The notes under the pieces are model-generated. The model made no database searches. It was not told the origin of the DNA and saw only the letters and a list, made by a program, of their open reading frames with translations. From the NCBI GenBank assembly GCA_951406725.2, contig OX597817.1:166842001-166906000 (forward strand): 64,000 nucleotides of DNA, in the 5' to 3' direction. The first letter of the stretch is position 1; each line of letters begins with the position of its first letter. Made by a program: the position numbers and the translations under genes. Shown piece after piece: positions 1 to 64,000 of the stretch. Source of the stretch: Octopus vulgaris. Lineage: Eukaryota.

Positions 1-297
1 GGGATTGCACCTAGAAAGTTACCCTCCTAGACACAAGTCCGGGTGAGGTTGTTTATGGGAGACCAGCAGTCACCCATGCATACCAGCCTCCCCTCTCCAC
101 ACCACTGATGTTATCCAAGGGAAAGACAAAGGTCGATACAGCTTGGCACCAGTGACGTCGCAACTCATTTCTACAGCTGAGTGAACTGGAGCAACGTGAA
201 ATAAAGTGCCTTGCTCAAGAACACAACACGCAGCCCGGTCCGGGATTCGAGCTCACAACTTCACGATCGTAAGCTCGACGCTCTAACCACTGAGCCA
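1..297 (-). mobile_element. tRNA-derived SINE family A, 3' end cut by window edge
   Basis: Reverse complement of the 24587-24927 copy; Pol III A box TGGCTCAGTGG and B-box-like CTCGAATCCC. Confidence 0.85.
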
Positions 298-555
298 GCA
301 TGTATGTATGTATGTATGTATGCATGTATTTATGTACGTATGTATGTATATATTATGTATGTATGTATGTATGTATGTATGTATGTATGTATGTATATAT
401 TATGTATGTATGTATATATTATGTATGTATGTATGTACGTATGTATGTATGTATGTATGTATGTATGTATGTATGTATGTATGTATGTATGTATGTATGT
501 ATGTATGCATGCATGTATGTATGCATGTATGTATGTATGTATGCATGCATGTATC

Positions 556-589
<34 letters not shown>

Positions 590-729
590 TGTATGTATGT
601 ATGTATATATTATGTATGTATGTATATATTATGTATGTATGTATGTATGTATGTATGTATGTATGTATGTATGTATGTATGCATGCATGTATGTATGCAT
701 GTATGTATGTATGTATGCATGCATGTATC

Positions 730-763
<34 letters not shown>

Positions 764-878
764 TGCATGCATGTATGTATGCATGTATGCATGCATGTAT
801 GTATGCATGTTTGTATGTATGTATGTATGTATGTATGCATGTATGTATGTATGTATGTATGTATATGTATGTGTATTT
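298..878. repeat. (TATG)n microsatellite with internal higher-order duplications
   Basis: Direct reading; variant blocks such as tatatattatgt and gcatgcatgtatctat recur. Confidence 0.95.
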
Positions 879-1404
879 AAGTTTTCTAGTTAAAACTACA
901 CCACATTTTTTTTATGGCTTATATGTTAATGGCCAGAATCTTTTTTCATCTATTTAACTTAGATTCAGCCACTAATGCCCTCTATAAATATCGCTTCTAT
1001 GTTAGTTTCCGAAATATTAATAAAGTTCTATATCTACCTATTTTATAGCTTCATTATCTGTTAATTACATGCTATTAATTTCCATTATGTTAGTATCTTT
1101 ACGCATCAATCTATTCTCCTATTCACTGAACGATTCATCTACTGGATCTCAAAACAGTTATCACCTTCGGCTAAAGGAAAGAGCCTCTCAATGAGGTGAA
1201 TTGGCCAGCTAGAAATAGCAGTCGATTATTCGTCAAATCACAAATTACTATCTTACAGAAAGACAGATACGCTGAGTTAAATAATGTAGTATTAAATAAG
1301 CTATATCTGTAAAACAATAAGATTATACACTGTGTGGATGCCTTTCATTAGAGGTCTGTTCAGTTTGAGCTGATCGTCCTGAACAACGGCAGATGAGATC
1401 TATG

Positions 1405-1826
1405 TACTAACAGTGCTGGGACACTGCCTTGAAGGTTTTTTGTTGTTTTTATTTTTAGTTGACCAGATCGATCTCAGTACTTATGTTTCTGAAGTCTACT
1501 ACTTATTCTACTAGTCTCTTTTGCCGAACTGCCAATTTGCTGGGGCGTAAGCAAATCAAACAAGGTTGCCAAGTGGTGTAGGAGGAACTAACACAAGCGC
1601 ACACACACACACACATACATACACACAAGTAATGATGTGTGTGTATGTATATGTGTGTCTGTGTGCGAGTGCGAGAGAGAGAGAGAAAGAGAGTGAGAGA
1701 GCGACAGGCTTTCACATAGTCTGCATTTAGTAAAGTGTTTCAAGAAGCATTGGTCTACTAGGGGCATGAAACAATGCCCAAGGTGCGGCCCAGTGAGACC
1801 GAACCTGAAAACACGTGGTTGCAAAA
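1405..1826 (-). mobile_element. SINE family B, diverged copy
   Basis: Matches reverse complement of 50929-51334 (tctcttttgccgaac, cccaaggtgc). Confidence 0.7.
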
Positions 1827-3012
1827 CGAACTTTGTCTTCTCTCTCTCCTTCTCTCTGTCTCTCTCTTCTCTCTCTCTCTCTTTCTATCTCTCTCACTCT
1901 CTCTGTCTTTCTCTTTTTACTTCTGTTTTGTAATCTCTAATACCAATCGTCTTCTATCCATCTTTCTAAGTTTCCCTCCAAGTTATCTATCTCTTTCACA
2001 TCACGTCCGTTCCTAAGTATTTATACACCTTTAAACCTATATTTTGTAATAAACTTGCATTTGATGATTTTTACCTTTTTTTTTTTTTTACTTTCATTAT
2101 GAAAACCTGTTATTTCTTATCTTTTCATTATTAACATTCCCTCTACGTTTTTAAATCGCAAATTTCATGCTATGCAACTTTTTTTTCCCCAGTTAACCCG
2201 TGTACTGAACAATATATTTGATTTCCGTTCTTTGCAAACAGTTTGAAATCGTCAGTAAACAGAAAATGATTGATTTTATAGTGTGTGTCTTTCTCTTTCA
2301 ATACACTCTTCTGTTTCCATTCGTGGCATTACAATTAATGGCATCATGCATATCATGCATATTACTGAAAGCAAAAACAGCAAGTTATCATCCTGGAAAA
2401 TTCTTCTATCGATCTGACAACCGTCAAAATCCTTGCAAAATTTGTTTTGTTTTTGCTTTAACATCATGCATATTTCTTATCAATGTCCTTACATTTTCTA
2501 CTGCCCCTGTCATTTATATACCCTAACGTTGCTATACCCAGCAACAATGCATATTACCATAATCTATTTATAGTCCACCAATGTTATATTGCAAGGCTTG
2601 TTTGCAGGCAGCGAATTGGCAAGATCTTTAGAGTGTCGTATGTAATGGCTCTGGGTATCTGTTCTGACCCACGGTGCTCTGAGTTCAAATACAGCTATGG
2701 TCAACTTTATCTTTCCTTCTATTGGGGTTGAGTTAAAAACGTACAAGTCTAGAGCGATGGAATGGCGGATCTATAAAAATGTCTGACCGATTACCTTGCG
2801 GTATTTGTTCCTAATATTTCTGAGTTCAAATCCCACTCTGGCTTATTTCGTTGGTAGATTTAAAATGCAACCCGGTTGAATACCACCACTTGGAACTTCA
2901 GACAGTTTTACGGAAATCCATTTTGCTTGAATGGGCTTAAGTTTCCCGTTTGAAGATGCCTTTCTCTCTCTCCATTCTAATAGTCCCAGAGAAACTATAA
3001 AAAGGTAATTAC

Positions 3013-3436
3013 AGAATGACCCGCCTCCCGCAAAAATCATCTCTGAAAGTTTCATCCGAATCAATCCAGCGGTTCTTGAGATATCTTGTCCACAGACAAA
3101 CAAACAAATGCGACTGAAAACAATACTTCCGCCTTCGCTCAGGTGGAGGTAATAAACTCGACTGCTCTCACAAACGAGAATACTAAAAATGAACCCGACC
3201 GCTCTCAAAAATTAAGTAAAAAAAAAAAAAAAAAACAGGAAAAAGAATCCAGAATCCTCGTCCGGTACCGGATCGATCCCAAAATCTAATCAATTCGTGC
3301 CAGTCAGGAGGCCAAACATTTCTGAAAGTTTCATCCGAATCTATCCAGCGGTTTTTGATATATCTTGTCTACGGACAAATAAAGAAACAAATACGACTAA
3401 AAACAATACCTCTGCCTCCGCTAAGGCGGAGGTAAT
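3013..3436 (+). mobile_element. Two tandem 3' ends of a Helentron-associated (HINE-like) element
   Basis: Duplicated tctgaaagtttcatccgaat...acctccgcc...ggcggaggtaat with a subterminal palindrome (copies end near 3153 and 3436). Confidence 0.6.
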
Positions 3437-3519
3437 AGTAGTAAGTCATGGTTAATGCAGGGATGACATAACAAGACAGGACATTGTCATTCAAAATATT
3501 GGGCTTCTGAAGGAATGTC

Positions 3520-4010
3520 AGTCGCCAGTTTCATCCTTAGCAACATCATCATTAGCGTCACTATCGTCGCCATCATCATGATCGTCATCGTTGTCGTCGT
3601 CATCATCATCATCACCGCCATCACCATTACTGTCACCTCCAACATCATCACAATCGCCATCACTAGCATCATATTACCTTCAGCAAAAACGCATTGGCAT
3701 CAGAATTATGATCACCTTCGCAGTGGTCATGACCATCACCAACCACCACCACCACCACCAACACAACAACAACAACAACAACGATTAGCACCACCAGCAC
3801 CACCACCATCATCATCATCATTATTATCACATCGGCGTTGTTGTCGCTGTCGACGTCGACGTTGTCATCGTCCTCGTTTTCGTCGCCACCACCACAACCA
3901 CCACAACCACCAGCATATTCCTTATCACCATCACAACCGGCATTATCATAATCATCATCACCATCATCATCATCACCATCATCATCATCACCATCATCAT
4001 CACCATCATC

Positions 4011-4062
<52 letters not shown>

Positions 4063-4075
4063 CCATCATCATCAT

Positions 4076-4131
<56 letters not shown>

Positions 4132-4190
4132 CCACCATCATCATCATCATCGTCGTCGTCATCATCATCGTCGTCGTCACCAACATCATC

Positions 4191-4222
<32 letters not shown>

Positions 4223-4373
4223 CATCATCACCACCACCATCATCATCATCGTCGTCGTCGTCATCATCATCGTCGTCGTCACCATCATCATCATCATCAT
4301 CGTCATCATCATCATCATCATCGTCGTCATCATCATCATCATCATCATCATCATCGTTAATATCATCATCATC

Positions 4374-4405
<32 letters not shown>

Positions 4406-4466
4406 CATCATCGTCGTCGTCATCATCGTTAATATCATCATCATCATCATCATCATCATCGTTAAT

Positions 4467-4497
<31 letters not shown>

Positions 4498-4562
4498 CCA
4501 TCATCACCACCACCATCATCATCGTCGTCGTCATCATCGTCATCATCGTCATCATCGTCATC
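3520..4562. repeat. (CAT)n/(CAC)n/(CGT)n compound trinucleotide microsatellite
   Basis: Direct reading. Confidence 0.95.
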
Positions 4563-4829
4563 ACGCAAAGTGTATTGCATGATAACTTCATCAGCCAATA
4601 CAACTCTCGTTTCATGTGTCCACATGCAGCATTGTCTTCTTCCCCCCACCCACCCAACCATCATCGCCCTACCAACTCCGATATCGATCGCCAATCACAC
4701 ACCCCTAGCCCCCCTCCACTCCACTACATCCCACATTACCACTGACACTTTTCTGTCATTTTATCAATGACATGCGATGGAAAGAGAAAAGCCGTTCGTG
4801 TTTGCTGTCTCTGTTGGTTGCAGACAGCG

Positions 4830-5652
4830 TATACATACATACACACATACATACACACATACATTCATACATACATACATACATATATACATACATACAT
4901 ACACACATACATACATACATACATACACACATACATACATACATACATACACACATACATACATACATTCATTCATACATACATGCATACATACATACAT
5001 ACATACATACATACATACATACATACACACATACATACATACATACATACATACACACATACATACATACATTCATTCATACATACATGCATACATACAT
5101 ACATACATACATACATACACACATACATTCATTCATACATACATACATACATACATACATACATACATACATACACACATACATACATACATACATACAC
5201 ACATACATACATACATTCATTCATACATACATGCATACATACATACATACATACATACATACATACATACATACATACATACACACATACATACATACAC
5301 ACATACATACATACATACATACATACACACATACATACATACACACATACATACATACATACATACATACATACACACATACATACATACACACATACAT
5401 ACATACATACATACATACATACATACATACATACATGCATACATATACATGCACACACATGAGTTGATGTATACAAGTGCACTTGACTGTGTGTGTGTGT
5501 GTGTATGTGTGTATCTGTATGTATGTGTGTGTACGTGCGTGCGTGTCTGTGTGTTTATGCATGTGTGTGTATATATTTGTGTATGTGTGTAAGCGTGTGT
5601 GTCTCTGTGTGTGTATGTATATATATATATATACATACATATATATATATAT

Positions 5653-5702
<50 letters not shown>
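4830..5702. repeat. (CATA)n, (TG)n and (TA)n microsatellite block
   Basis: Direct reading. Confidence 0.95.
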
Positions 5703-5704
<2 letters not shown>

Positions 5705-5705
<1 letters not shown>

Positions 5706-5975
5706 AGATAGGGGTACGTTACGCCGCAATAATATATGTATAGAAATTAAATATAAAATAAAAATTACAAAGTGGGACAAGAATGCAAAAACACAGAAAG
5801 AGACGACACAAAAAACAGACGGGTCACTCGAAGCCTCTAATCTTCAATCGGAACCGGATCATCTTAGCAATTTCGGCTGTTTAATCTCGATATCACTCCG
5901 AACCGGCCAGCCCCAAGGAAAAACTAAGCCACAGGCATTAGATTTCTTGGAAAGAGGATCGAATGTATACGAAAC
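5705..5975 (-). mobile_element. Short non-coding dispersed repeat beside (TA)n (Penelope pLTR-like family; relatives at 37770-37920 and 48770-49090)
   Basis: Shared blocks tgggacaagaa, gcaatttcggct and gccagccccaaggaaaaactaagc. Confidence 0.55.
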
Positions 5976-6023
5976 AAAGACATACATACATGCATATATA
6001 TATATATACATATATATATATGC

Positions 6024-6093
<70 letters not shown>

Positions 6094-6133
6094 TATATAT
6101 GCATACATATATATACATATATATATACATACA

Positions 6134-6169
<36 letters not shown>

Positions 6170-6172
<3 letters not shown>

Positions 6173-6688
6173 TAGCAGTATCGCCCGGCGTTGCTCGGTT
6201 TTGTAAGGGAAATAACTATATAAGCATTTTTAGAGAGTTACTTCCCTTATAAATTCGGGCTTTCTTAGCCATTTTTGTTTTGGTGTCTTCAAGCCATGAA
6301 GTCGTTGTTCTAAAAGAACGCTGGTTTCCTTCACAACGCATTACGACGTTGATTTCTTTACACTCCCTTCCCCACAGCTTCACGAGGGAGGGAAGGGGGA
6401 GAAGCAAACAGGTGCAGCTGTGAGCGTGGACGCCAACTCCGCCGCCATCGACATACGATGCATTTTATGCATTAAAATGGAATAAAAAATGATGTTAAAT
6501 TATTTTTAAAATCGTAGACTCATCGTTGACGCGCGCTAATAGTCAGACGGGCTCGATATGAATCACGACTATAAGATACCCGAATTTGGTTAAACTGCAC
6601 CGCAAAATGTGGGAGGAGTTAGGAATCTAAATCGAAGGGGACAGACACTCACACAACTAGAGTTTTATATATATAGATATATATAGAT
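6170..6688 (+). mobile_element. Non-autonomous Helitron/Helentron-like element inserted in (TA)n
   Basis: 5' tactagcagtatcgcccggcgttgc is shared with the 9801 copy; 3' gacagacac...ttttatatatatagat resembles Lep1/DINE-type ends. Confidence 0.6.
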
Positions 6689-6764
6689 GAAAGTTATAAT
6701 AAATTAAAATAATTTATTACCAGTGGTTAGCACATGCATAAGTGAAAGACATAAGACATAACAT

Positions 6765-7020
6765 ATTTTTAAAAATATAAGTGTGTGTAAACTATTTTTC
6801 ATACACAAAGAAGAGACCATTGACAGGATTCCTTACATGCTAAGAAGTTCGGGATAAACTAATTAATTTTTTGTTCGTTCTAGTCTTATAACGGTGCGCC
6901 TAATGAATTCTTTTTGCCGTGGTTTGAGTTTTAAATAGCCTATTTACCATGTAAGGAGTCCTGTCAATGATCTCTTATTTGTGTATAATAATAGTTTATA
7001 CACTTATATTTAAATATGTA
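6765..7020. repeat. Imperfect inverted repeat (arms ~6765-6840 and ~6949-7020)
   Basis: cattgacaggattccttacatg versus catgtaaggagtcctgtcaatg. Confidence 0.8.
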
Positions 7021-7037
7021 AATATGTGTGTGTGCGA

Positions 7038-7068
<31 letters not shown>

Positions 7069-7246
7069 TTCGTATGTATGTATGTATGTATGTATGTATG
7101 TATGTATGTATGTATGTATGTAGCCCGGCGGAGTGGGTTGCTTTAAGGAGCCTTTGAACCTTTAAGACGCATGGGGCCGAATCAAACTGTTTTAAATAAC
7201 AACAGCAAAATCATTAACAACAACAACAACAACAACAACAATAATG

Positions 7247-7304
<58 letters not shown>

Positions 7305-7307
<3 letters not shown>

Positions 7308-7517
7308 CCCCTTCTGCTAAAGGCACAAGGCCTGAAATTTGGGCGGACGGGACTGGTCGATTACATCGACCTTGGTGTTTCACTGGTACTTAATTTATCG
7401 ATCCCGAAAGAATGGAAAGCGTAGTCGTTCTCGGCGGAATTTGAACTCAGAACGTAACGAGGGGCCAAGTAGCGCTAACGTCCAGCGTGCTAACAATTCC
7501 TCAAGCTCGCCGCCTTA
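7305..7517 (-). mobile_element. SINE family C with (TTA)n tail
   Basis: cggcggaatttgaactcagaacgtaa (B box GTTCAAATTCC on minus strand). Confidence 0.85.
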
Positions 7518-7592
7518 ATAACCATAATAATGATGATGATGTTGATATGTATATATATGTATATATGATGATGTTGATATGTATATATATAT

Positions 7593-7825
7593 AAGACGGT
7601 GACCTGGCATAAACGTTAACAGGCCGGTCCAAATGCCCAGCGGTATTTCATCTGCCGTTACGTTGTGAGTTCAAATTCCGTCGAGGTCGACTTTGCCTTT
7701 CATCCTTTTGGGGTCGATAACTTAAGTACCAGTTACGCACTGGGGTCGATGTAATCGACTTAATACCTATGTCTGTCCTTGTTTGTCCCCTCTGTGTTTA
7801 GCCCCTTGTGGGTAATAAAGAAATA
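7593..7825 (+). mobile_element. SINE family C, near full length
   Basis: gagttcaaattccgtcgaggtcgactttgcctttcatcc...gggtaataaagaaata; matches 59209-59443. Confidence 0.85.
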
Positions 7826-8376
7826 GATATGTATATATATCTGTGTTTATATATATGTACAATATATACATAAATATATAACCATATATATGGATGTAGA
7901 TATCCATACACACACACATATATTCACACACACACACACACAAACACACATATAACATGTGTATGTGTGCGTGTATGCGTGCGTGTGTTTACGTGTGATT
8001 AAAAAAGAAATGTTCATTTAAATGAAGATGCTGTTCCTTTACTCACATTTGGCGAATATAGTTTTGGCCAGGATGATTTGATGTAGGCGAAATTAGCCAA
8101 GTAACTGCACGTCTTCAAAAATAAATTTACATTTTAAACTTAAGAAAATTCTTGCAGATTTTTATTGTTCCACTCATAGATTGTATTTGTAATGTGCTAT
8201 TAGCTGGTTGATTTCTTTTCCTGAAAAATCATAGTTTATCTAGATTGTCACTTAAGCTTTTGCTCACAAAACCGAGTTCACCAATTATTACTGGTATGAA
8301 TGTGAATATGCAATCTAGACATAGAAGCTGGTTTCAATGCAGTTTTTCCTTAGTTATACTTTTTTATGTATGTATC

Positions 8377-8410
<34 letters not shown>

Positions 8411-8778
8411 TGTATGTATGTATGTATGTATGTAGGTAGGTAGGTAGGTAGGTAGGTAGGTAGGTAGGTAGGTAGGTATTATGTATGTATGCATGTATGT
8501 ATGTATGTATGTGTGTGTGTGTCTGTACGCAAGCATGTAAGCAATATATGTATAGACGCGCCTTACCTGATGTTGAACGAATGAGACAGAAGTGCTCAAT
8601 ACATGATGTAGAAGATATGGGTTTTTTTATTGAAACAGAAACTCGGGTGTGATACAAATTACCAAGTATAGTTTCAATAAAATGTCTGTGTATATATACA
8701 CACACGCACAAATATATATTATATTAAATGATATATATATGAAACATTTATATAATACATATATATTTTATGTCCCCC

Positions 8779-8934
<156 letters not shown>

Positions 8935-9010
8935 AACGTATATATATGTGGCGGGGGTACCTACACGCTCTATATACAGAATTATCATTTCAGAACTGTA
9001 ATATAATCAA

Positions 9011-9199
9011 GTGAAATTACCACCAGTCGATTTCAGCCAAGGTCAAACGTCCCCAAAATTAGACCCTGCAATCCTCAATTTTATTCGGCAATTTTGTTTG
9101 GCTAGAGATTTTTTGGCAAAATATCTGATGCTGGCAGCACCTAGTTTGTTAATTTTGGTTAAGTATGACCTTGGATAAAAATCGCTGGGTAATTTTGCA
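9011..9199. mobile_element. MITE-like element with ~50-bp imperfect TIRs
   Basis: gtgaaattaccaccagtcgatttcagccaaggtca versus tgaccttggataaaaatcgctgggtaattttgc. Confidence 0.55.
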
Positions 9200-9434
9200 T
9201 AGACGTATTGTGGTTTCAAATTGATAATTCTATATTCAGGTTTTAGCCATCGTATTATTTATTTCGCGGATGTTTTCTTCTGAATTATGAACCCTACGTA
9301 TGCAATTACATACGTGAAAGTGTGAGTGTGTATGTATATATATATATGCATATACATATACATACAATGATATCATAATAGTAATTATTATATTTATTAT
9401 CCTACTATTATTATTATCATTATTATTATTATTA

Positions 9435-9490
<56 letters not shown>

Positions 9491-9540
9491 GTTGTTGTTG
9501 GTGTTATTAATATTATCATTATTATTATTATATTTATTGT

Positions 9541-9698
9541 GGAGGCGCGTGGCTTAGTGGTTAGGGTTTCAGCATCGTGATCGTAAGATTGTGGTTTCGA
9601 TTCCTGGACCAGGCGACGCGTTGCGTTCTTGAGCAAAACACTTCATTTCACGTTGCTCCAGTCCACTCAGATGGCGTCCCGTCCAACTGGGGAACACA
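9541..9698 (+). mobile_element. SINE, family A-like head and core with an alternative tail
   Basis: tggcttagtggttag, gtttcgattcc, ttgagcaaaacacttcatttcacgttgctccag, then atggcgtcccgtcca. Confidence 0.75.
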
Positions 9699-9763
9699 TA
9701 TATATATATATATATATACGAATATATATGTATATACACACACGCAATCAAACACACACACAT

Positions 9764-9800
<37 letters not shown>

Positions 9801-9803
<3 letters not shown>

Positions 9804-10923
9804 TAGCAGCATAGCCCGGCGTTGCCCGGGTATGTAAGAGCCCCTAGTAGGCAACGATTAATCCCAATCTAGTCCTTTCCCTCTAGGGAACGAAGGCGCA
9901 TGTGTAGGTTGCAATGTCTTCTCTTCACTCCCAAATAACTATCAAACAGCTATCGATAATTCAACCCAACCAATTCCTACCAGGAAGAAATTACATTCGA
10001 GACTTTACCCCCAACACCGCCACTTCTGCTAATAGCTGCTGCAGCCGCAAGTTATTCGAATACTTTTTTTGTTTAAACTTTCTTTATAACTACCACCCCA
10101 AAAGTTTTACTTTAAATTTTTGACGTACCCTAAGGGTCCTCCGACGCTACTTGCAAAATCTTGGTTTATTATAAACCGCTTTTGTCGTGTGCACCAAAAA
10201 ACCTTTCCATTCGTTTGTTCAGTTTGGTCACTTTTGACTTTTTCGTTGTTGTCACTCACATTGCTGCCCGCTTTTTTGCCGTTTTCGTACACTTTTATAC
10301 ATTTTGGAATACTTACCCCACGTGTTCCGAGAGTTAAAAAGTCGAGTTGCGTCCCCTAGACAGTCTGTGGTTTGTGTTTAATACACAAATCGGTTTGCTA
10401 TGTGTGCCACATATGATTTAATTAACCGACTTTTTCCAGTAATAAAGTATCCTATTGCAATAAAAAGGGCCATATAGCTCCCTGGAGCAGACATGATGCT
10501 CGCTGTGAATTTTTAAAAAATTCCTGTCAATTTGTGAAAGATATTGTCGAAAATATGTCATCTTGAATTCGAACGCGATTTCCCAAAATGGCATGATTTT
10601 ATCGATTTTTTCTGATGGTAAGATATTGCATGGAAAACTAACGTCAGAATTAAGTTTCTTAGGGAAACATTAAGCTTCACCATGAGTTTGGTGAAAATCG
10701 ATTGCAAGTTGCGAAAACTACAACAGAAAATGTGTTGCATTTAAAAAGCTTAAATTCTCGACCCCATGTCAAATTTTCTCTGAACTGGGAGAACTCTTCA
10801 AAATTTCCGCTGCGTTAGTTTTTAATTATGACATTGGGCTATGTGTGTGTCAAGTTGAGGGTACAACCTGACAGACACACAGACACACAGACAGACAAAC
10901 TGCCGTTTATATAGAGAGAGATA
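9801..10923 (+). mobile_element. Non-autonomous Helitron/Helentron-like element
   Basis: 5' tactagcagcatagcccggcgttgcccggg hairpin; 3' (gaca)n...gtttatatagagagagat; same termini as 6170-6688 but a different interior. Confidence 0.6.
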
Positions 10924-11242
10924 TACGCACGCACACGGAGATGACAGACAGACAGACGCATACACAGACAGACAGACAGATAGATAGATAGATATTTTTT
11001 AAATATGTGAAGATACATAAACTTACGTACATACAATTACACATACACATGCACATATATATTTGTTTGGGTCTGTTTGTGTGACTACATGTGTTCACAT
11101 GTTCTTTGCTACAAACAGTGATGGCAAGCATGGAACTGCTTCTGTGTGTACATTTGGTGAAATGAATAAAATGGCAAAAGTCATCGAGAATATGCATTCA
11201 AAGATAAAAATGCATATACCTATACACACAGGTGTGAGTGTG

Positions 11243-11278
<36 letters not shown>

Positions 11279-11282
<4 letters not shown>

Positions 11283-11491
11283 CGTGACCGAGCAGGCTAT
11301 CAGAAGGAAGAATGAGAGAAAGTTGTGGCGAAAGAGTACGGCAGGGATCGCCACCACCCCCTTCCGGAGCCTCGTGGAGCTTTAGATGTTTTCGCTCAAT
11401 AAACACTCACAAGGCCCGGTTTGGGAATGGAAACCGTGATCCTACAACCGCGAGTCGAGTCCGCTGCCCTAACCCCTGGGCCATTGCGCTT

Positions 11492-11495
<4 letters not shown>
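11279..11495 (-). mobile_element. SINE family D, internally deleted
   Basis: Reverse complement of ggaagcgcaatggcccaggggttagggcagcggactc. Confidence 0.8.
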
Positions 11496-11539
<44 letters not shown>

Positions 11540-11614
11540 AAATGTGACCTCGTGTGTACCGTTGGCGATTTTTTTTCCTCTGTCTTCTCTTCTCTGGATC
11601 TTTCCTTCTTCTAT

Positions 11615-11649
11615 GTTTCCGACGAAGAGCTCCGCTCGAAACGTTAAAC
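11615..11649 (+). ncRNA. Minimal type-I hammerhead ribozyme candidate (core variant CCGACGA)
   Basis: gttt-ccgacga-a-gagc tcc gctc-gaaa-cg-tt-aaac; lies inside a short repeat (11535-11750) related to 24290-24470. Confidence 0.55.
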
Positions 11650-11745
11650 CCTCCTTCTTTCCTTCTTTCCTGAGCGTCCAATAATACTATATTTGTTCCA
11701 CGTCCTCACGTTGTTGTGTTTTTTTTGTTTTTCTTGTTTGGATTA

Positions 11746-11810
<65 letters not shown>

Positions 11811-11925
11811 GTATATATATGGTTAGCCCCAAAAGTAACCTGACAATAAATTAAAATTCCATAAATACGATCTGTAATTCTGTAATGACTCGAACGGAAA
11901 AATGTGTCGCACAAGGACTTCAGTC

Positions 11926-12298
11926 GCTTTTACTCTTTTACTTGTTTCAGTCATTTGACTGTGGCCATGCTGAAGCTCCGCCTTTAGTCGAGCAAATTGA
12001 CCCCTGGACTTATTCTTTGTAAGCCTATTTAATCGGTCTCTTTTGCCGAACCGCTAAGTTAAGGGGACGTAAACACACCAGCATCGGTTGCCAAGCGATG
12101 TTGCGGGGACAAACACAGACACAAACATATACACACACTTACACACACATATATATATATACATATATACGACGGGCTTCTTTCAGTTTCCGTCTACCAA
12201 ATCCACTCACAAGGCTTTAGTTGGCCCCGAGGCTATAGTAGAAGACACTTGCCCAAGTTGCCACGCAGTGGGGCTGAACCCGGAGCCATGTGGTTCGA
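11926..12298 (-). mobile_element. SINE family B
   Basis: High similarity to the reverse complement of 50929-51334. Confidence 0.9.
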
Positions 12299-12630
12299 AT
12301 ACTTTTCACGATGTTTCATATTTAGATGCTTTTATTTAATTCATTCAGTTGTTAAACATAAATAAATTTTGGAATTAAATGGTTTTGAGTTACTGTCAAG
12401 TGACTTTGAGCCAACCCTGTATATACACACATATACACTCACATATTTACACATATATACACGTGTGTATACGTGTGTGCGTGTTAAATATACATAACAG
12501 GAAAACAGATGAGCTAATTCACTCGTTTTATTCATTATTTATTATTAATATATAACTCTTCACGTTGCCTTTGCGTTTATATGCATCAGGAGAGCCTTGG
12601 ATGTTTTCAGTGGCCATTATATAGCAGACA

Positions 12631-12850
12631 AAGACGGCGAACTGGCAAAATCGTTACTGCGCCGGGCAAAATGCTAAGCGGCATTTCGTCTGTCCTTACT
12701 TTCGGATTTCAAATTCTGCTGGAGTTGACTTTTTCTTGCATCTTTTTGGGGTCGATGAAATAAGTACCAGCTGAGTATTGGGGTCGATGCAATCGACTTA
12801 ACACCTCTCCCCGAAATCTCTGGCCTAGTGCCAAAATTTGAAATCATTAT
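12631..12850 (+). mobile_element. SINE family C with alternative tail (gtgccaaaatttgaaa)
   Basis: aagacggcgaactggcaaaatcgtta...ggggtcgatgcaatcgac. Confidence 0.8.
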
Positions 12851-13716
12851 AAAGTAAACGTATATTGACTTTTATGTATATATGTGTGAGTGTGAGCTAC
12901 AAGTGGGTATTTTTGTAAGTAAAATTACATTTAATTCATTAATAGCGAAACAATTGTCCCAAAATAATCTGTATTTTTGTTATTTTTTATTTGCCCTGTT
13001 CGTGTGAGCTAACAATCGTACTGACTTTCATGGGAAACATGTATTTTTGTGGTTGAAACCTTTTGGATTTGCTGCGAGTGCTAGAATGAGCCACATAGTG
13101 ACCATTCTCTTATATTTATTATTATTATATTATATATATATATATATACTTGTATTTATATGTATATAAATAGTGCATCTGGAAAGCGAGATAATGATAG
13201 TAGTGACGAGGTGTCAGGGCGTACATAAGAGTACATGACAGTAGGAAAATGTGGGGACAGAATACAAGAGTTTGCAAGACTGTGGGGTGAATGAGAAATA
13301 GTTTAATATGAGAATACGAATGAATTAGCGAACGGTGAACAATTGTGGAGAGATGTTTGAATGAAAAACACTATAATGTGAAGTGAGCAATATTTCGAGT
13401 TAAAAATCCTTTATCAAGAAAAACTGGAAATTATAATTAGCTCCGATCCAAACCAGTATTGCATGGTAAAAGAGTGGGATTCGCGATATGTGCAGATTAG
13501 TAATGTTAAATAGGATAATTAGGTTTTTAATTTTTGTAATAAAATAACGTCTTAAATTTTTGTAATAAAATAACGTTTTTAGTTTCTCAAATTTCCTGTA
13601 ATCTGCTACCTGGCTTTGGTCATGATATACTGGTTACGGCATTTTAAAAATGTTTTTTTTAATGAAACGAGGCTTATGTCAACCAGCTCCTTTAATGACT
13701 GTGTAGTCTGTGTACT

Positions 13717-13901
13717 GTGAAAGCGCATGGCTCAGTGGTTAGAGCGTCGAGCTTACGATCGTGACCGGGCTGCGTGTTATGTTCTTGAGCAAGACATTTT
13801 ATTTCACGTTGCTCCAGTCCACTCAGCTGTGGAAATGAGTTGCGACATCACTAGTGCCAAGCTGCATCGGCCTTTGCCTTTTCCTTGGATAACATCAGTG
13901 G
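13717..13901 (+). mobile_element. SINE family A, B box deleted and 3' truncated
   Basis: gcgcatggctcagtggttagagcgtcgagcttacgatcgtga. Confidence 0.85.
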
Positions 13902-14198
13902 TAAATAACATCAAAGGTAGATAATTATTACCTTTGGGGGTTTTATTCCCATGCTGGCTACTTGATAATTTTGATAATTAAATTAACGATCTTATCCTTA
14001 TTTATATAAATTTATATTTATTTCGTCATTATATTTACTGCGGTGTTATTTTGACCATATCGCACGAAGAGTTATAGGCGGGCAATTTAAACTGGTCGTG
14101 TGCATAAGTGTATATATCTGTATGTATACGTTCGTATATGTAAGTATTTGTATGTTATATGTATTTATAGATGTATATTTATGTTACTATCTATATAT

Positions 14199-14256
14199 AT
14201 TCCACTGATGAGGCAAAGCATTTCTTATGCAAAGTTAGAAATCTAGGATCTGGAAT
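14199..14256 (+). ncRNA. Type-I hammerhead ribozyme candidate
   Basis: Stem I attcca/tggaat, CTGATGA, stem II containing gcat/atgc, GAAA, stem III atc-tag-gat, cleavage triplet AUC. Confidence 0.6.
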
Positions 14257-14399
14257 TATCCAGTAATTTTTTACTAGTTCCTCTTGTCCTTTTGTCTTCT
14301 CTCCTGGTGCTGTATGAACATTTAATGTAGTTTTAGAGTCAAGTTTTGGCTGCTATTTCCAGCGTGGAGGTATCTCTTAGATACCCTAAATTATATATA

Positions 14400-14456
<57 letters not shown>

Positions 14457-15257
14457 GTATACACTTTTGCAGATGGAGTTTATGTAAATATATATGGTAA
14501 TTTGTGAGACGTTCAGACAACTGTAAGTGCAAAATCTCATCACTCTTGAACTAGATACCTATTTGAAGTGCAATTTATTTGGGAAAACAATTACGTTTAT
14601 GTATAAATACATGAAAGCATTACCAGTGAAAAAACACATATGTGAGGAATGAAATCTAGGATATCCTCCGATAATTAGAATGTCAATGTAAAAGTGTGTA
14701 CAAGGATAGGTATATTGAGATGTAGAGAAAACGGGAAAATATATGTATATGTTTACATACAAAAATGCTTAAGCGAAATATTAAAATTATCTGCACATAT
14801 AACAACAATAAGTGCGTATGCATATGTATGTACGCTTGCTTGTATACATATATGCATATATGCTTGTATGGATACATACATGTGTATGTGTTTGTGTGTG
14901 TGTGCGTGTGAGTGCAGACATCGCACAAGCAAGTCAATGTCCTACTAAGTGCTGGTTGTATGTAAACAGCTTTATATCTATTGTCGTGGTAAAATAACGA
15001 CCGATATAAAGCAAGGATAAAATTAATAAAAAAATATATATAAATATATCGATGAGTATTTGAGAAGCAAAGAACGAGAAAATGAGGGATAGGAAATGTG
15101 TTAAAAGAAAAACATTGAAACAAATTGACATCAGCAGCAATTATACTAACTACATTAAGCAACGAAAGATCCTATCAAGCCAACGATGGAATCACTTCTA
15201 CTAATACAACTACTAAAAAGCAACAACTACTCATATGACTACATATACTAATAATGT

Positions 15258-15445
15258 TTTTCATATTCTGGCACAACGCCAGCAATTTCGTGGAAAGACG
15301 TAAGGGGATTACATTGATCTCATCCGAAAGGATGCGAAGCAAAATCGATCGCGACGAAACTTGAACTCAGAACGTATAGACGGACAACGTATTGCTAAGG
15401 ATTTTTGACCGGCAATCTAACGAATATGCTAGCTCATCGCCTTAT
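15258..15445 (-). mobile_element. SINE family C, diverged
   Basis: ttgaactcagaacgtatagacggac. Confidence 0.7.
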
Positions 15446-15466
15446 CAACAACAACTTATAATAATG

Positions 15467-15578
<112 letters not shown>

Positions 15579-15592
15579 TAATAATAATAAAA

Positions 15593-15625
<33 letters not shown>

Positions 15626-15626
15626 T

Positions 15627-15684
15627 GCATACCAGGCAGTGGCTCTCAATAACTGATTGGATGTTAATAATTGTTTTGTCTTGG

Positions 15685-15727
<43 letters not shown>

Positions 15728-16089
15728 TTGCATCTCTGATCACGAGCAGAAGTAGTAGGGGAGCATCATAGCCATGTGTTGAGAGGGATTCTTTGGGGTT
15801 TGAATAATTCACCTCTGGAAACGGGTGGTTCTTTCAACATCCTTAAACAACCCTTATTCAGGGACCTTTTGAGCGGGATGGGCTACTCAACCTGAAGAAA
15901 ATTCTAACTGGGCCCCACCTGCAAGGTCATATGATGTTTATCTTGATATGAGATCACCATGTCGCGCACATATAGTTGTGATGCATGTGCCTGGTGTACC
16001 CTTATCAGACGGGTAGTCATGATGGGTATATTGGGCTTCGTATATTTTACCCCAGTGTCACTTTGATGGCATGAACTGCTCTCTCACTC

Positions 16090-16090
<1 letters not shown>
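15627..16090 (+). mobile_element. Element E: 5' fragment (15627-15686) and 5'-truncated copy (15730-16090), separated and flanked by (AAT)n
   Basis: Near-identical to 40737-41290. Confidence 0.85.
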
Positions 16091-16149
<59 letters not shown>

Positions 16150-16168
16150 GATAATAATAATAATAATG

Positions 16169-16253
<85 letters not shown>

Positions 16254-16274
16254 TAATAGTAGTAGTAATAATAA

Positions 16275-16311
<37 letters not shown>

Positions 16312-16351
16312 CGTAGTAGTAGTAGTAGTAGTAGTAATAACAGTTATCACG

Positions 16352-16888
16352 ATGTAGTGGCTCTCATGGCTTCTGATCTTAACTGATTGGAAGTATTATC
16401 ATGTACATTATTTTGTCTTGGTATAAAAGATTGACTATATCAAACATTCAGCTAAATACCACAGATTTGCTTACCAGCTGCTTGACCATAACCAGTTCAG
16501 TATGTCCCTTGGTGGCTGACGATATGTGCATCTCTGATCACGAGTAGAAGTAGTGGGGGCGCCTCATAGCCATATGTTGTGAGGAATTCTTGGAGGTTTG
16601 GATAATTCACCTTTGGAAACATGTATGATTTGCTCATCATCCTTAAATAAATTTTCTTCAGGAACCTTTTGAGCGAGGCGGGCTACTCGACCTGAAGATA
16701 ATTCTAACGGCCTCATCTGCAAAGTCATAGTGCTGTTCATCTTGATATGAGATCACCATGTCGCGCACATATGGTTGTGATGCATGTGTCTTGTGTACCC
16801 TTATCAGATGGGAAGTCACGATGGGTATACTGGACTTCGTATATTTTACCCCAGTGTCACTTTGATGGCATGCACTGCTCTTTCACTC

Positions 16889-16890
<2 letters not shown>
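16352..16890 (+). mobile_element. Element E, near full length, followed by (AAT)n
   Basis: Homologous to 40737-41290. Confidence 0.85.
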
Positions 16891-16940
<50 letters not shown>

Positions 16941-16944
16941 GAAA

Positions 16945-17092
16945 CGCCTTCTAATTCAGACACAAGGCTAATAATTATGAGAGGAGGGGATTGTCGATGC
17001 CATTGACTCAGTACTTGTCTCATACTTTATTTTATCGAGCCCGGGACGTTGAAAGTTAAATTTGATCTGGATGGGATTTGAACTCAGACATT
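16945..17092 (-). mobile_element. SINE family C, diverged 3' part
   Basis: cacaaggc...gggatttgaactcaga. Confidence 0.6.
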
Positions 17093-17719
17093 AAAACATA
17101 CAAACGCCCGAACAAATATCATCAGGCAATTTGACTAAAGCCACAAGCGTAACGGATGAATATCGTACCATCTTATATAAGACAAACGTCTTGAACTGAA
17201 ATAAAGCATATACAAAGTATCAAGTAAGTGATAGACCCCGCAGAGCAGACGACCGCCTACTAGGACTGCTCAAATAAGAAACTACACACAACCAAAATCC
17301 TCCTGACAACTAAGGGCTACTACTCTTACCCAAATGTCATTCTCAAATCTAGAGGCAAAGGGCACAGGCTGAGAGCAAAACCATTGATACGTGTCATATT
17401 GCTGAAGCCACCCCCTTTTAAACAAATTTACTAAGATGAGCACCTCTGACTCCACCGACCTCTCCTTTCCAAATAGAATTTGAAAAAATTTCGATGAGGT
17501 TTTAGCCGTAGAAGACAGAATCTACCTTCACTCCTTTTCATCTCTCAACTCCTTTCACACAACTCCTTTCGCCATAGCCACCAAAATAATACTATGACCG
17601 TTATCTGCACTCTGTTACTGCTATTATTAAAATAAAAACAATAGCAATCAATTAAATTACTGTTACTGTTGTTGTTGCTGCAGCTAATGTTACATCTAAA
17701 GTAACAGCACAAAGAATAA

Positions 17720-18200
17720 TGTTACTACTATTATTATTATTAGTAATGATGACGATGATGAGGATCATGATGAGGATCATGATAATAATGATGGTAGTGA
17801 TGGTGGTGGTGGTGACGACGATGATGTTGATTGTGGGTTCGATGGTCGTCGTCGCGATGATGATGATGATGATGATCATGATGATGATCATGATCATGAT
17901 GATTATGATGATGATGATGATTATGATGATGATTATGATGGAGGTGGTGGTACTGGTGCTGGTGATGATGATGATGATGATGATTATGATGGAGGTGCTG
18001 GTGCTGGTGCTGGTGATGATGATGATGGAGGAGGTGGTGGTGGTGGTGGTGGTGGTGGTGGTGCAGGTGATGATGATGATGATGATGATAATGATGAAGA
18101 TGATGATGATGAAGATGATGATGATGAAGATGGAGATGATGATGATGAGGAGGAGGAGGAGGGGAGGAGGAGGAGGAGGAGGATAATGTTGATGATGATA
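17720..18200. repeat. (GAT)n/(GGT)n/(GAG)n microsatellite
   Basis: Direct reading. Confidence 0.9.
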
Positions 18201-18744
18201 TAAGTCAGTTAAGCGATTTTGCATTCGCTTGCATTCATACAATAGAAAAATGCGAGAGCAGAAGTAAACAACGAACGACTACAAAAGATAAAAGTCACTA
18301 ACTGAGAATGGACGAGTGCAAGCATATGGACTGTATACTACAAAGTCTACTTAGTGAAAGTGAGGTAACCCAGAGGACAATTGATAATATTTCTGAATAA
18401 AAAAGGGAGAAAAAATACATCATATATAAATTAATGAAAGAACGGCAAGAAATAATAGAACGTTTTAATAAAAAAATAAATGTGCGCCTTAAATAATGAA
18501 TTAATAACGTATAACATTAACTAAAAACAGTTCATTTAACACTATTACGCTTCTGAAAGCAATTCGTAAATATTATATACGGAAATACACTCTAACATAA
18601 AAATAGAGACAACCCGCTGCTGAAAAATTTGAAGTATTTTGGAAATTGTTATATTTCGGGACGGTAATTTTCTTTTCTTTCTTTTATTTTTTGCCAAATT
18701 AACACATGCACTATATATTCATTATTCGCACTATATATTCGTTA

Positions 18745-18922
18745 TTCTATCGATCCCTTTTGGCGAACTGCTAAGTTACGGGGACATAAACACACCAACA
18801 TCGGTTGTCGGGTGATGGTGGTGGAAAACAGACACATAAATATATACATACACATATATATACATTAATAATTATATACATATATATAACTCTGTTTGTA
18901 TGTATGTATGAATATATGCATG

Positions 18923-18963
<41 letters not shown>

Positions 18964-18964
18964 A

Positions 18965-19013
<49 letters not shown>

Positions 19014-19392
19014 CGGGCTTCTTTCAGTTTCCGTCAACAAAATCCACTTACAAGGCTTTTGGTCTGTCTGGGACTATAGAAGAAGACATTTGCCTAAGGT
19101 GTCACGCAGTGGGACTGAAAACGGGATTATGTATTTGGAAAGCAAGCCTCTTATTTCTTTATTGCCCACAAGGAGCTACACATACAGGGGACAAACAAGG
19201 ACAGACAAAGGGGTTAAGTCGATTACATAGACCCCAGTGCGTAACTGGTACTTAATTTACCGACCCCGAAAGGATGAAAGGCAAAGTCGACCTCAGCGGA
19301 ATTTGAACTAAGAACGTAACGGCAGACGAAATACCGCTAAGCATTTCGCTCGGTGTGCTAACGCTTCTTACCACACAGCCACGCCTGCGCCA
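18745..19392 (-). mobile_element. SINE family B interrupted by a SINE C insertion (19150-19365)
   Basis: The B head resumes at cttcttaccacacagccacgcctgcgcc; gcctctta/gcttctta flank the C copy like a TSD. Confidence 0.85.
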
Positions 19393-19599
19393 TATATGTG
19401 ATTTATCCTAAACAGCGTCGGAAAATGACAACATCGTGATGTTGAAAACATTGAAAATATTTGTTAATTGCTCTTTGACAATCCGCGCTTCCAATAACGT
19501 TCACGTCACATATTGTAGTACATAAATTCGTTCCACATGACTAGCTTGTCAAAACGCTGGAAGTGAATCAATTTATTAACGTGATGGCGAACATTCAGC

Positions 19600-20160
19600 A
19601 AAACAACAAGAACGGAATAAATGCAGCGGACTTCTTCTTAAGCAAGTGTAACATTAAGACTTGCAAGATCCAACACCACAAGAATACCTGCTTAGATATT
19701 CCCAGAAGACACAACAGCAGATTCTCCTTTCACTGCTGCCTTACAGCTGAAAAATTGAAGAAGGTAATTTCAGTATTCTGTAAGAAGATGGAGGGCAAAA
19801 TCTTCCACCATCTTCACTTGTATGATAATCTTAAATGATAACTGCAAATGGCTTCCAGGCTGAGTCCCATCAGTACTTAAAATGGTTTAGCAAGAATATT
19901 CAGATGTTTATTAGACTGAAAAACACAAGACGTCAACACAACGTAAAAGACTGGTATCTCGAATAAGTGATTTAGAATTCCTGGGAGGTACAATGTAAAA
20001 GACCTTGACATTTCCTAAGGTACCGTCAAAACTGGGTGTACTAATCGAACAATCATAAAGAACAACTGAAAAGATACGTCTCTAACTGACCAATACTTCT
20101 GCAAATTATATTTCATAGGAATAATTAAGAAAAATAACCTAACCCTGGCTTGGACGACAA
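19600..20160 (+). pseudogene. Highly decayed non-LTR retrotransposon fragment, possibly CRE-like
   Basis: Only weak motif echoes (KIEEGNFS; TFPK) and many stops. Confidence 0.25.
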
Positions 20161-20199
20161 ACTCCAGCCCATATTTCTAGCAGATCCTAAGGTAACAAG

Positions 20200-20400
20200 C
20201 AGAAAGAAACGTTAGCACGCTGAGCAAAATGCTCAACGGCATTTTGCCTGTCTTTAACGTTCTGAATTAAAATTCCGCCGATGTTAGATTTTCCTTTCAT
20301 CTTTTCGCGGTCGATAAACTAATTATCAGTTAAACAGTGAGATTACGGTAACCAGTTCCACACTTGTCAAATTTGCTGGTTTCGTGCCAAAATAAGAAAA
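20200..20400 (+). mobile_element. SINE family C, diverged
   Basis: gaaacgttagcacgctgagcaaaatgc...aaattccgccga. Confidence 0.7.
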
Positions 20401-21317
20401 GAATATTTCTAGCAGGTCCATCAGCCACGTAGAGCTTCCTTCTGCGTTTCAATAGGCTAGGTTCCTAGTTTTTGGTGTTAATCTGTGAAAATATTGTGCG
20501 TATTCTACAATTATTATCTGTGCGGGAGGTTTTTCTAACCGAGCCGGACTCACATAATAATGACTTGATGGATCTCTCTGTTTTGTTTTGTTTTCTGCTG
20601 CATTACTAAAATACTATACAGAAGTGCAATGGATGAATAAACAATGCAGAAATTAAAATTCTTTCCGCACATCTAAAACATTCGACATCATGACAGGTTA
20701 CAGAAGCAGTTTACATAGAAGACGATTCTGATCCAACACACAGTCACTAGAAAGAGTAAGTGTAGTGACAGTATCACTACAACAAGCTCCCACCGCAGTT
20801 ACTACGATAGTACAAGAATAAAGATAAAATTAAAGTAATGTTAACTACCATGCTCACTATCAAATATGCCTGTAAAGACTCGCACTCGCATACAGACACA
20901 CAACCTTTAAACCGTATATACAAACGTCCACACACGCTTTCTTATATTGACACAAGCAAAAGCAAAGACAAGTAAAATAAAAACAAAATAAAAACAGTGA
21001 AAGTAAAAAAAAACAGGCTTGACAGGATATGGATGATGCTTGGCAACAGGACATATAACAGAGAATGAGTACTATAGCTGTGTATTTATGTGTGTATGAA
21101 TTTGTGTGTGTGTGTATGTGTGTGAGTGTAAGTGAGTGTGTTCGTGTTGGCAGTAGGATACATTCAGAGTACAACAGTATCGGTTTCAACACACGATTTC
21201 TGATGAATAATATTCTTACTAAAATATTTAAAATAATACACACACGCACGCACGCACGCAGACGCAGACACACACACACACATTCATATATATATAATAG
21301 GAAATTTAGACAAATAC

Positions 21318-21398
<81 letters not shown>

Positions 21399-21399
21399 C

Positions 21400-21478
<79 letters not shown>

Positions 21479-23617
21479 CATATATATATATACATATATA
21501 TTGCTGTACGCACACATACATATGTGAGTATGTGTGCACTTGTATGTATGTATGTATATATGCATGGATGTAGGTGAAAATGTGAGACAGAGAAAGAGAG
21601 AAGGAGAAAATTAAATGACTATCGCATTGTATAATTAATATATTTTGTGTCTGTATCACTAAACATCTTCACACAAGCACAATCACGTACTCATACATAT
21701 TCATAAACACGCTTCTTTTTTTCCTCCAAACATTTATACACACAAATTCAAACTAACTTTACTACATAGCTCTGGGAGCCAACAAGAGAGTCTGTACATT
21801 TTCGCTGAGTATGTTAGAAATAGTAGCCAAATCTCCCTCAATTTATGCTCAATTGTCTTAGAAGACAAAATAAGCATATTGGATATTGTAATCCCACAAA
21901 GTGTTAAAAAGATGGGATGGTCTTAGCTGGAATGTCATTCATTATGAATCTTACGTAATAGGATTGATCGAAGAAGTGGGGATAAAAACACCAACAAAAA
22001 CTTCACTAATGTGTGAAAATTTCCAAGTGTTAAAGACACAGTCGTGCTTACTCGTTTTAAGTTAGTACTGGGCGAGAAATTGATAGGGTGGTCAGAGCGC
22101 TGAACAAAAGGTTTTGTGATATTTGTCCTACCCCCACTACCTGTTCTTTGAGATCAAACCCTGTCGAAGTCAACTTTTCTTTCATTGTTCTGAAGCTTTT
22201 ATAATAAACTATCAGACAGGGCCGTGGACTAACGGAGCTGTTGGAGCGTCGAACGAGATATTTTGTGATATTCATTCCGGTTCTTTGAGTTATATAACAC
22301 TCACCACCTAGCTAAACCGGGTGCAAATTGCAGATTTAACCTCTTACTGCCGCTGGTACTCATTTTTGTCAGTATGAACTGGAGCAACAGAATTAAGTGT
22401 TTTCATCAAGGACCCAACGACCGCGCTCCCCGGTTTTGGAATTAAAACTGCGAGCTCCTGGTCATGAGCCTAACACTCTAACAATTAAACAACACTGCTT
22501 CACAATATATGTGTATTTATGTGAGTATGAGTATTACCAACGAAAGAGGAAAACAGTGACCAATTAGTGGTTAGAGATATTGTTTATTTAAACTAGTGTT
22601 TCCTTAGCGACTAGATTTTCATATCATGAAGATCGTCAGGCGAACTATTTTGTTAATAATATTTTGAGCTGGTTTTAATATACATTCGAGTGGGCTAATC
22701 GATTTTATTTAGATTGTCCTAAATTAAGTTGTTGATTTCGTATTCTTAACTCGTTTAAATGAAATTGTTTATGTATCCCATTTCATATTTGTTGTCACAT
22801 CGTTACTCGCTAAATCATATCCTAATTTGTTTAAGATGTTTACATATTTATCGTTCTTGTTCTTGCAAGACTTCTTAGTTCTCCTTTATGTCTCCTTAGT
22901 TCTCATGTCGATTATGTCAGCATAACCTGTTTTACTAAAGCAGTTCACGATCGCTAAACAAGCTACTTTAGTAAAACAAGATGTGATGATTTAATCGACA
23001 AGGAGCTCAACCGAACCGACCAAGGAAAAAAGATGAGCTAATAAAGATTTTTTAGAAAAACAAAACGACGATCGACTATCGGAAGCGACTGTCATGCAGA
23101 CGCAGGAAAAAATATTGAACTGGTCACTGAAAATTTTATTTAAATAACAGATAATTATTAAATCGAAAATCGAAGTGAGTGCAACGACCGACTTCACTAA
23201 TGAAAGGGATAATATAAAACTGAGTTTAAAAAATGCAAACAGGAACTACAAACAAATGACAAACAGGATATAACAACGAATCTGTACAATGGAGCCATTA
23301 CTAGTAACAAATTAGCAAATGAAACGATGGCAACCATATGCAACATCTAAATAAATCAACATTTAGAAAACGGCTAGCAGAAATTATAACCACAATCAAG
23401 GTAATGAATACAAATGAATATAAAACTAACCCGAAAAACTAAAAGAAGTTCACCTCATATATTAGCGTGTAATTCGAGTGTTGAGAAAAATTCAGCTTAA
23501 GTACACTTTACTCAGCCATGTGTGCATGAGCGTGTTAGAGTGTGAGTGAGTGTGTGTCTGCATGTGTGCCTGTGCTTATCTATCTACCTCTCTCTCTCTA
23601 CGTATATGTGTGTGTGC

Positions 23618-23651
<34 letters not shown>

Positions 23652-23681
23652 GTGTGCTTATATATACATACACACATATAT

Positions 23682-24255
23682 ATCCTTAAATCCTTAAATC
23701 CTTAAAAATGTTTTAGCCCGAAGGCCGCGGCCATGCTGGGGCACCACCGCTGAATGAGCTACACTAATATGGGAATCCACCTCTGATACGTGGCACTTGA
23801 TCAACAAGGGAGTTCGATGCTGCTGCCCGCATCTGCGTCTCCTGTCGTGAGGTAGGTTCATCTGGGACTCCCGACAAGAAGATATCCAGTTTAGTTTTAA
23901 AGAAACCCACATCCACACCATGTAAGTCTCTCAGGCATTTAGGGAGGATGTTAAAGAGCTGTGGTCCTCTGAAACCCAAGCCGTTGCAGTATCTGGTCCT
24001 GTATTTTGATGGTGATGTTGGAATCTTTGGCACCATGCAGTGGCGCCCCGTTCTGCGGTTGGAGTAACTTTGAATGCCAAAGTTTGGGACAAGACCCTCC
24101 AGGATTTTCCAGATGTATATCACCGCATATCTCTCCCGCCTCCGCTCTAGGGAGAAGAGGTTTAATACTTTCAGATTTTCCCAGTAGCTGATATTTTGCA
24201 TTGAGACGATCTTCTTTGTGTAGCTTCTCTGAATTGCTTCGAGTTCTGCTGTTAG
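23682..24255 (-). mobile_element. CR1-type LINE 3' end (ORF2 C-terminus, short 3' UTR, (TTTAAGGA)n tail)
   Basis: ORF 23764-24201 SYWENLKVLNLFSLERRRER...FKTKLDIFL is typical of a CR1 ORF2 C-terminus. Confidence 0.9.
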
Positions 24256-24334
24256 TTTTATATTGTGTGGTGACCATAGTTGGTTATATACATAACCACA
24301 TGTGAATCTTTGGCGACTTTTCTTTTGGACTTCT

Positions 24335-24369
24335 GTTTCTGAAGAAGAATTTTGCTCGAAACGTAAAAC
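24335..24369 (+). ncRNA. Minimal type-I hammerhead candidate
   Basis: gttt-ctgaaga-agaattttgctc-gaaa-cg-ta-aaac; stem II weakened. Confidence 0.5.
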
Positions 24370-24483
24370 TACCTATCTTTCCTTCCCTGAGCATCTGCTA
24401 ATACTTTGCATGTACCACGTCCTCGCGTTGATTTTTCTCTTGTTTGTTCTGCGTATTTTGGGGATTTACTATATATATAATAT

Positions 24484-24576
<93 letters not shown>

Positions 24577-24586
24577 TATGTATTAG

Positions 24587-24927
24587 AAGGCGCATGGCTC
24601 AGTGGTTAGAGCGTCGAGCTTACGATCGTGAGGTTGTGAGCTCGAATCCCGGACCGGGCTGCGTGTTGTGTTCTCGAGCAAGGCACTTTATTTCATGTTG
24701 CTCCAGTTCACTCAGCTGTAGAAATGAGTTGCGACGTCACTGGTGCCAAGCTGTATCGACCTTTGTCTTTCCCTTGGATAACACTGGTGGCGTGGAGAGG
24801 GGAGGCTGGTATGCATGGGCGACTGCTGGCCCTCCATAAACAACCTTGCCCGGACTTGTGTCTAGGAGGGTAACTTTCTAGGTGCAATCCCATGGTCATT
24901 CATGACCGAAGGGGGTATTTACCCTTT
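24587..24927 (+). mobile_element. SINE family A, full length
   Basis: A box TGGCTCAGTGG, B-box-like CTCGAATCCC, core gagcaaggcactttatttca; several copies in window. Confidence 0.9.
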
Positions 24928-24939
24928 ATATATATATAT

Positions 24940-25082
24940 ATACGACAAGATTCTTCTGGTTTCCGTGGTCAGCCCGAGGCTATAGGAGAAGACACTTGCC
25001 CAACGTACCGCGCAATGGGACTGGACCCAGAACTATGTGGTTGGTAAGCAAGCTACTTACCACACAGCCACTCCTGTGCCTG
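24940..25082 (-). mobile_element. SINE family B, 5' part
   Basis: gaagacacttgccca...ttaccacacagccactcctg. Confidence 0.8.
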
Positions 25083-25319
25083 TATATATATATATATAGC
25101 GAAAGAAAGAAAAAGTGAGGAGGAGAGTCAAAATAAGAAAGAGAATGGGGAGATTGACAGGTAGACACTTATAGATAGCTATTTTTAAAATAAGACATCA
25201 TAGTAAGATTACAGGAAAAGTCAAATTTCCTTCGACGTTCGATAATTTTTTCGGATTTCTATTTTTTGGTGACATATGTCAGCAAAGAATATTGGTCTAT
25301 TTCTTTCATATCTACTTCG

Positions 25320-25641
25320 CTATCTCTTTCTCTCTCTTTCCCTCTCTCCCTCTCTCCCTCTCCCTCTTTCTCTCCCATTCTCTCTCACTCTTCCTCTCTC
25401 TCTTTCTCACTCTCTCGTTCTACCAATCTATCTTCCTGTATCTATCTCCCTTTCTCTTCCTCCTTCTCTCTTCCTCCTTCTCTCTTCTTCCTTGTCTCAG
25501 CGTTTCTTGCCTCCATGTCCATAACATTCCCTTAGTTCTAAGCTTTCAACTTCTTCTCTCTTCCTTTCTCTTACTTTGTCTTCCTATCTCTTTTACTTTC
25601 GTGTTCTCTCTTATTTTCTATTTCGCTCCCTTCTTTACTCT

Positions 25642-25674
<33 letters not shown>

Positions 25675-25692
25675 TCTTTCTCTCTCTCTCTT

Positions 25693-25739
<47 letters not shown>

Positions 25740-25870
25740 ATCTGTCTTTCTATCCAGCTATCTATCTATCTTATTTCTTATCTTTTATCTTTCCCTTCTT
25801 CCCCTTTTGTATTCCCTTTCTCACTTTTCTCTTTCTCACAATATTTTCCCCCCTCTATTCTCTTTTCCTC
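25320..25870. repeat. CT-rich low-complexity tract and (CT)n
   Basis: Direct reading. Confidence 0.9.
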
Positions 25871-26063
25871 ACCCTATCACTTTCACACTCAGTCACTACA
25901 TAATTCGTTGTATACAACTTATTAGACAACCTGTATTTCTAACTCTGTCTGTCCACTGACATTTCATCTGTGTCTACCTAACCTGACAGTAAACTACTTA
26001 GTCTATCTTAACTAATTTCGCTTACTATTTTCTCTCTCCTAATTCACACATATAAGCTATATA

Positions 26064-26109
<46 letters not shown>

Positions 26110-26160
26110 AAATAATAATAATAGAAGAGACGGAATATAAAAGATATGAGAATGTTTATT

Positions 26161-26268
26161 GATCACTACAATTGTTTCGAGCCATCTAGCATCAATCCCA
26201 CACGGCTGGGATATTGATCGACTGGTTTAGGAGTATCTTTCGGTTTAGACGTGTCTCTTCGGGTGATT
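26161..26268 (-). ncRNA. Type-I hammerhead candidate with long stem II
   Basis: Minus strand: atcac-ccgaaga-ga...tc-gaaa-caattg-ta-gtgat; stem III palindrome ACAATTGT; GUA site. Confidence 0.6.
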
Positions 26269-26765
26269 ACAAAGTATATCGCGTTAAAATAACGTCTGTT
26301 TCACAAGTTTTTTCTTTACTCAAATACCTAACGAACACTATGAAAGTAAACGTTCTTTACCGGTATGCTACCAAGTGTATACCATACGATTTATTATCTC
26401 ATATACATATATATACAGATAAACGTTATCGACCGTACATACTTTATGTATGTTTCGCTTCTTCGTCGTTTTACTGCGGCATCGCGATTTGGAGACGACT
26501 CCCTCATAGCACTAAGTATTAAAATACCTGAAAATCATAGACAGATGAGACAACTCTCCGTCAGTCCCGACCAAGAATGATGGATATCGATATTTTGTCA
26601 AGTGTTGTGATAGAGTAGACTCCAAAGTGATATTACTGCAGCGAACAAGCAATACACACACACACACACACACTGAGTATGAGTGCTCGATAATGTCCGC
26701 AACACTTGCAGCTTTAATTTCTAACTGAACTTATATATGTGCGTGCGTGTGTGTATGTGTACATG

Positions 26766-26864
<99 letters not shown>

Positions 26865-26867
26865 TAA

Positions 26868-27032
26868 TAGGGAGTATAACTCCAAACTTACAGGGAAAAA
26901 TTCAATTTAGTATTAAATCAAATTTCACAATATAAATATATAATATATATAAATTAGAGAAAAACCACTATTATGCAATTCAAACAATGATAGACATAAA
27001 CCAAATCATAAATAGTGGTTTTTCTCTAATTT
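26868..27032 (-). mobile_element. Penelope pLTR-like terminal fragment with short inversion, same family as 52388-52812
   Basis: aattagagaaaaaccactatt / aatagtggtttttctctaatt inverted pair; ccaaacttacagggaaaaat shared with ~52780-52800. Confidence 0.6.
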
Positions 27033-27115
27033 ATATATATATATATATATAAAATTAACAGAATGAGATAAAAATCCAATGCTGTGAAAGATTTCAGAAC
27101 ATTTATAAAGAGAAG

Positions 27116-27162
27116 GTCTTACAACTGTTTCCGGGATATTTTTATATCCCTTCATCGAAGAC
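27116..27162 (-). ncRNA. Degenerate hammerhead
   Basis: Minus strand: gtct-tcgatga-a-gggatat..atatccc-g-gaaa-cagttg-ta-agac; core mutated. Confidence 0.45.
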
Positions 27163-27399
27163 GGTGCGAGAAAATGGTTAAGCAATAGTTATTCCAGAGA
27201 AGATATGGAATAGGGAGTGAAGTGGACACATTAGAATTTTAATACTAAATGGTGGAATGAATATGCTTTGTTACATATCACTGTATCGTTATCTGCTGGT
27301 AATTACTCTGGATATCCTTCTTACTTATCTTGATTTTAATCACCTTACTTTGAAATTGTACGTATAATACCGTACTAAATTCTAGCACCTCAACTTAAG

Positions 27400-27599
27400 A
27401 GACTATGGCATTACAACCAGCCAGGAACAGTCTTCGCTACATTTGCGGTACCTGCCAGAGGGAGTGTTTGTCCAGGATAGGACTACACAGCCACAGGAGG
27501 AAATGTATCAGGACATGAAATATAAAAGCCGGACTAGACTACTTTATGCGCAACTCCATTGTCTCCCGAGACAGAAAGGATGCCAACCAACCAACCAAC
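27400..27599 (+). mobile_element. RTE-clade LINE 3' end with (CAAC)n tail and 9-bp TSD
   Basis: Encodes YICGTCQRECLSRIGLHSHRRKC* (RTE C-terminal zinc finger); caacttaag at 27391-27399 and 27600-27608. Confidence 0.8.
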
Positions 27600-28189
27600 C
27601 AACTTAAGTACCATATTCATCTGAATCTAAATTTTTGCTGAAGTCATCTACCATACCCAAAGTACATATATACACACACACACACATACATAAATGCATA
27701 TATACATACATAAATGCATATATACATACATGAACATACACACCTGCACACACAGATCCATTTAATTTTACCCATCATGACTAAATCCAGGTCTTCAAAC
27801 AAACATGCATTATATATATATTATACATATGTTTGTGTGTAACTGTACACGCACACACATACACACACAGAAGACAGAAAGGAATAGAAAGGGAGAAAGT
27901 GGAAGATAGAGTATTTTACATATTTTTCCTTCGAAATATTTATGAGATATTAAGTATCACTGGTAACATTTATTTATGGTTCAATGCTTAGAACTGGAGC
28001 TAAACTAGATGCGTGGTATTTACCAAAGTGTATGTTTGATGATATAATTTTACAAAGTTTAACTACAGTTTGATTCTAGTTTACACTGTGTGTGTACTAT
28101 AAACATGTGCCTATTCAATATACGTACGTACGTACATTTATATACACAAATATATATATACATACGCACACATACACACACACACACAT

Positions 28190-28259
<70 letters not shown>

Positions 28260-28264
28260 CACAC

Positions 28265-28309
28265 ATGGATTTGGTAGACGGAAACTGAAAGAAGCCCGTC
28301 GTATATATG

Positions 28310-28342
<33 letters not shown>

Positions 28343-28625
28343 TGTGTGTGTTTGTGTGTCTGTGTTTGTCCCTAGCATTGTTGACGATGATAGGTTCAAT
28401 TAAAGGCGTGCTCCACATGCCGGGAACATTATCAAGCTCTTTGGAATGTGTGTATGTGTGTGAGTGTGTGTGGCAGTGTGGAAAGAAACTTGCTTCCAAA
28501 CCACACGGCTCCAGGTTCAGTCTCACTGCGTGGAATATTCAGCAAGTGTCTTTTACTGTAGCCTCGGGCTGACCACAGCCTTGTGAGTGGATTTGGTAGA
28601 CGGAAACAGTAAGAAACCGGTTGCA
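28265..28625 (+). mobile_element. Two partial SINE B copies
   Basis: tggatttggtagacggaaac occurs twice. Confidence 0.75.
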
Positions 28626-28693
28626 TAATATAAATATATATATATATATATAATAGCTAGATAGCTAGATAGATATGTGTGTATGTGTGTGCG

Positions 28694-28758
<65 letters not shown>

Positions 28759-28763
<5 letters not shown>

Positions 28764-29012
28764 GTTGGCAACTAAGTTCCCACCGTTTTTTAAATAAAAT
28801 TTTTTTTTAAAGGTTTAATAAAAAAAAATAACAACTAATTAATCAATAATATATTCACCCTTGTTGTTTACAACTTCTTCCCAACATTCAACAAGATTTT
28901 CAATACCTCGTTGGTAGAATTCAGCCGATTTCGACTCAAAAAATTGATCCAACCAAGCTCTCAATTCTGCATCAGTATTGAACGAAACTCCGCGCATAGC
29001 ATTCGAAAACAT
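28759..29012 (-). mobile_element. Mariner transposase C-terminus plus right TIR
   Basis: FNTDAELRAWLDQFFESKSAEFYQRGIENLVECWEEVVNNKGEYIID; end tattatgttggcaactaag abuts (TA)n. Confidence 0.85.
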
Positions 29013-29419
<407 letters not shown>

Positions 29420-29455
29420 GAAGAAGAAGAAGAAAAAGAAGAAGAAGAAGAAGAA

Positions 29456-29632
29456 TCCTTTCTAGTAAAGGCACAAGACATGATATTTTTGTTGGGGTGA
29501 GGACTAGTCGATTACATCGACCCCAGCGTTCCACTGTTACTTAATTTATAGACCCCGTAAAGAAGAAAAGCAAAGTCGACGCCGGCAGAATTTGAACTCA
29601 GAACGTAAAGACGGACGAAATGCTGCTAAGCC
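29456..29632 (-). mobile_element. SINE family C
   Basis: aaggcacaag...gtcgattacatcgacccca...tttgaactcagaacgtaaag. Confidence 0.8.
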
Positions 29633-29943
29633 TCGCTACTTTCTGTATAAACATAAAACTCTCTTAAATTATCTTTCTCCCGTCTTAAGTATTCATTTAT
29701 AAGAGAATATTATAATTGGATCGTAAATAATCTCTCAAATATGTGTTGTTTTAGTGATTCTTAAAATATTTGGTTGTCATACATTCAATCCCTTTTATTT
29801 TCTTTCACTAATATGACCTGAAATCAGTTTATTTGAACATTTTGACCTCGAATGATATTGAGATGCAATAAAGAACGGAGTCGGCCACATCTAAGGTTGA
29901 AATATAAATATTACACCAACATTGTACATTATATAATGTATGC

Positions 29944-29978
<35 letters not shown>

Positions 29979-30163
29979 ATATACATATATGTATATGTGT
30001 GTATGTATTATAATAGCCATGCACGGACACACACACAAACACGTGCACGCACACACTCATACACACATACATATACATATACATGCATATACATATACAT
30101 GCACACATATATATATATACATATACATGTGTGTGTATGTATATAACCATACATATATCTATT

Positions 30164-30312
<149 letters not shown>

Positions 30313-30894
30313 GTCTATCTCTGAACAGTGTGCTAATGTGAGTTCAATCTGTTTTGTACTTGTAAGTGTTCAGCAAAATGTATACCAGTAATTTATACGA
30401 GTGACATATATATATAGTCTCCACTTCTCGTTTCCGGTTCAACCAACCCGTATCAGCCCTTTATTTCTGTATCAACCTGTATCAGCGCCCTTTATTTCCA
30501 ATCCTTCAGGATTTCCCTCTAAGCTTTACCCATGCTTCATCATCATCTGGCTTAAATGCTGCATTCTTTTTGTTTTTGTTTTTGTTTTTATTTTGTTTTT
30601 GTCCTTCTTTTTACGTCTTGAATTACATTTATTCATTTTCGTGTGTTCACATCTGTATCTCTTACCATCCACGTACTGTTTGTTTGTGCTCGGTCCAATA
30701 TTCTCTGCAACTCTTGCAGCTGCCTCCAGCTGGGAAACGATCTAATCGTTAAAGGCACGAAATTGCGTCATACCCCATTTTCGATAACTGGTGGGAACCT
30801 TTTGTGTCTGTTTTCCGTTCGTCTCTGCATTTTCTATACATTTCTTCACTTATCAACTAAGAAGAAAGCATATATATATGTATATATGTATATT

Positions 30895-30976
<82 letters not shown>

Positions 30977-31202
30977 TATTATCAATAATAATAAAGAGTG
31001 AAATTAATTAATGAATTAATAATTAATAATTTTACCAAGTAGTTCGGTATGTTAAAAGACCCATTATCGGTAACCTTATACAAACATTCTATAATTATAA
31101 GCATAATTATAATTAGGGTTCAGCAAAAATTGCTTCACCACATACCGAAATTTAGAAATTGCAGCTAAATACTATTCGACTACCATAAGATATCTCCTAT
31201 AT

Positions 31203-31257
<55 letters not shown>

Positions 31258-31750
31258 CATATGTTTGTATGTATGTATATATATATATGTATGTATATAG
31301 TTATATATGTATGTTTACATATGTATGTATGTATGGTTGCATGTATGTATACGTGGGCCACAATGTAAAAACGCATGTCTTGATGCTTGTCTGATGAACT
31401 ACAATTAAGTTGTAATGAACCACACGCACACAGCAAGTATTCTTATGGCAGGGTCCGAGGTTATAGTTCTTTATTCTGAATTGTAAATCAGTGGTTGCGA
31501 CCCTAATCAAACTGGTTCTTACACAGAGTGATATAGAAGACAATGCACAAATAAGCCAAATTTATTCTAATAAAGAAAAAAGTATGTAATGACCAATATT
31601 TATACCTTGTCTTATACATAATGTATATACCCTGTCTTATACATTATCTATGCCCGGTCTTAAACACACACACACACACACACACCTATGTATACATATG
31701 TATCTATATGCATGTATAAATATATATATTCTCCTTCATTTTCATTTCAG

Positions 31751-31781
31751 ATACCAAAACTGTCATCAGACGAGATTGAAG
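31751..31781 (+). CDS. Candidate 31-nt coding micro-exon (IPKLSSDEIE plus G) of an EF-hand gene, most like myosin essential light chain
   Basis: Pyrimidine tract ttctccttcatttttcatttcag| and donor AAG|gtaaga; peptide resembles scallop ELC N-terminus PKLSQDEID; size and phase (0 to 1) match calmodulin-family exon 2. No partner exon found in window. Confidence 0.5.
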
Positions 31782-31861
31782 GTAAGAATTGATTTTTCAC
31801 TTGCTTATACGTTTCTATTTCTCCTGTGTGATATGTATATGTATGCGTGCGCGGTAATATA

Positions 31862-31935
<74 letters not shown>

Positions 31936-31953
31936 ATATATATATATATATGA

Positions 31954-32012
<59 letters not shown>

Positions 32013-32064
32013 GTATAATATATATGTATACATATACTTATATATATATATGAATACATATATT

Positions 32065-32147
<83 letters not shown>

Positions 32148-32603
32148 CATTTATATATAATATATACATATTTTTATATATGTATATGTATATATATATA
32201 TGTATATATATATATTCATATGATCTAGTTAGTTTCTCAAGGAAAGAAGATGAGAGTAACCTATTATGCAGGATGCAGACCTATGATTTATTCATTAAAT
32301 CTGAATTTCTTTTATATTTGATTATTTATTATTGTTGTTGTTGCTGATACGATATTCTGAAAAGGAAAATTCTATTATTACTTCTGTTTCTTTCATTTTA
32401 TATACAATACAGTGACTTCTTCCTTTATTAAGTGCCTGCGTTCTTTATTTTGTGACTATTTGCAATAATATTGGTTTTAAATTTTGCCTCAAGGACAGTA
32501 ATTTTAAGTGATGACTAAATCGATTACTTCAATTCCAGTGCCTCACTGATGCTTATTTTATCATTCCCGAAAGAACGAAAGGCAACTAATGAAGTCAGTT
32601 ATA

Positions 32604-33386
32604 CAGTGCCGGATGTTCATAGACAATAGTGCACGATTTTGTATCTTTTCAGTTTGACTGCCTGTTTTCGAAAATTCAAAATTTATTGAAAATTTTGGAG
32701 TTTGATACATTAATGTAATTTTCCAAGCTGAATCTCAGGAGATATTTAACTTTTTCCAGGAAAATTGTTGAAAAGAGTTATAGAGGTTTAACTTTTGATC
32801 ATTTTTACCCAATCAGAAAACAGGATTTGGATGATGTCATTTTGTGCGTGACAGGACATGTCGACTCTAAACAAATGAAATACTGGCAGGATTCTGCTTT
32901 ACTCACGCCATATAACCACTCATAATTAAAAAAATTTTTTAGAATTTGCAGGAAATTTTTGCGAATCTGTATTCTACACACGGGAATTCAGACGATTATG
33001 CAAAAACCAAAATTTGGGGGTGCGTGATAAAGGGCCAATTTAGCTGTTATTTTTAGCACAGCTCAGCATCACCCCAATGAATAGAATATATTTATCAACA
33101 CGTGCTTACTTGCAGACGAAAGAGTTCTCATGCTTGGCTTGTTACTATGGAAACAAGCATAAATGAGTCTGTGGCTTACGATTGGCTAAATTCACCCAAA
33201 ATTGGCGAATTTTAAAAGCTATCAATCAATTCTTTATTTATGGCGAAAATGCATTTCAAGGCATTGATTAGAATATAAAGCTATATCATTACACCGAATA
33301 TGAAATCAATTAGAACAGAAATTGAGGAGATTGGAAATTGGCAGCCAAAAAAATTCTTAATCTTTATCTACATGAATCAGTACTGG
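32604..33386. mobile_element. Old non-autonomous DNA transposon (Tc1-like CAGT ends)
   Basis: Loose TIRs cagtgccggatgttcatagac / tctacatgaatcagtactg. Confidence 0.3.
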
Positions 33387-34048
33387 CAGTCTTATTCCAG
33401 TAAAACATTTCTATGACTTTATTTTGGCCGGAGATGGTCGTTGTTTCCCAAAATGCAATTACCTTCAATATAAAATTTGTGATCACCTTGAATATAAAAT
33501 ATACAAGTGTACAGTTTAGTTCTTGTAAAGTTCTTATGTAAATTTAACTGTATTTGTCTACGTATTTGTTTGTATATGTGTGTATGTATTTGCATAACTG
33601 AATTGTGTCGTAACAGAATTGTGTCTTAACAGAATTGTAAACATATCAATTTAATAAATTTATTAGCAAAAACTCTAGTAATTTGAGTCACTATTCCTTC
33701 TCTATGTGTTTATACACATACTCTTATGTGAGTATATATATAAATTGATTGGGGCGGGTTGAAAATGCACCTGAGTTTTCAACGTGTAGTTTTTAGATTT
33801 TGTAGCGAATTTATTAAAATATCAAAAGCGTATTTTTTGTTTTTCAATGGTAAATATAGGAAATTAGGAGTGACTGAAAGTACAGGGGAAAATTAAGAAA
33901 CATATTCTCAAAAAATTAAATGTTCATACAAATTCTAATATTTAATAAGATTCGCAAAGATACACAGTTATACAAGTTCAAATGCTCGATCAATCATACG
34001 TGAGATATATACATATACACACATACATATATACATACATACACACAC

Positions 34049-34112
<64 letters not shown>

Positions 34113-34116
34113 TGGT

Positions 34117-34450
34117 GACCCCCTTCGGTCAGACACTGACCATGGGTTTGCACCTAGAGAGTTACCCTCCGAGGCACAAGTCTGGGCAAGGTTGTTTTAT
34201 GGAAGACCACCAGTCGCCCATGCATACCGGCCTCCCCTCTCCACGTCACCGATGTTGTCCAAAGGAAAGGCAAGGGCCGATACAGCTTGGCACCTGTGAC
34301 GTCGCAACTCATTTCTACACCTGAGTGAACTGGAGCAACGTGAAATAAAGTGTCTTGCTCAAGAACACAACACGCAGCCCGGTCCGGGATTCGAGCTCAC
34401 AACCTCACGATCGTAAGCTCGATGCTCTAACCACTGAGCCACGCGCCTTC
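34117..34450 (-). mobile_element. SINE family A, full length
   Basis: Reverse complement of 24587-24927. Confidence 0.9.
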
Positions 34451-34454
34451 AGTT

Positions 34455-35890
34455 ATAATGATAATCTATGGATGGAATTTATAAACATTTTAATGCAGCG
34501 CTACCAGCGTTTCCTCAAATCACGTTTCATCCGACCGTAGTTCATACTCCTGGGATGATTTACAGTACAATCTGTAACGTCAATGGACATCAAGTAGATG
34601 TTATTTCATGCGTTCATTTCTTCGGCCAATATGGTATTAAAGTTGGAAGTAACGAATGTGTAACTGAAGGATGTTTATCAATTTTCACCAATGGGGGTTC
34701 ATTGGGTTTGTGGGCAGTCCTGTGTGCGTTTGGTAGGGAAGAAGAGAAGAGAAAGGAATGATAATAATGAAGGAGAGGGTACAGTGTGTGGTGAAGCCAA
34801 ATTTGTGTTGATATTTGTGAGTGCAAATGTTGGGATGGGTAGTGCAGGTTATTGGTTCGACCTTAGTCAGAGCAGGCACTCCTCAATAAATTCAGATTTT
34901 AGGGATTGGAAGCAAACTTTGTTTTGGTTCTGTGGTACATTGTCTGAGTTGATAAATGATGTGTCCTTAATCGGCCCTTTTAATTTTTTCTGGTAGTACA
35001 GTGACATAGCATAGGAAAATAACTAGTTTTTTTAGTTTAGTTCGTTTATATGTTCTTCTCTTGTTCAGTTAATGTTTCTCTGTTTCATAACGTTCTATTC
35101 GAATTCTATGAAGGATATTCCGATCTTATGCTTTCATGGTACAATTACTTCAGAATGTTTATTAATTATGTGTTCCCTGGATGTGATGATATCCAGGATC
35201 TGCTCAAGACATAAGTTACACACTGGTGATGTACTATTGTATGATCTATGGTTGTATGCTCCACTTTATTCTGTTTGAGCCTCCAGATGAGGTTAGAGAA
35301 TGATGTACAGTGCCTTTTGTTTACATTGGAAAATTACGTAAGATGGTTGCGCAGACGATTTTTTATGGTGTCTCCGGTTCCACCAATCTACACACACATT
35401 TGTAAACTACGTTCTTTACTATGCAGTTGTTATTAAATTGGCATTCATTTTTCCATCTGCAGTTACATGTTACATTATTTTTTCTGGTTCTGTAAACAGA
35501 GTTATTTTAGTTCTCACATTCCTTCTACCTCCTGCAATTGTGTTCTTAAAGTCTTCGAGTATGGATTGCACTGCCAATGGTATGGCGCTGCTTGGACCCG
35601 TTCCTGTTATGGAGACGCTTTTATTATTCATATTCGCAACCGTTCCTTCGTTGTTTATTTTGTTTTGATCTGCGGTATATCCGTTATCCCCCCCTAATTT
35701 TATTTTATTAAGTTTTATGTTATTTAATTTGTGTATGTGATATTCTAAATTTTGCGATATCGCATATGTTAATTTCACATAATGTCTATTGATGATTTTG
35801 TGATATTTGCTAGATTTAGGTAACTGCCTGTCTAGCTCTGAGCAGAATTCTTGACCTATTTTGGATGTTATTTTATATATTATACTTTTT
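34455..35890 (-). pseudogene. Decayed Penelope-like element: RT thumb, linker and GIY-YIG endonuclease (35105-35890), plus a weaker second remnant to 34455
   Basis: Minus-strand translation SKIGQEF..LDRQLPKSSKYHKIINRHYVKLTY; VVYKC..IGGTGDTIKNRLRNH..IWRLK..CNLCLEQ..INKHSE. Confidence 0.75.
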
Positions 35891-35986
35891 CAGGAAGATT
35901 GGTCACAGTGACTTCTAAGTTTCGACTTCAGTCCCATGAAGACTAGCAAGCTAGAATTTCAAAGTTGCAGTCACCATTTTTCTTGC

Positions 35987-36903
35987 AAAAGTATAATACA
36001 TATGTACTCTACGAAAAGTACAGATAATTCTTCAGTCTGATCTAAAGTAAGGCGGCGAACTGGCAGAATCGTTAGTACACCGGACAAAATGCTTAGCGGC
36101 TTTTCGTCAGCTTTTAAAGTAATTTCCAGTTGATCACTAGGATCGATGTAATCAACTTTACCCCTCCCCCGAAATTGCCGGCCTTGTATCAAAATTTGAA
36201 ATCATTATGAAACTTGACATAAGGCGGCGCGCTGGTAGAATCGGTAGCGCTCCGGGAAAAATGTTTCGCATGTCTTTTGCCTTCGGAGTTCAAATCCCAC
36301 AAAGGTCAAAGTTACCGTTCATCCTGGCGGGATCGATAATATAAATATCAGTTGAACACTGAAGTCGATGTAATCGACTAACTCCAACCCCTAAAATTGC
36401 TGGCCTTGAGCCAAAATTTGAAACCGTTTTGACTACACACGAAAACAAACCTTAATACACACTCACACATAGTACTTGGCTCTTATCTCAAAACAACCAG
36501 TTCTCTCCATTTATGTAAATTCTTGAGTAGACGATGGAGGGTGAACCATTCGTCTCTACTCGATTCCCAGAAACATAAGAAAAAAATTTGCTTTTGGATT
36601 TGGTTTGCAAGATTCTTTATATGAGATCGTGTGTTGAAGCATATTCTGTTGTGTCTGGGGAAAGTCATTTTCTTTTTGTGCCTTATAACGTAACACACTC
36701 ACCGGTAAAATTTCCACTTATTTCAATAGTCAAGACTATTGAAAAGGTTGCAAGACGCAACGAAAATTTTAGGAAAATAAAAATAAGAAATAAGTGGAAA
36801 TTTTACCGGTGAGTGTGTTTATATTATAAGGCACAAAAAGAAAATGACTCTCCCCAGAAGAATTATCTGTACTTTTCGTAGAGTGCATATGTATTATACT
36901 TTT
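35987..36903. repeat. Nested inverted repeats (outer 35987-36032/36858-36903; inner 36654-36723/36787-36858) enclosing two SINE C copies (36049-36208, 36221-36427)
   Basis: Direct reverse-complement matches. Confidence 0.8.
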
Positions 36904-37354
36904 AAGAAAAATTAAAAATTAAAAAAAAAAAATTACGTAAGCCTGTAAGCTTCAAACCTAAACACCGATGAGATTATTGGTCACTTCCCGCCTACCCTGA
37001 AAGCCAACACACTAAATTAATGGATTCGATCGAGAAATACGATATCTGGTTCTCAAATTGTTTCAGCTGTTGTTTTAGCGATACTGTTTGTGTTTTATCT
37101 GATAATTATGCATGAATTCAGACTGTTTCCTATCAGATTATCTCTTGCCAACCGTTACACATACATATATCCATACAATGTGCACAGTTATGCGCAGATG
37201 AACACTGCTTTTATGCAGTCAATCTTCCGTATCGTCATTATCTCTATATTATTTATCATTTTAGTTTCACTGATTCTAATACTTTGGTTTCGATAAAGAG
37301 GCGTTTCGTTTTGTTCTCATCTCAACCTCCTCTTAAATTATCTTTTATCTTTTT

Positions 37355-37606
37355 CTTTTATCTTTCACTTGTTTCAGTTACTTGACTGCGGCTATGCTGG
37401 GGCACCACCTAAAAGGGTCTTAGTCAAACAGATCGATCCCAGTATTATTTTCTTTTTAAAATCAGTCGGCCTGTTTTGCCAAACTGCTAGGTGAGATAGG
37501 CATAAACAAAAGAACATCGGTTGTCAAGCGGTGGTGGGGGACAAACACAACCCCCGCCCACATATGTATATGTATATATACATATATATATTATATATGT
37601 GTATAT

Positions 37607-37660
<54 letters not shown>

Positions 37661-37737
37661 AAGGGAAAAGAGAGGGAATGATGCAAATAAAGAAATAAAA
37701 CTGTTTGGGTTTGATCTCAAGAATCTCTGGATCTCAT

Positions 37738-37778
<41 letters not shown>

Positions 37779-37916
37779 GCAAAATGGGACAAGAAGGCAA
37801 AACATCCGGACAGCTAGGTGATACAAAACTGGGACAATAAAACATCCAGATAGACGACACAAAGAAAACAAGGATGGGTCATTCCAAGTTTTCTTTCCTC
37901 AGTCAAGCCGCAATTT

Positions 37917-37967
<51 letters not shown>

Positions 37968-38152
37968 CACACACACACGACGGGCTCCTTTTTTTTTTTT
38001 TTTTTGTTTCTGTCTACCAAATCCACTCTCAAATCTTTTGTCGGCCCGGCGCTATAGCAGAAGACACTTGCCCTAGTTTCCACACAGTGGGATTGAAACT
38101 GGAATGGGTGTGGTCGAGAAGCAAACATGTTACAACAGCGCAACGTCTGCGC
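37355..38152 (-). mobile_element. SINE family B split by microsatellite expansion and an insertion (37770-37920)
   Basis: 3' half 37355-37550, 5' half 37978-38152. Confidence 0.75.
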
Positions 38153-38523
38153 TGCTCCAGTTAGGTTATTATTATTATATATTTATATGTAAATCATGCG
38201 TGTAGGCAGCTTAATCTACATAAGTAACTTGCATATATTGACACGAAAGTGAAAGTACAACACTGGATACAATACACGCGAATGCAATAGAAGTTTTTGT
38301 TCCGTTTTGTTTATTTAATGGCTTCGTTGGGCTAAAGGGGGTGTGCTCATGCTTTTTGCAGGCCTATCTAAACTTACCAGATGATGATGCTCAGTGTGTA
38401 GATTATAACAGGATGGTTAATTCCTGTAAATGCTGAGTTGAGAGACTATATTCAGTATTTGTTAGCTGCACATTCACATTCTCTAGATACTGACACAAAT
38501 TTGGAGATGCTTTCTGATTTAAA

Positions 38524-38822
38524 GTGGAGGCACAGTGGCCCAGTGGTTAGGGCAGCGGACTCGCGGTCGGGGGATCGCGGTTTCGATTCCCAGACCGGGC
38601 GTTGTGTGTGTTTGTTGAGCGAAAACACCTAAAAGCTCCACGAGGCGCCGGCAGGGGGTGGTGGCGACCACTATTGTACTCTTTTGCCATAACTTTCTCT
38701 TACTCTCCCTTCTTGTTTCTTGAGCGATGGACTGGCGTCCCGTCCAGCTGGGGGGAACGCATACGCCACAGAAACCCGGGAAACCGGGCCCATGAGCCTG
38801 GATAGGCTTGAAAAGGGCGACG
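38524..38822 (+). mobile_element. SINE family D, tail type 1
   Basis: tggcccagtggttagggcagcggactcgcgg...gtttcgattccc; tail gatggactggcgtcccgtccag. Confidence 0.85.
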
Positions 38823-38925
38823 TTTATCGTTTTTCTGATTTAATAACATATAGTGTGGAAATATTAACTTGATCGATAAAGCCTGTCTATATTGATCGGA
38901 TAGACATAATCTGTAGATGTTCATT

Positions 38926-39050
38926 GGTGAAGGCGCATGGCTTACTGGTTAGGATAGTCGGCTCAAGATCGTAAGGTCGTCAGTTCGATTCCTGGCGGTG
39001 CGTTATGTGCTTGAGAAAGACACTTTTTTTCACGTTGCTCCAGTCCACAG
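38926..39050 (+). mobile_element. SINE family A, 5' part
   Basis: gaaggcgcatggcttactggttag...gttcgattcc. Confidence 0.75.
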
Positions 39051-39124
39051 CTTTAACGTACCCCTAATCTCCTTAAACAGATTTCCATAGCTAATCATGA
39101 TATTAAGCAAGCAGCAACGGGAGT

Positions 39125-39690
39125 AGTACCTGTATTTCAAAGAGTCAGCCTTGTTACATTTAGTGTCACACTGAGAACGATATTAAAAGCGCAGGAGTGG
39201 CTGTGTGGTAAGTAGCTTGCTTACCAGCAACATGGTTCTGGGTTTAGTCCCACTACGGGGCACCTTGAAGAAGTGTCTTCTACTATAGCCTCGGGTTGAC
39301 CAAGGCCTTGTAAGTGGATTTGGTAGACGGAAACTGAAAGAAGCCCGTCATATATATACATATGTGTGTGTGCGTGTGTGTGTGTGTGTGTGTACGTCTG
39401 TGTTTGTCCCCCCACCAACATCACTTGACAACCGATGCTGGTGTGTTTAGGTCACCGTCACTAGCGGTTCGGCCATACAGACCGATAGAATAAGCACTAG
39501 AGATCGATTTGCTCAGCTAAAGGCGGTGCTCCAGCATGGCCGCAGTCAAATGACAGAAAAAAATTAAAGAATAACAAAGAAAAGGAATATCTGCGGAGTG
39601 CTCAGTCACTCGCACGCTCATTTCACAAGCAGGCTGTTCCGTTGGCCGGATCAGTTGGAACACTCTTCGTCATGGACGACGGAATCCCAC
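39125..39690 (+). mobile_element. SINE B (39188-39575) nested in a SINE D-type tail
   Basis: Flanks gtacctgtatttcaaag... and ...gcaggctgttccgttg are contiguous in 58976-59160. Confidence 0.8.
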
Positions 39691-40640
39691 TTAGATGCTC
39701 TCTTAGTAGATATTACACAGTATGTAGATATTGACTGTATAGCCATAATATGTAAATACATGCTGGGGAAATAATACCTAGTATAGATGTTCACTTCATA
39801 GTTTTATATTCTGGTGATACTGACCGTATTGTCAGAGTTTGTGGACGCTTACTGATTAGATATTACAGTATAACAATTTGTAGATGTTTACTGAATAGAT
39901 ATTTATCACACTGAGATAGGTGCAATTTGTAGACAATCGCTGGATAGATAATACAGAGTATGTAGATTTTTGACTAAATAAGTACCGTCTAGAGATATTG
40001 AAAGGACAATATGCAATTATTGGGTGGATAAAAAAATATCCCGTTGATATTATTGCATAGGCACATATTCGTTAATATAGATAGTCAGAATTGTGAAGAT
40101 TGGATTGTGTAAGGTTTAAAAAGCTTAACAAGATAGTTACTAAGTGTGAACGTCGACTGAATGGAAAAATACAGTCAAGATATATCGACTGGATCGTTAC
40201 TGAATGTCATTGTCACCTAAACAGCGGCTATGTTCAACGCTGGGAGCTTGTATAGTATGTCCATGTGGTAAAATCAATTGTTTCTTTAAGTTGGAGTTTT
40301 TGAAAGCCTTTGGGCATTAAATTGGTATTGTTTCTCACAAACACTTTTAATTTAGTCCTTAGTATGAGATGTTGCATGTGTAAACCTGTCCGATTTTTAT
40401 CAACGGATATCGACCTAAAAGCTTTATAGATATTAACTAAGCACTTATTGGTTGAGTCTGTCTACACTATCTCCCCTTTTACTTGCAATAACTTCATCAC
40501 AATAAGGGATCTAACTAATAATTTATAACCGCAACGCCCATCTATACATTAACAAATATTGTTATTGCTAGGACAGTAAGGGCAATGAATACAAAGAGCT
40601 GATACAGTAGTGCAAGCACAGTGCTACTACGACTAGCACC

Positions 40641-40736
<96 letters not shown>

Positions 40737-40737
<1 letters not shown>

Positions 40738-41290
40738 CCCTGATGCAGTACCAGGCAATGGCTCTCATGGCTTCTGATCTTAACTGATTGGAAGTGTTAT
40801 CATGTACATTGTTTTGTCTTGGTATAAAAGATGGGCTACAGCAAATATTCTGCTCAATACCACAGATTTGCTTGTCAGTTGTTTGACCTTAACCATTTGA
40901 GCATGTCCCTTAGTGGCTGACGATATGTGCATCTCTGATCACGAGCAGAAGTAGTGGGGAAGCATCATAGCCATGTGTTGAGAAGGATTCTTTGGGGTTT
41001 GAATAATTCACCTCTGGAAACATGGGTGTTTCGTTCAACGTCCTTAAACAACCCTTATTCAGGGACCTTTTGAGCGGGATGGGTTACTCGATCTGAAGAA
41101 AATTCTAACTGGGCTCCACCTGCAAGGTCATGTGCTGTTTATCTTGATATGAGATCACCATGTCGCGCACATATGGTTGTGATGCATGTGCCTGGTGTAC
41201 CCTTATCAGACGGGTAGTCATGATGGGTATACTGGGCTTCGTATATTTTACCCCAGTGTCACTTTGATGGCATGCTCTGCTCGCTCACTC
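40737..41290 (+). mobile_element. Element E, longest copy (~555 bp), with (AAT)n on both sides
   Basis: gccctgatgcagtaccaggc...ctcactcaataat; seven copies or fragments in window; no credible ORF. Confidence 0.9.
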
Positions 41291-41318
41291 AATAATAATA
41301 ATAATGATAATAATAATG

Positions 41319-41469
<151 letters not shown>

Positions 41470-41480
41470 TAATAATAATA

Positions 41481-55090: not shown

Positions 55091-55261
55091 CGCACTCGCA
55101 ATCTTGTGTACACATGCATATACAGTGAGATAGCTGAATATGATATGTGCATCAGTGCATGCGTTTAATAATGTTATTCATGTATACATATACGAGTATA
55201 TATATGCATGTATGTATACACGTATATATATATAAATATATATTTGTGTGTGTGTGTGTAA

Positions 55262-55370
<109 letters not shown>

Positions 55371-55998
55371 CACACACACACATATATATGTGTGTGTGTA
55401 TATATATATTAGCACCAATGTGTTATATATATTCTGTTAATCCTACCAAGCAGCACTAATATAGATAGAAGTTATCACGGATCAATTGGATGTGTTGCCA
55501 TAATCGACTCTGCTGAACGACTCGATGGACATGCAAACATGCATAGTCACAAATTGATTTATATAACAGGATAATATATTAAGAATATATATATATGCAG
55601 GAAGAAAGAGAGAGGGGGTGGGTAATAGCGTATTTCCCCTGGCGAAATCAAACTATATTCCATTGCAAATTCTCTCGATATCAAACGTTGCAGTAGTTCT
55701 ATTTTGCTTTCATTCACTAGAGAACGAGTATGAACATCGGAACTTTATAAGTTCTTAATTCAAAAAATTATAGCAAATTCCGTTGCAAACACATCTGAGC
55801 AATCACATGTATTTATTTGTGTGTGTGTGTGTGTGTGTAGCAGGTGTAACAGTATGGCAAAGAAGCTTGCTTCTCAACTATATGGCCGTGGTTCCAGTCA
55901 CAGCGCTGCTCCTTCGATAGGGGTTTTCCACTATAGACCCGAACCAACCCAAGCCTTGTAAGTGGATTTGGTATACACGCACGCACACACACACACAA

Positions 55999-56042
<44 letters not shown>

Positions 56043-56299
56043 ACACACACACACACACGCATGCAGGCACGCACACACATATATATATTAATGTGAGTTT
56101 GGAGGGATATATTATCCGTGCGGATATCATGGTGACTCTCAGTTATGCTCCAGGTTACGGCTAACCGCATCGATTATTATTTAACGTCTATGACTAGTAT
56201 TCGTTGTCAATCACGCTGTAAACTCCTCCGATGAGTAATTCTGTGTTCGCTTCTCTCGATGGTAATATTATCTGGAGTGTATAATAGCAATAATTATAA

Positions 56300-56880
56300 T
56301 GAATATAGAATATGGAAACTGGTTCAACCTAAAAATTTATTTCTTATTATTTTACAATTGCATACAGCATATCTTTATGGTTGTTACGACCTACAAGTGT
56401 TTCCACTGCACAAAGTACAGACAGTTTCACATGCCACTGGGCATGATTTTCTGTGGAGCTTTTTCGGGGTCTTTCCATTTGACTAGATTTGAAGCGAACT
56501 GAATATCGTTGGTTGTTTGTTAGTTAGGGTTCAGGAGGAACTTGTTTTGAAAATGAAATCTCATCTGTTTGTAAGCTAGTGCCGTTGACCTTGGTTTTAC
56601 ACCCGTTGCTGTCCGAAATCAGGGTTTTATCTAAATAGGTCAGAGTTGACGTTTCTGTTTTGGAAGACCCCTTTGTTTATTTTAGTAGTTGAGTACCCGT
56701 TAACTTTATATTCAAGTGCTTCTAATGTAATGATCTTAGTTATTCATAAATTTACTGGCTGTGTTCTTTATGTTTGGTAGTATAGTGTGAATAGACTATA
56801 AGCTAGGCTGGTTTGTGGAGTGTCATGAACTTTTTGAGTTTAGGATATGTTCTTCTATCCTTCCTTTTCCACCCAACTGT
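56300..56880 (-). pseudogene. Very decayed Penelope-like coding remnant
   Basis: Weak echoes of a GIY-YIG C-terminus (C.LC...NNKK.IF). Confidence 0.3.
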
Positions 56881-56974
56881 AGATGAGACATTTAGTTATC
56901 TAGTACTTTCTTTAGATTCTTTAAATGATAGAAACTTGTATTTATCACAATTTCTCTTACGAATGTATGTATCT

Positions 56975-57482
56975 ATGTCATTATTCAGTTTTATTTCAAG
57001 ATTTCTTGCCAATAGGGAAAGAGCCGGTTTCTAACCTAGATTCAAGTCTCCTTCATTGGAATTTCAACAACGACAACAGGGTATTTTTGTTTGTATCTAT
57101 GTATATGTACAGATTTGTACGTTTTGCTTTACGGAATGTCTTCTCGTGCATATAGTTGCATGTTTAGATATGCTCATATATATTTAAATGATAAACTTCT
57201 GGAAAGTTTTACAGATTTTTACAGTTCCAGTGATGGCTTGGATCTGTAGGCTGCAGGTTTTGAGAAGCTTAATTCCTCAAGGCAGTGTGTTACATATCCC
57301 AGTGCCCCAATATTTACAGGAATAAACCTGAACCTGTAATCTAGATAGAGTAACTTCAGATTTCTCAATAGTTCAGCGTAGGTATTCTCTATTTCACTAT
57401 TCTTCAGTTTTATGTTAACATCTGCTGGACAGCTGATTTCCACAAGTGTACACAGTTTCTCTTCTCTATCCCAAATCATTAA
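56975..57482 (-). mobile_element. Third restriction-like-endonuclease (R4/Dong-like) LINE family, 3' end
   Basis: IWDREEKLCTLVEISCPADVN..Y..L..IPVNIGALG; 3' UTR contains GGCAAGAAAT as in the 41481 element (~43539). Confidence 0.8.
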
Positions 57483-57568
57483 ACCAGGTCTATTTTATTA
57501 AATGCATGTATGAATGTATGTATGTATGTGTGTATTATGCATGTATGTATGTATGTATGTACGTACAT

Positions 57569-57848
57569 ACAGTGGTTAGGGCAGCGGGCTCGCGGTTGTA
57601 GGATCGCGGTTTCGATTCCCAGACCTGAGCGAAAACACCTAAAGCTCCATGAGGCTCCGGCAGGGGGTGGTGGCAATCCCTGCTATACTCTTTCGCCACA
57701 ACTTTCTCTCACTCTTTCTTCTGTTGGCCTGCTCGCTTAGCCAGCGGGGTGGCATCATTTGGAGGGTAAAACAATGCGATGCGCATTGTGACCAGCGATG
57801 TGTAGCAACATCTGATAGCCTGGTCGGTCACGGTGATCATGGTCACGG
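57569..57848 (+). mobile_element. SINE family D, tail type 2
   Basis: cagtggttagggcagcgggctcgcgg; tail ...tgatagcctggtcggtcacggtgat, also seen at 49618-49735. Confidence 0.85.
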
Positions 57849-58166
57849 TATGTATGTATGTATGTATGTATGTATGTATGTATGTATGTCCTGGGTATGC
57901 ATCGGTTGTGACGCTTCTTTAGAGAGTTCAACCCAGTTGCTAACAAAGCGACAAGACATTTTCGAGTCAATAGCGTTCCTGGTGTTCATAAATATGTAGT
58001 TGAGTCGGTGCGTTGGTTGAACTATCGGTGCATGCACCCAAGTGTGCGTGCGTTTGTTCACCCAAAGAATCTCAGACAGAATTTTTTGAACGTCTTACAA
58101 ATCCTCACTGTTCCACTAATGACACGAAGTTGTAAAAACAATTATATGAGTACGTTTAACAAACAT

Positions 58167-58580
58167 AGTGGCTGTGTGGTAAATAGCTTGCTAACCAGCC
58201 ACATGGTTCCGGGTTCAGTCCCACTGTGTGGCATCTTGGGCAAGTGTTTTTTGCTATGTCCTCGGGCCGACCAAAGCCTTGTGAGTGGATTTGGTAGACG
58301 GAAACTGAAAGAAGCCTGTCGTATATATCTATATATATATATATATGTATGTATATGTTTGTGTGTCTGTATTTGTCCCTCTAGCATTGCTTGACAACCG
58401 ATGCTGGTGTGTATACGTCCCCGTAACTTATCGGTTCGGCAAAAGAGACCGATAGAATAAGTACTGGGCTTACAAAGAATAAGTCCCGGGGTCGATTTGC
58501 TCGACTAAAGGCGGTGCTCCAGCATGGCCGCAGTCAAATGACTGAAACAAGTAAAAGAGAGTAAAAGAAAGAGTAAAGAG
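58167..58580 (+). mobile_element. SINE family B, near full length
   Basis: Close match to 50929-51334. Confidence 0.9.
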
Positions 58581-58776
58581 GTCCACAGTGGAAATGACGC
58601 CATCAAAAGTTATTTGCACGACATCCGGGTTTTTTGTTCAAGAGACACTTCAAAGTTTACAAACAGCTAATCCAGAAGCTATATCAGTACTTCAGTTTAT
58701 CTACATACAAGTGCACACATGGAAGTAATTGTCTGTATGCTTTTATTTTGGTATACATGTGTGTATAAGCGCGTAT

Positions 58777-59160
58777 GTGGAGGCGCAATGGCCCAGTGGT
58801 TAGGGCAGCGGACTCGCGGTCATAGGATCGCGGTTTCCATTCCCAGACCGGGCGTTGTGAGTGTTTATTGAGCGAAAACACCTAAAGCTTCACGAGGCTC
58901 CGGCAGGGGGTGGTGGTGAACCCTGCTGTACTTTTTCACCACAACTTGCTCTCACTCTTACTTCCTGTTTCTGTTGTACCTGTATTTCAAAGGGCCAGCC
59001 TTGTCACACTCTGTGTCACGCTGAATCTCCTCGAGAACTACGTTAAGGGTACACGTGTCTGTGGAATGCTCAGCCACTTACACGTTAATTTCACGAGCAG
59101 GCTGTTCCGTTGATTCGGATCTACCGGAACGCTCGTTGTCGTAACCAACGGAGTGCTTCC
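58777..59160 (+). mobile_element. SINE family D, tail type 3
   Basis: gtggaggcgcaatggcccagtggttagggcagcggactcgcgg. Confidence 0.88.
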
Positions 59161-59208
59161 CATCCCATAAGCGCGCATGCATGTCTGTGTGTGTGTGTGT
59201 GTGATATA

Positions 59209-59443
59209 TATTTCTTTATTACCCACAAGGGGCTAAAGATAGAGGGGACAAACAAGGACAGACAAAGGGATTAAGTCGATTACATCGACCCCAGTGCGTA
59301 ACTGGTACTTAATTTATCGACCCCGAAAGGATGAAAGGCAAAGTCGACCTCGGCGGAATTTGAACCCAGAACACTTAACGGCAGACGAAATACGGCTACG
59401 CATTTCGCCCGACGTGCTAACGTTTCTGCCAGCTCGCCGCCTG
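59209..59443 (-). mobile_element. SINE family C, full length
   Basis: Head aggcggcgagctggcagaaacgttagcacg; B box GGTTCAAATTCC. Confidence 0.9.
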
Positions 59444-59669
59444 ATAAAAAGGTGATATAGACACCTTTTTATGTATGTACATTGAAAAACAAATTATGAA
59501 AAATATTTTTAGTGGGGTCAATCAAGTGAAGCGAATAATATGTTGGGTTTAGGGATCAGCAAAACCAGAAGGATGCTTTCTATGATTCTGGCAGAAATAG
59601 GTGGCGGTGGGAGAACACGACTATAATAACAAAAGAAGTAAATATCCGAGTTATTATTATTTTTATCGA

Positions 59670-60035
59670 TATCATCATCATCATCATCATCACCATCACA
59701 GTTTTCAGCAGCAGCAACAACTTCATCCTTCACCACCACCACCACCACCACACTCATCATCATCATCATCATCATCATTCCCACAAACATCATCAGCAGC
59801 AACAACAGCAACAGCCGCGACATCATCAGTACAACCACCATCACCATCATCATCCTCATCATCATCATCATCAACATCAACATTATTGCAGTAGTAGTAG
59901 TATTAGTAGGAGGAGGAGGAGGCGGAGTGGTGGTGGTGGTTGTAATAGTAGTAGTATTAGTAGTAGTGGTGGTGGTGGTGGTAGTAATAGTAGTAGTAGT
60001 AGTAGTAGTGGTTGTGGTGGTGGTGGTAGTAGTAA

Positions 60036-60069
<34 letters not shown>

Positions 60070-60173
60070 GGTGGTGGTGGTAGTAGTAGTAGTAGTAGTG
60101 GTGGTGGTGGTGGTGGTGGTAGTAGTAATAGTAGTAGTAGTAGTAGTGGTGGTGGTGGTGGTGGTGGTGGTAA

Positions 60174-60204
<31 letters not shown>

Positions 60205-60299
60205 GGTGATGGTGGTGGTGGTGGTGGTGATGGTGGTGGTGGTGGTAGTAATAGTAGTAGTAGTAGTAGTAGTGGTTGTGGTGGTGGTGGTAGTAGTAA

Positions 60300-60333
<34 letters not shown>

Positions 60334-60449
60334 GGTGGTGGTGGTAGTAATAGTAGTAGTAGTAGTGGTGGTGGTGGTGGTGGTGGTGGTGGTAGTAGTA
60401 ATAGTAGTAGTAGTAGTAGTGGTGGTGGTGGTGGTGGTGGTGGTGGTAA

Positions 60450-60480
<31 letters not shown>

Positions 60481-60511
60481 GGTGATGGTGGTGGTGGTGG
60501 TGGTGATGGTG

Positions 60512-60605
<94 letters not shown>

Positions 60606-60606
60606 T
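59670..60606. repeat. (CAT)n followed by compound (GTA)n/(GTG)n array
   Basis: Direct reading. Confidence 0.95.
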
Positions 60607-60862
60607 GAGGTTGATAGAATTAGGTGTAGCGGAAACTGTAATTCTATAACTTATCTTCATAGCAACAACCATAGAAACTCGATAAATACATTCCTCGTTC
60701 TCTTAATATTTTCAGTTGTTATTTTTGTTTCTTTGTGTTCTTTTTTCTACATTTTCTTCAGAACGTGTGTATGCGCATATATACATACATACACACATAC
60801 ATATATTTATGCTTATATGTGTCTCCACATGTATACATATACCCACACTTACGTTTAATACA

Positions 60863-61356
<494 letters not shown>

Positions 61357-61855
61357 ATAAGTATTATGTATATGTGTGTGTATGTATGTGTGTGTGTATA
61401 TATTCGTATGCGTGTAGATGTGAATGAACGTGTGAGATTACACACAATAAAATATAGTGCTTTTAGTTACAAATCTCACAATCACAGTTATATGTGTCCA
61501 ATGATTATCCACTCTCTAAATCCGAAATGTGCCTGGGCAAATATACTTCTACCAACATACCTTTATACATACATCCATTCATACATATACGTGTGCTTGT
61601 GTGTAACGAAGTGTAACTGGTTCAGGCATGCGTATTGCTTGATTTGGTATGCAGGTTTTATGAGATTTTCTTGAAGGACCAACAAAGGTCGAGATATTGC
61701 ATTGTGGGAACGATTTCATGGTTGCCTTGGCTGCATGTACATTCTGCGTTTTGTTTGTTTCACGCATCCTTTTGTTGTCTCCCTGATGCACCTCTTGAAC
61801 GAGTGCATATAGATATAGATATATAGACAGACGGGTAGATAGTAAGATAGATAGG

Positions 61856-61901
<46 letters not shown>

Positions 61902-61942
61902 TGCAAATGCATATATATACATATATCTGCATGAATGCACAC

Positions 61943-62001
<59 letters not shown>

Positions 62002-62128
62002 CAATTATAAATAAGGGCAAAAAGAAAAAGAAAAAAGAATCGTATTTAAAATTTTCACCTTAAAAGGTATTTTTTATATGCTGGCCACTGATAAAATACC
62101 TTAATAAAATTTTATCCTTATACTAGAA

Positions 62129-62185
<57 letters not shown>

Positions 62186-62192
<7 letters not shown>

Positions 62193-62640
62193 AAATATTA
62201 TTCATGTGGTTATACAATTAAGGGCTCCTAAATAAAGATGCCGAGTGCTGGGAACACAGAGATTTGAAAAGTTAAGATCTGCTAGTAGTCGGGTTTAACA
62301 TATAGCCCCACATCGCTGCAGACCTCGATTAAATTCAGGCGACTCGCTGATGAAGCCAGCCTTAGCAAACATATTCTGTGTTTTGCTAGAAAGAAGCAGA
62401 AACCGCGGTACGAGTTGTTAAAGTTATCGGTAAACGTTTTTGATTTTCACTCTCGATAAATTCATCCCCTTTTTGTGTTCCCAGCACTCGGCATCTTTAT
62501 TTAGGAGCCCTTAATTGTATAACCACATGAATAATATTTTTCTATATGAATAATATTTTTCTATATGAATAATATTTTTGTCTTATGACTAATTCGTCTT
62601 TTGTGCTGGGCACCTGGTAGTAAATAATATTACTACCCTT
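62186..62640 (+). mobile_element. Hammerhead-bearing non-coding element with perfect ~72-bp inverted arms (62186-62258 / 62475-62547)
   Basis: Exact reverse-complement arms; 20-bp tandem triplication at ~62528-62579; terminal hairpin ggtagtaa..ttactacc-ctt. Confidence 0.75.
62338..62419 (+). ncRNA. Type-I hammerhead ribozyme
   Basis: Stem I ggcgactcg/cgagttgtt, CTGATGA, stem II with tagcaaa/tttgcta hairpin, GAAA, palindrome ACCGCGGT, GUA site. Confidence 0.7.
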
Positions 62641-62750
62641 AACGGCCATAATAGGCCATTCACCCACTAGAAATAACAGCCAAAGCTTCAACCGCAAATA
62701 AAAGTTAATTCTGTAAACCAGGAGAAAATTTTAAAAACATTTACCCTGTA

Positions 62751-62857
62751 ATTTCTTATACGATATACCGTTTCATCTGCTGATTAATGGTAAACTAACC
62801 TGATTAAATTAAATCAAGCCAATCTTCCACAGGCCCTCAGATTCCTCAGTAAGAAAT
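62751..62857 (-). ncRNA. Type-I hammerhead ribozyme (inverted copy)
   Basis: Reverse complement of 63311-63417. Confidence 0.8.
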
Positions 62858-63310
62858 AGCCCAAGTCGGAACAGATATTTTCACGAGGCATTTCCGACCT
62901 TGCCAAGTTTATATCTGACCTAAAATTTTCAAATCGTCGCACTCGCGCCAAATTTATCGGCAGCAAATAAATATAAGCCGTCGATTCCATTACGGAATTA
63001 ACCAGAAAATTCATAATTAATCAATATAGGGTGGCAAAAAAAAAAATTTTGTAGAATTCTTTTGCCACCAGCGGCCTAGTAGGAAAAAATTAAATAGTCA
63101 TAGACCATTTTTAAGTTCAACATCATTTTTTTGCCACCCTATATTGATTCATTATGAATTTTCTGGTTAATTCCGTAATGGAATCGACGGCTTATATTTA
63201 TTTGCTGCCGATAAATTTGGCGCGAGTGCGACGATTTGAAAATTTTAGGTCAGATATAAACTTGGCAAGGTCGGAAATGCCTCGTGAAAATATCTGTTCC
63301 GACTTGGGCT

Positions 63311-63417
63311 ATTTCTTACTGAGGAATCTGAGGGCCTGTGGAAGATTGGCTTGATTTAATTTAATCAGGTTAGTTTACCATTAATCAGCAGATGAAACGG
63401 TATATCGTATAAGAAAT
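63311..63417 (+). ncRNA. Type-I hammerhead ribozyme, intact
   Basis: Stem I atttctta/taagaaat (8 bp), CTGAGGA, stem II atctg/cagat, GAAA, stem III acggt-at-atcgt, predicted cleavage after GUA at 63409. Confidence 0.82.
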
Positions 63418-63642
63418 TACAGGGTAAATGTTTTTAAAATTTTCTCCTGGTTTACAGAATTAACTTTTATTTGCGGTTGAAGCTTTGGCTGTTATTTCTA
63501 GTGGGTGAATGGCCTATTATGGCCGTTCCTTGATTGTTTGATGTTGAACTTAAAAATGGTCTATGACTATTTAATTTTTTCCTACTAGGCCGCTGGTGGC
63601 AAAAGAATTCTACAAAATTTTTTTTTTGCCACCCTATATTGA

Positions 63643-63679
<37 letters not shown>

Positions 63680-64000
63680 CATACATACATACATACATAA
63701 ATACATACATACATACATACATACATACATACATACATACATACATACATAGATACATACATACATACATACATACATACATACATACATACACATGTGA
63801 TAAGTTCATTCTATACACTGATCTGTAAATGTGTTTGAATGGGGATGTGTTACATGCATGGAATAAGTGCACCTACGAATGGAATCATACAAACAAATAT
63901 TATTATATCATATTTGCAAGCATGCTAGGGTGAGTGCATACATACATGTATGAGTATCGGTATGCATGTCAGTTTTTATATTCTTTGAAATATTCCTCGA

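Follow-up and report, generated by a model that had tools for sequence, protein, structure and literature searches.

The window, a stretch of 64,000 nucleotides of the Octopus vulgaris genome, carries close to its right end an insertion made of two head-to-head arms of a tandem repeat, here called F1, which abuts a copy of a second family, F2 (Table 1). The segment 62641-63042 is the reverse complement of 63126-63527 (401 of 402 positions identical) and 63013-63125 that of 63539-63650 (112 of 113 identical, with a single gap in a T run), in agreement with a sequence-only reading of the stretch that had described a nearly identical inverted copy reading from 63539 round to 63527. That reading had also given a unit of 495 bp, which is indeed the spacing of the direct repeats in the window copy but not the usual F1 unit of ~492 nt, because the T runs of the window copy hold three extra T. 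It had expected no credible open reading frame, and no stop-to-stop frame of the unit exceeds 68 aa. The window as a whole is extremely rich in microsatellites (positions 1-64000, 147 tandem-repeat rows); among them are a GAT/GGT array of 1.5 kb at 45403-46932 and a CA-rich one of 1.3 kb at 53820-55088.

Table 1 Features of the F1 insertion and its immediate surroundings, in window coordinates.
Feature	Position	Strand	Remarks
F2 neighbour insertion, 445-nt unit	62190..62640	+	own inverted arm 62190-62258; atypical hammerhead 62341-62416
Likely deletion point	62640..62641	.	inferred from a comparison with intact ends of F1 and F2
Arm A	62641..63125	-	inverted, 5'-truncated; 3' end stops 11 nt before fixed site A
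Identical hammerhead, arm A	62751..62857	-	predicted cut at 62759
Head-to-head junction of the arms (63125/63126)	63118..63133	.	position differs from locus to locus
Arm B	63126..63650	+	1.06 units; 5'-truncated; 3' end is fixed site B
Predicted type I hammerhead, arm B	63311..63417	+	core 63319-63325 and 63394-63397; 68-nt stem II region
Self-complementary helix III of the arm B hammerhead	63397-63408	+	predicted cut after 63409
Splice-donor-like site	63421..63429	+	14 nt after the predicted ribozyme cut
Predicted structured domain	63498..63633	+	stem around site A, followed by a hairpin immediately before site B
Fixed 3' end A	63538..63541	+	end of 34 of 74 parsed arms; predicted ribozyme cut 129 nt upstream
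Tail between ends A and B, ~110 nt	63539..63650	+	in one arm only; B is the end of 38 of 74 parsed arms
Right (TA)n target site	63651..63674	.	

A search of the octopus's own genome (2.8 Gb, rich in microsatellites) with the F1 unit returned 1006 first-look candidates, so the element is not single-copy, a possibility that had been raised against it. Scoring of the best 40 of these 1006 candidates yielded 183 matches, with identities of 92-100% among those listed. From 150 listed rows, 39 F1 loci were drawn with 10 kb each; being the best-scoring matches, they form a sample biased to young tandem copies. The 92 full units they contain differ from the majority sequence by 0.76% on average, with a period of 491-495 nt and arrays of up to 6.5 units. 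The GC content is 0.36, and the arrays are pure runs of units with no LTR-type arrangement. A subfamily, F1b, exists at 91% identity.

A descriptor of the type I hammerhead matched at exactly two places in the 64 kb, 63319-63409 on the forward and 62849-62759 on the reverse strand, which confirms the claim of one such motif in each arm; Rfam returned no hammerhead match at its gathering or E-value thresholds, probably on account of the long stem II. The predicted stems I, II and III have 8, 5+ and 5 bp, and the pair closing stem II is A-U versus the usual G-C. Any loose match to the descriptor occurred in 1 of 20000 shuffled units and an equally good one in 0 of 20000. Fold z-scores were -3.1 for the ribozyme region and -3.5 for the unit folded as a circle (vs 40 shuffles). 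Across 143-154 aligned segments the fixed core positions vary little or not at all, the core being kept in 142-143 of 143 and in 151 of 151 segments, while N7, which the established hammerhead rules leave free, is occupied by each of the four bases (A19, T13, G5, C2 in 39 loci). Helix III is self-complementary in five different sequences, those of F1, F1b and three further families described below (F2, F3 and F4), and the hammerhead stems of F1b, F2, F3 and F4 differ in sequence from those of F1. Such self-complementary helices permit dimeric cleavage, according to the available text of PMC4209133. On this sequence evidence the F1 ribozyme has a good chance of being active. The F2 hammerhead, in which stem II closes with a mismatch, may be inactive. 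A variant stem I seen in contigs of sequencing runs was considered as covariation and dropped, with 0 exact genomic matches; it may reflect editing or the allele of another individual.

The insertions share a fixed anatomy. Two head-to-head arms lie within (TA)n in 31 of the 39 loci, and a single arm in the other 8. Site A (63538) is the 3' end of 34 of the 74 parsed arms and site B (63650) that of 38; the two arms with other ends are arm A of the window copy and, at another locus (L066), a parsing fragment. Since (TA)n adjoins 71 of the 74 parsed 3' ends, and does so on either side of two-armed copies, it represents the target and not a tail, which corrects the earlier statement that the element ends in (TA)n. 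Sites A and B are both distinct from the predicted ribozyme cut site, A lying 129 and B ~240 nt downstream of it. Arm lengths range from 71 to 3187 nt, with inner ends scattered over the unit (the near-unit length of the window's arm A is one value within this wide range), and the head-to-head junctions often carry a few overlapping or filler bases. At one locus (L060:4332-4341) the junction falls exactly inside the palindromic helix III of the hammerhead.

The two ends are also paired. The 32 head-to-head pairs comprise 28 of type A+B, 1 A+A, 1 B+B and 2 unclassified, and 28 of 30 classifiable pairs depart strongly from independent ends (binomial P 4e-7). A second query that does not span the unit junction found 16 loci, 5 of them new; the 4 new loci that were fetched comprise three A+B pairs and one single arm. 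Both exceptions, A+A and B+B, have their flanks in inverted duplication, over 1.38 kb at 99.8% (L033) and 158 bp at 100% (L059), and the sole other case among 30 loci checked (L041) is a flank match of 110 bp that is not adjacent to the element on both sides. These two insertions (L033:2418-7596 and L059:4432-5624), whose duplicated flanks include 1.4 kb of a LINE, together with palindromic host DNA seen likewise in several F3 flanks, raise the idea that hammerhead elements may generate local palindromes.

This anatomy bears on two trivial or foreign origins of the inversion. An assembly fold-back had been considered, and no contig among those listed bridges 63125/63126. However, the arms are permuted with unequal ends, 31 loci have distinct junctions and unique flanks, and a DNA-like sequencing run holds many strand-change joints of F1, so that we regard an artefact as hardly conceivable. 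Alternatively, a LINE protein (by twin priming) or a DNA-transposon mechanism could have made the inverted structure, as LINE-type RT ORFs are common in the flanks and L1 twin priming gives 5' inversions. Against this, the insertions have no poly(A) and no identical terminal inverted repeats, a fixed tail sets their two ends apart, the match between the inner end of arm B and the outer end of arm A that L1 twin priming predicts is missing, and autonomous Penelope-like elements (PLEs) of the same genome have the same ends; a LINE or transposon origin is therefore highly improbable.

The 11 nt said to be absent from the inverted copy are a real gap, which lies at the outer end of arm A, where other F1 copies continue to 63538. 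Arm A of the window has no (TA)n beside its outer end, and the F2 copy at 62190-62640 is also 11 nt short, of F2's own B end. A comparison of the sequences suggests that a later deletion at 62640/62641 likely took the F2 end, the intervening (TA)n and the end of arm A, and the gap is thus no evidence for a circular template. The earlier reading had derived a circular or multimeric template from the permuted arms and the gap. Two fixed 3' start sites, random 5' truncation and the likely local deletion are enough to produce both, which by themselves prove no circle; other evidence, given below, does make a circle likely.

An inverted 5'-truncated copy, a tail often present at one end and (TA)n targets have been published as a PLE signature (available text of PMC8557442), and for PLEs two internal RT starts were found to define the tail, with both strands nicked and extended (available text of PMC11167929). 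The insertion anatomy of F1 matches this signature. The A+B rule also holds in other families. F2, another young tandem family with hammerheads, has a unit of 445 nt, 1018 candidates, the same two-armed (TA)n anatomy and two alternative A ends ~20 nt apart; 8 of its 10 two-armed loci are A+B. F3 (L090-L114; ~470-500 nt, 70-77% like F1, 1801 candidates, canonical hammerhead) has the same A and B ends and follows the rule in 6 of 7 legible two-armed loci. A fourth family, F4 (L158:7278-8990; ~535 nt), has a canonical hammerhead and a tail in common with F1, and a fragment of it lies in the window at 12894-13120 (93%). Folding predicts a stem around site A and a hairpin before site B in F1, F2 and F3, retained with compensatory changes between F1 and F3, and this domain is likely the recognition element of an RT-endonuclease. 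The shared polymorphic sites show no preference for unpaired positions (P 0.41), in a weak test whose pairing probabilities disagree with the minimum-energy fold.

Two young autonomous families, PLE1 (intact ORF of 713 aa, 24261 first-look protein candidates) and PLE2 (intact ORF of ~1310 aa, 8032 first-look protein candidates), carry hammerhead-like motifs and also form A+B two-armed insertions (L149, L154, L157, L206, L208, L201-L202), ending in (TA)n at two sites that are 71 and 57 nt apart, respectively. Their proteins found no useful match naming them in Pfam or PDB and resemble Atlas proteins carrying the GIY-YIG, RVT_1 and HTH_animal families, which serve as leads only; besides these look-alikes and the anatomy, their assignment to PLEs draws partly on motifs that we take to be diagnostic. 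The PLE1 repeat (L145:3960-9411) is ~3 kb long and largely microsatellite. Nearly all printed 3' flanks of PLE1 have, embedded in the repeat, a small two-armed piece with F1-like ends, and a shared end motif first taken for the end of PLE1 proved to belong to this piece. PLE2 (L199-L208) has many intact ORFs of 1310-1312 aa, whose N-terminal part is rich in Asn, and its hammerhead-like motif has a variant core. A short fragment in the window, at 36597-36668 (-), matches codons 1-24 of the PLE2 ORF and represents a pLTR end.

We sought pLTR homology to F1 in four PLE-like groups sampled from the genome. The repeats of PLE1 and PLE2 align to the F1 unit no better than shuffles, and neither an older PLE-like group nor a degenerate third RT type showed pLTR homology to F1. 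A match of 11/12 nt before site A between F3 and PLE2 was rejected as homology, being no better than shuffles. The driver of F1 is probably a PLE, and no autonomous partner with a homologous pLTR was found among the four groups sampled. Alternatively, an ordinary autonomous PLE could have left solo pseudo-LTRs or 3' fragments that unequal crossover expanded locally as minisatellites, a route proposed for vertebrate retrozymes (available text of preprint 10.64898/2026.07.22.740005); ORF-linked copies could moreover escape a survey in which the best 40 candidates per search were scored. Such an origin is very unlikely: in 44 loci no arm is preceded on its 5' side by a PLE-type ORF, each of the dispersed loci ends precisely at A or B and carries a new haplotype, and the two inverted arms are multi-unit and equally young. 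By the same absence of a 5' ORF in these 44 loci, F1 is not the ordinary pLTR that the earlier reading had named as an alternative. At one locus (L052) a PLE2 ORF lies convergent to an F1 copy across (TA)n. Overall, it is very likely that F1 is a young, non-coding tandem hammerhead family, both a non-LTR retrozyme and a non-autonomous PLE, which upholds the earlier view of a recently active, multi-copy, hammerhead-bearing element of the retrozyme/Penelope kind. We are as confident that its mobilisation was of the PLE type, and the fuller statement, that F1 is a non-LTR retrozyme family likely mobilised in trans by a Penelope-like RT/GIY-YIG protein, is probable.

Expression was assessed in assembled contigs of runs that are only guessed to be RNA. 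In three such runs, A>G plus T>C places outnumbered C>T plus G>A places by 80:17, 53:10 and 31:11, compared to 28:24 in the DNA-like run, and in run X2, 13 of 15 checked A>G sites had no G in 125-140 genomic segments. No A>G excess was seen within genomic F1 copies. The excess fits A-to-I editing of double-stranded RNA from two-armed loci, although strain alleles can mimic it. Three contigs exit the unit at 63423/63424, at the splice-donor-like site that is also present in F2 and F3. One contig joins donor 63423 to a unique genomic exon behind a polypyrimidine-AG acceptor; this host exon (G000:C28:12995564-12995685) lies 20-22 kb downstream of same-strand family copies (L212:5971-7878). The second of two tested splice partners had 0 matches in the genome, and among the joints listed, none takes out the 34 nt from the donor to the next AG. 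A contig that wraps round the unit is compatible with a circle or a tandem, and contig ends near 63409 were disregarded as evidence because contigs cannot show RNA ends.

The sequence of the arms indicates how many templates each insertion had. Divergence is 0.33% within an arm, 0.57% between the arms of a locus and 1.4% between loci; excluding a locus with two insertions (L063), it is 0.25% within and 0.27% between arms. There are 15 haplotypes in 38 loci. In 15 of 16 informative loci the opposite arms agree at every shared polymorphic site, versus 64 of 704 between loci, in a test that omitted L063 and an unpaired parse (L037); 13 less informative pairs also matched. Both arms therefore very probably derive from the same RNA molecule or the same source locus.

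Given one haplotype per insertion and arms of up to 6.5 units, a circle is the simplest template, and we lean slightly towards it over a linear multimer. Circles have already been proposed as templates of more-than-unit copies (available text of PMC4209133). The same PLE machinery may instead have copied a linear multimer from a homogeneous master array, with the hammerhead only trimming the RNA. A homogeneous source array would also give one haplotype per insertion, spliced read-through RNA appears to exist, and ribozyme cleavage is dispensable for insertion in vitro (available text of PMC11167929). There is also a weak clustering of 5' ends near the cut site (q276-295; 8 of 72 vs 2.9 expected, P 0.009 as a prior test and 0.58 as a scan), which hints at some linear templates. 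However, arms of up to 6.5 units, random 5' truncation and 15 uniform-array haplotypes would demand that many long masters be regenerated. Of 93 locus-private variants, 86 occur in only some units, as expected for later mutation or sequencing error, and 7 in all units; two private variants each span both arms of one locus (L047 and L066), which also speaks against the linear multimer. We regard the linear template as a possible but doubtful explanation.

The class to which F1 belongs is known, and the link between retrozymes and PLEs has already been argued in a 2026 preprint. Metazoan non-LTR retrozymes (Cervera and de la Pena, 2020; PMC7229834, main text) likewise consist of non-coding tandem units with a type I hammerhead and low GC (36% in F1), form dimers to multimers and have a palindromic helix III. 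Their units are of ~150-450 nt versus 492 nt in F1, and circles have been demonstrated for them, those of F1 being putative. That main text nowhere uses "inverted", "microsatellite" or "octopus", and the two-armed anatomy with fixed ends is absent from it. The preprint (10.64898/2026.07.22.740005; Li, Clavereau and Pollet, 2026), in its available text, concludes that retrozymes are non-autonomous PLE derivatives, the same class conclusion as ours, and the F1 unit falls within its range of 51-972 bp. Its evidence is co-occurrence and pLTR homology, mainly in vertebrates, whereas ours is insertion anatomy, with no homologous pLTR found for F1 in the four PLE-like groups. It also reports that 1 of 9 tested retrozyme dimers cleaved.

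Similar to F1, EN+ PLEs show partial tandems, an inverted 5'-truncated copy, a tail at one end and (TA)n targets (Craig et al., 2021, PMC8557442, and Frangieh et al., 2024, PMC11167929, available text), as well as two internal RT start sites downstream of the hammerhead (PMC11167929, likewise). F1 differs from them in having no ORF and a tail of ~110 nt versus 30-40, and its pairing of a tailed with an untailed arm is near-strict, whereas PAc in vitro showed no strand difference in start site (the same text of PMC11167929). MRC1, a non-autonomous Chlamys element, is algal, and its 3' end resembles its autonomous family; its clade is said to lack canonical hammerheads, unlike F1 (PMC8557442, available text). 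An autonomous PLE with ordinary pLTRs has an RT/GIY-YIG ORF between its repeats, compared to a 5' ORF in 0 of 44 F1 loci. Plant LTR retrozymes have a type III hammerhead within LTRs and a 4-bp target duplication, in contrast to the type I hammerhead and tandem arrays of F1. In searches of the literature we found no description of F1 or of A+B pairing in retrozymes, and in the available text of an octopus repeat survey (PMC13282606) "ribozyme" has 0 occurrences. For the near-strict pairing of one A with one B end, the long tail and the one-haplotype rule in a retrozyme, no earlier report was found in these searches.

The A+B pairing, the tail and the single haplotype point to an asymmetric two-primer reaction on one RNA. 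We propose that F1 arrays would be transcribed in the hammerhead sense and that the hammerheads, probably as dimers via the palindromic helix III, would cut the multimers to ~492-nt monomers, which would likely circularise. A dimeric PLE protein would then bind the structured domain around A and B and nick both (TA)n strands; on one RNA, the first nick would prime cDNA at A and the second at B. The cDNAs would extend over 0.1-6.5 units, and repair would join their ends head to head. In its most specific form, an asymmetric PLE RT-endonuclease dimer on a single ~492-nt circle, with one subunit starting at A and the other at B, both rolling round and their products being joined head to head, the proposal is put forward tentatively.

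F1 insertions bear on the origin of the inverted and tailed structures of PLEs and on the copying of retrozyme arrays from circles, and both questions are directly testable with the many near-identical, haplotype-tagged insertions and an easily transcribed substrate of ~490 nt. The intact PLE ORFs of 713 aa and ~1310 aa in the same genome are candidate drivers, and the contig spliced into a host exon suggests an effect on host transcripts. If true, the asymmetric dimer reaction would offer one explanation for PLE tails, inverted copies and retrozyme arrays, and it would be recorded in at least four parallel retrozyme families that may also donate splice sites to host genes and undergo A-to-I editing.
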